NCBI GenBank assembly: GCA_000432855.1
Contig: HF990861.1
Coordinates: 9,363-73,362 of the forward strand
DNA: 64,000 nucleotides
From: Firmicutes bacterium CAG:822
GTDB taxonomy: Bacteria > Bacillota_I > Bacilli_A > RF39 > UBA660
Direction: 5' to 3'
Position 1 is the stretch's first letter, and each line of letters begins with the position of its first letter. Below the pieces are notes generated by a model, which saw only the letters and a list, made by a program, of their open reading frames with translations, was not told the origin of the DNA and searched no databases. This document shows, piece after piece, positions 1-64,000 of the stretch. The position numbers were made by a program, and so were the translations under genes.

Positions 1-796
1 TTCCTTGATCAATTAAATTTCGAACATCTTTTGTAGTCAACTTATCGCCATCTAATATTTTTTGTGCAACAAATTCTTCTGCAGGCTCAGAAACATTTTC
101 TAAATTACTTTCCAAATTAACAGATGATGATTCTTGAAAATTTATAGCATTAGCCTCTGGTTCTTGAACAACTGGTTCAGATGAAGTAATAGGTTCAGCC
201 AAAGTCGCATGTTTAGGTACCACATCAGAAATAGTAGGTTCCTCCACTTTCAACGGTTCCATCTTCTGAATCTCTTCCTCATATACCTTCTCAATATCAG
301 CAGTACTAACCGGTTCTAACATCACACTACTTTTAGTAACTGTAAGCTTTTTCTTTTGTTCTTCTTCTTGTAATTTTCTAGCCACCTCTAATTTATAATT
401 ATCCCAAATACTTTCAAGCTGACGGGCATAATCCGCATTTTCTGGATTAAACTCTGGCCAGTTAATCGTTCTATAATCAAGTTCACCTCTCATACAAGCA
501 TAACTAAGACATCCTTCCAAATAATCCACAGCCAAATTGTAAACTCTTGCCCACGCATCACGATAATTAGGCTCGTTTTTACTAGGAATAGTCACAATAT
601 TTTTAAGCTTACTATTGGGAACATCGATCCAAACTTCACGTCCTCTAGCCACCATAAAATTACCAGATTTAAGTAACTGTGTTTTAATCCAATCTATATG
701 ATCACGTGTCACCACGCGTATTTGATTAATTAAAGCCCCTGTATCTTTTTCATCAATCATACCATCACCCGTTCCATTATTATTACCATTATACAT
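1..796 (-). CDS. hypothetical protein; only the N-terminal ~265 codons are visible because the gene runs off the left edge
   Basis: Minus-strand frame is open from ATG at 796 (SD AAGAGG 7 nt upstream) to position 1 with no stop. Begins MYNGNNNGTGDGMIDEKDTGALINQIRVV. Absent from the ORF track because no stop lies in the window. An alternative start is M13 at 760. No family recognised. Confidence 0.45.
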   Translation of the reverse strand, partial: MYNGNNNGTGDGMIDEKDTGALINQIRVVTRDHIDWIKTQLLKSGNFMVARGREVWIDVPNSKLKNIVTIPSKNEPNYRDAWARVYNLAVDYLEGCLSYACMRGELDYRTINWPEFNPENADYARQLESIWDNYKLEVARKLQEEEQKKKLTVTKSSVMLEPVSTADIEKVYEEEIQKMEPLKVEEPTISDVVPKHATLAEPITSSEPVVQEPEANAINFQESSSVNLESNLENVSEPAEEFVAQKILDGDKLTTKDVRNLIDQG

Positions 797-837
797 CCTC
801 TTTACACTTACTGTCAATATTTGTCGGTAAAATATCA

Positions 838-866
838 AAGAAAAAAGCCCAAAAATCAAGGCTTTT
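838..866 (-). terminator. rho-independent terminator after the P-type ATPase
   Basis: On the minus strand AAAGCC-loop-GGCTTT is followed by a T-run and overlaps the TGA stop at 856-858. Confidence 0.5.
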
Positions 867-3165
867 CTAAAAAATTCACTTTATTAGAAATTTTGTAAAA
901 TAAATCTGTAAATATATTAAATAAAGATATGGCAATCATAAATAAAGCGGCTGTTAAAATTAAAAGTTTTGGTGTTAAAATTGTTAATGAAAATAAGTCC
1001 CCTAAAAATACAACCTCTAACGTAAACATCGTAATTAAAAATACAAACAAACATCTACGAATTGCATTAAATGGAACACTAATCCTATACAAAAGCATAA
1101 AACCAGTAAGTCCAGTTAAAAGAACACATAAAGTAGATACTTCATCATCAGTAAGTCTAATAATGGTTGGTAGAAATACAATTATTAAAACATTAGCCAC
1201 AATCGTCAAAGCTGTTGGAATTGATCTTTTTAAAACATTGATAATTATCTTACCATTAATTCTTTCATTATTAGGTTCCAAAGCTAAAATAAATGATGGA
1301 ATTCCAATCGTTACTACACTTGTCAAAGTAAGTTGTATTGGTTCAAAAGGATAACTCTGTGGTAAAAACATAAACAATAACGCTAGTAATGTCGCATACA
1401 CTGTCTTACAAAGAAATAATGAAGATGACCTTTGAATATTATTAATACTTCTTCTTCCTTCGGCTACTACCTTTGGCATTGATGAAAAATTAGAATCCAA
1501 AAGCACCAACTGTGACACATTTCTCGCCGCATCACTACCACTATTCATCGCCACACTACAATCAGCCTCTTTCAAAGCTAAAACATCGTTTACTCCATCA
1601 CCAGTCATTGCAACTGTATGACCATTTGCTTTAAGTGCCATAATAATCTCTTTCTTCTGATTAGGTTTAACTCTTCCAAACACATTATATTTGTCAGCAA
1701 TCTGTATAATTGGCTCGTCGCATTTACTCATATCGATATATTTAATATTAGTAAGTCCAACCTTTTCAGCTACTCCAGCCACTGTTTGCGGATTATCCCC
1801 GGAAATAAGTTTAATATCGACACCCTGTTCCTTAAAATATTCAAGTGTCGCTTTAGCTTCTAATCTAACCTTATCATTAATAATAACTAAAGCCAACGGC
1901 TGAATATCTTTAGGTAAAGTTTTATTCAATTTATGCTTAACTTGACCAAGCAATACAACTCTATTACTGCGTGTATACTCATTAAGTTCTCTATCTATTT
2001 TTGACGTATCTTTTAAAACAATCTCTGGAGCCCCCAAAATATAACTTACATCTTCAAAAGAAATGCCAGACCACTTAGCTTGTGATGAAAACGGTACAAT
2101 CTCTATCACCTTATGATCATTTCTTCTCGCATACTTTTTACTAATTGCTTCCATCGTTTGATTATCATTATCCATATGATAACTCATCATACTTAAAGCA
2201 TCTACTATATCATTCATAGATGTTCCGTTTAAAGGTACTAATTTAGAAACTTCCATCTCGCCTTTCGTTAATGTTCCCGTTTTATCTAAACAAATAGTAT
2301 CAACTCTTGCCAAAGTTTCGATACAATATAATTCCTGCACCAACACATTATACTTAGAAAGTCTAATAACACTAATAGCTAAAACCGTACTAGTAAGTAG
2401 TACCAACCCTTCTGGTATCATTCCGATTAATGCGGCCACAACATGTACAACTGTATCCACAAAACTACCTTCACCCATTTGACCAATAAATAATAGAACA
2501 CCGATTGGTACAATAAATATAGAAATATATTTTATAATTTTATTTATAAAATTCATAATTTCCGAATTTACCTTTTTAATATATTTTGCTTCAGCTGATA
2601 TTTTAGCGGTATAATTATCAGCTCCTACATGTATAACTTCTGCATAACAATTCCCACTTACGACAAAACTTCCCGATAAAATATCCATTTCTTTATTTTT
2701 AGTCACCGATTCAGATTCACCTGTAATAAGTGATTCATTAACTAAAATTTCACCAGAAATAATTCTACTATCAGTCACGATTTGATTACCAGCTCTAAGT
2801 TTAATGACATCTCCTAAAACAATTTCATGAATTCCAATTTGCTTCTCTACCCCATCTCTAATAACCGTAGCTTTACTCTCATTAAGTAAAGAAAGTTTAT
2901 CAACAATTCTTTTACTTCTAATCTCTTGAATTGTACTAATTAAAGTATTACAAATGACAACCCCTAAAAAAAGTAAATTTTTATAAGAACCAACAAGAAA
3001 AATAGCTAAAGCTAAACCAAAGTTCAAAAAATTAAATAATGTGAAAAAGTTTCCCATAATAATTTGATGAGTTGATTTAGTTTTAACATCAGCTTTATAA
3101 TTTACAAGACCACGTTCTTTTAACTCAATTACCTTTTCTTCTGATAATCCATTTATTTTTTCCAT
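856..3165 (-). CDS. cation-translocating P-type ATPase (HAD-IC family)
   Basis: 769 aa. Contains DKTGTLT phosphorylation motif, TGES, MTGDGVNDVLALK hinge, and multiple TM segments at both ends. Confidence 0.9.
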   Translation of the reverse strand: MEKINGLSEEKVIELKERGLVNYKADVKTKSTHQIIMGNFFTLFNFLNFGLALAIFLVGSYKNLLFLGVVICNTLISTIQEIRSKRIVDKLSLLNESKATVIRDGVEKQIGIHEIVLGDVIKLRAGNQIVTDSRIISGEILVNESLITGESESVTKNKEMDILSGSFVVSGNCYAEVIHVGADNYTAKISAEAKYIKKVNSEIMNFINKIIKYISIFIVPIGVLLFIGQMGEGSFVDTVVHVVAALIGMIPEGLVLLTSTVLAISVIRLSKYNVLVQELYCIETLARVDTICLDKTGTLTKGEMEVSKLVPLNGTSMNDIVDALSMMSYHMDNDNQTMEAISKKYARRNDHKVIEIVPFSSQAKWSGISFEDVSYILGAPEIVLKDTSKIDRELNEYTRSNRVVLLGQVKHKLNKTLPKDIQPLALVIINDKVRLEAKATLEYFKEQGVDIKLISGDNPQTVAGVAEKVGLTNIKYIDMSKCDEPIIQIADKYNVFGRVKPNQKKEIIMALKANGHTVAMTGDGVNDVLALKEADCSVAMNSGSDAARNVSQLVLLDSNFSSMPKVVAEGRRSINNIQRSSSLFLCKTVYATLLALLFMFLPQSYPFEPIQLTLTSVVTIGIPSFILALEPNNERINGKIIINVLKRSIPTALTIVANVLIIVFLPTIIRLTDDEVSTLCVLLTGLTGFMLLYRISVPFNAIRRCLFVFLITMFTLEVVFLGDLFSLTILTPKLLILTAALFMIAISLFNIFTDLFYKISNKVNFLEKP

Positions 3166-3355
3166 AATTTTCCCTCTATATCAATTTTATCATGGATAAT
3201 TTAATATGTAAATTATTCATTTTTACTTACATAATTTCACAAAATTTGTTATAATGACTCAAGGCAAAAAGAAATTGGTATAATTGGAAACGTACATTTT
3301 AAAATGATTAACGAACAACAACAATCTTCTTTTAAAAATGAAAGGAGGTTTTTAT

Positions 3356-3835
3356 ATGCCTAAAACTAAATTTCAAGAAATCATTTTTGGAATAATGATG
3401 GTTATTTTAATGGTATTTGCTATGATAACATACAACATATCACTTCAAAATGGTGGAATATCTAATGAAATATTTTTAGAAGTACTAAAAGCATTACCCT
3501 TAACATGCTTAATCGCTTTTTTAATAGAGTTTTTCTTTGTTGGAAAATTAGTTCACAAAATAACTTTTAAAACACTAAATGTTAAACAAACAGAACCTAT
3601 ATTTATAACCTTAATGATTTCCTGTTTAACAGTTGCTTTTATGTGTCCAATTATGACTTTAATAGCCAACATATTTTTTGAATTTAAAGGCTGGGAAAAC
3701 CTATTTGTAAACTGGATTCAAACATGGACCTTAAGTTTTCCAATGGCATTATTCTGGCAACTTTTTTATGCCGGACCATTAGTTAGATTCTTATTTAGAA
3801 AAGTATTTAAAAATCAATTAAAAGCTAGTAATTAA
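3356..3835 (+). CDS. small multi-pass membrane protein, DUF2798-like
   Basis: GGAGG lies 7 nt before ATG 3356 (MPKTKFQEIIFGIMMV), so the track start at 3338 is probably too early. Four hydrophobic segments in a two-repeat layout. Confidence 0.5.
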   Translation: MPKTKFQEIIFGIMMVILMVFAMITYNISLQNGGISNEIFLEVLKALPLTCLIAFLIEFFFVGKLVHKITFKTLNVKQTEPIFITLMISCLTVAFMCPIMTLIANIFFEFKGWENLFVNWIQTWTLSFPMALFWQLFYAGPLVRFLFRKVFKNQLKASN

Positions 3836-3904
3836 ACTAGTTTTTTTCATTTTTTCAAATATTTTCTTTACAATAAACATAAAATATTATATAATTAAAA
3901 AGAC

Positions 3905-3979
3905 GCAGGTGTAGTACAACGGTTAGTATATGGCCTTGCCAAGGCTAAGATGCCGGTTCGATTCCGGTCACTTGCTCCA
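3905..3979 (+). tRNA. tRNA-Gly (anticodon GCC), CCA encoded
   Basis: Hand-folded cloverleaf. Acceptor GCAGGTG/CACTTGC, anticodon stem TGGCC/GGCTA, loop TTGCCAA, T-arm GCCGG-TTCGATT-CCGGT, discriminator T followed by CCA. Confidence 0.9.
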
Positions 3980-3991
3980 TTATGAAATTAA

Positions 3992-4016
3992 CCCTTGATT
4001 TTTCAAGGGCTTTTAT
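3992..4016 (+). terminator. rho-independent terminator after tRNA-Gly
   Basis: CCCTTGA-TTTT-TCAAGGG followed by CTTTTAT. Confidence 0.7.
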
Positions 4017-4129
4017 ATTGCCAGATGATATTTGCCTTGTATTCACCTCGTGTTTTCCTTTAAAATAATTAAAAAAAGCAAATATAAATAAAAACTTATC
4101 AAAAAAATTGATAAGTTTTTCAGTATTCA

Positions 4130-4702
4130 CTAAACATTTTTATTTCTGATATAATCTCCATCAAATTCATTTTCTAATATATCCATGTGCAACTTTCCGT
4201 AATACTTTCCGTTTAAGAAAATTGTTTCTCTATCACAACCAGTATCCTTAAACCCACATTTTAAATAACATTTATGAGCTCTTTCATTAACGTCTAAAAG
4301 ATCTAACCTAATACTATGTAAATTAAGATACTTAAAACCATATTCTAATAACATATTAATAGCTTCTGTTCCATAACCTTTACTTCTGTAATCTTTGTCC
4401 CCAATAAAAACACCAAGCACTGCACTTCTATCAGTTTGACTTATATGCACTAAGCCAACTGTTCCAATTAGTTTATCATTATCTAAATCAACAATATCAA
4501 AATTCCTATTACCATCATTTTTTACTGTTTTTTCAAGCCATTCTTTCTCACCAATAAATGTTGTAAGCTGATCACTTCTTCCAATATAATCAGTAACTTC
4601 AAAATCATTCATCCATTCAGTATACTTTTCTACTGCCTCATCATCAGCGCTTTTAGGAGATAAATATATTCTATCTCCAACTAATTTTTTAAAATATTTC
4701 AT
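4130..4702 (-). CDS. GNAT family N-acetyltransferase (RimJ/RimL-like)
   Basis: 190 aa. Acetyl-CoA binding core RSKGYGTEAINMLLEYGF and a typical GNAT beta-alpha pattern. Confidence 0.75.
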   Translation of the reverse strand: MKYFKKLVGDRIYLSPKSADDEAVEKYTEWMNDFEVTDYIGRSDQLTTFIGEKEWLEKTVKNDGNRNFDIVDLDNDKLIGTVGLVHISQTDRSAVLGVFIGDKDYRSKGYGTEAINMLLEYGFKYLNLHSIRLDLLDVNERAHKCYLKCGFKDTGCDRETIFLNGKYYGKLHMDILENEFDGDYIRNKNV

Positions 4703-4737
4703 AATATCACCTTCCTACAATCATTTTACAATTACTT

Positions 4738-5847
4738 TTATTTTACTTTATTAACAATAATTAACGGTATATAAACCTCATCATCAGTATATCCCGCATG
4801 ATGCGAACACAAAATCACATCACCTTCTGAAACTAAAGACTTATTCGAATTTTCAGCTATTGCAATATAATCACCTATCGCATCTCTAAAAAGTGGATGC
4901 TCATCACCATCACCAAATAACTTACTATCTATAATATCAGATTTATTATATAAATTAAAATATTTTCCAAAATATTTATTAAATTTTTCTTCAAATTCTT
5001 TATTTTTTCCAACTTTAACTTTAAAGGAAATTGCTCTTGTCTCCATCGAAGGCGTACGTTCTAATAAACCAGTAACATCGGGATAATCATTTAAATCTAT
5101 ATTATCCACTTTAATGTGCCCATGATCCGCTACAATAAACACTATTGTATCCTTTAACCCATCACATAACTTTTCTACCTTATCATTTCTTATTTTTATC
5201 AACTTTTTAACTTCATCACTATCAGGACCAACATCATGCATTGTGTGATCAGGCTCCTCATCATAAGCATATATGAATTTCTTACCTTCTTCAGCGCATT
5301 CTTCTTTTATTATAGAAAGCATATCATCTAAATCTTTATAACTATTTTCTCCAAAAGGAAATAAAATTCTACTTCTATACTTGCCAGCATCATTAATCTC
5401 TTCTGTTATTGTCTTATAATTAAAATACTTTTTCTTAATATCTGACCATTTGTCACTAGGCATCTGTGTAACTTTATTTTCTCCCGTAAAAAGAGCAATC
5501 ACCTCATCAATAGGCTTAATATATGAAAACCAGCCTGTATAACCGTGTTCAATTGGATTCAATCCTGTCATCATTGAAGTTGTAGCCGCCGTCGTTGTTG
5601 CTGGAAAAACACTCGTTATCTCTTTATATTTATTTTTAATAAAGAAGTCATCTTTATCTAAAGTTCTATCCAAAATCCTCGAACCCATTCCATCAAATAA
5701 TATAACTACTACATTTTTAGGTTTATTTTTATCTAAAATTTTATCCACATAATCTAATGTATTATGTTTATATTCCAAATCAAAATATTTTCTAATCGAA
5801 CAAGCTAAATTTGTAATACATTCATTATAATCGTTTTTTAAAACCAT
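4738..5847 (-). CDS. alkaline-phosphatase superfamily protein (type I phosphodiesterase / nucleotide pyrophosphatase-like)
   Basis: VVVILFDGMGSRIL...FPATTTAATTSMMTGLNPIEHG and VADHGH metal-ligand motifs. SD AGGTGGTG precedes ATG 5847, whereas the track start is 5862. The gene begins 11 nt after the SWIM gene stop. Confidence 0.7.
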   Translation of the reverse strand: MVLKNDYNECITNLACSIRKYFDLEYKHNTLDYVDKILDKNKPKNVVVILFDGMGSRILDRTLDKDDFFIKNKYKEITSVFPATTTAATTSMMTGLNPIEHGYTGWFSYIKPIDEVIALFTGENKVTQMPSDKWSDIKKKYFNYKTITEEINDAGKYRSRILFPFGENSYKDLDDMLSIIKEECAEEGKKFIYAYDEEPDHTMHDVGPDSDEVKKLIKIRNDKVEKLCDGLKDTIVFIVADHGHIKVDNIDLNDYPDVTGLLERTPSMETRAISFKVKVGKNKEFEEKFNKYFGKYFNLYNKSDIIDSKLFGDGDEHPLFRDAIGDYIAIAENSNKSLVSEGDVILCSHHAGYTDDEVYIPLIIVNKVK

Positions 5848-5858
5848 AGCACCACCTA

Positions 5859-6314
5859 TCAAAATTCAATTCTATCTCTAATAAATCTATCATACATCCA
5901 CTCAGGTCCTTCATATAACAGTTGTAAAACTGTTTCCTGAAGTTCAGCTTTACTCATCGATTTAATATATTTATGTAACTTAATTTCTAACTCTTCTTCG
6001 TAAGCCTCATATTCTTTTTGAGCTTCTTCAACTTCCTTTAAAAACCTATCTATCTCTTTTGGAAAAACCGTAAAGTATAATGCTACTATATGTTTACAAA
6101 CAATCCTTCTATCCTTTGCATGAGGACAATCACACTTTGATTTTCTAGGATGACTTACATCCATAAATACATTATACTTCTCACCATTACTACCCAAAGC
6201 AATACCAGTATAAACGTCATCATCTATTTGTTTATAACTTTTTATTTTCCCATTTTTAGCATAATCAAGTCCACGCCATACTGAATTTCCACTTGCAACA
6301 TCAATTAATCCCAT
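5859..6314 (-). CDS. SWIM zinc-finger protein
   Basis: 151 aa. CDCPHAKDRRIVCKHIVALY matches the CxC-x(n)-CxH SWIM signature, followed by a coiled-coil-like acidic C-terminus. Confidence 0.7.
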   Translation of the reverse strand: MGLIDVASGNSVWRGLDYAKNGKIKSYKQIDDDVYTGIALGSNGEKYNVFMDVSHPRKSKCDCPHAKDRRIVCKHIVALYFTVFPKEIDRFLKEVEEAQKEYEAYEEELEIKLHKYIKSMSKAELQETVLQLLYEGPEWMYDRFIRDRIEF

Positions 6315-6450
6315 AAAATACCTCTCCTATAATTTATTATCTATTTCTCCATATTAGAAACTTCTAATATAAATTTATCAAAATCAGAATTATATAACCT
6401 ATCTTGTTTTACTCTAAATTTGTCATACTCCTTATAAACAAGTTCCTTAG

Positions 6451-7368
6451 CTACTTCGTGAGAAATCTTTCTGCATCATGAAGAATTTCTCTACCGTTAA
6501 ATTTTAAAAATGCATTTAATTTCCGAGTCCAATCTTTCATCGTCATCGCATTATGATTTTCCGCCTGCATTTCCGCATAATCTAAATACATCGTAACAAT
6601 TCTATTTAAATCTTTCAATTTTTTCTCATTCAAATAATTTTTAGCAACTACAACATCGTATTTGTAAATAGATCCATCAGGACTGTTTTTCCAATTAGTT
6701 AAACCCATATTTTCTTTATCTGCATTAGCTCTATTATAAATTATTTCAGCAGCCGTATTTCCTGTAACTGCAAAATGTAATTTATTCTGAACTGTTTTAA
6801 AAAAAGTCTTTGTTATTTCACTATCTTTATCATAATCTATACTACATTGTGAATAAATATCAGTAATTTTTTGATAAAATCTTCTTTCACTAGAACGAAT
6901 ATTTTTTATTCTCTCTAAAAGTTCATCAAAATAATCTTCGCCAAAAATATAATTAGGATTTTTAAGCCTTTCATCATCCATCACAAAGCCTTTTATCATA
7001 TACTCCTTTAACACTTTTGTTGCCCATATTCTAAAATTTGTAGCTTTTTTTGAATTAACGCGATATCCAACAGCAATAATAGCATCTAAATTATAAACCA
7101 AAGTTTTTCTTTTTACTCTTCGTTCACCTTCATTTTGAACTAGGAAGATTTCCTTCTTAGTTGAACTCTCATCTAACTCTCTGTCAAAATATATGTTTTG
7201 TAAATGAAGACCAATATTTCTCCTTGATGTATCAAATAATTCAGACATTAAATTTTGTGTTAACCATAAATCATGATTAATAAGCATCACATTTACTTTA
7301 ACATCACCATTATCATCTTTATAAATTAAGAAATCACGATTAGTAACTTGTAAATCTTTTTCATTCAT
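6451..7368 (-). CDS. RhuM family virulence/Fic-associated protein
   Basis: 305 aa. N-terminus FLIYKDDNGDVKVNVMLINHDLWLTQNLMSELFDTSRRNIGLHLQNIY and the AVGYRVNSKKATNFRIWATKVLKEY block are characteristic of RhuM. Confidence 0.7.
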   Translation of the reverse strand: MNEKDLQVTNRDFLIYKDDNGDVKVNVMLINHDLWLTQNLMSELFDTSRRNIGLHLQNIYFDRELDESSTKKEIFLVQNEGERRVKRKTLVYNLDAIIAVGYRVNSKKATNFRIWATKVLKEYMIKGFVMDDERLKNPNYIFGEDYFDELLERIKNIRSSERRFYQKITDIYSQCSIDYDKDSEITKTFFKTVQNKLHFAVTGNTAAEIIYNRANADKENMGLTNWKNSPDGSIYKYDVVVAKNYLNEKKLKDLNRIVTMYLDYAEMQAENHNAMTMKDWTRKLNAFLKFNGREILHDAERFLTK

Positions 7369-7506
7369 ATAGATATACCTCCTTTTTATTTTTAACCATA
7401 TTAAAATTATTTCAATTATTATAACATTTAATTTCTCACCATTCTATATTAATTATAATATTTTAAAAATTTCTATACAAAAAAAACATATCATTTGATA
7501 TGCATT

Positions 7507-7590
7507 TTATCTTTCAAATATATTTTCAAGCCAAACAGAAACATCACCTATCCAGTCCCCACCAGCTCCAAAGCCATGTGGATAACCCGG
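7507..7590 (-). pseudogene. C-terminal remnant (27 codons + stop) of an alpha/beta hydrolase paralogous to 9577-10560
   Basis: Minus-strand reading is PGYPHGFGAGGDWIGDVSVWLENIFER*. It aligns by eye with ...GLPHGFGLGIGTNAEGWIDNAVKFWEDHM* of the neighbouring hydrolase and ends exactly at the IS left inverted repeat. Confidence 0.65.
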
Positions 7591-9505
7591 GACTTTGACA
7601 GTTTTAAATTAAGAAAATTGCATAAACCATTGAAAAAATGGTTATTTTTTTGTCAAATTTTTAATATGCGTAATTTATGGTAATTTGATATAATTATATT
7701 AGATTAGGATAGTGATATCATGAGATTAACGATTACAAAAAGCAAAAACTCTGAATCATTCTTTGTTATTAAATCTGTTACTATCAACGGGAAAAGAACA
7801 TCTAAAGTAATTGAAAAATTAGGTAATCTAGAGGAAGTTACGCTTAAAGCTCAAGGACAAAATCCATATGTATGGGCAAAACAATATGTTGAATTGTTAA
7901 ATAAAGAAGAAAAAGAAAACTCTAGTGACATTATTTTAAAATTGTCACAATCCAAAAAATTAAAAGATAATGAACAATATACAAAACTTGGTTTAAATAA
8001 AATCTGTGATGAAATAACTGATAAATATCAATTTAAATATGATTTGAATTCTATTTTATCTAGACTTATTTATGGTAGAATTATTTATCCATCTTCTAAG
8101 CTTAAAACTCTAGAATTATCTAAAAACTTTCTTGAACAACCAAATTTTGAACTTCATGATATTTATAGAGCTTTAGAAGTCATAGCTAATGAATCTGATT
8201 TTATCCAATCTGAGCTTTATAAAAATAGCTTAAATTTTATGAAAAGAAATGATAGAGTTTTATATTATGATTGTACAAATTTCTTTTTTGAAATTGAAGA
8301 AGAAAGTGGCTTAAGACAATATGGTAAGTCAAAGGAAAACAGACCTACTCCTATTACTAAAATGGGCTTATTTTTAGATGGTGATGGCATTCCAATGTCA
8401 TTAGGTATATTTGCTGGTAATACTAATGAACAAATTACTATGAAACCACTAGAAGAAAAAATAATAAAAGATTTTCATTCTTCAAAATTTGTTGTATGTA
8501 CTGATGCTGGTTTAGCTTCTAATACAAATAGAAAATTTAATAATATAAGTGGAAGAAGTTTTATCACTACTCAGTCTATTAAAAAATTAAAATCACACCT
8601 TAAACAGTGGGCTTTAGATTTAACTTCTGGTTGGAAACTATATGGTAGTGATAAAACTTATAATATTTCTAAATTAAGAGAAAATGAAGAATTGATGGAA
8701 CAATATCATGATAAAACTTTCTACAAAGAAAAATGGATTAAAGAAAACGGAATAGAACAAAGACTTATTGTTACCTATTCAGTAAAATATCAAGAATACC
8801 AAAAAAATATTAGAGAAAATCAAATACAAAGAGCCCAAAAACTTATTGATAAAAATTCTAAAAAAATAGGTAAACCGAAACAGAATGATCCTAAAAGATT
8901 TATAAGTACTATCTCTATTACTCCTAACGGAGAAGTAGCTGAAGAGAATCATTACGAGCTGAATTATGATGTTATTAATGAAGAAGCAAAATATGATGGA
9001 TTATATGCAGTATGTACAAATCTTGAAGATAATGTTCAAGATATAATTAAAATTAATCATCGCAGATGGGAAATTGAAGAATCATTTAGACTTATGAAAA
9101 GTGAATTTAAATCAAGACCTGTATACTTATCTAGAGATGATAGAATTAAAGCTCACTTTACTACTTGTTTCCTTGCTTTAACTATCTTTAGATATTTAGA
9201 AAAAATACTTGATGAAAAATTTACTGCCGAAAAAATTATAGATACTTTAAGAAATTATAATTTTAGGAACTTTCCTGGATTTGGATATGTGCCATTATAT
9301 ACATCCAGCAATTTAATTCATACATTGCATGAGAAAACAAGCATTAATACCAACTATGAAATACTTAATTATAAAAAATTTAAAATAATTTTCAAGGAAA
9401 CAAAATTATAAAAAAATTACGCACTTTTTTAAATATATAAAAACTCCTCGAAGCTTTATAAAATAAGCCTTAAGGAGTTTTTTGCTTTGTAAAACTGTCA
9501 AATTC
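7591..9505 (+). mobile_element. IS1634-family (IS4-like DDE) insertion sequence, ~1.9 kb
   Basis: Imperfect terminal inverted repeats GACTTTGACAGTTTTA (7591-7606) and TAAAACTGTCAAATTC (9490-9505) share a 13-bp core TTTGACAGTTTTA. A single 563-aa transposase ORF lies between them. No short target-site duplication was seen. Confidence 0.7.
7720..9411 (+). CDS. IS1634 family transposase
   Basis: 563 aa. The N-terminus MRLTITKSKNSESFFVIKS...GKRTSKVIEKLG and the C-terminal HRRWEIEESFRLMKSEF (DDE E-region) are typical. Confidence 0.75.
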   Translation: MRLTITKSKNSESFFVIKSVTINGKRTSKVIEKLGNLEEVTLKAQGQNPYVWAKQYVELLNKEEKENSSDIILKLSQSKKLKDNEQYTKLGLNKICDEITDKYQFKYDLNSILSRLIYGRIIYPSSKLKTLELSKNFLEQPNFELHDIYRALEVIANESDFIQSELYKNSLNFMKRNDRVLYYDCTNFFFEIEEESGLRQYGKSKENRPTPITKMGLFLDGDGIPMSLGIFAGNTNEQITMKPLEEKIIKDFHSSKFVVCTDAGLASNTNRKFNNISGRSFITTQSIKKLKSHLKQWALDLTSGWKLYGSDKTYNISKLRENEELMEQYHDKTFYKEKWIKENGIEQRLIVTYSVKYQEYQKNIRENQIQRAQKLIDKNSKKIGKPKQNDPKRFISTISITPNGEVAEENHYELNYDVINEEAKYDGLYAVCTNLEDNVQDIIKINHRRWEIEESFRLMKSEFKSRPVYLSRDDRIKAHFTTCFLALTIFRYLEKILDEKFTAEKIIDTLRNYNFRNFPGFGYVPLYTSSNLIHTLHEKTSINTNYEILNYKKFKIIFKETKL

Positions 9506-9576
9506 AGGATTTTAAATTATGACACCCCATTTTTTATAATCAGAGAAATAATTCTCATTAAACCATATTTGTGCAT

Positions 9577-10560
9577 TTACATATGATCTTCCCAGAACTT
9601 AACTGCATTATCAATCCAACCTTCTGCATTAGTTCCAATGCCTAAACCAAATCCATGAGGAAGTCCATCGAATACTTCAATTTCCGCATCTGTTCCATTA
9701 GCCTTAATTCTATTAGTTCTCTCTTCCATAATTCTATAGTCGAAGGTTCCATCATCAGTACCCACACAACTATATGTTGGTGGCTCCGCGCCAGTCACTT
9801 CACTCAAACCAGTATATTGCATAACCACAGTAGCCGGTTTTGGATAAGCCTTCTCGCCATATCCTTCTGTTCCATTATTGCCAAACCATGCCGCCATACG
9901 TGCACCAGCTGAACCACCCCAAACAGAATAACCAGAAGTATCAACCTCAAGTTCATCGGCATGTTCAAAGATAAATGCCACCGTTCTAGCCAAATCTTCC
10001 ATCGCCGCACTCGGCCTATAAATAAGGGAAAAAGCATTATATCCTTTTTTAGAAAGCTCTAAAGCATGCGGAAAACTATCTTGCATAGCTCCAACATACA
10101 TAAATCCACCACCAGCATTCAAAATTGCCATCTTATTACCAGGCTCTCCTCTAAAATAAAATATACCTATATTTCTTTTCTCAGGATCAGCCTTCATCTC
10201 ATCTTCTGAATATATATGGTAGAAAATCTGATTACCAGCATCCACTTCATCTTTCATATAATTGACAATTTCCACCGTCTTATCATCATTTATATAGTTA
10301 TACCAAACATAAATATCATCGATATCATCTAATCTAGTATTACCATCGAAATCTCTATCCACCGGAAAAATCAAATTGCCAAATCCCTCGAAAAACTTAT
10401 TATTCATAACCTCTGAAACCGTCGAACTTTTAGTAAACGATAAAATATTATTCACCTCACCACTAGTAAAATCACTATCTCTATTCATATAAAAATATCC
10501 AAATAAACCTATCGCAATCACTAAGATTACAATCCATAAAATATTTTTCATCATAAACAA
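9577..10560 (-). CDS. membrane-anchored alpha/beta hydrolase (esterase/lipase-like)
   Basis: 327 aa. N-terminal TM anchor, nucleophile elbow GGSAGA, C-terminal GLPHGFG with catalytic His. Confidence 0.7.
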   Translation of the reverse strand: MFMMKNILWIVILVIAIGLFGYFYMNRDSDFTSGEVNNILSFTKSSTVSEVMNNKFFEGFGNLIFPVDRDFDGNTRLDDIDDIYVWYNYINDDKTVEIVNYMKDEVDAGNQIFYHIYSEDEMKADPEKRNIGIFYFRGEPGNKMAILNAGGGFMYVGAMQDSFPHALELSKKGYNAFSLIYRPSAAMEDLARTVAFIFEHADELEVDTSGYSVWGGSAGARMAAWFGNNGTEGYGEKAYPKPATVVMQYTGLSEVTGAEPPTYSCVGTDDGTFDYRIMEERTNRIKANGTDAEIEVFDGLPHGFGLGIGTNAEGWIDNAVKFWEDHM

Positions 10561-10572
10561 CCTCTAAATAAT

Positions 10573-11031
10573 TTAAATAGCCATTTCACTTAAGGTTTTT
10601 CTACCATCAGCTGTATCCACATACACTCCTTTTAAATTCATTCCCATAAGTGTGCATAATCTATTAGCTAAAAAAGTAATTGATTTAACTGTACCATTAT
10701 CAGGACCAGAGCCTTGAGCAAACAAATATAAATTCTTACCATTTAAAACTTCCGCTTCTGGTAACATATAAAGCCTATCGATAAATGTTTTTAAAAGACC
10801 ACTAACTGTATACCAATAAACGGGCGCTCCGATAACTAAAGTGTCATACTCTTTAATCTTATCAAACACCTCTTTTATTTGATCATCGGCAAAAACCTAA
10901 CCATATTGTGAAATCTTATAATCACTCATCTGCATGGCATCATAGTCTTTACCTTCTAAAAGTTTTTCACCAATACTAAAAGTATTGCCTTCCTTATTAG
11001 GACTAAAATTCATAAATAATATTTTTTCCAT
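10573..11031 (-). pseudogene. flavodoxin-like NAD(P)H-dependent oxidoreductase interrupted by an in-frame TAG
   Basis: From ATG 11031 the frame reads MEKILFMNFSPNKEGNTF...DYKISQYG, then TAG at 10897-10899, then continues in the same frame VFADDQIKEVFDKIKEYDTLVIGAPVYWY... to the stop at 10573. Confidence 0.7.
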
Positions 11032-11136
11032 ATCTATCACCTTCCATTATAAATATATACCCGTGTGTAGCTTCCATGTTAAGAAAAAATATCCATAAAT
11101 GGATATTATATAAAACAAATTAAACTTAATATAAAT

Positions 11137-12231
11137 CTAATCAAATAACTTTTTAAGTTCATCTTCCCAATTTTGATTATAATATTTATTTTTAAAACAA
11201 ATAATATTATTATGAAATTCATCATATCTCGATAAAAAGTTATTAATTTCATCACAAGAAAAATCTTTAGCGACAAATCCCAAATTATATTTTTCTACCA
11301 TCAACGCATTGTATTTTTGTTCATAGGTTTCCAGCGGAAAAACATAAATAGGAATATCCAATGATAATGATTCACTTAATAATTGATGTCCTCCAGTTGA
11401 TAACAAAAAAGAACAACTTGATAAATCATCTTGAAATTTATCACTAAAACTATGTATATTTATATTTTCATACTTTTCAAACTTCTTATAATTATTAATC
11501 GTATAAACATTAAATGTATAATTTTTGATATCTTTTATCACATTTAAGATTCTCTCATATTTTTCAGAATCAGAATATGGAGAAAAATATACAACCACTT
11601 TCTTACTATCTTTAAAATTAGAGTTTATTTTGGGAATTATTGGCGAAACTATTGTTACTTTTTCATTGTTGACAAATATAGGAAAAAATGAAGAAATAAT
11701 CCTTTTGTCATATTTTGGAAAAAAATAATTTAGCCTATATACTTCCTCCTTAATTGAAGCACCTTTAATATTAATTTCATCAAGATATATAAATTTTGAC
11801 TGCTGTTCCATACAAAGAAGCGGAACCATAGATGCATAAGCATATTGTGCGACATTAGGCTCATAATCTGAAATTATTAAATCCGGCTTTGATTTAAAAA
11901 TTCTTTCTATAGATAAACAAAATTCAAAAAATTTCTCATATTGATCTATATTATTATTTCTATATTTAATCAAGCAATCTTTATAATCTAAACCATTATC
12001 ATCACATGTAATCCAAGGAATAGTTACTAGTATAACTGGAATTTTGGAAAATTTACGATTTATAATTTTTTTCTTATCTTCTGTTGTAGCAACAACAACC
12101 ATCACATCATATTTTAAAAGCTGTTCAATAACGCATATCTGTCTATTTATGTGTCCATTACCAATACCACATATACCAACCAAAATCTTCTTCATACTAA
12201 TTAATAATTTCAACCTTATGTTCTTTTTCAT
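11137..12231 (-). CDS. GT-B fold glycosyltransferase (MurG/UGT-like)
   Basis: N-terminal GICGIGNGHINRQ and C-terminal TGGHQLLSESLSLDIPIYVFPL..YEQKYNALMVEKYNLG. An alternative start at 12195 (MKKILVG) would remove the overlap with the upstream gene. Confidence 0.6.
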   Translation of the reverse strand: MKKNIRLKLLISMKKILVGICGIGNGHINRQICVIEQLLKYDVMVVVATTEDKKKIINRKFSKIPVILVTIPWITCDDNGLDYKDCLIKYRNNNIDQYEKFFEFCLSIERIFKSKPDLIISDYEPNVAQYAYASMVPLLCMEQQSKFIYLDEINIKGASIKEEVYRLNYFFPKYDKRIISSFFPIFVNNEKVTIVSPIIPKINSNFKDSKKVVVYFSPYSDSEKYERILNVIKDIKNYTFNVYTINNYKKFEKYENINIHSFSDKFQDDLSSCSFLLSTGGHQLLSESLSLDIPIYVFPLETYEQKYNALMVEKYNLGFVAKDFSCDEINNFLSRYDEFHNNIICFKNKYYNQNWEDELKKLFD

Positions 12232-13156
12232 TACATATTAATCGTACAATGCTTCCGTTTACTATTGTAATTCTTGGATATGTATGGCCTAAATCAAAAT
12301 TAGTTATAATTGGTACATTTAACTCCCTAAGTCCTCTGATTAACGTTTCATCTAATGTTATACCAGTATAACTAGTTTCCTCTACTCTTCCAAGTATAAT
12401 ACATTTAGAATATTTAAACCATCCCAACTTTTGCAAATGCCAAAGATTTCTTAATAATTGCTCATTATTCATATAGTCAATATCAAAATACCAAATAATT
12501 CCATCATTTTTATATTTTTCAATAAATTTAGTCGTATAATCATATTCTGTCCCTACTAAATCCATCAAACATTCTAAACAACCACCAATTATTCTACCAG
12601 TTAAATCAACATCCTGCTTACACACCCAATGACTTACTTGTTTCTCACCATCGATTAACTGATATTTAAAATCATTTTGTATAATTTTCTCTCCTTTTAA
12701 CACGAGAATATTATTATTGTATTCTTCATCACTAATATTAGCCATCGAATTGGCATTATAAGAATATATTGTTTGAATATCATACTTTGTTGTAATTAAA
12801 TATAATAAAATCGTAATATCTGATTGTCCTTGTATCCATTTAACATTTTTCTTTATTAAATCAAAATTTAAATAATCTAATACTTCTATTAAGTAATTGC
12901 CACCTGTAACTCCAATTATACATTTAACATTTTTATCCTCTACAAGTTTCATAAAATCTTTTGCCCTTGTTCTAGCATCACAACTTTCCCCTTTAACACT
13001 ACAAGTTATGTGCTCATCTTTAGTTATAGTAAACTCTGTTTCAAGTCTCTTAATTGCCTTAAATAACTTTTTTTGCTTAGACTCCTTTAATATACCGTCC
13101 GACATTGATGATATTGCGATAATATCTTCTTTTTTAATATTATTTGGTTTTTTCAT
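12197..13156 (-). CDS. S66 family LD-carboxypeptidase (LdcA/MccF-like)
   Basis: 319 aa. Contains GVTGGNY, the nucleophile motif GQSDIT, and C-terminal FDLGHTYP with catalytic His. Confidence 0.75.
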   Translation of the reverse strand: MKKPNNIKKEDIIAISSMSDGILKESKQKKLFKAIKRLETEFTITKDEHITCSVKGESCDARTRAKDFMKLVEDKNVKCIIGVTGGNYLIEVLDYLNFDLIKKNVKWIQGQSDITILLYLITTKYDIQTIYSYNANSMANISDEEYNNNILVLKGEKIIQNDFKYQLIDGEKQVSHWVCKQDVDLTGRIIGGCLECLMDLVGTEYDYTTKFIEKYKNDGIIWYFDIDYMNNEQLLRNLWHLQKLGWFKYSKCIILGRVEETSYTGITLDETLIRGLRELNVPIITNFDLGHTYPRITIVNGSIVRLICNEKEHKVEIIN

Positions 13157-14499
13157 TATAATCCCCTCCTTTTATATATTTTAGTCTTATTTATAGATAA
13201 ATCTATCATAGCCGTTGTAACAACTGCATTATATAAATCTCTAACCTTTTCTTTTTCTTGAACACTATTATATGCCTTCATTATATCAAACAAAAATCTT
13301 GTTACCTTGCTTGGATTACCGCTTATTAAAGCATTATAATACACTTGATTAATTAATGCCATTTTAGCAATTAATTGTTCACCAGTCAAAGAAAAACCAT
13401 TAAAATTTGTCAAACTTCTTCTACTTAAACTACAAAAAATTTTATCAAACATCACAATATTTATATTTTTGATAATATTAAAATCAATTATTTGATTAGT
13501 TCCTACTGCCGCATAAAACAGCCGCAGAAAATCAAATGCCTCAATTTTTTCATCATCAATTTGAATATTATTAGTTTCAATAATATTATATAATATTTCA
13601 GACCATTCCTCAAGATTTCTTGAAGCTGCACTTTTACATATATTATAAGTTAAAAACATAACATTTAAATCTAAATTATTATCTTTTTTAACTTGTAAAA
13701 CTTTCTTTATGTGTTCAGATTGATCTTGTCCTATTATATTAATAATCACACTATCTTTTATACATGGATTTAATAAAAACATAAATTCCTGTAAAAAATA
13801 TTTAATTTCATCATTCTCATTAATTCCATTACTATAAGATAAATTTCTAATAAAATCATATATCTCTGCATATTTATATAATTCAGACTCTCTCAAATAA
13901 TCAATATCAACAAATCCTAATTTGGATAAAACTCCATCAGTTTTTTCTATAGACACATCACAGTATTTACTATAGTCATCCAAAAGTTCAAAATCTAAAA
14001 ATTTACCATGCATTAAACTAGTATACAAAGTTTCAAATGCTATCTTTCTTTCTGACTGCGAATATGAATCTAAAAACTTATTAATTGTTTTTTTAGAAAT
14101 ATCTCCAATTGTAAAAATATTATTAATTTCTCCACTAGTACGAATTAACCCTTTAATCATATCATCAACATACAAATTTCGTAGTTGTCCAAGCATTGGT
14201 ATTGGTTTATTTGGATGTATATCACCATATCTTAAAGTAAAGTCCTCATTATAAATTGGTCTATGATTTATAAAATCATCCAATTCTTTTAAACTAACAT
14301 CTAAAGGAATATTAAAATGCGGATAATTGTTTATATATTCACAGTTTTTACATCCTCTCATAGGAGCGACAGTCGTAAATGAATAACATCCAAATCTATT
14401 TGTATACAATAATTGAACATCATCTAAATTTAAAACATCCTTTAAATAATGCTTCAAATATGAATCGTATGATAAATTTTTATCATATCCTATCATCAT
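13156..14499 (-). CDS. hypothetical protein (~447 aa), no recognisable family
   Basis: Long uninterrupted ORF. SD AGGTGGT lies 7 nt before ATG 14499, whereas the track start is GTG 14511. Its stop overlaps the start of the LD-carboxypeptidase gene. Confidence 0.5.
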   Translation of the reverse strand: MMIGYDKNLSYDSYLKHYLKDVLNLDDVQLLYTNRFGCYSFTTVAPMRGCKNCEYINNYPHFNIPLDVSLKELDDFINHRPIYNEDFTLRYGDIHPNKPIPMLGQLRNLYVDDMIKGLIRTSGEINNIFTIGDISKKTINKFLDSYSQSERKIAFETLYTSLMHGKFLDFELLDDYSKYCDVSIEKTDGVLSKLGFVDIDYLRESELYKYAEIYDFIRNLSYSNGINENDEIKYFLQEFMFLLNPCIKDSVIINIIGQDQSEHIKKVLQVKKDNNLDLNVMFLTYNICKSAASRNLEEWSEILYNIIETNNIQIDDEKIEAFDFLRLFYAAVGTNQIIDFNIIKNINIVMFDKIFCSLSRRSLTNFNGFSLTGEQLIAKMALINQVYYNALISGNPSKVTRFLFDIMKAYNSVQEKEKVRDLYNAVVTTAMIDLSINKTKIYKRRGL

Positions 14500-14524
14500 A
14501 AAAATTACCACCTATCTATAACAA

Positions 14525-15238
14525 TTATGCATAAAAATAATTATCTTTTAAATAAAATCGCACTACTTTAACATCAACATCACCAAACAAATACTTTAAT
14601 ACAGCAATCCTGTGTTGACCATCTCTTATAAACATTTCATCATTATATAATATTACCAATTTATCATGATATGGATAACCATTTTCTTTAATACTATTCA
14701 AAGAAGCTTTCAATCTATCATAGTCAGAATCAATTATATGATTAGACTTAAAAGGTGTATAAATTCTTTTACCATTATTAATTAAAGCTTTATAACTTTC
14801 TGATTCTTCCATTGAAACTGGAGCTGAATTATGCCTTAATAATTTAAAATCTGATACATTTACTATATCATATTTTACATCAACTATTTTATCTAATAAA
14901 TCATAAAAGAAAAGTGAAAAATATATTGGGTCTAATAATTTATAATCATAATTAATAGGATACTTATTTTGAAAATAAGCATATATTTCTTCTACTAAAT
15001 GTTCAAACTTGTCATATTGAAAGCACAATTTTTCACTTCCCATAATAAGACTTACATAAAAAGTATCGTAAGAAACTGTAAATCCTTTCATTTGTTTTAA
15101 CTCAAACTTTATATTTTTTCCTTTTAAAATCATATATTGTATTTCATCATAAGCTCTTAAAATAATAGAAAGAGCATGATTCACTTCGCTTTGAATAAAA
15201 TTATTTTTATCCAGTAACACACAAACTTTACTTAACAC
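14525..15238 (-). CDS. protein with a C-terminal ParB/Srx-like domain
   Basis: 237 aa. The C-terminus SLNSIKENGYPYHDKLVILYNDEMFIRDGQHRIAVLKYLFG carries the DGxHR signature of ParB N-terminal/sulfiredoxin-fold domains. The N-terminal 150 aa are unassigned. Confidence 0.5.
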   Translation of the reverse strand: MLSKVCVLLDKNNFIQSEVNHALSIILRAYDEIQYMILKGKNIKFELKQMKGFTVSYDTFYVSLIMGSEKLCFQYDKFEHLVEEIYAYFQNKYPINYDYKLLDPIYFSLFFYDLLDKIVDVKYDIVNVSDFKLLRHNSAPVSMEESESYKALINNGKRIYTPFKSNHIIDSDYDRLKASLNSIKENGYPYHDKLVILYNDEMFIRDGQHRIAVLKYLFGDVDVKVVRFYLKDNYFYA

Positions 15239-15427
15239 ATAATCAACTCACTTTATCAATAAATAAAACAAAAATAACATCTTTAACACATATTAAAATA
15301 CTTATTAATATTTTTTATTATATATTAGTCAAATATATTGCCATAATAATATCACTTTTATTAAATAACTTCAAGAAAAAATACAAATATCTTAAATAGT
15401 TTCTATTTAACACATTTGTATTTACTT

Positions 15428-15655
15428 TTAATCTGTTGCTCGCAACTTCTTATTAGCTTTAACTATCATATAAATAGCCATAAAAGAATTAACAATTGCC
15501 ACCACAAAACCAGTGACCATTGTCATAACCAGTTTAAAATCACTATCATTACTACCAAACTGATATATCATCGCCACTTCTAAAGAAATCATTGAAATCA
15601 TTGCTACTGTTAAACTGATAAACTTATTAGCCTCTACTAACTTAGATTTAGCCAT
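15428..15655 (-). CDS. small two-TM membrane protein, hypothetical
   Basis: 75 aa with two hydrophobic helices and SD GGGAGG upstream. Confidence 0.4.
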   Translation of the reverse strand: MAKSKLVEANKFISLTVAMISMISLEVAMIYQFGSNDSDFKLVMTMVTGFVVAIVNSFMAIYMIVKANKKLRATD

Positions 15656-15774
15656 TTTACCTCCCCTTTCATTAAACCGACACTTGCCTGTTTAATTACA
15701 ATTTTAATATAATATTCTTATAATCTAAAAACAATCATCAATTTTAAAACATTTGTTGGAATAAAAGAGAAATT

Positions 15775-16314
15775 ATGAATAAACCAAACAATAAAAGAAA
15801 AAAACAATCTCAAGAAAAAATCGAAAACATCTTCTTAAACCTAATTTAAACCAAAGACATCAGTGAAATATCTGTAACATCAATTTGTAAAAGAGCCAAA
15901 TTAAATAGATCAACCTTTTATGCTAACTACATTGATATATATGACCTAGCTGACAAAATCGCAGAAAAACTTGAAAACGAAGTTACCCTCTTATACCAAA
16001 ATGAAAGAAAAGATAAATATAACTCACACAACTACTTAAAACTTTTTACCCATATTAAAGAAAATCAAATATTTTATAAAACCTATTTCAAACTAAAAAA
16101 AGATGAACCATTTATTATAAAAAAATATGATACCAAACTTGCCAAAGAAATATATAATGACAAATATATTGACTATCACATTGAATTTTTCAAAGCTGGT
16201 TTAAATGCCATAGTTAAAAAATGGCTAGAAAATGGGTGCAAAGAAAATCCCGAAGAAATAAATCAAATATTAAAAGATGAATATAAAAATAAGAATATCA
16301 ACTATTCAAATTGA
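15775..16314 (+). pseudogene. TetR/AcrR family regulator with an in-frame TAA inside the HTH
   Basis: ATG 15775 gives MNKPNNKRKKQSQEKIENIFLNLI, then TAA (15847-15849), then TKDISEISVTSICKRAKLNRSTFYANYIDIYDLADKI... to TGA 16312-16314. There is no in-frame ATG after the stop, so it is absent from the ORF track. Confidence 0.7.
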
Positions 16315-16324
16315 TATTCTTTTA

Positions 16325-16891
16325 TTATTGACAGCTTCCACCATTATCTTCAAAATATTTTTTGATATTTTCTACACTATGGTCAATATTTGCCCAGTCA
16401 GTAATATCCTTTAAATATATCTCCATATCTTTACTGCAATTAGGACAATCAAAATAATTTCCTTCACCAATAGAAATAGTATAATCTTTACCTTCTATCA
16501 CACAGTCCATAGTAGCAGATATAGTCTGAACATTCGTGCTACTATGCTCTTCTGGAAACACCATAAATAAAACAAGACCTATAATCATAAGTACTAAATA
16601 AATAATTGCAATAACACCAATAATTTTAAGTATTTTAATTATCATACCAGCTAGTTTTTCTGTATTACTAACCTTAGCCTCCAAAACATTTTTAATATCA
16701 TTATCTGTTAATTCATCTAAACTAACATTAAATATTTTAGATAATTTTTTAGCCTGCAAAATATCAGGTGCCGTCTCTCCAAGTTCCCACTTAGAAATAG
16801 TCTGTCTTGTCACCCCTAATTTCTCTGCCAATTTTTCTTGTGAAAGATTCTCTTTTTTTCTTAAATCTGATATTTTATTTCCTAAATCCAT
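16325..16891 (-). CDS. XRE-family HTH regulator with a TM segment and extracytoplasmic C-terminal domain
   Basis: LSQEKLAEKLGVTRQTISKWELGETAPDI HTH, then a hydrophobic helix IIKILKIIGVIAIIYLVLMIIGLVLFMVF. GGAGGG precedes ATG 16891. Confidence 0.7.
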   Translation of the reverse strand: MDLGNKISDLRKKENLSQEKLAEKLGVTRQTISKWELGETAPDILQAKKLSKIFNVSLDELTDNDIKNVLEAKVSNTEKLAGMIIKILKIIGVIAIIYLVLMIIGLVLFMVFPEEHSSTNVQTISATMDCVIEGKDYTISIGEGNYFDCPNCSKDMEIYLKDITDWANIDHSVENIKKYFEDNGGSCQ

Positions 16892-16977
16892 AAACCCTCC
16901 TTTCAAAGCCCATTTTATATTTTAATCACAGTTTAATCTACCAATTTTCACTGGAAAATACGCAATTTTTCTTAACA

Positions 16978-17952
16978 TTAATTATCTATTACTTCTATCA
17001 TATCATTGAGCTCATCCTTATAATGAGAGTTACCAATGCCATAAAAAACAAAATTATCTTTTCTAATCAAAATAACATATCCCTTATCATCTATTATATA
17101 CTTTTTATAATCCTTACTATCTTCTTTTATATACTCATCTTTAACATTATCATCAGTCTCTGATTTTGCCCAATACTCTAAATTATGCTCAGCCATCTTA
17201 TCTGTTTTAAAATCATAAACATACAAAACACTATTATTACTCATAACAGTCATCGTTTTAAAAGTATAACCATCATTCACACTTTCATTAACATCAACAT
17301 TATAGTCCTTATCTTCAAAGCTCTTTTCATATTTATCCATCCTATTACTATTCATAAAAGAAAATATAATAGCAAGCAAAAAAATCAGTAAACAAATTCC
17401 AAGAAAAACTCTTCTTATAATAACCCATTTTTTACTATTAATAACTTTCTTAGACTTTAAATTTTCACAATTTTCAAATAAATAATTAATAAATTCTTCC
17501 TTACTTCCACCGGTCAAATTATTTTTATCTACAATAATTCCCACATTGTATTTTAACTTTAAAATAAATAAATTTTCTGTTTCAATAATCGAAATTATTT
17601 GACTAAGTTTATAACTAGAAGTATCACCCTTTTGTGAAGTCAAAACAATATTACCACAACTAACCTTAAAAGTCTGTCTCAAATCTTCACCATTATTCAA
17701 ATTTTTAGTTCTTTTATATTGGATCTTATTAATTCCAGCCACCTTATATATAATCAAAAATATCCCACATATAATTCCAATTATTATTACAAGTCCATAA
17801 CTGCCCATAATCATATATAAAATTAATAAAAGCAAAGAAACAAACATAAACAAAATATTCATTTTTCTAGTAGAAACAGCACCTAAAGCAAACTCCTTAT
17901 ATTTTTTATAATCAAAAGTACAAACAGAAGAAAACTCTCTATTTTTTTCCAT
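16978..17952 (-). CDS. membrane protein with a YcxB-like domain
   Basis: 324 aa. A paired TM hairpin is followed by a PH-like YcxB pattern, then a second TM and a C-terminal domain. Confidence 0.45.
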   Translation of the reverse strand: MEKNREFSSVCTFDYKKYKEFALGAVSTRKMNILFMFVSLLLLILYMIMGSYGLVIIIGIICGIFLIIYKVAGINKIQYKRTKNLNNGEDLRQTFKVSCGNIVLTSQKGDTSSYKLSQIISIIETENLFILKLKYNVGIIVDKNNLTGGSKEEFINYLFENCENLKSKKVINSKKWVIIRRVFLGICLLIFLLAIIFSFMNSNRMDKYEKSFEDKDYNVDVNESVNDGYTFKTMTVMSNNSVLYVYDFKTDKMAEHNLEYWAKSETDDNVKDEYIKEDSKDYKKYIIDDKGYVILIRKDNFVFYGIGNSHYKDELNDMIEVIDN

Positions 17953-18087
17953 AATTAACCTCCAACACCAAAATTATAACAAAAAATCAGTTTCACATAA
18001 TATAACCTATCTCTCTTCATTTTTACAATAAACTTTATTTTTTCACTATGATACTTATTTAATTTTCCTACATTAACTAATTTATTT

Positions 18088-18597
18088 TTAGTTATTATTC
18101 TTTTTCCATTTTCTAATTTTACCTCTAAAATTCTTGAAATTAGCAATAGTATTTAAATGTATTAATCTACATACACTAAATTCTTTACCATTTGTTTTCG
18201 CCCAATTTCTTTTTCCCGCTTCCAATAATTCTACATCAGATAAATTATTTACTAGTTTGATAATATTATCAACGTTTTGATTAAAAATATTAATTAACTC
18301 TTTTAAAGAATAGCCATTATATTTATCATAAAAACTTTGATATAACCAATCTAAATTATTCCATTTCCACTCGGTAGCAAGTGGTGTTTTTTGAATGCCT
18401 TTTTGTTCTTCACTTTCCCAAGCTAAAACTAAATCCATCCAACCGTTGCAAAACGATAACATTTGAAAAGGAGTATATCCAATTTCCTCATCAACCATAT
18501 TTATAGATGATTCTTTTATATCCAAATATTCTTTAATAAACAAATTAGCATTACTTTTTATTGCTTCTACCAATTCTAATTTATTACTGTACCTCAT
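18088..18597 (-). CDS. ClbS/DfsB family four-helix-bundle protein
   Basis: 169 aa. The pattern MRYSNKLELVEAI...YTPFQMLSFCNGWMDLVLAWE...WNNLDWLYQSFYDKY is typical of DUF1706/ClbS. Confidence 0.6.
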   Translation of the reverse strand: MRYSNKLELVEAIKSNANLFIKEYLDIKESSINMVDEEIGYTPFQMLSFCNGWMDLVLAWESEEQKGIQKTPLATEWKWNNLDWLYQSFYDKYNGYSLKELINIFNQNVDNIIKLVNNLSDVELLEAGKRNWAKTNGKEFSVCRLIHLNTIANFKNFRGKIRKWKKNNN

Positions 18598-18624
18598 AAT
18601 TCCTCCGTAAATTATAATTTGTTA

Positions 18625-19152
18625 TTATTCTTTCTTTGTAAATTTTAATATTTTAGTTGTTAATGGTTTAAATACTATATACAATATATAACCAATAATT
18701 CCACCAAGTACATTTGTTATTAAATCTGTTATATCTGATGATCTAAAATCATTTATTAAAGGTTGTAATAACTCAATACCTAAGCTTAATAAAAATGTAT
18801 ATAATATTATATTTATTAAGCTTGCTTTCTTGTTTTTAATAAGTGGCAATAAAAATCCAAATGGAATTGTCATTATAATGTTTAAAACTACTTGTCTAAT
18901 AAAATCTCCATTGCCACCTGAAACGTCAATGAAAGGCACTAAATTCATTGACACATAAGAGTGATTAAATATAAATGGTAAAGAAGCGATTATTGGCATT
19001 AAGGTAAAATACAATACAAATGATAAATATATATACATTATAGTATTTATAAATAATACATCTTTTCCCTTTAATTTCCATCTCTTGTAAAATATAAAAA
19101 TATATAAAAGAAATAAAACAATAAAATCTACTAGTTCTTTCATATCTTCCAT
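18625..19152 (-). CDS. VanZ family protein
   Basis: 175 aa, 4-5 TM. Contains LGIELLQPLINDFRSSDITDLITNVLGGIIGY, the VanZ signature. Confidence 0.7.
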   Translation of the reverse strand: MEDMKELVDFIVLFLLYIFIFYKRWKLKGKDVLFINTIMYIYLSFVLYFTLMPIIASLPFIFNHSYVSMNLVPFIDVSGGNGDFIRQVVLNIIMTIPFGFLLPLIKNKKASLINIILYTFLLSLGIELLQPLINDFRSSDITDLITNVLGGIIGYILYIVFKPLTTKILKFTKKE

Positions 19153-19183
19153 CTCCTACTTAATAGTATTTTAATTTATATAA

Positions 19184-19744
19184 CTAATTTTTTGATGTCA
19201 CTTTTGCTGGATTTCCTACTGCTACTGAATTGTTTGGAATATCTTTTGTTACTACACTTCCAGCACCAATAACCGAGTTATCACCAATAGTAACTCCAGG
19301 CAAAATGGTACAATTCCCTCCAATCCATACATTTTTACCAATAGTTACAGGTTTGCCAAATTCAATATCTGAAATTCTTTCATCTGGAACTAATGAATGA
19401 CAAGCAGTATAAATATGGGTATTTGGTCCAATCAAAGTATGTTCTCCTATTTTTACTGGGCAAACATCTAATATTACGCAACCATAATTAAGCATAACAT
19501 TTTTTTCAATAAAAATATTATATCCATAATCACAAAAAAATGGTGGTTTAATCCAAAATATTCCATTAGTGTTTATTAATTTTCTCATTAATCGTGATCT
19601 CATATTTATCTCATTAAAATTCCTTTTATTATACTTATTACATATTCTATTTGCTCGTGCTCGTTCAAAAACAAGTTTAGGATTAGCAGGATTGTATTTT
19701 TCTCCAGAAATCATTTTTTCTTTTTCTGTTTTCAATCTTATCAT
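19184..19744 (-). CDS. sugar O-acetyltransferase (maltose/galactoside acetyltransferase-like, left-handed beta-helix)
   Basis: 186 aa. N-terminal Mac domain (MISGEKYNPANPKLVFERARANRICNKYN) and hexapeptide repeats IGKNVWIGGNCTILPGVTIGDNSVIGAGSVV. Confidence 0.8.
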   Translation of the reverse strand: MIRLKTEKEKMISGEKYNPANPKLVFERARANRICNKYNKRNFNEINMRSRLMRKLINTNGIFWIKPPFFCDYGYNIFIEKNVMLNYGCVILDVCPVKIGEHTLIGPNTHIYTACHSLVPDERISDIEFGKPVTIGKNVWIGGNCTILPGVTIGDNSVIGAGSVVTKDIPNNSVAVGNPAKVTSKN

Positions 19745-19763
19745 TCCTTTTTATAATTTCAAA

Positions 19764-19979
19764 TTACTGCTTATCTTTTTTAATTAAAGATCCCATTCCT
19801 AAACCAACACATAAACCTATACTAATTCCAAAACATATACATATAGGAATATTATCAGTAAACACTCCTATAATTACCCCTAGTGATGTTCCGATGCACA
19901 TTCCTATTGACATTCCCTCTAACATATATGTTTTTGTTTCATCTTTAATTTCTTGCTTATTAACTTTTTTGTTTTTCAT
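19764..19979 (-). CDS. small glycine-zipper membrane protein, hypothetical
   Basis: Contains GMSIGMCIGTSLGVIIGV...GISIGLCVGLGMG. The start at 19979 follows an SD-like GTAGGGAA. Confidence 0.4.
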   Translation of the reverse strand: MKNKKVNKQEIKDETKTYMLEGMSIGMCIGTSLGVIIGVFTDNIPICICFGISIGLCVGLGMGSLIKKDKQ

Positions 19980-20001
19980 AAGATTCCCTACTTTCATGCC
20001 A

Positions 20002-20478
20002 TTATAATTCTATCAAACTATCTTCAAAATCTTTAACATAATACTTTATATTCTTTGTACCCTTTGAAATAATCGTATGTCCTTCTTCTTTAAGTAACCT
20101 TTTTTGAAGTTCTATTGCTTCAGGATATTTAACATTTAACTCACCATCAGATTTTAAAGTTCTCCAGTAAGGTGTAATATCATTATTTCTTTGATAACTC
20201 GCCCAAGCTACAATATTTATAAAAATTCCAGCAGTCATTGGATCAGTAAAATCTGCACTATTCTGTTTAGCAAGATAATCTCTTATCTGCCCTACTGTCA
20301 CCAACTTTCCTCTTGGAACTTTTTTCATTAATTCATCATAATAAAGTGGAGGAGCAAAAAATATTTTATTTCCCCCATATTTTTTAATAGTCTTTTCATC
20401 TTCTATAATTTGAATTTTAGGCATATCTTTGTTGTTTTTCATCATAGCATTAAAATCTTTTTTGTTTTCATTAGCCAT
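20002..20478 (-). CDS. MGMT-family DNA-binding-domain protein (alkyltransferase-like, no catalytic Cys)
   Basis: KVPRGKLVTVGQIRDYLAK...ITPYWRTLKSDGELN resembles the PCHRV region of O6-alkylguanine transferases, with PYWR replacing PCHR. Confidence 0.45.
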   Translation of the reverse strand: MANENKKDFNAMMKNNKDMPKIQIIEDEKTIKKYGGNKIFFAPPLYYDELMKKVPRGKLVTVGQIRDYLAKQNSADFTDPMTAGIFINIVAWASYQRNNDITPYWRTLKSDGELNVKYPEAIELQKRLLKEEGHTIISKGTKNIKYYVKDFEDSLIEL

Positions 20479-20703
20479 ATTATTCTAACTCCTTACTCAT
20501 ATAGTCTAATAACTTGATATTGATAATTATCATCATTACCAACATACCCAAGATCAATTTTTTTACCATCTTTAACCGTTTTTCCTGATGCAGCCGAATT
20601 TTTAGCTTCAGTCATTAACTTATTTACTTATTCAGCCATAATATCAGAATTATTCGCTTTCATTAAATATTCCATATACTCATTAACACTTGATTCAAAC
20701 CCA

Positions 20704-20919
20704 CTATTTCTTCTTTATTACTCCCAAAAACTTTATTCCATATTCAATAGCTAATAAAAATAAATAAAAACCAAACCATACAGAAAAATTTAAAAATGCT
20801 ACATCAAATGTGTTTTCAGCTCCTGTTCCATCAACCTTTCTCACAAAAATAAATACACTAACTCCCAAAAACACAATAAACTGAAAAATTTGAAATATTT
20901 TAAACCCACTCATCTTCAT
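20704..20919 (-). CDS. small two-TM membrane protein, hypothetical
   Basis: 71-aa hydrophobic ORF. Confidence 0.35.
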   Translation of the reverse strand: MKMSGFKIFQIFQFIVFLGVSVFIFVRKVDGTGAENTFDVAFLNFSVWFGFYLFLLAIEYGIKFLGVIKKK

Positions 20920-20978
20920 TTAAAAAGCTCCTTTCTTCATCATTATATCAAAAAAAGCAGACTTAAACATCCGCTTTA

Positions 20979-21326
20979 TTAATTATTATACTGTTCCTGT
21001 ACATTTTTAGGCATATCTTTAAACTCTATCTCTTCCCAAGCCTTAACACCCCTCGTTATCATCACATCAAGCTTTAAATAAGCATCATCTCTTAACTCTC
21101 TACTAGTTTTAAATGTAACTGTCTTAGATTTACCATTTTTATCATAAGCTTCCAAACTATATTCATATCTCATATCACCAGAATCTAATGTTTTAACCTT
21201 TTCATTATCTATCTGAGTATAATATACACTTTCTTGATAAAACAACAGCCAAAATACTAGAAAAAATACAGCAATCACCAAAACAATACCAACTAAAGTA
21301 AACATTTTACCTTTCACATTGTCCAT
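20979..21326 (-). CDS. YxeA family (DUF1093) protein
   Basis: 115 aa. N-terminal anchor followed by YYTQIDNEKVKTLDSGDMRYEYSLEAYDKNGKSKTVTFKTSRELRDDAYLKL. It occupies the position typical of YxeA, directly after a BceAB-type transporter. Confidence 0.65.
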   Translation of the reverse strand: MDNVKGKMFTLVGIVLVIAVFFLVFWLLFYQESVYYTQIDNEKVKTLDSGDMRYEYSLEAYDKNGKSKTVTFKTSRELRDDAYLKLDVMITRGVKAWEEIEFKDMPKNVQEQYNN

Positions 21327-21339
21327 ATTTTCACCTCCA

Positions 21340-23391
21340 CTATCTTTCTTTTATAATATTTTTGCTTGCAAAATAAGTTATTAAAAAATATCCGCCATAA
21401 ATAAACACAATAATTCCAGCTGTCATAATAATAGACTTCACAAGTTCTCCTTTACCAAATGTCTCTAAAATATATGTACAAAATTTAATACCAAAAATTG
21501 AATGAATAACTGCTAATACTAATGGAAATATAAAGAATATACCAATCTGTCTAAATAGTGCCCTATTAAGCATCTTCTCATCAGTACCAATCTTTCTAAG
21601 CATTCTAAACCTTTCTTTGTTATCCGTTGACTCTGATAACTCCTTTAAAGCTAAAATAGCCGCACTAGCAATCAAAAATACAATTCCTAAATATAAACCA
21701 ATAAATGTAATCATAGCCCCAAGACCAATACTACCTTCATATAAAGATAACTTAGTACTAGCTTCAATATCAGTATTTGAAGCATAAGCACTATTACCGG
21801 TCGCTACAATCATATCTTCGATTTCTTGTCTTTCTTCATCAGTATTTGCCTTATAATTAGCAACTAATAACTCGGACTCTCTAGGAACACCTTCCAAAAC
21901 CTCATCTGGAACAATAAATATTCCAGTATTAATATGATTACTTGCCATATAAATAAATCCATCCTTACACTCATCATACTTAGGTGTCAAAGTAAATCCA
22001 TTCAAATTAATTGGTGTTCCTTTTTCTAAACTTTGATTTCTAATATCAATCCAAGAATCAAAATCAGCAATAATCACATACTCATTACTATCCAAATGAA
22101 TTTGATCCAAACCATATAACTTAGCCACCTTATTATAATCACTAACCTTTATAAAAGACTCAGCCGCATCATAAGCTAAATATGGAAATTGTTTAGAAAC
22201 CTCCGCATAATAATCTCCTAAAGTATCCCTAACTAAAATGTCATTACTTGCATATATATCAAACTCTAAAACATCCTTAAAATACTTATCAGTATCAAAT
22301 CCAAGCCTATCTAAAGTTTCACTAACAGATATTTTAGAATCCTCTATAACCGCTTCAGAATAACCAGAATTAACTGGTAAATCCATCTTCTTATTAAGCT
22401 GTATATCGACAGGTGCCATCTGTTCCAAATTGCTTGTCATAGAATTTCTAATTGAAATAGCACTCGATAAAATACAAATTGTAAAAAATAACATCAAACA
22501 AATAATAGTCATCGAAAATACAGTTGTATTAATCTTACTACTAAACTGCCTTAAAATAAAACTATTTAACCCCTTATAATAAACATTCTTCATACTCATA
22601 AAAATTTTAAGTAATAATCCAGACAAAGACCAAAAAATAAAGAATGTAGACACTGCCCCAAGTGCGATTGGAATCAAAATTTTATCAGCCGTTTGCATAT
22701 CAGTAACTCCAGCCGTTACACAAAAATAAGCATAACCTAAAACGCAAACAGAAATAATAAATATAATCACACAAAGCCAAGGATTTTTCATCTTAATCTT
22801 CTCAGACTTTTTATTCGCATTAAGTAAATCAATTAATCTGCAGCGACTAACATTATATGTATTAAAAATCATAACTAAAACATACATAACACTAAAATAA
22901 ATCAAAGTCTTAATACATGCCGAAGTCGAAAAAACAAATTCAAACTCAGTCATCTTTGCTTCAAACATATTCGCCACAAGTAAACTCATCACCTGTGATA
23001 ACGCAGTTCCAAGCACTAAACCAATAACCAAAGAAATACATCCAACAATTAAAGTTTCAAAAAACAATATTAACGATACTTTTCTCTTACTCATTCCTAA
23101 AGTCAAATATATTCCAAACTCTTTATTCCTTCTTTTCATTAAAAATCTATTAGCATATATAATTAAGAACCCTAAAATAAAAGCCACAAACACACTTACC
23201 CCAGACAGCATACTATTCATCAAATCTATAATTTCATAAGTCGATGAAGATACATTCATCATTACCGTTTGGCTTTCAATCGCATTAAATATATAAAATA
23301 TTGCCACACCTAATATCAAAGTAAAAAAGTAGATGGCATAATCTTTTATACTTCTAGCAATATTCTTAATAGATAACTTAAAGAGCATCAT
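21340..23391 (-). CDS. BceB-type ABC transporter permease (FtsX domains, large extracellular loop)
   Basis: 683 aa with about 10 TM and a ~200-aa hydrophilic domain between TM7 and TM8. It overlaps the upstream ATPase gene. Confidence 0.8.
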   Translation of the reverse strand: MMLFKLSIKNIARSIKDYAIYFFTLILGVAIFYIFNAIESQTVMMNVSSSTYEIIDLMNSMLSGVSVFVAFILGFLIIYANRFLMKRRNKEFGIYLTLGMSKRKVSLILFFETLIVGCISLVIGLVLGTALSQVMSLLVANMFEAKMTEFEFVFSTSACIKTLIYFSVMYVLVMIFNTYNVSRCRLIDLLNANKKSEKIKMKNPWLCVIIFIISVCVLGYAYFCVTAGVTDMQTADKILIPIALGAVSTFFIFWSLSGLLLKIFMSMKNVYYKGLNSFILRQFSSKINTTVFSMTIICLMLFFTICILSSAISIRNSMTSNLEQMAPVDIQLNKKMDLPVNSGYSEAVIEDSKISVSETLDRLGFDTDKYFKDVLEFDIYASNDILVRDTLGDYYAEVSKQFPYLAYDAAESFIKVSDYNKVAKLYGLDQIHLDSNEYVIIADFDSWIDIRNQSLEKGTPINLNGFTLTPKYDECKDGFIYMASNHINTGIFIVPDEVLEGVPRESELLVANYKANTDEERQEIEDMIVATGNSAYASNTDIEASTKLSLYEGSIGLGAMITFIGLYLGIVFLIASAAILALKELSESTDNKERFRMLRKIGTDEKMLNRALFRQIGIFFIFPLVLAVIHSIFGIKFCTYILETFGKGELVKSIIMTAGIIVFIYGGYFLITYFASKNIIKER

Positions 23392-24145
23392 TCAAATCTC
23401 CACCTAAAAGCGTTACAACATCAATAATCTTATCAAAAAATTCTTTCCTTGAATCGTTACCTCTAACAAGTTCATTAAAAATTTTACCATCCTTGATAAA
23501 AATTACACGTGATGCATAACTAGCCGTAAAAGCATCATGAGTCACCATCAAAATTGTCGCTTCTAATTCTTTATTTAAATAAGCAAATCTTTCAAGCAAC
23601 ATTTTTGCCGACTTTGAATCCAAAGCCCCTGTTGGCTCATCAGCCAAAATAAGCTTAGGATCTGTAATAATCGCTCTAGCTGAAGCCACTCTTTGTTTTT
23701 GACCACCACTCATTTGATAAGGATACTTTTTTAAAACATCTTTAATATCAAGCTCCTTAGCCACCTTATTTACTCTTCTTGCAATCTCACTAGCAGAAAC
23801 ATTTTGAATAGATAAAGCAAGAGCAATATTTTCATAAGCTGTCAAAGTATCAAGTAAATTAAAATCTTGAAAAATAAAACCTAACTCTTCTCTTCTAAAT
23901 TTATTAAGATTATTACCCTTTAACTTAGTAATATCTTCTCCACCAATAAAAATATGACCTGATGTCACTCTATCAATAGTCGAAATACAGTTTAAAAGTG
24001 TTGTCTTACCAGAACCAGAAGCTCCCATAATAGCAACAAACTCTCCCTTAGATGCTTCAAAAGATATATTATCTATTGCCTTTGTAAGACTAGATCTACT
24101 ACCATAATATTTCTCCACATTGTAAATCTTTAAAATACTTTCCAT
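23378..24145 (-). CDS. BceA-type ABC transporter ATP-binding protein
   Basis: Walker A GASGSGKTT, signature MSGGQKQR, Walker B LILADEPT. Confidence 0.9.
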   Translation of the reverse strand: MESILKIYNVEKYYGSRSSLTKAIDNISFEASKGEFVAIMGASGSGKTTLLNCISTIDRVTSGHIFIGGEDITKLKGNNLNKFRREELGFIFQDFNLLDTLTAYENIALALSIQNVSASEIARRVNKVAKELDIKDVLKKYPYQMSGGQKQRVASARAIITDPKLILADEPTGALDSKSAKMLLERFAYLNKELEATILMVTHDAFTASYASRVIFIKDGKIFNELVRGNDSRKEFFDKIIDVVTLLGGDLNDAL

Positions 24146-24216
24146 AAAATATCTCCTTTCATGTCTACATTTTATGATAAAAAAAGGCTAATGTCGCCCT
24201 TTTAATATTACGGTAT

Positions 24217-24232
24217 ATTACTATTTTGTAAT
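24217..24232. promoter_or_regulatory. 16-bp inverted repeat ATTAC-N6-GTAAT, candidate response-regulator box upstream of the BceA-like gene
   Basis: ATTACTATTTTGTAAT lies 72 nt upstream of ATG 24145. A 15/16 identical copy in opposite orientation is at 25954-25969. Confidence 0.4.
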
Positions 24233-24236
24233 AATT

Positions 24237-25250
24237 TTAACGCACTTTATAAAAATCATCCTTAGAAAATGAAATTATAACCTCTGTATAATCATTTTGA
24301 ACTGATAAAACCTTAATTTTATGCCCTAATTTTTCGCATAACTTTTTAACTATATATAATCCCATACCAGTAGACTTTGAACTATTTCGCCCATTTTCTC
24401 CCGTAAAAGTTTTTTCAAACACTCGTCCAATATCTTTAGCTGGTATTCCAATACCATTATCAATAATGTGCAAATCCACCTGTTTTGGTAAATCATTAAC
24501 ACTAAGTTTAATAAATGAATCTTTGTCCTTCTTATATTTTATACTATTACTAATAATTTGATTGATAATAAATTCAAGCCACTTAGAATCAGTAAGAACC
24601 ACCTCATCTTTAGCTTGAGATATAAAATTAATATTATTATCAAGTAAATCATCTTTATTCTTCATAGCAACATTATTGATAATCTTTTTCAAACTAACTT
24701 CCTTAATTAAATAATCTTTCTCAGCATTCTCTGATCTAACATAATACAAAACTTGATCAACATAATCGTCAATTCTTTTTATTTGTTCCTCATACCTTTT
24801 ATCCACCTTATTTTTCTGATTATGATTCATTAGCATCAAACTCGCAATCGGAAGTTTTATCTCATGTATCCAAAGTTCAATATACTCTTTAAAATAAGTT
24901 AAACTCATCTCGTATTTTTTCACATTTTCATTCATTGATTTATTTATCTCATATAAAACCTCGTAAAGTACCTCTCCATCATAAAATGAAGGTTTACTTA
25001 GCATCTCTAAAACCAAATATTTTTTATCTAATTTTTCAGTATTACTAATTAAATTATTATAAAATCTTCTTCTCTTTAAATAACCTGTAAGTATCACTGC
25101 AAAACAAATAACCAAAAAAGTAATTGAAATCCCAAATACAAGCTGACTAGAAGCCTTAAAAGCAAAAAGCATCATCAAAGCTATAATATATCCAAAAATA
25201 ACTATTAAAATTTCTATAAATTTAGAAATAAAATATTTACTAAACTTCAT
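24237..25250 (-). CDS. BceS-like intramembrane-sensing histidine kinase
   Basis: 337 aa. Two N-terminal TM with almost no external loop, H-box IHEIKLPIASL, and N/G boxes in the C-terminal half. Confidence 0.8.
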   Translation of the reverse strand: MKFSKYFISKFIEILIVIFGYIIALMMLFAFKASSQLVFGISITFLVICFAVILTGYLKRRRFYNNLISNTEKLDKKYLVLEMLSKPSFYDGEVLYEVLYEINKSMNENVKKYEMSLTYFKEYIELWIHEIKLPIASLMLMNHNQKNKVDKRYEEQIKRIDDYVDQVLYYVRSENAEKDYLIKEVSLKKIINNVAMKNKDDLLDNNINFISQAKDEVVLTDSKWLEFIINQIISNSIKYKKDKDSFIKLSVNDLPKQVDLHIIDNGIGIPAKDIGRVFEKTFTGENGRNSSKSTGMGLYIVKKLCEKLGHKIKVLSVQNDYTEVIISFSKDDFYKVR

Positions 25251-25897
25251 AATAATTTATACCCCTGACCTTTTCTTGTCTCAATAGCCCCATGAATCCC
25301 AAAATCTTCTAATTTACTTCTAAGCCGGCTAACATTAACCGTCAGAGCATTCTCATTAACATACTCTTCATTATTCCAAAGTTCTGTCATAAGCTCATCA
25401 CGTGTTACAATATTTCCTCTATTATTAAGTAAACATAAAAATATCAACATTTCATTCTTAGTCAAATCTAATTCCTTATCATTCCTTACTAATATTCCCT
25501 TATTTTGATATACTTTAATATCATCATAATTTAAACTATTAACATTCTTTTCCATCCTTCTAAAAATATTAGCAATCCTCAAAAGCAAAATAGTCGGATT
25601 ATAAGGTTTCGTTATATAATCATCAGCCCCATAAGACATAGATAATACCTCATCAGTTTCTAGTGCTCTACTAGTTAGCATAATAATTGGTACATTAGAT
25701 ACCTTTCTAATTTCCTTCAAAAGAAATTCACCATTAACCTTCGGTAAATTTATATCCAATAATAGTAAATCAAAATTACTATTTAAAATATCCTCTAATG
25801 TATTATCATAATTAGTTAAAGTTATAACATTATAACCAGAAGTCTCTAAAAGATGAGTTAACTCTTCACTTATAATTTTATCATCTTCGACAATCAT
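25247..25897 (-). CDS. OmpR-family response regulator (BceR-like)
   Basis: Receiver domain MIVEDD...LLLDINLP plus a winged-helix C-terminus. ATG 25897 is preferred over the track's GTG 25921. Confidence 0.85.
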   Translation of the reverse strand: MIVEDDKIISEELTHLLETSGYNVITLTNYDNTLEDILNSNFDLLLLDINLPKVNGEFLLKEIRKVSNVPIIMLTSRALETDEVLSMSYGADDYITKPYNPTILLLRIANIFRRMEKNVNSLNYDDIKVYQNKGILVRNDKELDLTKNEMLIFLCLLNNRGNIVTRDELMTELWNNEEYVNENALTVNVSRLRSKLEDFGIHGAIETRKGQGYKLL

Positions 25898-25953
25898 AAC
25901 CGTTTTCACTTTTATCACCACTTTTATTATAGCATGTCTTTAAAAATTAATAT

Positions 25954-25969
25954 CTTACAAAATAGTAAT
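25954..25969. promoter_or_regulatory. second copy of the ATTAC-N6-GTAAT box, upstream of the BceR-like gene
   Basis: The plus strand reads CTTACAAAATAGTAAT, whose reverse complement is ATTACTATTTTGTAAG. It lies 57 nt upstream of ATG 25897, immediately after the stop of the preceding kinase gene. Confidence 0.4.
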
Positions 25970-25970
25970 A

Positions 25971-27188
25971 CTAATAATACCTAATCGTAAAAATAGTTCC
26001 TTTTCCCTTAACTGAATTAACACTAATTGAACCATTATTCATTTCAATTATTTTTTTTGCAAGCGCTAAACCTATTCCCACACTATCTTTCGAAGAATTT
26101 TTTCCCTTATAAAACCTCTCAAAAATATGAAGTAAATCTTTTTTATCAATACCCTCACCAGAATCTTTAATAATAATTTCTTTATATATCTTATTATCTA
26201 TAACCTCTATATTAATAAAAGAATTTTCACTAGAATGCTCAATACAATTTTTCAAAATATTAATAATAGCCTCCACCTGCCAATTCAAATCACAAACAAG
26301 CTTAACATTATCATGAAAAACCACCTTAATCTCCACATTCTTTATCTCAGCCATCATCTCAACATTAGAAATAGCTCTTTTTATAATATCTTTTACTAAA
26401 ACCTCTTTATTTTCAAACCTAACCACATTAGCATCAAACTTCGATAATTTTAATATTTCCGTAGCTAAATTACTAATATTTGTAACTTCTCTTTTAATAC
26501 TTTGAATAAATTTCGCCTTAGTATCTTCATCCATATTCGGATTATCTAAAATATTATCAAGCATAATATTAATTGAAGTTAACGGTGTTTTTAACTGATG
26601 AGATATATCAGATAAAGAATCCTTTAACCTTAACTTATCATCCTTAGAACTTTCAGCCATCTCCTTTAACATAACCGTCGTTTTGTATATTTCATTTTTT
26701 AAAATAGAAAGCTCATCTTCCGTATTATCTTCTATATTAATCGCATAATTTTTCTTATTAATCTCTTTGATACACTTTACAATTCTTTTAATTTCTTTAT
26801 CTTGATCATTCTCGTGCTTCAAATATAGTAAAATAATACTCAAAGATAAACCAATAAATAAAATATTATATATAATTATAAATCTACTAAATAATCGGTC
26901 ATTTTCCATAATTATAGATTCTTTTTGTACATCAATTCCATATCTACTAAAAATATCTTCAGAAACTTTATCATCACTATTTAAAATAGAAATAAGTTCA
27001 TTCCTATCTATATTAGGATATTCTTCCTCAACTAAACTGACGATTACTGCTATTTTACTATTATAATTTTGAATATAAGATTGATATTGATAAAAGAAAA
27101 ATATATTTCCGATAATTAAAAAAACAATAATTGGGATAAGCGACATTAATAAAAACTTTTTTAAATGAACCTTATTTTCTAGTATCAT
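25971..27188 (-). CDS. sensor histidine kinase (second two-component system)
   Basis: 405 aa. Two TM flank a ~70-aa external loop. HAMP-like linker, H-box SDISHQLKTPLTSI, and an HATPase C-terminus GIGLALAKKIIEMNNGSI. Confidence 0.85.
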   Translation of the reverse strand: MILENKVHLKKFLLMSLIPIIVFLIIGNIFFFYQYQSYIQNYNSKIAVIVSLVEEEYPNIDRNELISILNSDDKVSEDIFSRYGIDVQKESIIMENDRLFSRFIIIYNILFIGLSLSIILLYLKHENDQDKEIKRIVKCIKEINKKNYAINIEDNTEDELSILKNEIYKTTVMLKEMAESSKDDKLRLKDSLSDISHQLKTPLTSINIMLDNILDNPNMDEDTKAKFIQSIKREVTNISNLATEILKLSKFDANVVRFENKEVLVKDIIKRAISNVEMMAEIKNVEIKVVFHDNVKLVCDLNWQVEAIINILKNCIEHSSENSFINIEVIDNKIYKEIIIKDSGEGIDKKDLLHIFERFYKGKNSSKDSVGIGLALAKKIIEMNNGSISVNSVKGKGTIFTIRYY

Positions 27189-27834
27189 CTATTCTATATC
27201 CTATTCCTTTAATAGTAATAATTATATTAACCCCAATTTTTTCCCTAATTCTTTTCATATAAACTGTAACCGTATTATCATTAACATCATTGCTTGTCCA
27301 CTCCCATATCTTTTCAATTATATAATCTCTTCTTACAACCTTTCCCAAATTAGTAAAAAGTAAATGTAATATTTTAAGTTCAAGTCTAGTTAACGGAATA
27401 ACCTTTCCATCCTTACTTACTTCCATTTTATCAAAATCAAAACTAACATCATCTATACTAATAATCGCCTCATTTTTATGTTTCATAATATTCCTTTTTA
27501 TACGGGCTAGTAATTCCCTTGTAGAAAAAGGTTTTGTCATATAATCACTTGCGCCAAGTTCTAACCCCTTTACAACATCATCCTCACTATCTTTAGCCGT
27601 TAAAAATATACTAGGAATATTTTTTTCTTTAATATAATTTTGATATAAATCAAATCCATCTCCATCAGGCAAAGACACATCTATAATAGCAATATCTACT
27701 GACTTATTTTCTTTTAAAAACTCTATAGTATCTGCCACATTAGTGCAAATAAAAACTTCATAATCTTCTTGCTCTAAAGAATATTTTAAACCATCAATAA
27801 TATTTTGATTATCTTCTATTAACAAAACATACAT
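27172..27834 (-). CDS. OmpR-family response regulator
   Basis: 220 aa. Receiver domain (LLIEDN...IIDVSLPDGDG) plus a winged-helix output domain. Confidence 0.85.
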   Translation of the reverse strand: MYVLLIEDNQNIIDGLKYSLEQEDYEVFICTNVADTIEFLKENKSVDIAIIDVSLPDGDGFDLYQNYIKEKNIPSIFLTAKDSEDDVVKGLELGASDYMTKPFSTRELLARIKRNIMKHKNEAIISIDDVSFDFDKMEVSKDGKVIPLTRLELKILHLLFTNLGKVVRRDYIIEKIWEWTSNDVNDNTVTVYMKRIREKIGVNIIITIKGIGYRIDDTRK

Positions 27835-27884
27835 AAGCTTCTCCTCTCAATACTAGTATACCAAAAAAGGGAATAATTTTCCCT

Positions 27885-30455
27885 TTAAATATTATCCTTT
27901 CTGATTGTTTCAATAATATTTTGCTTATTAATTTTATTCATTGAATAACGCATAATAATATACACTAAAATAAATACTGCAAAAATAGAAATAATAGTTG
28001 CGGCAAGTGGGAAATGATAACCATAATCCATTTTATTAGCCGTTGCCAAATATATTAAATATGAACCAATAGTTCCTAAAACAATACCATAAATAAGTGC
28101 CTTTACAGAATAAAATATTGTTTCTAAATTAATCATTCGGTTAAATTCTTTTTTTGTCATTCCAACACTTTTAAGCATTGCAAACTCTTTTTGTCTAAGC
28201 TCTAAATTAGATGTTATTGTATTAAATATATTAGTTACCCCAATCAAAGTAATTACTGCAATAAATCCATATAAGAATATTGCCATAAGTAAATATAATG
28301 ATTTTTCCGCTTGTGCATTCTCTTCAATATTTACCGCACTTAATTCTGGTAACTCTTCATCTATATCTAAGGTAACTTGCGTAGGATTATCTGCTTGAAT
28401 TGTTAAAATATAAGGTCTAAAATCTAAATCATGATATTCTTCTTCCGATACAATTAAATATCCGCTAGAATCCCAAAAGTTTTCAAGTCCACTTGGTCTT
28501 ACATTTGTAACTTCTGAAACATCAATTTTGAGTGGACTACCATTATAAGTACCTTTGATTGTCTCATCCTTTTTATAATTATAAATACCGTTTTCCATTC
28601 GAACACCTTCAGCATTAATATATGAATAATTATTTACTAAAACCCCTTTATTTTTCACACTATTATAATCTAAACCTAATTTATCTACATACTCTTTAAA
28701 AGATTTTTCATCCATACCAATAATATTCATTTTACGTTTTTTATCACAATTCATATCAAAAGTATCTTTTCTCTCATCATAACAACCTTGCTCTCTTAAC
28801 CCCTCTTCTAAAATATTTTTTCCAAAGTCAGTTAATTTAGACAAATCATCTATCTCCAAATAACCCTCAGATGTAAGAGAACTTTGATATAGCATCGTAT
28901 AATCATCAGTACCTTCTACTTTTAAAGCATCTTCAAGTTTTGGTGAATCCTCAAAAGATGATGTTACCATAATATTATAATCAATATTATTATAATATGT
29001 ATTTGTTACTGAAAATGTATAATACATAAAAGTATTCATACTAATAAATACAAACACACTAAGTGCTAGAGAAATAACCGTTGTTCTATATTTCTTCTTA
29101 CTTCTTTTTAAATTCTTATAAGCTATTACTCCACCAATACCAAATATTTTTTTAATAATAGATGGACTTTTTAACTTTTTCTTATTAATCTTAATATCAT
29201 CATTACTTCTAATTAAATCTATTGGACTAACCTTACTTGCTTTCTTAGCTGCTCTAACACTAGAAAAATAAATTGTTACTACCCCAAGTATAACAGACAC
29301 TAATATAGGAAATAGTGAAATAATACATTTCATTTCCACATTTCTTGTAATAAAATTACCAATTACTGAATTTACAATAATAGTTAAAATAAATACTGCC
29401 AAATAACCCACAATAATTCCTATTGGAATACCAACCATACCAATCATTAATCCTTCAGTAATAACACTTCTTTTAATTTGTTTTTTTGTTGCTCCCGCAC
29501 TTGCAAGCATACCATAATTCTTTTTCTTTTCCATCACAGATATATCAAAAGAATTTTTAATACAAAATACACTCGTTCCCACAATGATTGTAAGCAAAAC
29601 TGTAATAAGCGAATAAATCATAGTAGTTGTACCAGAATCAAACTTTAGCGCTTGCCATCTGAGTAATGAAGCATTAATACTATATTTATCAGTTGCTGTT
29701 AGTGAATCATTTGTAAAAGTAGTTCCTAAAATTTCTGAAAATGTTTTTTCATAACTAGCTGGATTTTTTATACGTATATAAACACTTTGATTTTTATTAG
29801 AACTATTTTCTAAACCTAGTGTAAGGCATCCAATTCCAGGATCTCCATATGGATCTAATTCATAATCTCTATCCATAATACCTACAATAGTAAATGTTCT
29901 TTCTTTAGAATTACTTATTAACTCATCTTCATTATATGGATTTTCTTTAGTCATAGTGTATCCATCTAACGATTTTCTCACACCATAATTCAAAGAAATA
30001 GCCTTACCAATATCATATTTATCCTTATCAAGTAAATATAGCTCTTCACTTATCAAAATTTCATCACTATTCTTTGGATATTCTCCATCAAGCAAACCTA
30101 CTGTTAAATTAGTAAAACTTTTTTCATCATCATAAGAATATAAATGTATATACTGTCTATCTTCATTTTTATCTTCAAAATCAGAATAACCAATATCGCG
30201 CAAAACATCTATTTCTTCTATATCACGGTTATTCTCAAATACTTTTAAATCATCATTAGTCTGGTTAAAAAGCACAATATGATAATTACCTTTACTTTCT
30301 ATTTCTGTTTGTACTAATGCATCTTGTAAACTGATAAACATTCCTGCAACCGCACATATTAAAGCAACTGATAATATAATACCTATTAAAGTACCAATAC
30401 TTCTTTTTTTATTTAAAAGAAGATTTTTAAGCGATAATTTATTTAAAGCCTTCAT
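27885..30455 (-). CDS. large FtsX/MacB-type ABC transporter permease
   Basis: 856 aa with two FtsX-type TM bundles, each preceded by a large extracytoplasmic domain. Confidence 0.8.
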   Translation of the reverse strand: MKALNKLSLKNLLLNKKRSIGTLIGIILSVALICAVAGMFISLQDALVQTEIESKGNYHIVLFNQTNDDLKVFENNRDIEEIDVLRDIGYSDFEDKNEDRQYIHLYSYDDEKSFTNLTVGLLDGEYPKNSDEILISEELYLLDKDKYDIGKAISLNYGVRKSLDGYTMTKENPYNEDELISNSKERTFTIVGIMDRDYELDPYGDPGIGCLTLGLENSSNKNQSVYIRIKNPASYEKTFSEILGTTFTNDSLTATDKYSINASLLRWQALKFDSGTTTMIYSLITVLLTIIVGTSVFCIKNSFDISVMEKKKNYGMLASAGATKKQIKRSVITEGLMIGMVGIPIGIIVGYLAVFILTIIVNSVIGNFITRNVEMKCIISLFPILVSVILGVVTIYFSSVRAAKKASKVSPIDLIRSNDDIKINKKKLKSPSIIKKIFGIGGVIAYKNLKRSKKKYRTTVISLALSVFVFISMNTFMYYTFSVTNTYYNNIDYNIMVTSSFEDSPKLEDALKVEGTDDYTMLYQSSLTSEGYLEIDDLSKLTDFGKNILEEGLREQGCYDERKDTFDMNCDKKRKMNIIGMDEKSFKEYVDKLGLDYNSVKNKGVLVNNYSYINAEGVRMENGIYNYKKDETIKGTYNGSPLKIDVSEVTNVRPSGLENFWDSSGYLIVSEEEYHDLDFRPYILTIQADNPTQVTLDIDEELPELSAVNIEENAQAEKSLYLLMAIFLYGFIAVITLIGVTNIFNTITSNLELRQKEFAMLKSVGMTKKEFNRMINLETIFYSVKALIYGIVLGTIGSYLIYLATANKMDYGYHFPLAATIISIFAVFILVYIIMRYSMNKINKQNIIETIRKDNI

Positions 30456-30457
30456 CT

Positions 30458-31129
30458 TTAGTCCTCCTGAATTATCTTTCCATCTTCAATTTGAATAATT
30501 CTATCAGCTTGCTGAGCAATTTCCATATTGTGAGTAATCATAATAATTGTTTGGTTATATTCTTTGTTAGATTTTTTCAATAATGAAACAATCTCATCAC
30601 TTGACTTTGAATCCAAATTTCCTGTAGGTTCATCAGCTAAAATGATTGCTGGATTAGTAATCAAAGCTCTTCCAATAGAAACTCTTTGTTGCTGTCCCCC
30701 TGAAAGCTCATTAGGTAAATGATCTTTTCTATATTCTAAACCTAATAATTTTAATAATTGTTTTAACTGCTTCTTATCTGCTTTTCTATTATCTAATTCA
30801 AGAGGTAATGTTATATTCTCTTCCACATTCAATATAGGAATCAAATTATAAAATTGATAAATTAAACCTATTTGCCTTCTTCGAAAAATAGCTAGTTTAT
30901 CATCATTCATTTCATAAATATTTTTACCATTAATATAAACTTTTCCTTTAGTCGGTCTGTCTACTCCCCCAACTAAATGAAGAAGTGTTGATTTACCAGA
31001 CCCACTTGCTCCTACAATCGCCACAAATTCCCCTTTTTCAACTGAAAAAGATACATTATCCAAAGCAACAACCTTATTCTCACCTTTACCATAAACTTTT
31101 GAAAGATTCTCGGCTCTTAATATTTCCAT
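30458..31129 (-). CDS. ABC transporter ATP-binding protein (MacB/LolD-like)
   Basis: Walker A GASGSGKST, signature LSGGQQQR, Walker B ILADEPT. Confidence 0.9.
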   Translation of the reverse strand: MEILRAENLSKVYGKGENKVVALDNVSFSVEKGEFVAIVGASGSGKSTLLHLVGGVDRPTKGKVYINGKNIYEMNDDKLAIFRRRQIGLIYQFYNLIPILNVEENITLPLELDNRKADKKQLKQLLKLLGLEYRKDHLPNELSGGQQQRVSIGRALITNPAIILADEPTGNLDSKSSDEIVSLLKKSNKEYNQTIIMITHNMEIAQQADRIIQIEDGKIIQED

Positions 31130-31229
31130 ATTTCTTCCTCCCTTTTGATTACATTATATAATAACTAAAATGACAAGTAAGTGACATTTTAAAATAAAAT
31201 TTAAAAAGACTAGTAAACATATTACTAAT

Positions 31230-31628
31230 CTATCTTCTCTCCATATCCCCATATTTATAAATATAACTTTGTAATTTATCCTCACCCACTTTATCAATAC
31301 TAAAACCTATATTATCAGTATCCTTGCAGTAAATTGTATAATTTGTTCCATCTGGAAAAGTATTATAATATTCAATTTTATACATCGAATCACAATAATT
31401 AATGCCCGTCATATTATCTGTTTCTTCATTTAAAAGACTCATAATCTCATCTTTATTTTGATTATTAATATCCACATAATAATAATATTTTTTAGATAAA
31501 TCTTCGCCAAGCGCTTTAAATGAAAAATATATACTTAAACAAATAAACACAATTACTAAGATTACTACAATAATAATAAAATTATACATCTTTCCTTTAG
31601 TTTTTATCTCATCTTCATTAAATTCCAT
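31230..31628 (-). CDS. membrane-anchored hypothetical protein
   Basis: 132 aa with a single TM after an acidic N-terminus. No family recognised. Confidence 0.4.
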   Translation of the reverse strand: MEFNEDEIKTKGKMYNFIIIVVILVIVFICLSIYFSFKALGEDLSKKYYYYVDINNQNKDEIMSLLNEETDNMTGINYCDSMYKIEYYNTFPDGTNYTIYCKDTDNIGFSIDKVGEDKLQSYIYKYGDMERR

Positions 31629-31636
31629 AATCTCTC

Positions 31637-32419
31637 CTAATTTAAAATTACCTCATCCGCATAATCTGCTAAATAATTATCCTCTAAAATTAACTTACCA
31701 TCCACAATTTCAAATACCGAAATTGAAGGAATATCAACATCATCAGCTTTTGAAGTAATTTTATCACGAGTATAATATAATTTATCACCTTTAATCTCGT
31801 ACGTCCCACTAGACTTTTCTATTTCTTTTCTTGAAACATATCTCCAATCATCAGTAGGTGTTAAATATTCTACAGTCACATCAGCAGTAAAATTTCCATT
31901 ATCATCATAACTATCAACAAATGACATTCTAAGCATCGGTTTAAATTCTTGATCAGGTGAAAGAGTGAAACTATTACCCATCGCATGAATACTAAGCATA
32001 CTACCTAATTTTTTAGAATATTCTTCCGCCTTTTTTACAAAACAATAATTTCCATATCTCACATCATAAGTAATCGTATTATACAAAATATTATTTTTTA
32101 TAGAATAATTAATTACTGTAAAATTATTATCCTTATCATAATAATAAGTTGTATCATTACATTTAACTTTTTTCAATGTGTTTAAATAATCCTTCACTTC
32201 TTTTTTTAAAACATTATTACCCCTAACATTTTTATATGAATAACTTCTATCATTTTCTCTACCAAGAAAAGACAACCTTGGAACACCCAATATCACCGTT
32301 TGTTTACCATCGCTCAAATCATAAGTAAAGCTTTTTTTAATAAAACCAAATGGTATCATTCTAAAAATCAAATATAAAACTAGCAAAACAACCACTATAA
32401 TTAATATTTTTCTTTTCAT
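31637..32419 (-). CDS. membrane-anchored/secreted hypothetical protein
   Basis: 260 aa with an N-terminal signal-anchor MKRKILIIVVVLLVLYLIF. No family recognised. Confidence 0.45.
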   Translation of the reverse strand: MKRKILIIVVVLLVLYLIFRMIPFGFIKKSFTYDLSDGKQTVILGVPRLSFLGRENDRSYSYKNVRGNNVLKKEVKDYLNTLKKVKCNDTTYYYDKDNNFTVINYSIKNNILYNTITYDVRYGNYCFVKKAEEYSKKLGSMLSIHAMGNSFTLSPDQEFKPMLRMSFVDSYDDNGNFTADVTVEYLTPTDDWRYVSRKEIEKSSGTYEIKGDKLYYTRDKITSKADDVDIPSISVFEIVDGKLILEDNYLADYADEVILN

Positions 32420-32438
32420 CTTAAACCTCTCTAAAAAA

Positions 32439-33755
32439 CTATTCCAAACTATACTCTACATTCATATCATCATCAACTATAATTTTTACCTTTTTAGTCA
32501 TTACTGTGATTTTACCACTCGCATCTGTAAACTCAAAATCAATATTCATAACTCTTTCCCCACTATTTTTTGGAATAATATTTACCTCAAAATTCAAATT
32601 ATACCCATCGGTAGACTTATCAGTTAAAACTAATTTAGCTATATCTGACTCCACATCACTAGGACCAAAATAACTATTACCAATTTCATTATTTACACTC
32701 AAATTAAAATGTGGATATTTATTTTGGGCTTTATAATCAATATCACTATAATCAAAAACAGTTAAAAGCATACCAATATCATAATTATATTTTGAATCAT
32801 CCAAAAACTCTTTAACTTGAAACCTATCCTCATTATTAACAATCAAATAAAATTCATTATTATCATAACATTCAAAATAATATTTATAAATCTCATTTTC
32901 ATAAAACAAATTATTACTAGTGCATTCATCATTGTATTCAAAAGTTATATTTGGATGATTTATTTTGTCATACTCTTCATAATTCTTGTCATATAACATA
33001 TTTCTGTATTTTATAAGTCCTATAAAAAGACAAACAACAATTAATACAAACAAACCCATTTTAATATAAGACTTTCTACTTATCTTATTGTGCTGAAGTA
33101 AAAATATATTATGAATCAAATCATCAACACTCCGAACCTTTAAAATTAAATAAGCTAAAACAGCTCCAGATAAATTAAGAATCAAATCATCAACATCAAA
33201 TCTACCAGAACCAGTAACTAACTGTAAAAACTCTATTCCAAGTATCATCAATACCATAGTAATAACAAAATATCTAAATTTATTTTGCTTCTTAAATAAA
33301 AGTGGTAAAAAGAAAGCCATTGGCATAAAAGCACACACATTACCAAATAAATTAAGCATTACCTGACTTGTCGAATACATACTATCAAACTTTTGAATAA
33401 ATGTCATAATCGTTTCAAATGGCATCAAATTAACGCGTTCTTCTAAATTAGTAAATCCTTGAAAATTAAAACCATTTCTAAGCCACAAACTATCAAATAA
33501 AGTAAGTGTTATAAGTAAAACTAAATATAAAACAAAATACACATATAAATTTATCTTCATCGGTTTATTATTTTCGTAATACTTTGATAAACAAAAACCA
33601 CCAACATACATAAAAGAGGCCATAACGCACATTAAACCAAGTCTAGCCATTTCTGTCATCTGAACTCTAAATTCCATCATTAAATAAAATAGTAATATCA
33701 AAATAGCTATCGTATAACCTATAATTCCCAAAACCAAATACTTTCTTTTTCTCAT
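32439..33755 (-). CDS. VanZ-like membrane domain fused to a ~200-aa extracytoplasmic domain of unknown function
   Basis: LGIEFLQLVTGSGRFDVDDLILNLSGAVLAYLI (VanZ signature), then an extra TM and a hydrophilic C-terminal half. ATG 33755 is preferred over the track's TTG 33773. Confidence 0.6.
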   Translation of the reverse strand: MRKRKYLVLGIIGYTIAILILLFYLMMEFRVQMTEMARLGLMCVMASFMYVGGFCLSKYYENNKPMKINLYVYFVLYLVLLITLTLFDSLWLRNGFNFQGFTNLEERVNLMPFETIMTFIQKFDSMYSTSQVMLNLFGNVCAFMPMAFFLPLLFKKQNKFRYFVITMVLMILGIEFLQLVTGSGRFDVDDLILNLSGAVLAYLILKVRSVDDLIHNIFLLQHNKISRKSYIKMGLFVLIVVCLFIGLIKYRNMLYDKNYEEYDKINHPNITFEYNDECTSNNLFYENEIYKYYFECYDNNEFYLIVNNEDRFQVKEFLDDSKYNYDIGMLLTVFDYSDIDYKAQNKYPHFNLSVNNEIGNSYFGPSDVESDIAKLVLTDKSTDGYNLNFEVNIIPKNSGERVMNIDFEFTDASGKITVMTKKVKIIVDDDMNVEYSLE

Positions 33756-33782
33756 TTTAAAACCCACTTTCAAAATAATACA

Positions 33783-34397
33783 TTAATTATAAAATTCATT
33801 TAATATATTTGCTAAAACCTTTGGACACTCCTCATTTATAATATGTGAAGCTTTTTCAATAATCTTTAACTCTGAATTTTTAATATGTTTAGCTAAATAA
33901 TATGCGGACTTAATATTTGCCTTATCTTTCTCACCACATATTATTAAAGTTTTACATTTAATCTCCGAAACCCTACCACTAAAATCCAAATTTTTCATAG
34001 ACTTACCTAAAATAAAAGTATCTTTCTTATTAAAAGCCATACTATCAAACATTGATTTAGGCAAAAATCTAAAAATAATATTTTGAATTCCAAACATAAA
34101 TTTAGGCACTTTATATGGTGTTCCAATTAGTACCAGTGAATTAACTTTATCTGGAAAATCCAACGCATAATTTAAAGCTAAAATACCCCCTAATGAAAGA
34201 CCACATAAATCTACTTTTCCTGAAACCTTATTACAGTATTCTATAAATGCAAAATACAAATTATCATAACTAGCCTTCTTACCATTCAAAATCAAAGATA
34301 AATCTGGAAGCAAAACATCATCGCTATTCATATATTTAATTGTCTCATTATAGCTATCAGCCTTATGACCAGATCCATGAATTAATATTTTTTTCAT
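33783..34397 (-). CDS. alpha/beta hydrolase
   Basis: Contains HGSGH, the nucleophile elbow GLSLGG, and a C-terminal ASH. GGGAGG precedes ATG 34397. Confidence 0.7.
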   Translation of the reverse strand: MKKILIHGSGHKADSYNETIKYMNSDDVLLPDLSLILNGKKASYDNLYFAFIEYCNKVSGKVDLCGLSLGGILALNYALDFPDKVNSLVLIGTPYKVPKFMFGIQNIIFRFLPKSMFDSMAFNKKDTFILGKSMKNLDFSGRVSEIKCKTLIICGEKDKANIKSAYYLAKHIKNSELKIIEKASHIINEECPKVLANILNEFYN

Positions 34398-34596
34398 ATA
34401 ACCTCCCAAACTTTATAATAAAATCACCCTAACAAAAGCTTTTAAATATCTGATACAATTATAATATTTTAATGCCCTTATATCTACCATTTAAAGATGG
34501 AAATATGTCACCCAAACATAACATTTTAATATTTTCCCCTACTTCTATAAAATATTATAACAGAAAAAAATCTGTGTACCAATATAACACCACTAG

Positions 34597-34625
34597 TTGT
34601 CTTAAAGTTAAAAATGTGTTACAAT
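34597..34625 (+). promoter_or_regulatory. sigma-A type promoter of sRNA copy 1
   Basis: TTGTCT (34597-34602), a 17-nt spacer, then TGT-TACAAT (extended -10, 34620-34625). The same block recurs at 36385-36413 and 36800-36828. Confidence 0.7.
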
Positions 34626-34631
34626 GTATAT

Positions 34632-34750
34632 AGATGAGAGAAATCTCATATAATAAAAAGGAACATTCAATACTTCTATGTTGGATGTTGCCATATATTT
34701 TATGGTTATCACCTAAATCATAGTAGCTAATGAGTTAGGTGATTTTCTTT
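34632..34750 (+). ncRNA. candidate antitoxin sRNA, copy 1 (type I TA-like module 1)
   Basis: 5' hairpin ATGAGA-GAAA-TCTCAT, an A-rich linker, a second hairpin AACATTCAA/TTGGATGTT, and the terminator ATCACCTAA...TTAGGTGAT followed by TTTCTTTT ending at 34750. No plus-strand gene lies downstream. The 3' end meets the stop codon of a convergent peptide ORF. Confidence 0.6.
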
Positions 34751-34836
34751 TATATCAGTACTACTAATAGTATTAATAATAAAAGGAAGATAATAATTAC
34801 TAAAGATAAAATTAAAAAATCTTTCTTGTTCATCAT
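34750..34836 (-). CDS. candidate type I toxin peptide 1 (28 aa, hydrophobic)
   Basis: MMNKKDFLILSLVIIIFLLLLILLVVLI*. The SD AAAGGGGG is 4-7 nt upstream and half-buried in the hairpin CTTTTCTT-TTTT-AAGAAAGG. The ORF was missed by the track because of its size. Confidence 0.55.
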   Translation of the reverse strand: MMNKKDFLILSLVIIIFLLLLILLVVLI

Positions 34837-34900
34837 ATCGCCCCCTTTCTTAAAAAAGAAAAGTGGCAATCACCCAACTATTGAACATTCTTTACATATA

Positions 34901-34929
34901 AGTATAACGAATAGTTATATAAAACGCAA
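34901..34929 (-). promoter_or_regulatory. promoter of toxin mRNA 1
   Basis: Read on the minus strand: TTGCGT (34929-34924), a 17-nt spacer, TATACT (34906-34901). Confidence 0.6.
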
Positions 34930-34937
34930 TATATTTC

Positions 34938-34972
34938 AAAAAAAAACGTGCAAAACAAATGCACATTTTTTT
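34938..34972. terminator. bidirectional terminator (A-run, GTGCA-N7-TGCAC, T-run)
   Basis: AAAAAAAACGTGCAAAACAAATGCACATTTTTTT lies directly downstream of the XRE gene that ends at 34985. A near-identical copy is at 37130-37163. Confidence 0.65.
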
Positions 34973-34984
34973 AATAATTAAATA

Positions 34985-35434
34985 CTACTTTTTATCTTTC
35001 CACTCATGATATAAAATATCTTTTAAAACAAGCATACTATCTAACTTACTATATCCATAGTTAGTAGCTAAACTATCCAATAATTGTCTTATTATTCTCG
35101 CATATTTTTCCACATCCACTAAAGATGGATAATCAAGTAATACTGGATACTTTTTACCCCAAGCATTAGTCCAGTTGATTTTAGATTCTATTTTTTCATC
35201 AGTATTTTTAATAACATCCTCGATTTCTTTTAATTCAATATCAAAACCAATCAATTCATCCAATGATAAATTATAAAGTTTAGAAAGCCTTTTAGCTTGA
35301 TAAATATCTGGTAAAGTTTCATTTGTTTCCCATTTAGAAATAGTCTGTCTACTCACCCCTAATTTTTCAGCTACCCTCTCTTGCGATAAACCACATTTCT
35401 TTCTAGCATCCACTAAACTTTTTCCTAAATTCAT
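34985..35434 (-). CDS. XRE-family HTH transcriptional regulator
   Basis: LSQERVAEKLGVSRQTISKWETNETLPDI. GAGGTGAG precedes ATG 35434, whereas the track start is 35473. Confidence 0.75.
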   Translation of the reverse strand: MNLGKSLVDARKKCGLSQERVAEKLGVSRQTISKWETNETLPDIYQAKRLSKLYNLSLDELIGFDIELKEIEDVIKNTDEKIESKINWTNAWGKKYPVLLDYPSLVDVEKYARIIRQLLDSLATNYGYSKLDSMLVLKDILYHEWKDKK

Positions 35435-35530
35435 TATTCTCACCTCAAAAATAAATATATCACATAAAGGCACTTATTTCTATCAACAACAATTTGAATT
35501 TTTGCCCGCATTAATAACACTTAAAAAAAT

Positions 35531-36067
35531 TCATAAACATATCAAAATTAATAAATCTATTATTAAAGTTAGTATCCCTGATATAAACATCAACCAAAAG
35601 AAAATTTTCTTATTAGAGTATCTTAAAACATAAGCGATTTGGGGATTATCTGGATCATAAAAAACATCTAATTTAGAATTAACTGGATATAACTCTTGAA
35701 TAGGATTTTTATATACTCCACCAAAAGAATTTAAAGATCTATTAATCCTCAAAATTCCATTCTCTTCTTTATATTCCACCTCATTTTTACTAAAAGGTGT
35801 GCTTACTGTCTTTTCAATAACCCATTTATACTCAGGGCCTTTAATCTTATACTCTTTTCCGCAGGCCTTATAATAAACAATAGGCAAATGAACACCAGAA
35901 TAACTTACCGTCGTATATCTTTTAACTATTCCCTCTGTTTTAGACGTGCATCTTTTTTCCATAATTAAATACTTGTAAAATAACTTAAAAGCTAAAATAA
36001 TTAATACTAAACCACCAATAGATAAAAATATACCAAACACTAATTTAATAATTTCAATCTCACTCAT
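35531..36067 (-). CDS. DUF3592-like membrane protein
   Basis: 178 aa. TM, then a beta-rich domain (TEGIVKRYTTVSYSGVHLPIVYYKACGKEYKIKG), then a C-terminal TM. Confidence 0.5.
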   Translation of the reverse strand: MSEIEIIKLVFGIFLSIGGLVLIILAFKLFYKYLIMEKRCTSKTEGIVKRYTTVSYSGVHLPIVYYKACGKEYKIKGPEYKWVIEKTVSTPFSKNEVEYKEENGILRINRSLNSFGGVYKNPIQELYPVNSKLDVFYDPDNPQIAYVLRYSNKKIFFWLMFISGILTLIIDLLILICL

Positions 36068-36091
36068 TTTATCACTTCCATAAATAAAGTA

Positions 36092-36280
36092 TTATTTTTC
36101 TTTTGAAACATAAATAATAAGCATAATAATTCCAATTAAACTAATTCCCACTGAAAGACCTAGAAGTAATCCTGATGTAAATTCACCAAAAGAACTTTCA
36201 CTATAGCCAAAAAATATATAAACCAAATATAAAATATTACCTAAAATAACTAAAGATACTCCACCTTTTAATTTTTTCAT
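36092..36280 (-). CDS. small two-TM membrane protein
   Basis: 62 aa, hydrophobic. First gene of the 36280-34985 operon. Confidence 0.4.
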   Translation of the reverse strand: MKKLKGGVSLVILGNILYLVYIFFGYSESSFGEFTSGLLLGLSVGISLIGIIMLIIYVSKEK

Positions 36281-36419
36281 CTAAAACCTCCATATTAAAT
36301 CCTACTACTTAAATTATACACTAAAACCCCAATAACATAAATATAAAATTATAATATAATATTAATTTAAAATAAAACTTAAGTTTCCCATAAAGTTAAA
36401 AATGTGTTACAATGTATAT

Positions 36420-36527
36420 AGATGAGAGAAATCTCATATAATAAAAAAGGAACGTTCAATACTGCAATGTTGGGCGGTGCCAAAAAATTGGATCACCTAA
36501 TCACAGATGTGTTAGGTGAGTTCTTTT
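36420..36527 (+). ncRNA. candidate antitoxin sRNA, copy 2
   Basis: Promoter TTCCCA-17-TGT-TACAAT (36385-36413). The 5' ~60 nt are almost identical to copy 1. Hairpin 2 is AACGTTCAA/TTGGGCGGT. The terminator is TCACCTAA...TTAGGTGA followed by GTTCTTTT. Confidence 0.6.
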
Positions 36528-36603
36528 ATATTAATGTTATTAATAATAGCGACAATAAAAAGAAGATGACAATTACTAAAGCGAAGATTAAAAAATCTTT
36601 CAT
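36526..36603 (-). CDS. candidate type I toxin peptide 2 (25 aa); start/frame ambiguous
   Basis: MKDFLIFALVIVIFFLLSLLLITLI*, with nucleotide-level homology to toxin 1 (AAAGATTTTTTAAT...CTTTAGTAATT...ATCTTC). However, the only good SD (AAAGGAG, 36634-36640) serves an out-of-frame ATG at 36625. Confidence 0.45.
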   Translation of the reverse strand: MKDFLIFALVIVIFFLLSLLLITLI

Positions 36604-36665
36604 CCAATGATAGATGCTTAGACATAATTCATTCTCCTTTCGATTAAGCACCATCAGTGGTTGTT

Positions 36666-36693
36666 ATTATACTGTTTTACAGGGTAAATGCAA
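36666..36693 (-). promoter_or_regulatory. promoter of toxin mRNA 2
   Basis: Read on the minus strand: TTGCAT (36693-36688), a 16-nt spacer, TATAAT (36671-36666). Confidence 0.6.
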
Positions 36694-36834
36694 CTTCTTA
36701 TATTTTCCCAGTTAAATGCAACTTTGTTTACTTTTAGGGTTGCGTTTAGTTTTACATCTTACCACTATATACCATATTAACCTAAAATAAAATTTAAGTT
36801 TGTCTTAAAATTAAAAATGTGTTACAATGTATAT

Positions 36835-36948
36835 AGATGAGAGAAATCTCATATAATAAAAAGGAATGTTCAATACTCGAATGTTGAACGCAACCACTAA
36901 ATTCGTGAAGCGTCTAAATCATCGATGATGAGTTAGACGCTGTTTTCT
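36835..36948 (+). ncRNA. candidate antitoxin sRNA, copy 3
   Basis: Promoter TTGTCT-17-TGT-TACAAT (36800-36828). Same 5' domain as the other copies. Hairpin 2 is TGTTCAA/TTGAACG. The terminator AGCGTCTAA...TTAGACGCT followed by GTTTTCT has a different stem sequence but the same position. Confidence 0.6.
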
Positions 36949-37024
36949 ATTTAAATAGTAATACGAATACTAAAATAAATAGAAGGGATATTATGACATA
37001 AAGAGCTTTTTCTCTTTTAGTCAT
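36947..37024 (-). CDS. candidate type I toxin peptide 3 (25 aa, hydrophobic)
   Basis: MTKREKALYVIISLLFILVFVLLFK*. The SD GGAGGTG is 6 nt upstream and partly sequestered by the hairpin CCAATTCT-CATGT-AGAATTGG. Confidence 0.55.
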   Translation of the reverse strand: MTKREKALYVIISLLFILVFVLLFK

Positions 37025-37089
37025 AAGCATCACCTCCAATTCTACATGAGAATTGGTAGCGCCCAACTATTGAACATTCCTTATACATA

Positions 37090-37118
37090 AGTATAACGAA
37101 TAGTTATATAAAATGCAA
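37090..37118 (-). promoter_or_regulatory. promoter of toxin mRNA 3
   Basis: Read on the minus strand: TTGCAT (37118-37113), a 17-nt spacer, TATACT (37095-37090). Homologous to the toxin-1 promoter. Confidence 0.6.
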
Positions 37119-37129
37119 TATAATTTAAA

Positions 37130-37163
37130 ATAAAAATGTGCAAAACAAATGCACATTTTTTTA
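37130..37163. terminator. bidirectional terminator, duplicate of 34938-34972
   Basis: AAAAATGTGCAAAACAAATGCACATTTTTTT, downstream of the aldo/keto reductase remnant that ends at 37258. Confidence 0.6.
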
Positions 37164-37257
37164 TTACTCATTTTACCTTTATTGTCCTTTTTATTTCCTT
37201 AACTTTAGCAAAAAAATAAATAGAAAAAACAAGATATTTATCATCTTGCCTCTATAA

Positions 37258-38190
37258 TTAATCTACATAACTTTGAAAACTATTTTTAACCTGATAATCT
37301 ATAGCCTCTTTTAATGTCGCATTCACATCAAAGCCAACCTGATCATTAAAACGAGAATAATCTGCTGTTTCGAACGCTCTATCATAATCACTTCTAAAAC
37401 TCTTATAATAATTAAGCTCCGCACTAAAACCAGGATTTGGCTGAATCATAATACTATTATAAGCTCTAATGATATGTGAAAGTGGTACACTATATTTATT
37501 ATCATCCATCAACTCTAAATTATCGGACTGAAATTTCCAAGTTTTCATAATCTCTTTTTTAGTAAAATCTAATACTTCTCTTTCTTTATTATTAAGTGAT
37601 TCAAAATTTTCCATATATGAAACATTATCACGAACCTGCTCCATATTACTCATTCCAGAAAGCACCGTAAGCACTCCATCAAATGAAGACGCATATCTAA
37701 TCGCATAACTAGATGGTGTTGCTAAAGCATTAAGCTCATGCATTTTATCTAAAGCAGCTTCTGGCACTCTAGCTAAAGTGCCACCTTTAACTGGTTCCAT
37801 AACAACCACCTTACAGTTATGTTTTCTAATAACTTCATAACACTTTTTAGATTGAATAAAAAGTTCATCCCAATCATAATAATTTATAACAATCTGTACA
37901 AATTCTACCTCTGAATGTTCATATAAAATCTTATCTAAAGTCTTCGCATCATCGTGAAAAGAAAAACCAATATGGTGAATCTTGCCTTCTTCTTTCCACT
38001 TTCTCATGTATTCAAATAAATGTGTTTCTTTAACCTGTCCTTCATATATAAATCTATTTAAATTATGAAGTAAATAATAATCAAAATACTCTACTCCACA
38101 TTTTTGGAGCTGTGTATTAAAAGTTTCTTCTACCTTATCCTCGGGCACCATATTAAAAATCGGAAATTTTGAAGCTAAAGTAAATTGGTG
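37258..38190 (-). pseudogene. aldo/keto reductase lacking its N-terminal ~85 residues (5'-degraded)
   Basis: The frame is open from 38190 (HQFTLASKFPIFNMVPEDKVEETFNTQLQKCGVEYFDYYLLHN...). The K and H of the AKR tetrad are present, but the upstream D/Y region is replaced by out-of-frame fragments. The track ORF starts at Met 38151. Confidence 0.55.
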
Positions 38191-38421
38191 TTAGTCGGAA
38201 AACGATTAATACCTCTAATTAATTTCATTTCAAAAACTGTCCGTAAGTGAGCTACTTGAGAATCAGTTGAAACACGGACATAAAGAGCTTTCATTTTTTT
38301 TACTACTGCTTTTATATGATTAATAGCTTGTACCTCCTTTTTATAAAAGCATTTTTTGTAAAAAAACTTGCAACTACATGATAACATTTTTATACAAAAA
38401 ATAAAATGCTTATAGTTTAGC

Positions 38422-38541
38422 TTATGCTTCTTTCATGTATTTCTTTAATAGTGTATATAATAAAGAAAAAGTTAAAGTAACATTTCTAGGTTCTAATCTT
38501 TTTCCATCCTTATCATAGTTTTCTACTCGTAATACTGCCAT
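38422..38541 (-). CDS. possible 39-aa ORF, hypothetical
   Basis: GAGGTGAT lies 5 nt before ATG 38541. Sequence MAVLRVENYDKDGKRLEPRNVTLTFSLLYTLLKKYMKEA*. There is no homology support. Confidence 0.25.
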   Translation of the reverse strand: MAVLRVENYDKDGKRLEPRNVTLTFSLLYTLLKKYMKEA

Positions 38542-38925
38542 TAGTATCACCTCGTTTAATTATATTTTTTTAAGACACAAAAAAACACATTAAAAGTTTT
38601 CAATGTGCTAAATACTCCTAAAAAACATTATTTTTTTAAAACAATACTACTTATAAAAGATTGTATACTTTAAAACTATCAAGCATGGTGTTTACACACC
38701 CTAAGCTTGTTAGGGAATATCCCTAAGACCCACTAAATAGTCTCCGACAGTTTAGAAAAATTATCAAATAAAATATAAAACCACGCTCCTCTCTTATAAG
38801 AAAATTTAAAGAAAGAGAAAAAAAAGAGAGATAAAATATCTCCCAAAATAGCTCTCTTTATAATTATCCTATAATACTATTTTACCACGTTTTTTTAGGA
38901 ACGTAAATGGCACGAGTTTTATAAA

Positions 38926-39591
38926 TTATATTCTTAACCAATCAGCATAATCTTTTCCAGTTACATATCTATAATCTAAGTATTCTATAATCCTTATAAC
39001 TTTTTGGATAATCCAATCTATCTGACTTTGGTCAACATCATTTAAATTACTATGAATAGCTTTGTTTAATATTGGCATTAATTCTTCTATTGACTCATAC
39101 TCGTTGCTACTAATGTATTTATTTTTATATAATTCTTTTGCTAAAGAAATTGTTGATTTTGCTGAAATATCTAAATTGTTTTTTTCTGACAATTTACGAA
39201 TTATCTTTTCTATTTCATATCTTCCTAATACTAATTTAGATATTTCATCATCTGAATTTAAAATTGAATTAATTGCATTGCACTGATAAATTTTCTTTTC
39301 TTTTTTATATTTATTGCCATTTAAAATGGAATCAATTTCTTCTTTACTAATTGGTTCTATAATTTCATCGATTTTCTTCTTTTGTTGTTCTGAAACTAAC
39401 TCAACCTTAACCCCAAAAGCGTCAACTGATTTAACATATTTAATAATCCAGGGAAGAAAAGCTATTATAAATAAAGTAATAACCATCCCAGTTATATTTT
39501 CTTTTGCCCAATCAAACAAAATAATTACAATTGCAAGGATAAAAAAGAAAGTAGAAAATATTATTTTAAACCAAAATGAACCCTTACGCAT
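38926..39591 (-). CDS. membrane-anchored hypothetical protein with a helical C-terminal domain
   Basis: Two N-terminal TM. The C-terminal helical region includes ...EELMPILNKAIHS..., which faintly resembles the DUF4145 'R..GN.AaH' pattern. GGTGAT precedes ATG 39591. Confidence 0.45.
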   Translation of the reverse strand: MRKGSFWFKIIFSTFFFILAIVIILFDWAKENITGMVITLFIIAFLPWIIKYVKSVDAFGVKVELVSEQQKKKIDEIIEPISKEEIDSILNGNKYKKEKKIYQCNAINSILNSDDEISKLVLGRYEIEKIIRKLSEKNNLDISAKSTISLAKELYKNKYISSNEYESIEELMPILNKAIHSNLNDVDQSQIDWIIQKVIRIIEYLDYRYVTGKDYADWLRI

Positions 39592-39668
39592 AAAAATCAC
39601 CAATATTATTATACATTAATTCTATAACTAAATAATTTTATTTATTTATTTATTTTGATATTATTTTT

Positions 39669-40199
39669 TTACAAAGAACTGGATTCAATAAACAAGTCCA
39701 CTTCTTTTTTTATTAACAAAAAGTTGGCATATGTATGTTTATTACCATTTATAGGTTTTATTCTAATATTTTTACCCAAAAGATCAAAAACTTCTTTTAC
39801 ACTTCCCTGTGGATCAAACTTTTGTTGTATTATTAAAATTTTACATCTATTATTAATATTATTTAATATTTCTTTTATCTTAATTCGATTTTCAAAAGTA
39901 AATTTCAAAGGCAATCCTAATACTACAAATATACTTGGTGTGATATTATTTTTTTCTATCTCAATAGCGGCTAAAACAGCCCCTGCTGACTTTGCTATTA
40001 TTACATAATTTTTTTTTCCTTTGCATAATTGCCTTAATTTTTTTCCTTCTTTTTCAAAATCTATCATTGAGTTATCTTCCCAATTATCAAAAAATAAAGA
40101 AAACACATTATAATTTTTCTTATATACATTTACCATTTGTCTCAACCATTTTATGTTATTAGAAGTGTTTCCACCTAATATTATAATATCATTATGCAT
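39669..40199 (-). CDS. small alpha/beta-fold hydrolase-like protein
   Basis: 176 aa. IIILGG...VIIAKSAGAVLAA (a GxSxG-like AKSAG) with an alternating beta-alpha pattern. Confidence 0.4.
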   Translation of the reverse strand: MHNDIIILGGNTSNNIKWLRQMVNVYKKNYNVFSLFFDNWEDNSMIDFEKEGKKLRQLCKGKKNYVIIAKSAGAVLAAIEIEKNNITPSIFVVLGLPLKFTFENRIKIKEILNNINNRCKILIIQQKFDPQGSVKEVFDLLGKNIRIKPINGNKHTYANFLLIKKEVDLFIESSSL

Positions 40200-40256
40200 T
40201 TACATTGCTCCTTTTAGATAAAAAAATGCATACAATATGCATCTAATTAACATATT

Positions 40257-40330
40257 TGGAGGGCCCGATTGGATTTGAACCAACGATCAGGGAGTTGCAG
40301 TCCCATGCCTTACCACTTGGCTACAGGCCC
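40257..40330 (-). tRNA. tRNA-Cys (anticodon GCA), copy A, CCA encoded
   Basis: Hand-folded. Acceptor GGGCCTG/CGGGCCC, anticodon loop CTGCAAC, T-arm GTTGG-TTCAAAT-CCAAT, discriminator T73. Own promoter TTGACT-18-TAAAAT at about 40374-40345. Confidence 0.85.
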
Positions 40331-40411
40331 ATAACATAAATATATTTTACAATATATTTATGTTTTAAGTCAACAATTATAACTAAATTATATACACGTT
40401 TAATAAAATAT

Positions 40412-41860
40412 TTATCTAGTTTTTGATTTTGGTGGAATATCAATATCCCATTCAGTAGATGTACCACCATCTTTAAGAATTATTCCTCTTTCAAGTAATT
40501 CATTTCTTATTTTATCTGCTTCTATCCAATTTTTTTCATCTTTATAATGTTTTCTATTTAATATCATATCATTTATCTCAGACTCATCTATATTATATAA
40601 AGTTAAATACTTATTTTTTATTTCTTCAATCACTTTAATAGGATTTTGTTGAAGTAAACCTAAAGTCGAATACACTTTTATTAAAGCATTCTTCATATCA
40701 ACAACTTCTTGAATTTCATTTTTATTAATCATTTTATTCATTATATTTACATATTCAAAAATATTTGCAATTGCCACGGAAGTATTAAAATCATTATCCA
40801 TAGCTTTTCTAAAATTATTATCAATAATATCTAAGTATTTAGAATTATCATTTGGCTTATAATCACTACCTAATAAATCAATCAAATAAAACAACTTATA
40901 TAACATATATATTTTTGCTTCATGTTGATCAAACATTCCATCTACCACATTCATATCAGAACGATAATTATTTTCTAATAATGACATTCTTATTACTTCA
41001 GGATTATATTCTTTCAATAAATCACCTAATAAAATACCATTGTTTAAAGATTTACTCATTTTCTGACCATTAACTTTAATCAAACCATTATGTAACCAAT
41101 ATCTTGAAAATTGCTTACCTGTTAAAGATTCACTCTGTGCGATTTCATTTTCATGATGAGGGAAAATCAAATCTTTACCACCACCATGTATATCTATTGT
41201 TTCTCCCAAATATTTCATACTCATTGTTGAACATTCAATATGCCATCCAGGTCTACCTAATCCCCAAGGTGATTCCCAAAAAATTTCATCATTTTTTGCA
41301 TTTTTCCATAAAGCAAAATCTTTATCATCTAATTTACCAGGCTCTACACTTTTTCTAACCCCAGATAATCCATCATCAATTATCCTATTTGATAACTTAC
41401 CATACTCTGGAAATGATGAAACCTTAAAAAATACATCTCCATTTTCGGTACAATAAGCATGCCCAGTTTCAATTAATTTCGTGATAAAGTTAATCATATC
41501 AGGTATACATTCTGTCGCTTTTGATTGAATTGTAGGTTTTTCCACAAATAATTGCGATAATTCATAATCTATTTTTTTCATCATATTATTTGCATAATCA
41601 GTAGGATCTACTCCCAATTCACGGGCTTTAATGATTATTTTATCATCTACGTCTGTATAATTTCTAACATAAGTTACTTCATATCCTATATACTCCAAAT
41701 ATTTTTTTATAACATCAAATATAATTGCTTGATATGCATGACCAATATGTGCATCACCAGAAGCTGTTATACCACATGCATACATTTTAACTTTTCCATC
41801 TTCTAAAGGAATAAACTCTTCTTTTTTTCTATGTAAAACATTGTAAACTTTTAGACTCAT
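40412..41860 (-). CDS. cysS: cysteine--tRNA ligase
   Basis: 482 aa. Contains CGITASGDAHIGHA (HIGH) and KMSKSLNN, with CysRS-typical length and layout. Confidence 0.9.
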   Translation of the reverse strand: MSLKVYNVLHRKKEEFIPLEDGKVKMYACGITASGDAHIGHAYQAIIFDVIKKYLEYIGYEVTYVRNYTDVDDKIIIKARELGVDPTDYANNMMKKIDYELSQLFVEKPTIQSKATECIPDMINFITKLIETGHAYCTENGDVFFKVSSFPEYGKLSNRIIDDGLSGVRKSVEPGKLDDKDFALWKNAKNDEIFWESPWGLGRPGWHIECSTMSMKYLGETIDIHGGGKDLIFPHHENEIAQSESLTGKQFSRYWLHNGLIKVNGQKMSKSLNNGILLGDLLKEYNPEVIRMSLLENNYRSDMNVVDGMFDQHEAKIYMLYKLFYLIDLLGSDYKPNDNSKYLDIIDNNFRKAMDNDFNTSVAIANIFEYVNIMNKMINKNEIQEVVDMKNALIKVYSTLGLLQQNPIKVIEEIKNKYLTLYNIDESEINDMILNRKHYKDEKNWIEADKIRNELLERGIILKDGGTSTEWDIDIPPKSKTR

Positions 41861-42009
41861 TTTTGCCTCCTAATTTTAAAGTTTTAATTTAAACATACAA
41901 TCGTAATTTTTTATCTAATACAACACCAAAGAAATGAAAACGATACGGTTTGTACGTATTATACTATTATTTTCTATTAAAATCAATAATATGAATTTAT
42001 ACTATTTTT

Positions 42010-43377
42010 TCATATTTTTATATTTGGCAATAAAATATTCATAAAATATTTTAAAGTATTTCTAACTTTTATCAAGATTTCCATTTCAGCATTAGAATAT
42101 TTCTTTTTTAAATTTTTCATCACATCAACAAGTACCTGTTGATAAAAACCATCTTTCAACTCTTGGTAAATTTTGTCAAATTCCTCAACAAAATCATTGT
42201 TGTTACATTCTACATTAAGTAACTGACTATTTAAAAACACTACATAATCATAAAATTCTTTCAGCATTTTATTTATAATTTTTATATTTTCTTCGGTATA
42301 ATTATACATTTTCGAAGGATGACCACCAGTAAACATTATTATCATGCGAGCAACATTACTACCATATTCATCTAGTAAATCTTTCAACAATACAGCAGTT
42401 CCTCTTGAAGATGACATACGTTCACCATTTACATATCCCATTCCAGTAATAAAATACTTATTTGTATAATACTTCTTTTTAAAAAGTAAACTTTCAGAAA
42501 AAGTTTTCTTAATTATCCAATTTTTTAAATGTTCTTCACAAACAAATAAATCTGTTGGCAACCATTTTACAACTGCTTCTACTATAGGAATAGTTGTTTT
42601 TTTATTTCCACCAAGAACCTCAAATATTTCATTAAAAATGTCTTCCTTTTTTTCATCATTATTCAAATATTTAAATTTTTTATATAAATCATAAATTACA
42701 AATAACTCACTATCAAACATTGGATCAATAACATAGTTGTCTCTATATCTAACACCAATTCCATAATTTCTTAATATTCCCCAATCACTTCTTATATTTT
42801 CAAAAGATGATATTATATTATTCCTTAAACTTGGGCTAATAAAAATTAGTTGTTCCAAATTGTTTTTTGTTTGTTTTTTCCAAGTTTCATCATCATAGTT
42901 AAGTGCCAATTCATCTTTAGAATTTTTGATTAACATACCTTTCTTTTCGTAACAATTAAATATTGTTCTAACAAATATCTCATAATCTTCTTCATTTGTT
43001 TTATAAAAATTTACATAATCACATGAAATATCAAGCCGTTTCAAATCTAATAAAGTCTGAGCAGTATAATAATCTAACAATTTTTCAGGATTGTTAAAAT
43101 TTTCAACGACTTTTCTCGGAGTTTTATAACCTTTGATAAATTTATCTCTCTCTTTATTTCTAACTTCTTTGTTATTGCTATTTAAATTATTAATAGTATT
43201 CTCTGCAGTCACTCCACTATAATGTGAAGCTATTGGAAAGCAAACATCTTTCCCTTCCGCACGTGCAATTCTCGCATTAATATCAGCAACTAACATAATT
43301 TTAGCATGATCAATACTCAAAGGACATACTGGATATATATATGGAACTGAAATAAGCAACTTATTATTTTTCTTCAC
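42010..43377 (-). CDS. class I aminoacyl-tRNA-synthetase-like paralog with degenerate signature motifs
   Basis: 455 aa. PYIYPVCPLSIDHAKIMLVADINARIARAEGKDVCF occupies the HIGH region (SIDH instead of HIGH). GERMSSSRGTAV occupies the KMSKS position. Class Ia-like WG...D blocks lie between them. GTG start with SD AAGGAG. Confidence 0.6.
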   Translation of the reverse strand: MKKNNKLLISVPYIYPVCPLSIDHAKIMLVADINARIARAEGKDVCFPIASHYSGVTAENTINNLNSNNKEVRNKERDKFIKGYKTPRKVVENFNNPEKLLDYYTAQTLLDLKRLDISCDYVNFYKTNEEDYEIFVRTIFNCYEKKGMLIKNSKDELALNYDDETWKKQTKNNLEQLIFISPSLRNNIISSFENIRSDWGILRNYGIGVRYRDNYVIDPMFDSELFVIYDLYKKFKYLNNDEKKEDIFNEIFEVLGGNKKTTIPIVEAVVKWLPTDLFVCEEHLKNWIIKKTFSESLLFKKKYYTNKYFITGMGYVNGERMSSSRGTAVLLKDLLDEYGSNVARMIIMFTGGHPSKMYNYTEENIKIINKMLKEFYDYVVFLNSQLLNVECNNNDFVEEFDKIYQELKDGFYQQVLVDVMKNLKKKYSNAEMEILIKVRNTLKYFMNILLPNIKI

Positions 43378-43574
43378 TTGAACACTCCTTTACTATTTCT
43401 TTTAACATTAATTGTCTTTCTTTAAAAGTAAAAGATAATGCTTTATGCCAAGAATTTTTATATATTACATCTTCAAAACCTAAATCATGATTTTTCCCTT
43501 ATTCTTCAACGGTTTTTACTACTTTGTCCACAGTAAAAAAGTACCTAGTTATTTTTACTAGATACTTTCATTGT

Positions 43575-43766
43575 CTACTCTAGGCTGTGAATAGTAACCC
43601 CTAAACCACTATCTTCACTAGTATCTTCATTATTTTCTAAAGTAGTAGAATTATTTTCAATATCCTCATCCATCTCATTACTAGAATTATTATTTATAAA
43701 TGCAAAATATATAATTATTCCAATTACTATAAATATTAAACCTATAATTACAATTATCTTTTTCAT
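43575..43766 (-). CDS. small membrane-anchored acidic protein
   Basis: MKKIIVIIGLIFIVIGIIIYFAF followed by an acidic tail. GGAG lies 6 nt before ATG 43766. Confidence 0.4.
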   Translation of the reverse strand: MKKIIVIIGLIFIVIGIIIYFAFINNNSSNEMDEDIENNSTTLENNEDTSEDSGLGVTIHSLE

Positions 43767-43775
43767 AAACATCTC

Positions 43776-44381
43776 CTATCCAAGTAATTTCCTAATACCC
43801 ATATATGCAATCTCGTAAATTGTAAAATATTTATATTTAATTCCAGCTTCTTTCATTGCTTGTTTTTGTTTTTTAGTCACACTCGCATAAGGATATATAC
43901 CAAACATAAACGGGAAAAATGAATAAATAAATTCTATCGTATCTTCTTCACTCATATCTTTAAAAAACTTATTTAAACAAAGCCTTACAGCATGAACCGC
44001 ATTCCCATAAGCCTTTTTAAACTCCGTTAGTCTCTCTATTCGGCTATTTTCTTCTAAATCATACATATTCATTGACAAAAGCTTCAATAATCTTTCCTTA
44101 TCTTCAAGCGTATGAGCTAACTTTCCCGCAAACTCATCTTTCGTAAGACTTTCATTATTATTTCTTATCGCATCAACTTCATCCTGCCATTTTTCGTATT
44201 CTTTTTGAAATAATGCCAAAAAAATTTCTTCCTTTGTTTCAAAATAATTATAAATAGATGGTCTTGAAAATGTCGTTTGTTCACTTATCAGTTTTATTGT
44301 TATGTCCTTAAAATTATACTTATCATATAAATCTGTACAAGCATTAATAATTTCTTCTTTTCTTAAATCACTATGTTCCAT
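43776..44381 (-). CDS. TetR/AcrR family transcriptional regulator
   Basis: ITIKLISEQTTFSRPSIYNYFETKEEIF HTH. AAAGGAGG precedes ATG 44381. Confidence 0.8.
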   Translation of the reverse strand: MEHSDLRKEEIINACTDLYDKYNFKDITIKLISEQTTFSRPSIYNYFETKEEIFLALFQKEYEKWQDEVDAIRNNNESLTKDEFAGKLAHTLEDKERLLKLLSMNMYDLEENSRIERLTEFKKAYGNAVHAVRLCLNKFFKDMSEEDTIEFIYSFFPFMFGIYPYASVTKKQKQAMKEAGIKYKYFTIYEIAYMGIRKLLG

Positions 44382-44494
44382 AAAATTACCTCCTTTTGAC
44401 ACTCTGTCAGTCATCTTACACTTTCATTATATTAATTTTCTGACACCGTGTCAATAGAAATTGATAAAAAAATTTACTAAATATTATTAGTAAA

Positions 44495-46231
44495 TTAATT
44501 ATTAGTATTTGTCTTTAACTCTGTCTCATATAAATGTTTATAAGCTAAAGATTTATCTAAAAGCTCCTCATGTGTTCCTTCGGCCTCAATATGACCATCG
44601 TTTAAAAATAAAATTCTATCACTATCTATAATTGTTGATAACCTATGAGCAATAATCAAAATAGTATATTCACCCTGCATATTATGAATAGCTTCCTGTA
44701 TTTCTTTTTGTGTTTCATTATCCAAAGCACTTGTCGCTTCATCAAATAAAATAATCTCAGTTTTTTGTATTAAAGCTCTCGCAATAGCCAGTCTCTGTTT
44801 TTGACCACCTGATAGAGTAATACCACCCTCACCAACTACTGTATCATATTTATCAGGTAAAGTATTTATAAACTCATCTAAACAAGCCATCTTACAAGCA
44901 CTAATCATCTCTTCATCAGTTAAATTTTCTTTAACTAATTTTAAATTATCTTTAATACTTAAATTAAATATATAAGGATTTTGATTAATAACGGTAATAT
45001 TATTTCTAATACTATCCTTATCTAATTCATTAATATTAACCCCATCAATTAATATCTCACCACTATCTACCTCATACATTTTATCAATCAAACTAAATAT
45101 TGTACTTTTACCTGCCCCACTTTTACCAACAAAAGCAACTGTACTATTCGCATCTATCTTAAAAGATAAATTATCTAAAACCTTATTATCTCCATAACTA
45201 AAATTAACATCTTTAAACTCAAAATTACCATCTACCTTAGATAAATGTTTATTTCCAAAAGATTCCTTGGGAAACTCTTTATCTAAGGTAATATCAAATA
45301 TTCTTTTAGCTGATAAGTTAAAATCTTTAACAACTCTAAATAAATTATCCAAAGAAAAAATAATACTTGTTGTCCTACCTGAATAATTGTATATAACAAG
45401 AGCTAATGGAATAGTAAGATTCTTTTGAACAAGCAAATAAACAAGCAAAATAATAAACACAAGATCCATAAAATCAATTAAACTGCGGCCTAATAAATCA
45501 TAATTTCTAATAACTCTCATCATTTTATATCTTTTTTGATTAAGCATAATAATTTTTTCATTCATAACTCTAAGAAAACTATTTTCCGCATTTAACATTT
45601 TTATATCTCTAGCGCCCCTAACAACCTCACCAGTAAAACCAGAAACTTTTTCTTCTTCTTTCCTAAACTCTTTATCTTTCTCATTATATACTCTAGACTC
45701 TTTAATTCTAACAATAATTAAAACAAATAACATGAAAATCAAAAATAAAAAAGCCCATACATTAATAATCAATACCGCTACTAAAATACCAATATTACTA
45801 ATTATATTTGATAAATTAATAGTTAAATTATTAAAAATAGAAGATAATCTTCCAGTATCACTAATTAATCTTTGAATAAAAACACCAGATGAATTTTTAT
45901 CTAAAGTTTTATTTTGAAGCTTTAAAATCTCAGTTCCCAAAGCTTTTTGAGTATTAGTAAATGTTTCTCTATAAATCACTTGTATAAAATAATCATTAGA
46001 AAATTTAATAATATTTTGAATCATTTCTATTATAAAAATAATTATACTTATATATATTAATTGACTTAATTCATTAGATGTTAAATTAACAACCATCTTC
46101 GCACTCAAAACTGGTAAAACAACTCCAATAACCGCCATTATCACATTTGTTATCGCAAATAAAATAAGTTTTGTTTTTTGACCCTTCACATATCGCCATG
46201 CAAATTTCAAATTTTTAACTAACTCTAACAT
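44495..46231 (-). CDS. ABC exporter, fused permease/ATPase (MsbA/MDR type)
   Basis: 578 aa. Six-TM N-terminal half, Walker A GKSGAGKST, signature LSGGQKQR, Walker B ILFDEATS. Confidence 0.9.
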   Translation of the reverse strand: MLELVKNLKFAWRYVKGQKTKLILFAITNVIMAVIGVVLPVLSAKMVVNLTSNELSQLIYISIIIFIIEMIQNIIKFSNDYFIQVIYRETFTNTQKALGTEILKLQNKTLDKNSSGVFIQRLISDTGRLSSIFNNLTINLSNIISNIGILVAVLIINVWAFLFLIFMLFVLIIVRIKESRVYNEKDKEFRKEEEKVSGFTGEVVRGARDIKMLNAENSFLRVMNEKIIMLNQKRYKMMRVIRNYDLLGRSLIDFMDLVFIILLVYLLVQKNLTIPLALVIYNYSGRTTSIIFSLDNLFRVVKDFNLSAKRIFDITLDKEFPKESFGNKHLSKVDGNFEFKDVNFSYGDNKVLDNLSFKIDANSTVAFVGKSGAGKSTIFSLIDKMYEVDSGEILIDGVNINELDKDSIRNNITVINQNPYIFNLSIKDNLKLVKENLTDEEMISACKMACLDEFINTLPDKYDTVVGEGGITLSGGQKQRLAIARALIQKTEIILFDEATSALDNETQKEIQEAIHNMQGEYTILIIAHRLSTIIDSDRILFLNDGHIEAEGTHEELLDKSLAYKHLYETELKTNTNN

Positions 46232-46409
46232 ACATACCCCCTCACATCAAAAGTATTATAACATTACAGTATACTAGAGTGTCAACTAACAAATTTAAAA
46301 TAATATAATTTAAATTAAAAAAATTATAATATAAGCTCATAAAATAAAACGTACAAAATCATTGCACGTTTTTCTAATTCAAATAATATAACTAAACAAA
46401 TTTCACTAA

Positions 46410-47366
46410 TTACCAATTTTCATATCTTTGATTTTTATTAATATCAGCTATATTTTTCATATCTTCTTCATTTAAACTAAAATCAAAAATACTATAATTT
46501 TCTAAAATATGATCTGAATTACTTGAACCCGGAATAACTATATATCCAGCTTGTAATTGCCATCTTAATATAATTTGTGCGGATGCTTTATTATACTTTG
46601 TAGCTATATCTCTAATAACCTCATTATTAAAGTTTTCAGAAGTATGCCCTCTACCACCAAATGGATACCAAGACTCAATTATTATTCCATATTGACTAAC
46701 ATATTCCTTTAAATCAGTATTTTGATAATATATATGATTTTCATTTTGAATTACTGCCGGAACAATTGTTGCATAAGACAAAACTTCATCTATCTCTTCT
46801 TTAGTATAATAATTTGATATTCCAATTGATTTCACTTTTCCATCATAAACACCTTGTTCCATCGCTTTATAAACCTCTTCATCATTAGATCCAGGTTGAT
46901 GAATCAAAAGTAAATCTATATAATCTACTCCTAATCTTTCCAAAGACTCATCTATTGAATTATAAGCATTATTATAACTACTTGGCATTATCTTTGTTGT
47001 AATAAAGACCTCTTCTCTTGTAACAATACCATCATCAATAGCTCTTCTAAGGCCTTCTCCAACACCTCTTTCATTACCATAATATTGAGCAGTATCAATT
47101 AATCTATAACCATCTTCTAAAGCATAATAAACAGAATTAGCGGTTTCTTCATCATTTTGAGTCCATGTTCCTAAACCTATTATTGGCATCTCATAACCAC
47201 TATTTAAAGTTACTGTTTTTGTATCAAAATTAAATTCAGCTTTACCCATACTTTCTTTAATATTTTTTACCTCCTTGCTATCATCTACATTCTTTTCACT
47301 AAAAAACCAAAATAATATCAAACCAAAAGCACATAAAACAACTATAACAATCAAAATATTCTTCAT
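46410..47366 (-). CDS. aldo/keto reductase (DkgA-like) with an N-terminal membrane anchor
   Basis: Contains GLGTW...IDTAQYYGNE...TKI...LLIHQP... with an intact AKR tetrad context. Hydrophobic N-terminus MKNILIVIVVLCAFGLILFWF. Confidence 0.8.
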   Translation of the reverse strand: MKNILIVIVVLCAFGLILFWFFSEKNVDDSKEVKNIKESMGKAEFNFDTKTVTLNSGYEMPIIGLGTWTQNDEETANSVYYALEDGYRLIDTAQYYGNERGVGEGLRRAIDDGIVTREEVFITTKIMPSSYNNAYNSIDESLERLGVDYIDLLLIHQPGSNDEEVYKAMEQGVYDGKVKSIGISNYYTKEEIDEVLSYATIVPAVIQNENHIYYQNTDLKEYVSQYGIIIESWYPFGGRGHTSENFNNEVIRDIATKYNKASAQIILRWQLQAGYIVIPGSSNSDHILENYSIFDFSLNEEDMKNIADINKNQRYENW

Positions 47367-47515
47367 ATTTTCTCCCTTTTAAATTTTCTTAAAAAATATT
47401 ATTACAACATCCCATTAACATAATTTTTATTTATGTTCTAATATAATTGTAGCACCTAGACCTAACTTTAGGTCAAGTATTAATTTATAAATTCTAAGAA
47501 ATAAAACAAAATCAT

Positions 47516-47550
47516 AGAAAAATCTAAAGTGATATTATCTTCACTTTAGA
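47516..47550 (-). terminator. terminator closing the retron operon
   Basis: Read on the minus strand: TCTAAAGTGA-N8-TCACTTTAGA followed by TTTTTCT, overlapping the last codons and stop of the 278-aa ORF. Confidence 0.65.
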
Positions 47551-48360
47551 TCTATCTTCTTTATAATCCCTATTCATAATATTATCAAGTCTCTCCATAG
47601 ATAAATTTAAACCAAGTTTCTTATTAAATTCATCCATAAAACGTCTTGCTCGTTCATACCCTCTTTCAGGTATTGTTCTTCTTGAATATAAAAGTTTTAA
47701 AGCTACAAACTCCAACAATCTATCCCTCAAATAATTATCTAAATATTTATTGTTTGATGCCTTTTCAAGTTCAGAAAAATCTAATTTATCATAATGTTCA
47801 TCAATAAATAATTTAACTAAATTGTAAACGTCAATTTCATCCACAGATACATACTTCTCTATCTCATAATCCATATCAACTAAGCCCGTTTCCGCATCCG
47901 CACTCACCACAAAATCTTTATACTTAGAAAAATACTTATCATTCTCTGTTCTTTCAACTTTATAATATACCTTTTTACTTACACCTACAACTTTATCCAT
48001 ATCATAAATAGGATAATTTTTTTGGACATTTGATCTATATAAACCCTCAAGTAATTTTTGTTGATTATCAGTCAATCTAAAAAACAATTGTTTAATATCC
48101 ATAACATCAGATAACTCTTTAAACTTACTAAAATCACTAGTCATCTTTCCATCATAAAAATCAAACTCTCTTTCGGGAAACTTAATTTCATACCACGCAG
48201 CAAGCCTATCAATCATATCTTGCATTTCATCAATTCCAATAAAAAGTTCATACCCTTCATCAATCAAATGATTAAACATATATAAAAACTTCTTATTCTC
48301 ATTTAAATCATATAATTTTTCATCTTCACTATAAAAATTTTTCAATTCTTCTTTTGTCAT
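47524..48360 (-). CDS. retron-associated protein of unknown family (candidate effector), 278 aa
   Basis: ATG 48360 lies 13 nt after the RT stop, preceded by SD AGGGTGG. Begins MTKEELKNFYSEDEKLYDLNENKKFLYMFNHLIDEGYELF. No TM, P-loop, nuclease or protease motif was recognised. Confidence 0.6.
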   Translation of the reverse strand: MTKEELKNFYSEDEKLYDLNENKKFLYMFNHLIDEGYELFIGIDEMQDMIDRLAAWYEIKFPEREFDFYDGKMTSDFSKFKELSDVMDIKQLFFRLTDNQQKLLEGLYRSNVQKNYPIYDMDKVVGVSKKVYYKVERTENDKYFSKYKDFVVSADAETGLVDMDYEIEKYVSVDEIDVYNLVKLFIDEHYDKLDFSELEKASNNKYLDNYLRDRLLEFVALKLLYSRRTIPERGYERARRFMDEFNKKLGLNLSMERLDNIMNRDYKEDRSKVKIISL

Positions 48361-48373
48361 TCCAACCACCCTA

Positions 48374-49333
48374 CTATAAATTATTAAATATTTTTAAAAT
48401 AAACTCTCTATATTTAAAAAATTCTAAATCCTCGCTATTTACCATTAAAACAAAATTAATTTTTCCAAGTAAACTACGTAAATAACTAAATTCATCTTTT
48501 ACATTTATTCTCTTTAAATGTGAATAAAGTCCATATTTCTTTATATAATAAACTTCTTGTCTAATTTTCCTTCTTTTAACTTTTAAAACCTGCGGCTTCT
48601 CATTAACCGTAATCCCTGTGACTTGCTGGGACATATTACTATAAATAACATGAATCTTATCATAATTTAACTGCATTCCCATTTTCTTTAATTCATCTTT
48701 AACTTTGAATATAACCATTTTGACATTGAAATCACCAGAAAAAGTCATATCATCTGAATAACGAGTATAACTTATATTATTCTTTTCACAAAATAATCCA
48801 ATTTTTTCATCAAAATCCTGCATAATCAAATTAGAAATATAAGAAGAAGTTGGTGCACCTTGTGGTAAAAACTCATTATACGTACATAAATAAGTTAAAA
48901 CAGTTCTCGCTTGTTTAGGAAAATATTCTTCTAAAAATACCTTATTATAAACATCCATAAAACTAATATTATTAAAAAAATCTTTAATATCAAGTTTTAA
49001 TATAAGCTTTTTATTAACATGCATATTAGCATTATCTTTAACTGACTTTCCCTTAACATAAGCCATCGCATATTTTGAAACTTTAAAACCACTTAAAACA
49101 TTATCCAAAATATTTCGCTGTACCTTTTTTAAAGTATAATTAGGTTCATAAATAATTCTTTTATTACCATCTTTTTTTAAAATTACAGTTTTTTTATAAT
49201 TTTTTTCTATATTATTACTAAGTGTATAAAGTTTTCTTATTTTTTCTTTATCACTTAGTTTTTCATCAATTAAATTAAGAGATAACAAAAATTCATTAGC
49301 CATATCTTTTGTAACATTATCAAGCATTTTCAT
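48374..49333 (-). CDS. retron-type reverse transcriptase
   Basis: ~319 aa. Motifs DNANMH (NAxxH), LDIKDFFNNI, LPQGAPTSSYISN, YTRYSDDMTFSG (YxDD), VTGITVN. No extra fused domains. Start is at 49333 or 49327, after AAGAGGTG. Confidence 0.85.
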   Translation of the reverse strand: MKMLDNVTKDMANEFLLSLNLIDEKLSDKEKIRKLYTLSNNIEKNYKKTVILKKDGNKRIIYEPNYTLKKVQRNILDNVLSGFKVSKYAMAYVKGKSVKDNANMHVNKKLILKLDIKDFFNNISFMDVYNKVFLEEYFPKQARTVLTYLCTYNEFLPQGAPTSSYISNLIMQDFDEKIGLFCEKNNISYTRYSDDMTFSGDFNVKMVIFKVKDELKKMGMQLNYDKIHVIYSNMSQQVTGITVNEKPQVLKVKRRKIRQEVYYIKKYGLYSHLKRINVKDEFSYLRSLLGKINFVLMVNSEDLEFFKYREFILKIFNNL

Positions 49334-49344
49334 CACCTCTTAAA

Positions 49345-49535
49345 AAGAGCAATACCCAAGATATTGTAATATGAAAACGTGCATAAAGCGTAAGCGACTA
49401 CACGTAGTGTAGTTAAGCACGGTGGAATATTACAATCATAATGATTTAAATTCTATAATCATTATTGTAACACTTAATCTAGTCCCTTAGCGACTCGCTA
49501 AAGTATGAAATAATTTTCAAACCACTATTGCTCTT
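49345..49535 (-). ncRNA. retron msr/msd non-coding RNA
   Basis: A perfect 10-bp inverted repeat AAGAGCAATA (49535-49526) / TATTGCTCTT (49354-49345) brackets several hairpins. A G (49525) directly follows the 5' repeat. It lies between an extended -10 promoter and the RT gene. Confidence 0.7.
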
Positions 49536-49541
49536 ACACCG

Positions 49542-49552
49542 ATTATACCACA
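49542..49552 (-). promoter_or_regulatory. extended -10 promoter of the retron ncRNA/RT transcript
   Basis: TGTGGTATAAT read on the minus strand, immediately after the hsp20 terminator (49551-49576). The -35 is weak. Confidence 0.55.
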
Positions 49553-49587
49553 AAAAAAATGACTTAAAAAGCCATTTTAATTTATAA

Positions 49588-49968
49588 TTATTTAATCTCA
49601 ATTGATTTAGAAGCTTTTTCAATAGTATCCCTAGGTAAACATACTTTCAAAACACCATCTTTAAACTCAGCTGATACTTTACTCTCATCTATATCGCCAA
49701 CATAGAATTTACGTTCCATAGTTCCATAAAATCTCTCTTGGCGAATGTAATCTTTCTCTTCTTCATTTTCTTCAGAACTCTTAGAAGCTTTAATAGTTAA
49801 ATAACCATCATTATAATCAACTGTTACATCCTTCTTATCAAGTCCTGGCATATCAGCTTCAATAACATAATTTCCTTTATTTTCGTAAATATCACATTTC
49901 ATACTATCTGTTGGAGTAAAAATATCAAACATACTATCTAAATCAAATTTTCTTGGTAACATTCTCAT
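49588..49968 (-). CDS. Hsp20/alpha-crystallin family small heat-shock protein
   Basis: 126 aa. Alpha-crystallin domain pattern DIYENKGNYVIEADMPGLDKKDVTVDY...GVLKVCLPR. Confidence 0.85.
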   Translation of the reverse strand: MRMLPRKFDLDSMFDIFTPTDSMKCDIYENKGNYVIEADMPGLDKKDVTVDYNDGYLTIKASKSSEENEEEKDYIRQERFYGTMERKFYVGDIDESKVSAEFKDGVLKVCLPRDTIEKASKSIEIK

Positions 49969-50071
49969 TTTCCATCCTTCTTTCTTTTACAATTATGTTA
50001 TACCACTCTTTTTAGCACTTGTCAAGCGTAAGTGCTAAAAAATGACAAAATTTTTATAAAAAAAAAGATGA

Positions 50072-51712
50072 TTAAATAACCATCTTTACTCTCTCCATCA
50101 TTCTATCTTTTCCAAGCAATCTCATAATTTCATATAAATCAGGAGTATTTGATTTACTAGTTAAACTAACTCTAACAACTGTACTAAAATCCGCAATACT
50201 TCCTTTATAATTATCAGGATTTTCTTTATATTCTTTCATTTCACCCGCATATCCAAGTTCTATAGCAGCCTTTTTCATATTATCAAACCAAGTATTCTTA
50301 TCATCATTTTCATTATAATATTTATTCAAATAAACATCTAAAATATTTTTAATTTCGCACTTTTCAGTAACCTTCTGCCAATCATATTCTTTAGGTTCAA
50401 AAAGTTCATCATACATATACCAAATTTGATTTTTAACATCTCCAAAATATCCAATATCTTTACGAGGTTTTTTTTGTTCTCTTTCAATATTAAATATAGC
50501 TGTAGAATAATCTTTATATTTTTCTAAAAGTAATGCGAAATCTTCATCATAAGCCAAAGCCCACTCTAAAGTCATATCATATACTTCTGTAGCTTTAAGC
50601 GTGCTAATATAATTTTTAGAAATATTCATTAATTTTTCATAATCAAATAAACTTCCACCTGCAGGCATCTTTTTAAAATCTAAAACAAACTCTGATACAT
50701 CCTTATCCTTATTTTGATTCATCCACATTTCAAAATTAGAATTGGCAACCGTCTCTAAATAAAGCATAACCGCTTTGTTAGGAATACCTTTTTCATGATA
50801 ATAACTAATAGCCGCCTCAGGATCTTTTCTCTTACTAAGTTTTCTTTTAGTACCATTATCTTCAATTGTAATTGGCGAAATATGTGCATACTTTGGAACC
50901 TTAAAACCTAAATATTCAAATAACTGAACATGAACAGGTATAGAAGAAAGCCATTCATCACCTCTAATAACATGAGTCGTTCTCATCAAATGATCATCAA
51001 CCGCATGTGCAAAATGATATGTTGGAAGTCCATCAGATTTTATAATAACAATATCTTGATCATTTTCAGGAAGCTCCATCTTTCCTTTAATCTCGTCTTT
51101 AAACTTAAATCTATGATTAAAATTACCTTTAGATTTCAAACGAATAATATATTTTTCACCATTATCTATTTTTTCAAGTGCCTCTTCCATAGATAAATTA
51201 CGGCATCTAGCATAATATCCATAATAACCTATTCTCTCTTTATGTTTCTCTTGTCTTTCTCTATCTTCTTGTAAACTCTCTGGTGAACAAAAACAAGGAT
51301 AAGCCTTATCTTCTATAATTAATTTTTTAGCAAAAGCCTTATAAATGTCTCCTCTTTCACTTTGAGTATAAGGTCCATAATTACCTTTATCACCTTCTAA
51401 TGTAACACCTTCATCAAAAGTAATATCAAAATTAGCTAAATCAGTAATTATTTTTTTAACCCCATCTTCAATACTTCTCTTTTGATCAGTATCCTCTATT
51501 CTTAAAAAGAAAACACCATTGCTTTGTTTAGCCATTTTTCTAGCAATAAAAGCTGCATATAAAGCTCCTAAATGTATAAGACCTGTCGGACTAGGTGCAT
51601 ATCTTGTAACTATTGCTTTCTCATCTAAATCTCTCTCTGGATATAATTTTTCATAATATTCAAAATCATGTTCTGTTTTTAATAATCTATCTGCAAATTC
51701 TTTTCTATCCAT
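50072..51712 (-). CDS. gltX: glutamate--tRNA ligase (class I GluRS/GlnRS family, long form)
   Basis: 546 aa. Contains TRYAPSPTGLIHLGALY (HIGH-type), RIEDTDQKR, and KLSKRKD (KMSKS-type). Confidence 0.8.
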   Translation of the reverse strand: MDRKEFADRLLKTEHDFEYYEKLYPERDLDEKAIVTRYAPSPTGLIHLGALYAAFIARKMAKQSNGVFFLRIEDTDQKRSIEDGVKKIITDLANFDITFDEGVTLEGDKGNYGPYTQSERGDIYKAFAKKLIIEDKAYPCFCSPESLQEDRERQEKHKERIGYYGYYARCRNLSMEEALEKIDNGEKYIIRLKSKGNFNHRFKFKDEIKGKMELPENDQDIVIIKSDGLPTYHFAHAVDDHLMRTTHVIRGDEWLSSIPVHVQLFEYLGFKVPKYAHISPITIEDNGTKRKLSKRKDPEAAISYYHEKGIPNKAVMLYLETVANSNFEMWMNQNKDKDVSEFVLDFKKMPAGGSLFDYEKLMNISKNYISTLKATEVYDMTLEWALAYDEDFALLLEKYKDYSTAIFNIEREQKKPRKDIGYFGDVKNQIWYMYDELFEPKEYDWQKVTEKCEIKNILDVYLNKYYNENDDKNTWFDNMKKAAIELGYAGEMKEYKENPDNYKGSIADFSTVVRVSLTSKSNTPDLYEIMRLLGKDRMMERVKMVI

Positions 51713-51794
51713 AATATCCCTCTTTCTTTTAATATTATCTTATAAATAGCTTTAAAAATCAATGAAAAAAGAAAAAAAGCTCAATTTTTGAGCT

Positions 51795-53819
51795 TTATTC
51801 AGTAGTATCAGGTGTTTTATTTTCATCTGATTCCTCAGGACCACTAGGAGTAACTGGAGTTGAAGGTTCTCCACCACTACCAGGTGTTCCCGGAACTGTA
51901 TTTGAAATATCATCATCTTCTCCATCATCTGTAGTTGTATCACTAGTTGTATTATTATTTGATGAACTAGAACTACTAGATGAACTTGTATTTCCACCAG
52001 CAGTTATTGTAATTGATTTAACATCCTCAACATTAGCCCCAGATGGAACACTTTGACTAAGTACATATCCATTTCCACCTTTAACCGTTACACTAATGCC
52101 ATGTTGTGAACAGTAAGAACGTACATAACTTACAGTTTCACCAACAAAACTTGGAAGCTGAACTAAAGACCTAGTTCCAGTAATATCAGCTCCTATTACT
52201 TCTTTTTCATAAGGAGTATTAATATCAAAGCTAAATGATTTAACTACTTTAGTTTTCTTTAAACCTAAATTTTCCTTCATCGCATCTGATACTGCTTTAA
52301 CACTATCATCATATAAAACATAATTATAAAGTGATAAATTAGTTCCACCATAATCATATATTCTAGCATCATAACCATTTAATTTTAATCTTTGAATACC
52401 CAAAACATCAGCCATATCATCCATACCAGTACTCTTAGAAGCAATATCTTTAAATACATTATATAAAGATAAAATCTGATCAGTACTCATATTAGTAACC
52501 ATATTATTACTAATAGTATCCAATAATTTATAAACTGTATCTAAATCCTTAACATCCTTAAACTTATTAAGAAGAGCTGTTACAACCTCTTGTTGGTGCT
52601 CACCACGGATAAAATCATTACTTGTATAATTTGTCCATTTAGAAGAACATTTGCCAGGATTTGGATGTCGGTTACGAGCATAAGCTAAAGCTTGCTCACC
52701 ATTTAAAGTTTGTAAACCTTTTTCAATATAAATTGTATTAGAACCCCACTGACGTTTACTATTTTGTTCACACAAATTATATGGAACATCTATCTCAACT
52801 CCACCTAAAGTATCAACGAGTTGAACAACACCTGTAAAATTAATCTTAACATAATAATCTATTTTAATATCTAAGAAATTCTCAATTGTATTCATCATAC
52901 ATGTCTCGCCTTTCCAAGCCGCATGTGTAATCTTATTTTTTCTTTGACCAGAAAAACAAGCAATTGGAACGTAAGAATCTCTAGGAATGCTAAGTATAGT
53001 TGTACTTAAAGTTTTTGGGTTAAAAGTAATTACCATAAGTGAATCACCATTAAATGATCCATTCGCAATCCCCTCTGCATCTGAGTCCACACCCATAAGT
53101 AAAACTGTAAAAGGTTCAGTAATAGCTTTTGTATTTGTACTATCACTTTCTTCTTTTTCATTTTTTACCTTTTTAGTTTGAGTTAATAAAACCTTAGTCT
53201 CATCAGCAATGTCTTCATAACCCTCCATACTGCCAAACATAACAGTATAATTTGTTGGTAAAAATATATAATTAATCTCACCATCACGCAATGCATCAAT
53301 CATTGCAATATAACTATCATATTCTTTAGTTTTATTATTTAACTTTTGTTCTTTAATTACTTCCTCTGGAATTATATTTCCTTCATAACTAGTAGTATCA
53401 TTTAAAATACCAAGTTCTGAATCACCTATATCTTTAATACTTTCAGCTTCATTATCTTTCAAAGTCACTAAACTAGAAGAATAAGTTGTATATCCAGAAG
53501 TATCACTTACTTTAGATAAAGCACCATAAACCTTATCAACATTGTAAGCCGCAAAAATACCAACTCCACCAATTAACAACATTAAAATAATAACTATTGA
53601 AAGTTTAATTTTTTTAAATTTATTTAAAAATCTGATACTCAAAATAAATAACAGTAAACTTATTATTCCAAGTACAATCGATCCAATAAGTCTTAAATTA
53701 TTTTCTACATTACTTAATTTAGAAATAGATAAAACAAAATATCCTACTCCTCCAAACAACACTAAAATACTTATTAAAGTGAGTATAAACGCAACCTTGT
53801 GCTTAGTAAGCTTCTTCAT
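51795..53819 (-). CDS. LytR-CpsA-Psr (LCP) family protein with a C-terminal PASTA-like domain and low-complexity tail
   Basis: N-terminal TMs. LCP core LLMGVDS...GDSLMVITFNPKTLSTTILSIPRDSYV...LVDTLGGVEIDVP. PASTA-like segment LPSFVGETVSYVRSYCSQHGISVTVKGGNGYVLSQSVPSGANV. Ser/Thr/Asp/Pro-rich tail. Confidence 0.8.
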   Translation of the reverse strand: MKKLTKHKVAFILTLISILVLFGGVGYFVLSISKLSNVENNLRLIGSIVLGIISLLLFILSIRFLNKFKKIKLSIVIILMLLIGGVGIFAAYNVDKVYGALSKVSDTSGYTTYSSSLVTLKDNEAESIKDIGDSELGILNDTTSYEGNIIPEEVIKEQKLNNKTKEYDSYIAMIDALRDGEINYIFLPTNYTVMFGSMEGYEDIADETKVLLTQTKKVKNEKEESDSTNTKAITEPFTVLLMGVDSDAEGIANGSFNGDSLMVITFNPKTLSTTILSIPRDSYVPIACFSGQRKNKITHAAWKGETCMMNTIENFLDIKIDYYVKINFTGVVQLVDTLGGVEIDVPYNLCEQNSKRQWGSNTIYIEKGLQTLNGEQALAYARNRHPNPGKCSSKWTNYTSNDFIRGEHQQEVVTALLNKFKDVKDLDTVYKLLDTISNNMVTNMSTDQILSLYNVFKDIASKSTGMDDMADVLGIQRLKLNGYDARIYDYGGTNLSLYNYVLYDDSVKAVSDAMKENLGLKKTKVVKSFSFDINTPYEKEVIGADITGTRSLVQLPSFVGETVSYVRSYCSQHGISVTVKGGNGYVLSQSVPSGANVEDVKSITITAGGNTSSSSSSSSSNNNTTSDTTTDDGEDDDISNTVPGTPGSGGEPSTPVTPSGPEESDENKTPDTTE

Positions 53820-53937
53820 ACAAAACCTCCTTGCGTACTATATAAGTATAACTTATATTTCAAATTTTAACAAGAGTTCCAACTAATTTTTGAAAAAAAA
53901 ATAAAAGCTCTTAACAAGGAGCTTTCAAAAACATAAT

Positions 53938-54011
53938 TGGAGGGCCTAGTCGGATTTGAACCAACGATCAGGGAGTTGCAGTCCCATGCCTTACCACTTG
54001 GCTATAGACCC
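53938..54011 (-). tRNA. tRNA-Cys (anticodon GCA), copy B, CCA encoded
   Basis: The D-arm and anticodon arm are identical to copy A. Acceptor GGGTCTA/TAGGCCC and T-stem GTTGG/CCGAC differ from copy A by paired changes. Discriminator T73. Confidence 0.85.
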
Positions 54012-54216
54012 GGTTAAAAGGTTGAATTGTAAGAGAATTACTAGAAGTTTCAATAAATAAAACCTCGACGGTTTCAACCAGACCGTAGCACTGTGCACCA
54101 TTAAAAATGGCTTTCATTGAATTTGCAACAGTACATACCATAGAAACAGGCAAAGTAAAATTCCTATGACACATACTTAGCAATATCATTTTATTATATT
54201 TTATGAAACTTGTCAA
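54012..54216 (-). other. consensus promoter plus a ~170-nt structured leader of unknown function upstream of tRNA-Cys copy B
   Basis: TTGACA (54216-54211), 17-nt spacer, TAAAAT (54193-54188). The leader contains hairpins GTCATAGGAA/TTTCTATGGT, GTACTGTTGCA/TGCACAGTGC enclosing CCATT-TTT-AATGG, and mutually exclusive ACGGT/ACCGT versus AAACC/GGTTT followed by a T-run. Confidence 0.35.
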
Positions 54217-54222
54217 TAAATG

Positions 54223-55578
54223 TCAGCTTTTTACATTAATTTTTTGATTTCTATAATTTTCTTGCAAACTTAAAGTGTCAATAACCATTAAAGGTAATTG
54301 CGCTTTTTTAGATAAATTAAGAGCTTTCTTATAAATGTCCTCATTACCCTTTCGCACCCATACACCAATCGGCAAAATTTCTTTATTATCATCCATAAAC
54401 ACTATTTCATTATAACCAATTCCAAAAGGCATTCTTTTATCACTAATTAAACCATTCTTTAATGCTTTTTGATAATTTTCTTTAAGAACCATATCCGGTG
54501 TTAAAAGTTTTGTATAATTAGGATACCTATATACCATTGTTTTATCACCGAAATATGTCAAAGGTCTATTACAAAAATTATATTCAAGACCATTTAATAA
54601 TAATTTATTTGACCAAGTTTCTATATCTCTAATAAATTCATCCTTCGTTATAAAATAACTATATGCATCACTTGCACTTATCATATCACATTTATCCATA
54701 TACATTGGATATAAATAACCATAATCACCAATAATCGTAATATAGCGTTCATCAAAATAGCACGCACAAATCTTATCAGCTTCGTCAGGTAAAAACTCAC
54801 CTTTGGTAAATCCATGCGCCAAGCCACAAAATCTATCGGATAATAATCGATCATTCCAAATTTTTTCAGTATATGTAGATAAACTATTTTCAATAATCAA
54901 AAGGTTTTTATAATAGCTTTCTAATACTTCATAAACCATTTTCTGATATTCAAAATCACCTTTCATTACTAAATTAGGAAACTCGCTAATATATTCACAC
55001 AAAACCTCACAAAATTTTTCAAATCTATCCCTTATATCTTCTGAAATATTATCATCGTTGATAATCTCTAACATCTTACTGGTTGTATAAGTTATCCGGT
55101 GTTTTAAATAATACTCATCACCATAAAATGGCTTTATATCTGCATCCAACAACTGACATTTTATTAAATTAACTTTATCTAATAATTCTACCATATTAAC
55201 TTCTAAATGATAGTCCAAAGGCACATTATCACAAAAATATTTGCTAAACACGTCTTTCAAATATTCTTTAAACAATTCTTCTGATCCATCGTTCACATTA
55301 ATCGGATAAACCTTATAATCATCACTAATTCCTTCTTTAAAGTTCAAATATGTTAAAAAGCAATATTTTAAAGATGATAGCATATCAAAACATACATATC
55401 CACAAACATTATCAGTACTTTTAGTCCGCACATGAATAAAATAATTTGATATTATGTCACAAATACGATCTAAATCAATAATCGATCTATTTCTTACACA
55501 TTTTTCTACAAATATTCTATCATCATCCAATAAAAATTTACCATTTAAAATAATTTGTAATACATCTAATATTTCCAT
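54223..55578 (-). CDS. hypothetical Cys-rich cytoplasmic protein, 451 aa
   Basis: Long ORF directly downstream of pheT. No family recognised. Confidence 0.5.
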   Translation of the reverse strand: MEILDVLQIILNGKFLLDDDRIFVEKCVRNRSIIDLDRICDIISNYFIHVRTKSTDNVCGYVCFDMLSSLKYCFLTYLNFKEGISDDYKVYPINVNDGSEELFKEYLKDVFSKYFCDNVPLDYHLEVNMVELLDKVNLIKCQLLDADIKPFYGDEYYLKHRITYTTSKMLEIINDDNISEDIRDRFEKFCEVLCEYISEFPNLVMKGDFEYQKMVYEVLESYYKNLLIIENSLSTYTEKIWNDRLLSDRFCGLAHGFTKGEFLPDEADKICACYFDERYITIIGDYGYLYPMYMDKCDMISASDAYSYFITKDEFIRDIETWSNKLLLNGLEYNFCNRPLTYFGDKTMVYRYPNYTKLLTPDMVLKENYQKALKNGLISDKRMPFGIGYNEIVFMDDNKEILPIGVWVRKGNEDIYKKALNLSKKAQLPLMVIDTLSLQENYRNQKINVKS

Positions 55579-55617
55579 ATATACTCCTATGCGAAAAAAC
55601 AGTAAGAATGTATCCTA

Positions 55618-57990
55618 CTATTTATTTCTAAGTTTAGCCCCTAATTTATTTTCAACATCTTTTATAATTTTATCAAAGACTTTCATAACCTCTTCTTCAC
55701 TTAAAGTTCTATCAAGTGAAGAAAAAGTTAATGAATAAGCTAAAGACTTCTCACCATTCTCAACATGTTCACCGGTGTAAACATCAAATAACTTAATATC
55801 AGTTAAAAGCCTTCCGCCAGCTTTTCTAATAACACTTATAATCTCATCAGAAGTTACATCATTATTAACTATAAATGCCATATCCTTAACAATTTCCGGA
55901 TACTTAGGAGCTTCTTTAAACTTAATAGCCTTCACTTTACCCATAAGGGCTTCTAAAGAAAGTTCAGCCACATAAATGTCATCTTTAGTAATAATTGGAT
56001 GAACCTTACCAATCACACCTATCATTTTTCTATCAAGCATAACACCCGCACATATTCCTGGATGTAAATCAGGTAACTCTTTTTTCTCAAATGTATATCT
56101 ATTTTTGAAGCCTAAATAATCCAAAATGTTTTGAACTATACCTTTAATTAGATAAAAATCAACTTTCACATTTACACCATGCCACTGGTTAAGTAAATAA
56201 TTGCCACTCATAAGCATACATACTTTACTTTCTTCATTATAAGAAGCATCATATGTTTTCGCAATCTCATAAATATTTACATCATTAACTTTGTGATCAC
56301 GATTATATTCATAAACCTTTAAAAGTGATGGAATTAAACTAGTTCTAATCACTGACTTATCCACACTCATTGGAAGTGGTAAAGTAATTTGTTCTTTATC
56401 TTCATATTTAAAACTAGAAGCCATCTTTGGTGATGTTAAAGTATAAGTCTTAACCTCATTTAAACCAAGTCCGCGTAATCTCTTAGAAAGAATCTTACGA
56501 TATTTAATATCTAAAGCATATTCACCCTTTTTAATTGCCACACTTGGTAAAGTAGAAACTAAATTATGATATCCATAAAGTCTTCCAACCTCCTCGGCAA
56601 TATCATTCACATAAGGATCAATATCAAGTCTTCTAGAAGGAATAGTTGCTTTAAATTCACCATTATTATATTCAAATGGAAAACCTAAACGATTAAGTTC
56701 AACCTTAACATCTTCATCAGAAATTGTAATTCCAAGTAATCTATCGATTTCTGAAGATTTAAATGTTACAACTTTAGGCGTTTTATCGACTTTATCGTGT
56801 TTAATCGTTCCAGAAAGTACTGTCGCCCCCGCATATTTTTCAAGTAAGTGACAAGCTCTTTCGATTGCTTTTTCTGTGTATTCATAGCTTAATCCTTTAC
56901 CATATCTGATAGAAGCTTCACTTTTCAAATCAAGTCTATTAGAAGTATTTCTAATACTAACTCCGTCAAATATCGCACTTTCAATTAAAATATTTTGAGT
57001 ATTTTCCGTAACTTCTGTATTTTCACCGCCCATTACACCAGCAATACAAACAGGCTTTTTACCATCTGTAATAACAATATCATCACAAGTTAAAACTCTA
57101 TCCACACCATCTAAAGTTCTAATCTCTTCGCCATCTTTCGCATTTCTAACGACAATCTTCTCTCCTAAAGCATCCTTATCAAAGAAATGTAATGGTTGCC
57201 CATATTCAAGCATAACATAATTTGAAATATCTACCACATTATTAATAGAACGCATACCATAAGCTGTTAATCTTCTCTTAATAAATTCCGGTGACTCCCC
57301 AATTTTAACATTAGTAACCATTTTAGCTAAATAATATGGACACTTATCTGTATTTACTTTCAAACAAAAATGATTTTTAACCTCATCTTTAATAGGTTTA
57401 GTTTTATCATCTGGTAAAGTAACCTTCCTATTTAAAATAGCGCCTATTTCATAAGCAAAACCAATGTGATAATAACAATCATTATTACGGTGTTTATGAA
57501 CATCAAGTTCATATAAAGTATCATCTAAATTAAGATACTTCATCGCATCAGATCCAACTTTAGCTTTGCTATCTACTTCATAAATACCTTTGCTGTAAGT
57601 TTCTTCTGTTTTCTCTTCTAATCCAAGTTCAAATAAAGCACAAAGCATTCCATTAGATTCTACTCCTCTAATCTTACTTTTCTTAATTTCCACATTCCCA
57701 GGCAAAATAGCTCCAGGTAAAGCTACGATGACTTTTAAACCTTCTCTAACATTAGAAGCTCCACAGATAATTTGCTTAACATCATCGCCAACATTGACTA
57801 AACAAACATGTAAATGATCAGAATCAGGATGCATCTCACACTCTATAACTTCACCAATAACTAAATTATCTATATGATTAGAAATAACCTTTTCAATATT
57901 AATGCCCGCTTTAGTTATCTTAACCGCAAGCTCTTTTAAATCTTGGTCTTCAATATCGATATAATCTTTAACCCATTCTAAATCTATCAT
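55618..57990 (-). CDS. pheT: phenylalanine--tRNA ligase beta subunit
   Basis: 790 aa. N-terminal tRNA-binding (EMAP-like) domain GEVIECEMHPDSDHLHVC, B3/4, B5 and a C-terminal FDX-ACB domain. The start overlaps the pheS stop. Confidence 0.9.
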   Translation of the reverse strand: MIDLEWVKDYIDIEDQDLKELAVKITKAGINIEKVISNHIDNLVIGEVIECEMHPDSDHLHVCLVNVGDDVKQIICGASNVREGLKVIVALPGAILPGNVEIKKSKIRGVESNGMLCALFELGLEEKTEETYSKGIYEVDSKAKVGSDAMKYLNLDDTLYELDVHKHRNNDCYYHIGFAYEIGAILNRKVTLPDDKTKPIKDEVKNHFCLKVNTDKCPYYLAKMVTNVKIGESPEFIKRRLTAYGMRSINNVVDISNYVMLEYGQPLHFFDKDALGEKIVVRNAKDGEEIRTLDGVDRVLTCDDIVITDGKKPVCIAGVMGGENTEVTENTQNILIESAIFDGVSIRNTSNRLDLKSEASIRYGKGLSYEYTEKAIERACHLLEKYAGATVLSGTIKHDKVDKTPKVVTFKSSEIDRLLGITISDEDVKVELNRLGFPFEYNNGEFKATIPSRRLDIDPYVNDIAEEVGRLYGYHNLVSTLPSVAIKKGEYALDIKYRKILSKRLRGLGLNEVKTYTLTSPKMASSFKYEDKEQITLPLPMSVDKSVIRTSLIPSLLKVYEYNRDHKVNDVNIYEIAKTYDASYNEESKVCMLMSGNYLLNQWHGVNVKVDFYLIKGIVQNILDYLGFKNRYTFEKKELPDLHPGICAGVMLDRKMIGVIGKVHPIITKDDIYVAELSLEALMGKVKAIKFKEAPKYPEIVKDMAFIVNNDVTSDEIISVIRKAGGRLLTDIKLFDVYTGEHVENGEKSLAYSLTFSSLDRTLSEEEVMKVFDKIIKDVENKLGAKLRNK

Positions 57991-59036
57991 TAATTAGCCT
58001 CCCTTCTATCAAAGCCTCTACTCTCTCTTAAATCGTTTGTATAAAATACTCTTAAATCATCAATGCCATATTTAATCATAGCAAGTCTTTCAGCTCCAAA
58101 TCCAAACGCAAAACCAGACCATTTTTTAGGATCATATCCACAGTTTTCTAAAACCTTTGGATGAACCATTCCTCCACCCGATACCGTAATCCATCCAGTA
58201 TTTTTACATATATTACATCCTTTGCCTTTACAGTGATGGCAACTAATATCCATCTCTACAGAAGGCTCAGTAAATGGATAATAACTTGGTCTAAATCTCG
58301 TTTGACATTCTTCCCCAAATAAATGTTTAGCAATCACATCAAAAGTACCTTTTAAATCAGATAAACTAATATTTTCATCAACTAATAACCCTTCTATCTG
58401 CATAAATTGATGTGAATGAGTCGCATCATCATCATCTCTTCTATATGTCTTACCAGGACAAATCATTCTAATTGGCTTTTCACCTTTTCCAGCTAACATC
58501 GTTCTAATTTGTACTGGTGAAGTTTGACTACGAAGTAAAAGTTCATCATCTTTTACATAAAATGTATCTTGAGCATCTCTAGCTGGATGTCCTTTAGGTA
58601 AATTAAGCATCTCAAAGTTATATTCATCTTTTTCAACTTCCGGTCCATCAACCACATCGTATCCCATTGACATAAGTAACTCTTCAACATCTTCAATCAT
58701 TTTCTCTAAAATACTAGGTGCTCCTACTTTAATTTCTGTTGCTGGCAAACTAATATCGATACTTTCGTTTTGTAATTTTTCATTTAATAATTTTGTCTCA
58801 AGTTCACTTTTTTTACTATCTAATAAACTAGTAGCTTCATTTTTTAGGTTATTAATTAAAGCTCCAAAAGACTTTTTTTCATCGTTGCTTAAATCTTTCA
58901 TTTTAGAATATAAAACAGTAATCTCACCTTTTTTACCTAAATATTTTGCTTTTACCTCATTCAAATCATGTTCAGTTAAAGCATCCTCTAAATCACTTTT
59001 CAAATTACTTAAAATATCATCTAATTCCATATTCAT
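57990..59036 (-). CDS. pheS: phenylalanine--tRNA ligase alpha subunit
   Basis: 348 aa. Class II motifs HPARDAQDTFY, FRPSYYPFTEPS and GFAFGFGAERLAM. Confidence 0.9.
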   Translation of the reverse strand: MNMELDDILSNLKSDLEDALTEHDLNEVKAKYLGKKGEITVLYSKMKDLSNDEKKSFGALINNLKNEATSLLDSKKSELETKLLNEKLQNESIDISLPATEIKVGAPSILEKMIEDVEELLMSMGYDVVDGPEVEKDEYNFEMLNLPKGHPARDAQDTFYVKDDELLLRSQTSPVQIRTMLAGKGEKPIRMICPGKTYRRDDDDATHSHQFMQIEGLLVDENISLSDLKGTFDVIAKHLFGEECQTRFRPSYYPFTEPSVEMDISCHHCKGKGCNICKNTGWITVSGGGMVHPKVLENCGYDPKKWSGFAFGFGAERLAMIKYGIDDLRVFYTNDLRESRGFDRREAN

Positions 59037-59263
59037 CCTCCTAACAAAAAAATCACATCCAATAAGGACGTGATTGACGTGGTACCACCTTAATTTATAA
59101 GTTAAACTTACCTCAATAACTATAACGCGTTACCGATATATCTTTACATATACAGCTCCTAAGGTGAATTCATAAAAGATTATTACTAACTTCCACCAAC
59201 CGTTAGTTCTCTATAAATAATTACTTCTATTACTACGTCTTAATCTTCGCTTTTAAAATTTCA
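59037..59263 (-). promoter_or_regulatory. T-box riboswitch leader (Phe specifier) of pheST
   Basis: Read on the minus strand. -10 GGTATAAT (59275-59270). Stem I contains AGAGA...GGTGGAA. Specifier loop GAATTCACC has TTC (59168-59166) followed by a purine. T-box AATTAAGGTGGTACCACG (59095-59078). Terminator ATCACGTCC...GGATGTGAT followed by TTTTTTT (59074-59046). Confidence 0.85.
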
Positions 59264-59314
59264 ATATCAATTATACCACAAAATTTAAATTTTTAAACAA
59301 AAAACTAACATAAG

Positions 59315-59575
59315 TTAGTTAAGTGTCTTAGTAGAACTTGTCAAAACATTTTGAGCTTGGTATTCATTTATAGCAGATTTCAAACTCTCAAGAGTTCCAG
59401 GTTCAGTCTTTTGACCAATTGGTAAATATATTTCAGAGGCAAAGATATTTTCTACTCCAATTTCAGGAAATGCTGTAAACATCTTTTCTTGCATATCAAA
59501 CACATGCGAACTCCCACCGTGTTTTCTATTTTCATAATTACTATTCATATTGTTAATTACATCAGCTAATACCAT
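59315..59575 (-). CDS. hypothetical protein, 86 aa
   Basis: Translationally coupled to the upstream ORF by a TAATG overlap at 59575. No family recognised. Confidence 0.4.
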   Translation of the reverse strand: MVLADVINNMNSNYENRKHGGSSHVFDMQEKMFTAFPEIGVENIFASEIYLPIGQKTEPGTLESLKSAINEYQAQNVLTSSTKTLN

Positions 59576-60108
59576 TATTTTACCTCCGCTTCTGCCATAG
59601 CTTTTAATACCATTCCAGCATCATTACTAAAATAAGCTTTGTATAAAACATCATTTCCAATAACCTTACTAATTAAATTAGTCATAATAATCTCATCTGT
59701 AAAGAAATTATTATCGACATCCCCTACTAAATTATTAGTAAGTATTTCTGTATAGCCTTCATTGAGTGCAAGTAAGGAATCGCCTTCATCATTAAATCCA
59801 TAATAATTATCTTTTGCTGTAATAACCCCAAGTAAACTATGCATAAGCCAGTGTCTCGCATCAGCCTCAGTTATAAGACCATAATTAATGGCTATTTCAT
59901 TATTATGTGGAATGTACTTGCACGGCATTTTAACTAAATACATACTCTCCCTTTTTATCTTTAAAGTTTTAAGTCGTTCTTTCAAAGTCGTTAAATCCAC
60001 GTCTTTAAATATTTCGTGAAAGATTGTAATAAGTTCCATAAGATTATCTCTAACCTCTTCAGTTAAATTTTCATTACCATCTAGTATGACTTTAACTTCT
60101 TCAAGCAT
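59575..60108 (-). CDS. hypothetical protein, 177 aa
   Basis: Clean ORF with no family recognised. Contains ARHWLMHSLLG, which is not a canonical HExxH. Confidence 0.45.
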   Translation of the reverse strand: MLEEVKVILDGNENLTEEVRDNLMELITIFHEIFKDVDLTTLKERLKTLKIKRESMYLVKMPCKYIPHNNEIAINYGLITEADARHWLMHSLLGVITAKDNYYGFNDEGDSLLALNEGYTEILTNNLVGDVDNNFFTDEIIMTNLISKVIGNDVLYKAYFSNDAGMVLKAMAEAEVK

Positions 60109-60240
60109 AACTTAATCACCTGGTAAGTATTATATCACACCGTAAAGCAAAAGTATACATTTTTTCCACTTTTTTTTGACATTTGTTATACACTTTTTAT
60201 TTCTTTACACTCAAAACGCCCTTATATTACAAGAGTTTTT

Positions 60241-60269
60241 ATACATTTGTTGCGAAAGTATTTAATTTG
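60241..60269 (+). promoter_or_regulatory. sigma-A type promoter of the alr operon
   Basis: TTGCGA (60241-60246), 17-nt spacer, TATAAT (60264-60269), followed at the predicted 5' end by the hairpin GTGGAAAA-N8-TTTTCCAC. Confidence 0.6.
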
Positions 60270-60339
60270 TTATATAATGTGGAAAAGTGAAAAGTTTTCC
60301 ACAGTCCTACAAAATATGTAAAGAAAAAGGTGAAATCAA

Positions 60340-61497
60340 ATGTATCGAAAAACTTATGCGTTAATCAATTGTAATACTTTAGCAAAAAACATTCAAAATA
60401 TCAAAGAAAACTATCCTTATAAATATTATATAGGTGTTGTTAAAGCAAATGCCTACGGACATGGCGACTATATTGTAAATAGTTTAATTGCTGGTGGTGT
60501 TAATTATCTTGCTGCTTCTTCCCTAGAAGAATGTCTAAGTATTAGAAAAAGAAATGAAAATATTTCAATATTATGCCTAGAACCAATAGACCATGAATAC
60601 TTAAATATATGCGAAAGAGAAAATATCACCATCACTATTCCTGATTACGAATATTTTAAAAAATTAGATTTAAACTTAAATTTAAAAATTCATTTAAAAA
60701 TAGATAGTGGTATGAACCGTTTGGGTTTTAAAGATAAAAATGAGGTTAAAGAAGTATATGATACTTTATTAAATCATCCCAATATAAAATTAGAAGGAAT
60801 ATATACTCACCTAGGTACTTCTGGCATGTGGGATAATCACTACGATCATGATTTAAAAAAATTTGAAGAAATAACAAGTTTAATTGATTTAAAAAATATT
60901 CCAATTGTCCACATATCTCGTTCCTTAATTTTAGTTACACATCCAATGCCTACATATGTCACTGGAATTAGACTTGGAATCATCATGTATGGTTTTCCTC
61001 AAAAAATAAATAAACCATCCGGACTTAGATTAATAAAAAGAAATATGTATCTCAAAAAACACCATATAAGTGATATAACTTATGAAAATAATTTAAATTT
61101 AAACACAGCGTTCTCTCTTCACACCACCGTTATGACCATCAAAAGTGTAAAAAAAGGCGAATATGTCGGTTATGGGGCCAAATACATTGCTGAAGAAGAT
61201 ATGAAAATTGCCATTATTCCAATCGGTTTTGCCGATGGCTTAATTAAACAATATGAAAATCAAACTGTCAAAATAAATAATAAAAAATATAAATTGATTG
61301 GTGAAGTTGGTATGGACATGACAGCCGTTAAAATTGATGATAGCGTAAAACTTAAAGATCATGTTATAATATTTGATGATGCCAAAAATAAATCAAAAGA
61401 ACTTGGCATCAGCGCTTATCAACTCTTCACAAGTATCACAACTAGAGTACCACGTGTATATGATGAAAATGGTAAACTAACTGAAATAAAATATTAA
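60340..61497 (+). CDS. alr: alanine racemase family PLP enzyme
   Basis: 385 aa. VVKANAYGHG (PLP-Lys motif), the C-terminal beta-domain, and a Tyr-containing GYG region. Confidence 0.85.
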   Translation: MYRKTYALINCNTLAKNIQNIKENYPYKYYIGVVKANAYGHGDYIVNSLIAGGVNYLAASSLEECLSIRKRNENISILCLEPIDHEYLNICERENITITIPDYEYFKKLDLNLNLKIHLKIDSGMNRLGFKDKNEVKEVYDTLLNHPNIKLEGIYTHLGTSGMWDNHYDHDLKKFEEITSLIDLKNIPIVHISRSLILVTHPMPTYVTGIRLGIIMYGFPQKINKPSGLRLIKRNMYLKKHHISDITYENNLNLNTAFSLHTTVMTIKSVKKGEYVGYGAKYIAEEDMKIAIIPIGFADGLIKQYENQTVKINNKKYKLIGEVGMDMTAVKIDDSVKLKDHVIIFDDAKNKSKELGISAYQLFTSITTRVPRVYDENGKLTEIKY

Positions 61498-61509
61498 AGG
61501 AATGATTTT

Positions 61510-62718
61510 ATGAACTTTGAAGTAATAATTATTGGAAGTGATGCCAATGCCTATTACATGGCAAGATGTGTTCACGAATTATATAATAAAAAAGTAAAAC
61601 TCATCGCCCACAAACCGATGAGCTTTGTCAATCACTCTAATATAATTGAAGCCACATATGACTCAAGATTATGGGACATAAATAAATTTGCCGATGCTAT
61701 GAATGAATATGTTAAAAACATAAATGCAGACAAAATAGTATGCATCTCTTCTAATGAGACATATGCTAGAGGACTAGTTGCTAATAAAGATAAACTAGAC
61801 AAAAGAATTTTATTTAATTATGTCGATTTAAATTTCTTAGATAGTCTAATGATGAAAGATAAATTTTATGAAACATATAAAAACTCTGGCCTACTACCTA
61901 AAACTATCATTTATAACCTAAACGATGAACTAAAATTAGATTTCGACTTTCCTATTATTATAAAACCAAATGATGTTATCGATTTTAATCATATTAATTT
62001 CGAAGGAAAGAAAAAAATATATAAACTAAACAATATGGAAGAAGTAAATCATACAATCGAATGTTTTAGAAATAGTAGTTATAAAGGAAAATTAATCATT
62101 CAAGAATATATTCCTGGTGATGACAGTAGCTTATTTGATGGTGTTGTATATTGTAATTCCAAAGGCAAATGTGAACTTTTTGCTTTTGCTCAAATTGGTC
62201 TTCAAGAGCACACTGCAAACATGGTTGGTAACGCCGCCTGTTTAATCAATCATTTTAATACTAATGGTTATAATGAAAACATAATTTTAGAGTTTAAACA
62301 ATTTATGGAAAAAATAAATTTCAAAGGTATCGCTGAATTAGACATAAAATATGATTACCGTGACAAAAAATACAAAATATTAGAAATCAATGCTCGTCAA
62401 GGAAGATGTAGTTACTATGTCACCGCTGCTGGCTATAACATTGTCAAACTATTTGTCGATGACTTAATTTATGGTAAAGAAAAAGAATTTAAAATTGCTG
62501 ATAAAGAATTATTATTAACTTATGTACCTAAAAAAATAATCAAAAAATATGTCGTAAATGAAAAATTCAAAAAAGAAGCTATGAAACTTTATAAACAGAA
62601 AAAAGTCGTAAATCCTTTAATTTATAAAAAAGATTTACCTTTAAAAAGAATTATCTTTTTAATTAGGAAACACTTTAGATACTATAAAGATTACAAAAAT
62701 GGATATTGGAAATACTAG
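61510..62718 (+). CDS. ATP-grasp carboxylate-amine ligase (D-aspartate-ligase-like)
   Basis: 402 aa. The N-terminus VIIIGSDANAYYMARCVHELYNKKV is typical of this ligase family. ATP-grasp core IIKPND...IIQEYIPG...ELDIKYD...YKILEINARQGR. Confidence 0.6.
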   Translation: MNFEVIIIGSDANAYYMARCVHELYNKKVKLIAHKPMSFVNHSNIIEATYDSRLWDINKFADAMNEYVKNINADKIVCISSNETYARGLVANKDKLDKRILFNYVDLNFLDSLMMKDKFYETYKNSGLLPKTIIYNLNDELKLDFDFPIIIKPNDVIDFNHINFEGKKKIYKLNNMEEVNHTIECFRNSSYKGKLIIQEYIPGDDSSLFDGVVYCNSKGKCELFAFAQIGLQEHTANMVGNAACLINHFNTNGYNENIILEFKQFMEKINFKGIAELDIKYDYRDKKYKILEINARQGRCSYYVTAAGYNIVKLFVDDLIYGKEKEFKIADKELLLTYVPKKIIKKYVVNEKFKKEAMKLYKQKKVVNPLIYKKDLPLKRIIFLIRKHFRYYKDYKNGYWKY

Positions 62719-62733
62719 AAAGGAAGTAAAAAT

Positions 62734-64000
62734 ATGTGCGGATTTTGCGGATATATAAATAGAAAAGAAAAAAGCCATATCAAAGCCATGAATGATATGA
62801 TTGCTCACCGTGGCCCAGATGATGAATCTTATTATACCGATAATGAAATAGCTATGGGCTTTAGAAGACTTAGTATCATCGATTTAAAAGGTGGAAGACA
62901 GCCAATGTCTAACGAAGATGATACAATGTATATAACATTCAATGGTGAAATATATAACTTTAAAGAAATCAAAGAAGACTTAATAAATAAAGGGCACATC
63001 TTTAAAACAAACACCGATACCGAAGTTATATTACATGGGTATGAAGAATACCAAGAAAAAATATTAGATAAATTAAGAGGCATGTTTGCTTTCGTAATAT
63101 GGGATAAAAATACTAAAAAATTATTTGGGGCAAGAGATCACTTTGGTCAAAAACCCTTCTACTACTGCACAATGCAAGGAACATTTATGTATGGTTCTGA
63201 AATAAAAAGTTTCTTAAAACATCCAGATTTTCTAAAAAAAGTCAACAAAGAAGCTTTAAAACCATATCTAACATTCCAAACATCAGTCTTAAATGAAACA
63301 TTTTTCAAAAATGTCTATAAATTAAAACCTGGTCATTACTTCACTTATGACTTTAATACTGAAAAGATGGAAATTCAAGAATATTATGAAATAAAGTTTG
63401 AGCCTAAAAATCAAGATTTTGATACTTTAGTAAATGAAATAGATAACACCATTACTAAATCTATCGATTATCACACTATTAGTGATGTTCCGGTTGGATC
63501 TTATTTATCAGGTGGTATTGATTCATCATATGTTGTAAGTTATCTAAAACCAGATAAAACATTCTCTGTTGGCTTTGATTATAAAGACTTTAACGAAGTA
63601 CCACTTGCTAAAGACTTATCAGACCTTTTACACATTCAAAATAAAAACGAATTAATAAATGCCGACCACTTCTTTGAAAGCATTGATAAAGTTCAGTATT
63701 ATGCTGATGAACCAACCGCTAACCTATCAGCTGTTCCCCTATATTTCTTATCAAAACTAGCTGTTAAAGATGTAAAAGTTGTTTTATCAGGTGAAGGAGC
63801 CGATGAATTATTTGGAGGATATCCAAGTTATAACGAAGATAAAACATTAAAAAAATATCGTAAACTACCAATGTTTTTGAGAAAATTTATTAAAACAATT
63901 GTCTCACCTCTTCCAAGTTTTCACGGTAAAAATTTCTTAACTAAAGGCGGTAGTAAACTTGAAGATTATTATGTTGGTGATGCTTTCATCTTTAATAATA
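62734..64000 (+). CDS. asnB: asparagine synthase (glutamine-hydrolysing), truncated by the window edge
   Basis: Starts MCGFCGYINRK (Ntn Cys2), followed by the GATase II domain and the SGGIDSS PP-loop. The frame is open to position 64000, so it is absent from the ORF track. Confidence 0.85.
   Translation, partial: MCGFCGYINRKEKSHIKAMNDMIAHRGPDDESYYTDNEIAMGFRRLSIIDLKGGRQPMSNEDDTMYITFNGEIYNFKEIKEDLINKGHIFKTNTDTEVILHGYEEYQEKILDKLRGMFAFVIWDKNTKKLFGARDHFGQKPFYYCTMQGTFMYGSEIKSFLKHPDFLKKVNKEALKPYLTFQTSVLNETFFKNVYKLKPGHYFTYDFNTEKMEIQEYYEIKFEPKNQDFDTLVNEIDNTITKSIDYHTISDVPVGSYLSGGIDSSYVVSYLKPDKTFSVGFDYKDFNEVPLAKDLSDLLHIQNKNELINADHFFESIDKVQYYADEPTANLSAVPLYFLSKLAVKDVKVVLSGEGADELFGGYPSYNEDKTLKKYRKLPMFLRKFIKTIVSPLPSFHGKNFLTKGGSKLEDYYVGDAFIFNN

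Follow-up and report, generated by a model that had tools for sequence, protein, structure and literature searches.

[quoted passage not shown] Two traits of type I systems were found: a small hydrophobic ORF (22–30 aa, within a range of ~20–60 aa) and a cis-encoded antisense RNA with, on sequence evidence, its own promoter and terminator. An earlier note on this DNA had compared the modules with both Fst/par-type and TxpA/BsrG-type loci: the latter assignment was strongly supported by the promoters, covariation, ORFs and decay pattern described below, but the match to the Fst/par type was lost. As far as can be judged from sequence, the small RNA (sRNA) and its peptide form a previously undescribed, multi-copy, toxin-antitoxin-like family of uncultured gut bacteria; no known match for the modules was found in Rfam, Pfam, NCBIfam, plasmids, phages or the literature. 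The features of the three modules are collected in Table 1.

Table 1. Positions of the predicted module features, counted from the first nucleotide of the window.
Feature	Position	Strand	Details
Module 1 sRNA promoter	34597..34625	+	-35 TTGTCT, 17-nt spacer, extended -10 TGtTACAAT
Module 1 antisense sRNA	34632..34752	+	~120 nt, ends predicted; fold, covariance model, helix covariation
Module 1 sRNA hairpin 1	34634-34649	+	
Module 1 sRNA linker	34650-34661	+	
Module 1 sRNA hairpin 2	34662-34689	+	
Module 1 sRNA hairpin 3	34690-34706	+	
Module 1 sRNA terminator	34708-34743	+	followed by U tail
Module 1 toxin mRNA 3' end	34650..34692	-	P1 3' arm, then U-run CCUUUUUAUUAU
Module 1 toxin ORF	34750..34836	-	MMNKKDFLILSLVIIIFLLLLILLVVLI, 28 aa (27 aa from second ATG)
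Module 1 Shine-Dalgarno (SD) in anti-SD hairpin	34841..34866	-	SD GGGGG; CUUUUCUU/AAGAAAGG plus AUUGCC/GGCGAU
Module 1 toxin mRNA 5' end	34865..34893	-	P1 5' arm AAAGAAUGUUCAAUAGUUGGGUGAUUGCC
Module 1 toxin promoter	34901..34929	-	TTGCGT, 17-nt spacer, TATACT
Terminator hairpin upstream of module 1 toxin promoter	34941..34971	.	
Module 2 sRNA and promoter	36385..36529	+	-35 TTCCCA degenerate, extended -10 intact; sRNA ~36420-36529
Module 2 toxin remnant	36526..36603	-	MKDFLIFALVIVIFFLLSLLLITLI; no SD, P1 arm or family promoter
Unrelated sequence joined to module 2 truncated toxin	36604..36780	-	
Module 3 sRNA promoter	36800..36828	+	TTGTCT, 17-nt spacer, TGtTACAAT
Module 3 antisense sRNA	36835..36952	+	fold, covariance model
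Module 3 sRNA hairpin 1	36837-36852	+	
Module 3 sRNA hairpin 2	~36866-36891	+	
Module 3 sRNA terminator	~36909-36941	+	
Module 3 toxin mRNA 3' end	36850..36891	-	P1 3' arm plus U-run
Module 3 toxin ORF	36947..37024	-	MTKREKALYVIISLLFILVFVLLFK, 25 aa
Module 3 SD, half buried in hairpin	37031..37057	-	SD GGAGGUG; CCAAUUCU/AGAAUUGG
Module 3 toxin mRNA 5' end	37059..37082	-	P1 5' arm AAGGAAUGUUCAAUAGUUGGGCGC
Module 3 toxin promoter	37090..37118	-	TTGCAT, 17-nt spacer, TATACT
Terminator hairpin upstream of module 3 toxin promoter	37126..37166	.	

The conserved plus-strand block was present at 34597, 36385 and 36800, as originally reported, and absent elsewhere in the window. Copies 1 and 3 had 0 and 1 mismatches to a 67-nt query (0 expected from shuffles), while copy 2 differed by one extra nucleotide in its A-run and by a less consensus-like, weaker -35 sequence, TTCCCA. 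A covariance model derived from the family and scanned over the 64-kb window returned exactly these three copies, scoring 115 (module 1), 107.8 (module 2) and 111.9 bits (module 3). No credible plus-strand gene was found downstream of any copy, in agreement with the earlier reading. All three copies are unannotated, and a gene for an XRE helix-turn-helix protein is located between modules 1 and 2.

The proposed sRNA promoter reads as a strong one and held for its 17-nt spacer and extended -10 element (TG-n-TACAAT), present in 3/3 copies, but not for the -35 box of module 2, which is degenerate. Across the family, TG occupied positions -15/-14 in 58/62 promoters and TTG was found at -35 in 56/62, the distance to hairpin 1 being constant and the TAnnAT hexamers variable. 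The predicted RNA contained the four parts initially described (a GNRA hairpin AUGAGA-GAAA-UCUCAU, an A-rich linker, hairpin 2 and a terminator), although a small hairpin 3 had been overlooked. Both hairpin 2 and the terminator indeed had arms that varied in sequence among the three copies with their pairing kept, and the terminator hairpin ended in a U tail in all three predicted RNAs. The fold z-scores of the three copies were -5.8, -5.2 and -4.5, the first belonging to module 1 (-37.7 kcal/mol). Compensatory changes were found in 15 of the 22 helix pairs and all three sRNA helices covaried. The G·U pairs favored the plus strand: hairpin 2 had ~63 G·U cells against ~4 A·C cells across the family and a folding energy of -8.9 kcal/mol in the sRNA sense versus -6.1 in the mRNA sense, an asymmetry by which the helices can be assigned to specific transcripts. 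Hairpin 1 was near-invariant across the family and had no complementarity to the toxin mRNA. Rfam at gathering thresholds found only a T-box and tRNAs in the whole window; for the region itself, searched up to E<=10, only chance-level matches were obtained, and no known Rfam antitoxin or cis-regulatory family was matched.

The convergent hydrophobic mini-ORFs were present as first quoted, except that the ORF of module 2 is a truncated remnant without an SD. In module 1 the toxin stop codon sits beneath the sRNA U tail. An SD, an ATG and a convergent hydrophobic ORF of 22–30 aa with a hydrophobic run of 13–22 residues occurred in 45 family modules. The peptide variants (n=13 in the peptide family of module 1, n=10 in that of module 3) included a codon-position variation of 743:320:783 in the former, position 2 being the least variable, which fits a hydrophobic coding sequence. 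The alternative frame +1 was closed in all copies of both peptide families (A and B); frame +2 was closed in 9/11 family B copies and open in 14/15 family A copies. Unrelated peptide families (MNKKDFLI..., MTKREKALY..., MSKRAFVL..., MQQLIAS...) were carried on one RNA scaffold, and the lack of a named-family motif was borne out by the absence of any Pfam or NCBIfam match at E<=10, Fst_toxin included.

A separate promoter, earlier assigned to each mini-ORF, was recovered for modules 1 and 3, but module 2 has no family promoter. The pattern TTGnnn-17-TAnnnT was found in 31 of the 35 unique toxin promoters of the family (28 of those with TATACT), which stop 6–7 nt ahead of the P1 arm, and in module 1 the predicted start was within 1–2 nt of the first P1 base. 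The terminator hairpin upstream of the module 1 toxin promoter, which insulates this toxin against read-through from the XRE gene, recurs at module 3 (repeat D5). Sequestration of the SD was likewise predicted for modules 1 and 3, in a local hairpin just downstream of P1 (the helix described below): the SD of module 1 is locked there and that of module 3 half buried; the probability of the SD-to-AUG region of module 1 being unpaired was 0.10.

The two ends of the toxin mRNA form the long-range helix P1, in which the first ~30 nt pair with the last ~45 nt (~-36 kcal/mol, covarying). The first ~30 nt, as the earlier note had missed, repeat sRNA hairpin 2 with its loop deleted, while the 3' arm is the complement of hairpin 2 and the U-run that of the linker. 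Hairpin 2 is thus an sRNA feature, as claimed, but is also copied at the mRNA 5' end, where it pairs with the 3' end. Since the complement of hairpin 2 and the linker supplies the mRNA 3' helix and U-run, the overlap covers the whole 3' UTR (~95–100 nt of a predicted ~235–250-nt mRNA), and the supposed shared bidirectional terminator was abandoned. In 36 modules the cognate P1 energies lay between -33 and -48 kcal/mol, versus -18 to -23 in toxin-less copies, and cognate arms paired more strongly than partners taken from other sequence clusters (for example, -47.7 versus a mean of -25.3). In the sub-helix P1a, 96% of cells were paired and 10/15 pairs were compensatory, values matched by 0/500 shuffles (slid controls, 37–50%); the P1 arms of module 3 were complementary over 15/15 nt (repeat I21; z -10.5). 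The exact mRNA 3' end is uncertain because at least 10 of the 36 modules have a very weak mRNA-sense hairpin ahead of the U-run.

These structures suggest how the pair might operate. P1 would hold the toxin mRNA as a stable panhandle that is poorly translated and has its two ends shielded. The first contact with the sRNA would be made by the loops of the sRNA terminator and hairpin 3, after which the sRNA would zip along the 3' UTR and displace the mRNA 5' arm, because hairpin 2 competes perfectly for the partner of that arm. On binding, the first 30 nt of the mRNA are predicted to open, their unpaired probability rising from ~0.1 to 0.4–0.5. The expected products are a long double-stranded RNA for RNase III to cut and an exposed 5' end open to attack by RNase J/Y, so that the toxin mRNA would be destroyed before membrane insertion of the peptide, predicted to be a single hydrophobic helix of 25–28 aa in the modules of the window. 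In the predictions the SD stayed locked whether or not the sRNA was bound, and hence a translational effect of the latter is not supported.

The closest likeness is to bsrG/SR4 of the Bacillus subtilis SPβ prophage, where the genes are also convergent with the RNAs overlapping at their 3' ends. There, mRNA nt 1–35 pair with nt 232–262, an arrangement matched by the 5'-3' helix of the window's toxin mRNA; SR4 folds into four stem-loops, the first (SL1) without complementarity to the mRNA and the second (SL2) antisense to its terminator; and SR4 binding frees nt 1–33 of the mRNA (PMC3834814). The window modules share the four-stem-loop antitoxin with a non-complementary first, an antisense second and a terminator last loop, the 5' ~30–35 nt held in a long helix with the 3' part for which the antitoxin competes, the SD in a local stem and the small hydrophobic peptide. 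This is a likeness of architecture and mechanism and not family membership, which was rejected for want of sequence or profile similarity in Rfam, Pfam and NCBIfam. In contrast to bsrG, the peptides have 22–30 instead of 38 aa, the sRNA hardly extends into the ORF, the P1 3' arm is the terminator hairpin region abutting the U-run (in bsrG it adjoins a separate terminator), no extra SD sequestration upon sRNA binding is predicted, the first stem-loop is near-invariant, and the modules are chromosomal, multi-copy and outside a prophage.

In Gram-positive type I systems 3'-overlapping antisense RNAs and 5'-3' interactions are typical (PMC8594479). Like txpA/RatA, bsrE/SR5, yonT/SR6 and SprG/SprF, the new family has a partially overlapping antisense RNA on the mRNA 3' side, with RNase III-dependent duplex decay as the expected outcome (PMC8594479, PMC3531473), but its toxins are unrelated and shorter, its overlap is confined to the 3' UTR, and Rfam gave no match to RatA or other antitoxin families. 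In the Gram-negative systems hok/Sok and AapA1/IsoA1 the full-length mRNA is likewise inert and closed by 5'-3' end pairing (PMC8594479); however, their antisense RNAs target the 5'/translation-initiation region and 3' trimming activates the mRNA, while here the 3' partner of the fold-back is targeted. Fst/RNA II (par of pAD1) and SprA1/SprA1as resemble the modules in that the toxin is tiny and hydrophobic, the two genes are transcribed convergently and the SD is sequestered. The par RNA I also has an intramolecular helix involving the mRNA 5' end. Fst systems use one shared bidirectional terminator and make their decisive contacts through 5' regions outside the overlap (PMC8594479), whereas each RNA of the new family has its own 3' helix. 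A terminator of the Fst/par type was rejected for modules 1 and 3, where on the minus strand the complement of the sRNA terminator runs into AACCAUAAAAUA or UUCACGAAUUUAG, with no U-run immediately behind the stem; in module 2 a U6 run lies ~5 nt downstream. Antitoxin pairing with the 5' or translation-initiation region of the mRNA by way of repeats outside the overlap was rejected as well: the duplex of the mRNA 5' end with the sRNA averaged -20.8 kcal/mol, barely above the -16.6 of shuffled 5' ends and compared with -36.4 for intramolecular P1.

The family comprised 34 loci from genomes and 9 from metagenomes, and the 67 covariance-model hits gave 59 unique sRNAs. The sources were genomes of uncultured Bacilli and gut metagenomes of chickens and humans, the relatives being all metagenome-assembled genomes or metagenome contigs. 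Several copies occurred per genome, with tandem arrays ~355 nt apart, evidence of recombination between copies, and cassette swapping. The toxin ORF and 5' arm were both present in 45 modules, 9 had the sRNA only and 0 the toxin only.

That the RNA pair is real and the peptide is a small membrane protein under antisense control, such as one that regulates a membrane complex or belongs to it as an accessory subunit, is unlikely; the locus would in that case be no toxin-antitoxin system. Such a protein would suit the lack of a toxin family match, the chromosomal location (plasmids, phages and viral contigs yielded no module) and an SD locked regardless of the sRNA. The multiple copies, arrays and swapped cassettes, the unrelated peptides on one scaffold and the retention of the sRNA wherever the ORF is lost, with no case of the opposite, argue against it, as does the heavy layered repression (P1, anti-SD hairpin, upstream insulating terminator), which is typical of toxin genes. 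Multiplicity, tandem arrays and recombination would also be expected of a MITE- or REP-like intergenic or mobile repeat with incidental promoter boxes, hairpins and mini-ORFs. This is very improbable: the -10 and -35 boxes differ in sequence with consensus and spacing kept, the G·U asymmetry ties the helices to specific transcripts, the codon-position bias and the SD and ATG are conserved (the latter in 45 copies), and repeat analysis revealed no terminal inverted repeats or target duplications.

It is also quite improbable that the 5' block is a DNA operator (ATGAGA-n4-TCTCAT, for the adjacent XRE protein, for example) or the start of a leaderless mini-ORF (MREISYNKK...). The palindrome does cover roughly +3 to +18 relative to the sRNA promoter, and the XRE gene lies between modules 1 and 2, but five copies with AUGGGA/UCUCAU break the DNA palindrome and keep an RNA G·U pair, and three with AUGAAG-GAAA-CUUCAU show a double compensatory change with the GAAA loop kept. 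A leaderless ORF would fit the ATG 2–3 nt from the predicted transcription start, but the ATAAAATAA and AUGAAG alleles stop it at codon 6, and indels in the A-run shift its frame.

The near-invariance of hairpin 1 is not accounted for by the bsrG/SR4-like model and counts against it; most likely, hairpin 1 is a 5' stabiliser or a protein handle. Hairpin 1 (GAAA loop) and the A-rich linker may be recognized by a dedicated protein, an RNase or chaperone for instance, and the long-range P1 instead of a local hairpin may form the toxin mRNA terminator beside the U-run. Taken jointly, a family-wide recognition handle and a P1 terminator are rather unlikely. If true, the handle would accept many antitoxin "specificity cassettes" that otherwise have no relation to one another, formation of the mRNA 3' end would be gated by the mRNA's own 5' end, and the sRNA, having the same sequence, could mimic or block it co-transcriptionally.

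Only modules 1 and 3 are intact, module 2 being an intact sRNA with a 5'-truncated toxin gene. Its peptide (MKDFLIF...) lacks an SD and the family 5' UTR, and its P1 energy was -19.5 kcal/mol. The orthologous copies in close relatives, MNKKDFLIFALVIIIFFLLSLLLITLI, possess an SD, which places the cut in the window copy at codons 2–3. Module 2 may therefore survive as an orphan antitoxin after losing the 5' part of its toxin. No homologue of the adjoining sequence 36604..36780 was found among the loci compared. An out-of-frame ORF with an SD and ATG (36512-36625) reaches into this sequence, which also contains a 28-nt tandem repeat at 36675-36730.

The conserved block that the earlier note had reported three times on the plus strand was recovered at all three positions: matches to a 67-nt query, none of which would be expected by chance, had no mismatches in copy 1 and a single one in copy 3, and copy 2 carried one additional linker A and a weaker -35 box. 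The three copies were identical from approximately 10 nt upstream of the -10 box through the GGAA after the linker, and downstream of it their identity dropped to about 70%. The proposed promoter, with a 17-nt spacer and the extended -10 element TGtTACAAT, was present in all three copies. The predicted fold of the plus-strand RNA (sRNA) agreed with the described order of a GNRA hairpin 1 (AUGAGA-GAAA-UCUCAU), an A-rich linker, hairpin 2 and a terminator; in total it comprised four hairpins, with a small hairpin 3 between hairpin 2 and the terminator hairpin, which carries a U tail (z-scores of -5.8, -5.2 and -4.5 for copies 1–3, respectively). As also claimed, no credible plus-strand gene followed any copy, and the Rfam search suggested in that note, run at gathering thresholds on the whole window and at E<=10 on the region, returned nothing relevant. 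A covariance model of the family matched only these three copies in the window. The whole window has a GC content of about 27%, a strongly negative plus-strand GC skew and nearly all of its genes on the minus strand, so that the sRNA promoters would fire against the prevailing gene direction and the toxins are co-oriented with it.

Using the 20-nt hairpin 1 pattern as a query, 34 genuine loci were found in genomes of uncultured Bacilli of 1.3–1.5 Mb, including Candidatus Coprosoma intestinipullorum, with multiple loci in several genomes and, at some loci, tandem arrays approximately 355 nt apart. Three other retrieved loci (L025, L038 and L044) were dropped as chance pattern matches. A second query, the toxin mRNA 5' sequence, which is independent of hairpin 1, detected nine further modules in chicken and human gut metagenomes, and hairpin 1 was present wherever the contig included the sRNA side. 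In all, 67 covariance-model matches were obtained, equal to 59 unique sRNAs. No match was found for module 1 in plasmids and phages (distant-mode blastn), for peptide B in plasmids (tblastn) or for the hairpin 1 pattern in viral contigs, and a literature search with strings for the peptides and hairpin 1 found nothing. The family is real and conserved on comparative sequence grounds; it is of the type I toxin-antitoxin-like kind, had not been described before and is represented in the window by two intact modules and one decayed module.

The sRNA promoters had TG at -15/-14 in 58 of 62 cases and TTG at -35 in 56 of 62; the -10 hexamer varied (TAAAAT, TATTAT, TACAAT and others) and its distance to hairpin 1 was constant. 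RNAalifold recovered hairpin 1, hairpin 2 and the terminator, with double compensatory changes in 15 of the 22 pairs. The excess of G·U over A·C cells in hairpin 2 (~63 vs ~4), together with its better folding in the sRNA sense in 28 of 36 copies (mean of -8.9 vs -6.1 kcal/mol), indicated that this helix is selected in the plus-strand RNA. The variants of hairpin 1 kept pairing: AUGGGA, with a G·U pair, occurred in five copies, and AUGAAG-GAAA-CUUCAU, in which two base pairs are changed on both sides and the GAAA loop is retained, in three. Both decayed versions (AUGAGA-AAGA-UCUUAU and AUGAG-AAAAAC-CUUAU) were found in toxin-less modules. Such conservation argues for the plus-strand RNA being a real structured transcript. 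Two other readings of the block fared poorly: a leaderless ORF in the sRNA (MREISYNKK) was rejected, since two alleles have a stop at codon 6 and linker indels shift the frame, and a role of hairpin 1 as a DNA operator was disfavored by the G·U variants.

The convergent minus-strand mini-ORFs did encode the hydrophobic peptides quoted in the earlier note. Across the family, an ORF of 22–30 aa with a Shine-Dalgarno (SD) sequence was present in 45 unique modules, its stop codon sitting beneath the sRNA U tail. Several unrelated peptide families stand behind these ORFs: MNKKDFLILSLVIIIFFLLSLLLITLI (family A, 13 variants), MTKREKALYAIISLLFILIFIILFK (family B, 10 variants), MSKRAFVL.../MKKRIFIV... 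(30 aa) and MQQLIASILIVFYTILILKNKD. Variation by codon position (743:320:783 and 293:169:322) was lowest at position 2, the pattern that hydrophobic residues would produce. No copy of either family had an open alternative frame +1. Frame +2 was closed in family B in 9 of 11 copies; in family A it remained open in 14 of 15. These patterns point to the mini-ORFs being coding. The peptides gave only sub-threshold noise and no family match against Pfam and NCBIfam, and ten ORF variants looked for in a collection of 15 billion proteins were absent.

A single bidirectional terminator shared by the two RNAs, which had also been proposed, was not borne out. On the minus strand of modules 1 and 3, no U-run directly follows the stem of the sRNA terminator complement, and module 2 has a U6 run about 5 nt further downstream. 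After the hairpin 2 complement comes CCUUUUUAUUAU, the complement of the A-rich linker, so the toxin mRNA most likely extends to this U-run and ends there, implying an overlap of the two RNAs over the whole 3' UTR of ~95–100 nt. The linker would thus be A-rich because its complement supplies the U-run of the toxin mRNA. Within the window, cognate pairing of sRNA and 3' UTR reached about -115 kcal/mol net vs about -30 for non-cognate pairs.

Over its first ~30 nt, the toxin mRNA, which starts within 1–2 nt of the position predicted from its TTGnnn-17-TATACT promoter, repeats sRNA hairpin 2 without the loop (AAGGAAUGUUCAAUA-GUUGGGCGC in the mRNA, AAGGAAUGUUCAAUA(CUCGAAU)GUUGAACGC in the sRNA), which makes the 5' end complementary to the mRNA's own 3' end. 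The resulting long-range helix was named P1 after bsrG. Full-length mRNAs 1 and 3 were predicted to fold with P1 (z = -7.1 and -10.5, respectively), and the cognate 5'/3' duplex ranged from -33 to -48 kcal/mol in 36 modules vs -18 to -23 in toxin-less copies. Divergent modules preferred their own 3' ends to those of others, as in the relative loci L003 (-47.7 vs a mean of -25.3), L009 (-38.3 vs -22.0) and L014 (-40.3 vs -23.6). On the alignment, 96% of the cells of sub-helix P1a were paired, with compensatory changes in 10 of 15 pairs, while none of 500 shuffles reached the observed values and slid controls paired at 37–50%; the 63% paired in P1b understates the helix, because 1-nt shifts have put some of its columns in alignment A5 out of register. 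Where the sequences of 5' arm and sRNA differ, many P1 pairs were U·G or G·U, indicating that the arm is maintained for pairing and is not merely copied sequence. At least 10 of 36 modules had only a very weak local mRNA-sense hairpin ahead of the U-run, so the terminator helix of the toxin mRNA may be P1 itself. A local anti-SD hairpin was present in every family, e.g., CCUCC-GAAA-GGAGG in the relative locus L015. Such mRNA 5'-3' closure is known from experiments in few systems only.

Sequence and comparative evidence show the 3' overlap, P1, the local anti-SD hairpins and the insulating upstream terminators. In the proposed mechanism, P1 would engage both mRNA ends, so that the transcript stays closed and stable. 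The sRNA competes perfectly for the P1 3' arm and would upon binding turn the 3' UTR into a long duplex and free the 5' ~30 nt, for which the predicted unpaired probability rose from ~0.1 to 0.4–0.5; cleavage of the duplex by RNase III combined with 5'-end attack would remove the toxin mRNA. SD accessibility was unchanged in these predictions, so that no sRNA-induced shift of the bsrG type was predicted. Immediately ahead of each of the two toxin promoters stands a near-identical hairpin, which probably serves as the terminator of the preceding gene (XRE or aldo-keto reductase) and shields the toxin from read-through.

This P1-opening scheme has been demonstrated for the bsrG/SR4 system of the Bacillus subtilis SPβ prophage, where mRNA nt 1–35 pair with nt 232–262 and SR4 has four stem-loops, SL1 being non-complementary and SL2 antisense to the mRNA terminator, and where binding leaves nt 1–33 single-stranded (PMC3834814). 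The layout also fits the general Gram-positive type I pattern (PMC8594479). The modules would work like bsrG/SR4 and, more loosely, txpA/RatA; they are not members by homology, with no match in Rfam, Pfam or NCBIfam. In contrast to bsrG/SR4, the toxins are shorter, the two RNAs overlap within the 3' UTR only, P1 takes its 3' arm from the terminator region itself, no further SD sequestration is predicted and the first stem-loop is near-invariant. Of the two architectures to which the earlier note had assigned the loci, the TxpA/BsrG-like layout held and Fst/par did not: a single shared terminator, pairing of the toxin mRNA 5' region with the antitoxin and an Fst-type peptide were all tested for and none was found, the predicted pairing of the sRNA with the mRNA 5' end being near background and not above it.

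Module 2 has an intact sRNA, while its toxin is cut at codons 2–3 and fused to ~180 nt of unrelated sequence; an SD sequence for the peptide, the P1 arm and the family promoter are all missing. An intact version of this cassette is found in two close relatives, L017 and L021 (flanking genes 97% identical), where it occupies the position of window module 1. The L017 interior, which spans hairpin 2, the toxin ORF and the SD region, equals that of window module 2. This argues that cassettes are exchanged between modules via conserved flanks. Two conserved elements appear to act as recombination handles, namely the 5' block of the sRNA and the toxin promoter together with the 5' arm. Family-wide, nine modules were sRNA-only and none toxin-only, the asymmetry expected if antitoxin loss is lethal. 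Orphan sRNA copies without a toxin ORF or 5' arm occurred in L008, L016, L029, L035, L036 (at 6159), L017 (4736) and L021 (765); two orphan copies with a decaying hairpin 1 suggest slow decay of the sRNA after loss of the toxin.

With these modules, the poorly known small-genome gut Bacilli of chickens and humans gain a putative type I toxin-antitoxin family that is unannotated and escapes gene callers as well as RNA and protein libraries. Its dozens of natural variants provide clean covariation for every helix, including the mRNA 5'-3' closure. The family is built in a modular way: an exchangeable core of specificity hairpins, toxin ORF and SD region lies between two constant parts, the sRNA 5' domain and the toxin promoter with the 5' arm. 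Such a design could be put to use for orthogonal RNA regulators. Testable questions raised are the binding partner of the invariant GNRA hairpin and the termination of the toxin mRNA.

Coordinates of the modules and of neighboring features in the window
Position	Strand	Feature	Remark
34500-35000		Module 1 region	Flanks 97-98% identical to L017 2832-3320; interior differs, the L017 interior being that of module 2 (window 36290-36640)
34597	+	Module 1, sRNA copy 1
34941-34971		Hairpin GTGCA-n7-TGCAC	A-/T-run flanks
34985-36280	-	XRE-family helix-turn-helix, DUF3592-like membrane protein, 62-aa membrane protein	Between modules 1 and 2
36385	+	Module 2, sRNA copy 2
36512-36625		37-aa ORF, module 2	Out of frame; opened by strong SD and ATG
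36604-36780		Sequence fused to module 2 toxin	No homologue in any retrieved locus
36675-36730		28-nt tandem repeat, TAAATGCAAC core	Inside the fused sequence
36800	+	Module 3, sRNA copy 3
37126-37166		Hairpin GTGCA-n7-TGCAC	A-/T-run flanks
37258-38387	-	Aldo/keto reductase ORF	Matches Pfam profile from position 86 only
40257-43377	-	cysS region	Includes tRNA-Cys
40412-41860	-	cysS
42010-43377	-	Divergent 455-aa class I aminoacyl-tRNA-synthetase-like paralogue	tRNA-synt_1g at 1e-13
53938-54011	-	Second tRNA-Cys
59061-59256	-	T-box leader

Synteny of the three genes between modules 1 and 2 extended to L017 and L021 and, at greater distance, to the relative loci L004, L011 and L039. Upstream of the aldo/keto reductase ORF lies a 70-aa ORF (...MKALYVRVSTDSQ...), which we take to resemble a serine recombinase N-terminus and which had no match in Pfam; the two ORFs look like gene remnants beside the modules. 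Farther along, cysS adjoins both a tRNA-Cys and its synthetase-like paralogue.

Follow-up and report, generated by a model that had tools for sequence, protein, structure and literature searches.

Organisation of the retron locus

The window, a stretch of 64,000 nucleotides from contig HF990861.1 of Firmicutes bacterium CAG:822, carries a compact unit on its minus strand, the features of which are collected in Table 1. The order on this strand is gltX (51712-50072), hsp20 (49968-49588), a 251-nt gap, a reverse transcriptase (RT) gene, an ORF of 278 aa, referred to below as the partner, and an aldo/keto reductase gene (47366-46410). The flanking products match HSP20 (PF00011) and aldo/keto reductase (PF00248), in line with an earlier note on this DNA that had described the flanks as housekeeping genes. 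No known defence, PRTase or wHTH gene lies within ~10 kb of the retron, and no GC anomaly or other compositional sign of recent transfer was found at the locus.

Table 1. Features of the retron and its neighbour in the window
Feature	Position	Strand	Evidence or remark
Extended -10 promoter of the retron transcript, TGTGGTATAAT	49542..49552	-	Read from the sequence
msr-msd ncRNA, Ec107-like family, 193 nt	49344..49536	-	Covariance model R1, folding, covariation
a2 arm, AAGAGCAATA, 5' half of the closing stem	49526..49535	-	Perfect 10-bp complement of 49345-49354
Candidate branching G (priming 2'-OH)	49525	-	Directly 3' of a2
Conserved msr hairpin, CUUUAGCG-AGU-CGCUAAGG	49485..49503	-	8-bp helix
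Long stem with internal CUACAC...GUGUAG hairpin, predicted msd-coding region	49366..49433	-	Helices 4-6
a1 arm, TATTGCTCTT, 3' half of the closing stem	49345..49354	-	Pairs with a2; covariation
Retron RT, 317 aa, Ec107-like clade	48374..49327	-	PADLOC, Pfam, NCBIfam, dN/dS
278-aa protein, unannotated family	47524..48360	-	No family match; co-transcribed with the retron, separable
Terminator-like hairpin and U-rich tail, UUUUUCUAUGAUUUUGUUUUAUUU	47500..47551	-	Overlaps the stop codon of the 278-aa ORF

The longest ORF for the RT (48374-49336, 320 aa) begins with GTG at 49336. The preferred start is the ATG at 49327, located 8 nt 3' of AGAGG, which gives an RT of 317 aa; a 'Firmicutes bacterium CAG:822' protein in the databases matches it at 100% identity. 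Its translation contains NANMH, LDIKDFF, QGAPTS, YSDD and VTGITVN, and all catalytic motifs are intact. The Pfam scan returned RVT_1 alone (residues 52-244, 3.9e-22), with no fused, maturase or endonuclease domain. Among the PADLOC models, RT_Ec107-like ranks first (8.6e-125, 414 bits, profile positions 3-305 of 307) and RT_III-A second (341 bits, 1.4e-102). The NCBIfam model for retron St85 matches at 1.8e-64, and weak cross-matches occur to group II intron RT (9.6e-12), Drt2 (1.3e-13) and Drt3a (2.7e-13). RT_Ec107-like also ranks first for the RTs of the relatives L048, L050 and L051. The window RT thus combines the NAxxH, YxDD and VTG motifs with closest similarity to retron RTs, and it groups with Ec107 against the typed clades by HMM ranking (414 vs 341 bits), not by a tree. 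Moreover, its dN/dS is 0.17-0.26 over dS values of up to ~1. The retron-type RT without a fused domain that the earlier note had read from the motifs is therefore confirmed by its translation, by the top-scoring retron HMMs and by the single Pfam domain.

Upstream of the RT, we compared the window with 80 metagenomic loci whose RTs are 51-61% identical to the window RT, together with closer loci. A TGnTATAAT box is located 3-6 nt upstream of a2 in approximately 40 of 51 distinct related retron loci, which lie in unrelated contexts. Since the box recurs across the family at the same spacing to a2, the promoter is part of the retron cassette. A scan for consensus -35/-10 promoters misses the window box because it has no -35 match. 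Additionally, covariance model R1, built from 27 relatives with the window sequence and its two nearest relatives excluded, matches the window over its full length (107.3 bits, E 3.2e-21) and finds the ncRNA at 79 of 83 related RT loci, the remaining 4 being without upstream DNA. The region has an MFE of -51.4 kcal/mol (z -3.68), which none of 200 shuffles equalled. The a2/a1 stem closes its predicted fold, with the a1 arm ending 3 nt 5' of the Shine-Dalgarno sequence of the RT.

The family structure, derived from an alignment of 30 sequences, comprises 35 pairs and is 98.1% paired across the alignment, with changes on both sides at 24 pairs; 0 of 500 shuffles were as good, and slid controls pair at 32-53%. 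Six of the seven aligned pairs of the a2/a1 helix covary, the msr hairpin is 100% paired in the 30 sequences with compensatory changes at 4 pairs, and helices 4-6 are 97-99% paired, again with covariation. The G column after a2 is invariant in all 30 aligned relatives. Similarly, an inverted repeat occupies the same upstream position, with a G directly after its 5' arm, in 71 of 76 related upstream regions, and its arms vary in a compensating manner (GCAATA/TATTGC, GCAGTA/TACTGC, GCAGTG/CACTGC). The Rfam scan of the region returned no family, only chance-level snoRNA and miRNA matches. By analogy with established retron biology, G49525 is the candidate branching G, and the msd boundaries given in Table 1 are predicted. 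The window thus holds a same-strand RNA with a2/a1 inverted repeats and a conserved G 3' of a2. The earlier note had proposed exactly this layout, namely a non-coding region behind an extended -10 box, bracketed by a perfect 10-bp inverted repeat and a G, and had read it as msr-msd. The box, both arms and the G are in place, the region folds significantly, and the independent covariance model and the covariation at 24 of 35 pairs agree with the msr-msd reading.

Collectively, these features indicate that the window contains, judged by its sequence, a genuine retron of promoter, structured RNA and RT, and they place it in the already known Ec107-like 'orphan' group, Mestre clade 2. Type III-A retrons consist of an RT and a PRTase-like protein, with or without a winged-helix protein. 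Although RT_III-A is the second-best model for the window RT, the PRTase-like and wHTH genes of type III-A are missing within ~10 kb, the ORFs from 38.9 to 55.6 kb give no PRTase match in PADLOC or Pfam, and the 278-aa protein matches no PADLOC model, those for type III-A partners included. According to Mestre et al. 2020 (PMC7736814), the Ec107 branch (clade 2, including Retron-Eco5/Ec107) has no specific associated protein, shares a node with PRTase-linked RTs and shows a PRTase neighbour in only 2 of 59 members (PMC7736814). Ec107 was left out of the defence tests by Millman et al. Similar to Retron-Eco5, whose model is the best and a full-length match for the window RT, the window retron is a minimal msr/msd and RT cassette of ~1.2 kb amid ordinary chromosomal genes, not linked to a prophage and with no conserved associated protein. 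It differs in its host, which is a gut Bacillota MAG of low GC content and small genome size instead of E. coli, and in being known here from sequence alone, its msDNA being predicted. It also differs in that the cassette in its genus appears to have been followed ancestrally by one particular unannotated gene.

The 278-aa protein and its distribution

The partner ORF starts with an ATG at 48360, 13 nt past the RT stop and behind GGGTGG, and the hairpin at its end (47551-47522) has a stem of 13 bp (-17.7 kcal/mol, z -3.39), with a U-rich tail behind it. The Shine-Dalgarno sequence and terminator that the earlier note had assigned to this ORF are therefore present. Its description of the protein as belonging to an unrecognised family also stands. 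The protein has no match in PADLOC, Pfam, NCBIfam or PHROGs, and none of its 353 homologs is named or carries a Pfam domain; at 50% identity the family comprises 328 clusters. Across 50 diverse members, Pfam gave only a weak DUF5580_C match in 8 (best E 3.8e-4), which was judged spurious. The AlphaFold2 model (pLDDT 83, pTM 0.77) predicts a three-stranded sheet flanked by helical N-terminal and C-terminal regions. A Foldseek search with this model gave nothing below E=1 (best 2.8 in PDB and 1.4 in BFVD), and the best match of the family profile to PDB sequences had E 0.016 and spanned 59 residues. Moreover, the family is absent from phages and plasmids (tblastn) and from the IMG/VR scan. The gene evolves fast, with a dN four times that of gltX. 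Fast evolution without a known function is a frequent appearance of defence genes.

Across genomes, one per species, the scan for the family gave 31 genomes with a relative of the 278-aa protein, all of them gut Bacilli MAGs. In none of these 31 species-representative genomes does tblastn with the RT find an RT within 5 kb of the homolog, and 23 RT-less partner loci searched with the covariance model gave no ncRNA match. Syntenic hsp20-partner copies without an RT occur at 94, 85, 71 and 67% identity. At the closest of them (L017), the partner is 94% and hsp20 98% identical to the window, and only 71 nt separate the two genes. Partners of 62-94% identity always lie directly after gltX-hsp20; those of 40-45% identity lie in other contexts, likewise without an RT. 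Homologs without a neighbouring RT, which the earlier note had named as evidence against its own proposal, are thus the rule among these genomes. The absence of the RT thus applies to the 5 kb around the homolog. As to a retron elsewhere in the RT-less genomes, there is one indirect hint, namely that none of the top 120 RT clusters is on a contig of more than 0.3 Mb, while four partner clusters are on contigs of 0.97-1.4 Mb.

From the RT side, two HMMs of the partner family, a narrow one and one of 123 representatives, were searched against all ORFs of at least 50 aa, and no member of the family was found at any of 84 loci with related RTs. A 281-aa ORF after the RT in L051, considered as a distant homolog of the partner, matched neither HMM. 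The genes downstream of related RTs are heterogeneous and include LepA, OGG, GNAT, NUDIX, HAD, PHP, YlmH, ABC transporter and TfoX_N. Related cassettes end no more than 25 nt before genes of the last seven of these families, and several downstream genes start at most 25 nt from the RT stop or overlap it. Because the fit is equally tight to many unrelated genes, tight coupling is a generic habit of the cassette. The commonest neighbour family accounts for just 16 of 88 loci. Across the 84 loci the downstream families are unrelated and no protein family is specifically tied to the RT, as in an orphan clade. Collectively, the RT and the 278-aa gene occur together only at the hsp20 locus of one genus, and an effector family that accompanies the RT across genomes and loci was seen neither in the 31 genomes nor at the 84 loci.

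History of the hsp20 locus

Three states are found after hsp20 in this genus. Most lineages carry the promoter and the partner. The window, L011, L134 and probably L135 carry the promoter, ncRNA, RT and partner, while L048 and L132 carry the promoter, ncRNA and RT without the partner. Relative to the window, the RT and partner are 84% and 78% identical in L011 and 69% and 41% identical in L134, and the RT-partner order with a gap of 2-14 nt is kept in at least these three divergent lineages. In L132, the RT is followed only by a frameshifted remnant of the 5' end of the partner, and in L048 the RT is at the same hsp20 site and the partner is absent. At the RT-less loci, the same terminator and -10 box are kept, fused ~25 nt upstream of the start codon of the partner.

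The dS of gltX is 0.24 between the window and L017, 0.44 between the window and L011, and 0.29 between L011 and L008. The dS of the RT between the window and L011 (0.50) is close to the corresponding gltX value, and the RT-less L008 is the sister of L011; together these point to vertical descent with independent losses. Separate deletions of RT and ncRNA would thus have taken place at least in the lineages of L017 and L008, and other lineages would have lost the 278-aa gene or retained a pseudogene. On this reconstruction, the ancestral order in the genus was probably hsp20 followed by promoter, msr/msd, RT and 278-aa gene, i.e., the classical operon order. The earlier note had held that a unit of ~2 kb looks inserted; in contrast, the piece that varies relative to the closest relatives is just the ~1.16 kb of ncRNA and RT, and the difference looks like a deletion in the relatives rather than an insertion in the window. 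Insertion of the cassette into a resident promoter was also considered and was dropped in view of the family-wide TGnTATAAT box, the vertical descent indicated by dS and the partner remnant in L132.

After separation, neither part decays. The dN/dS of the partner is 0.24-0.30 between RT-less pairs, that of the RT is 0.20 between the partner-less pair, and the ncRNA in partner-less lineages is intact (75-81 bits). Loss of one part is therefore not followed by decay of the rest: the partner survives on its own, as do the RT and ncRNA together. Since each remains intact under purifying selection after the loss of the other, each appears to function without the other.

Relationship between the retron and its neighbour

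The reading that we favour, and consider probable, is an Ec107-like orphan retron beside an independent 278-aa gene. The 278-aa protein is most likely the product of a separate neighbouring gene and not a new retron effector; a retron-specific effector is contradicted by the survival of each, under selection, after loss of the other. The promoter would fire a few nucleotides upstream of a2, after which the retron RNA would fold. The RT would then bind the conserved msr hairpins, prime from the 2'-OH of G49525 and copy the long-stem region into msDNA. The element may have been located between hsp20 and the lineage-specific 278-aa gene since before the Ca. Coprosoma / CAG:822 group of gut Bacilli diverged. 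No terminator belongs to the retron itself, so that its transcription continues into the 278-aa gene. The retron would act via its msDNA, alone or with a factor encoded elsewhere. Several observations count against an orphan retron beside an independent gene. The sole terminator of the unit follows the partner, and the RT-partner gap remains at 2-14 nt across at least three divergent lineages. Moreover, because the promoter belongs to the retron, expression of the partner at the RT-less loci is driven by what was once a retron promoter. The fast evolution of the partner and its lack of a known function weigh on the same side.

The earlier note had instead taken the 278-aa protein as the effector that defines a new retron type. 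A true tripartite retron, in which the protein would be a new effector recruited in the ancestor of the genus, harmless or useful alone and gated by RT-msDNA when present, seems unlikely to us. This idea draws its strongest support from the ancestral promoter-msr/msd-RT-partner order, in which the gaps are short and one terminator closes the unit. The pairing also holds from 100% down to 69% RT identity, and a fast-evolving, unannotated partner without a fold match would suit an effector. Nevertheless, we do not adopt the effector reading because the RT and partner are never together outside one syntenic slot (0 of 84 RT loci and 0 of 31 partner genomes), and because the surroundings show no defence, PRTase or wHTH gene and no GC anomaly. 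Both parts, moreover, outlast the loss of the other under purifying selection, the coupling is just as tight to at least seven unrelated ordinary gene families, and neither the phage, plasmid and viral collections nor PADLOC contain the family. The parts of a defence module normally travel together, and a common retron logic is that of a toxin restrained by RT-msDNA; a toxin restrained in this manner would not outlive repeated clean loss of its antidote. The only precedent for an effector found mostly without an RT is Septu PtuAB, the effector of retron Ec78, which also exists as a stand-alone system. However, PtuAB travels with the RT across genomes and has recognisable ATPase and HNH domains, whereas the 278-aa family does not travel with the RT and has neither domain. 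A milder version, in which the family would be the ancestral cis partner of this Ec107-like branch, as an accessory or effector that is not toxic and can work by itself as well, is in our view equally improbable.

We give less credence still to the retron as a neutral or selfish passenger that is kept only because its deletion endangers the promoter of the downstream gene. Such a passenger would fit the lack of a cis effector at any related locus, the frequent clean losses that leave the promoter fused to the ribosome-binding site of the partner, and the location of related cassettes mostly in leaders of ordinary genes. However, the low dN/dS of the RT over long divergence, its intact catalytic motifs, the ncRNA helices kept by compensatory changes and the constant retention of ncRNA and RT together all speak against such a passenger. 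Finally, an RT of a group II intron, DGR, Abi or DRT system deserves hardly any consideration, since the cross-matches to such RTs are weak, the retron HMMs are ahead by over 100 orders of magnitude, the protein carries neither a maturase nor an endonuclease domain, and the upstream RNA shows the covarying a2-G...a1 layout and no intron or other Rfam family.

Collectively, with an orphan retron beside an independent gene as the preferred reading, the Ec107-like orphan retrons of uncultured gut Bacillota gain a well-supported member and an ncRNA model, and a tempting but unsupported 'new effector type' is removed. Tight operon linkage to a retron RT does not count as evidence for a partnership in this clade because GNAT, NUDIX, HAD and further ordinary genes lie equally close to related cassettes. 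If the 278-aa protein were nevertheless the ancestral cis partner, it would be the first effector candidate for the 'orphan' Ec107 clade, and the RT-minus and partner-minus genomes would be ready-made natural controls. One genus presents, at one locus, three natural states (retron with neighbour, neighbour only and retron only), so that a clean comparative or experimental test is possible, and the locus could thereby help to address what orphan retrons do without an effector.

Features of the window and its ncRNA

In the ncRNA, an A/U-rich hairpin separates the long stem from the conserved msr hairpin. The window and L049 (another retron locus) have a version of it that is approximately 23 nt longer than the one in most relatives and in L011, an hsp20 locus with the same ncRNA, RT and partner order. 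This hairpin segment is length-variable. Elsewhere in the window, a T-box leader precedes ORFs of 348 and 790 aa, the latter being PheT by syntenic loci; together with the three tRNA genes, this leader represents ordinary housekeeping features.

Coordinates of the features described (window unless a locus is named)
Feature	Position	Strand	Score	Also at
T-box leader	59061-59256	-	113 bits	
348-aa and 790-aa ORFs	59036-55618			
tRNA gene	3905-3976	+		
tRNA gene	40260-40330	-		
tRNA gene	53941-54011	-		
A/U-rich ncRNA hairpin	49436-49463			
HTH_26 - TM2 - MerR - Peptidase_S15 block	L011:6852-9520			L135:1295-3956
RT of close relative	L133:715-1662		ncRNA, 99 bits	
281-aa protein, 3' of related retron	L051:6034-6879			L059
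560-aa protein, 3' of related retron	L050:6027-7709			L052
288-aa ABC-type ATPase	L051:3919-4785			L059, L072, L083, L085, L086, L095-L101, L104, L106, L112-L114, L127
Remnant of 278-aa gene	L132:5960-6170			

Genes adjoining related retrons

Directly 5' of the retron promoter, 16 of the 88 related RT loci carry an ABC-type ATPase that is not present in the window and that matches PtuA, AriA, mad3 and retron ATPase_I-A/I-B in PADLOC (~1e-15 to 1e-10). Because its copies are mutually 85-100% identical, this ATPase may reflect synteny in one genus or else be a genuine partner of its retron subclade. On the 3' side of some related retrons, two unannotated proteins of 281 and 560 aa, the former with an HExxH-like motif (HEFAH), have zero matches in Pfam and PADLOC and no relation to the 278-aa family.

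The locus downstream of hsp20

The sole close relative found away from hsp20 is an RT that is 71% identical, has its own ncRNA and adjoins capsule-type genes (Wzz, ParA-like ATPase, Bac_transf). At L132, the RT stop is followed by what remains of the 278-aa gene: its 5' end, degenerate and frameshifted (ATGACAATTGATGAAATGGAAAATTTTATAAAGAAGGTGAAAAACTTTATAATTTAA...), which shows that a lineage with the retron has lost the partner. In relatives, an HTH_26 - TM2 - MerR - Peptidase_S15 block separates the 278-aa gene from the aldo/keto reductase, and the corresponding interval of the window (47367-47523) is without it. The stretch 3' of hsp20 is variable in the window's genus.
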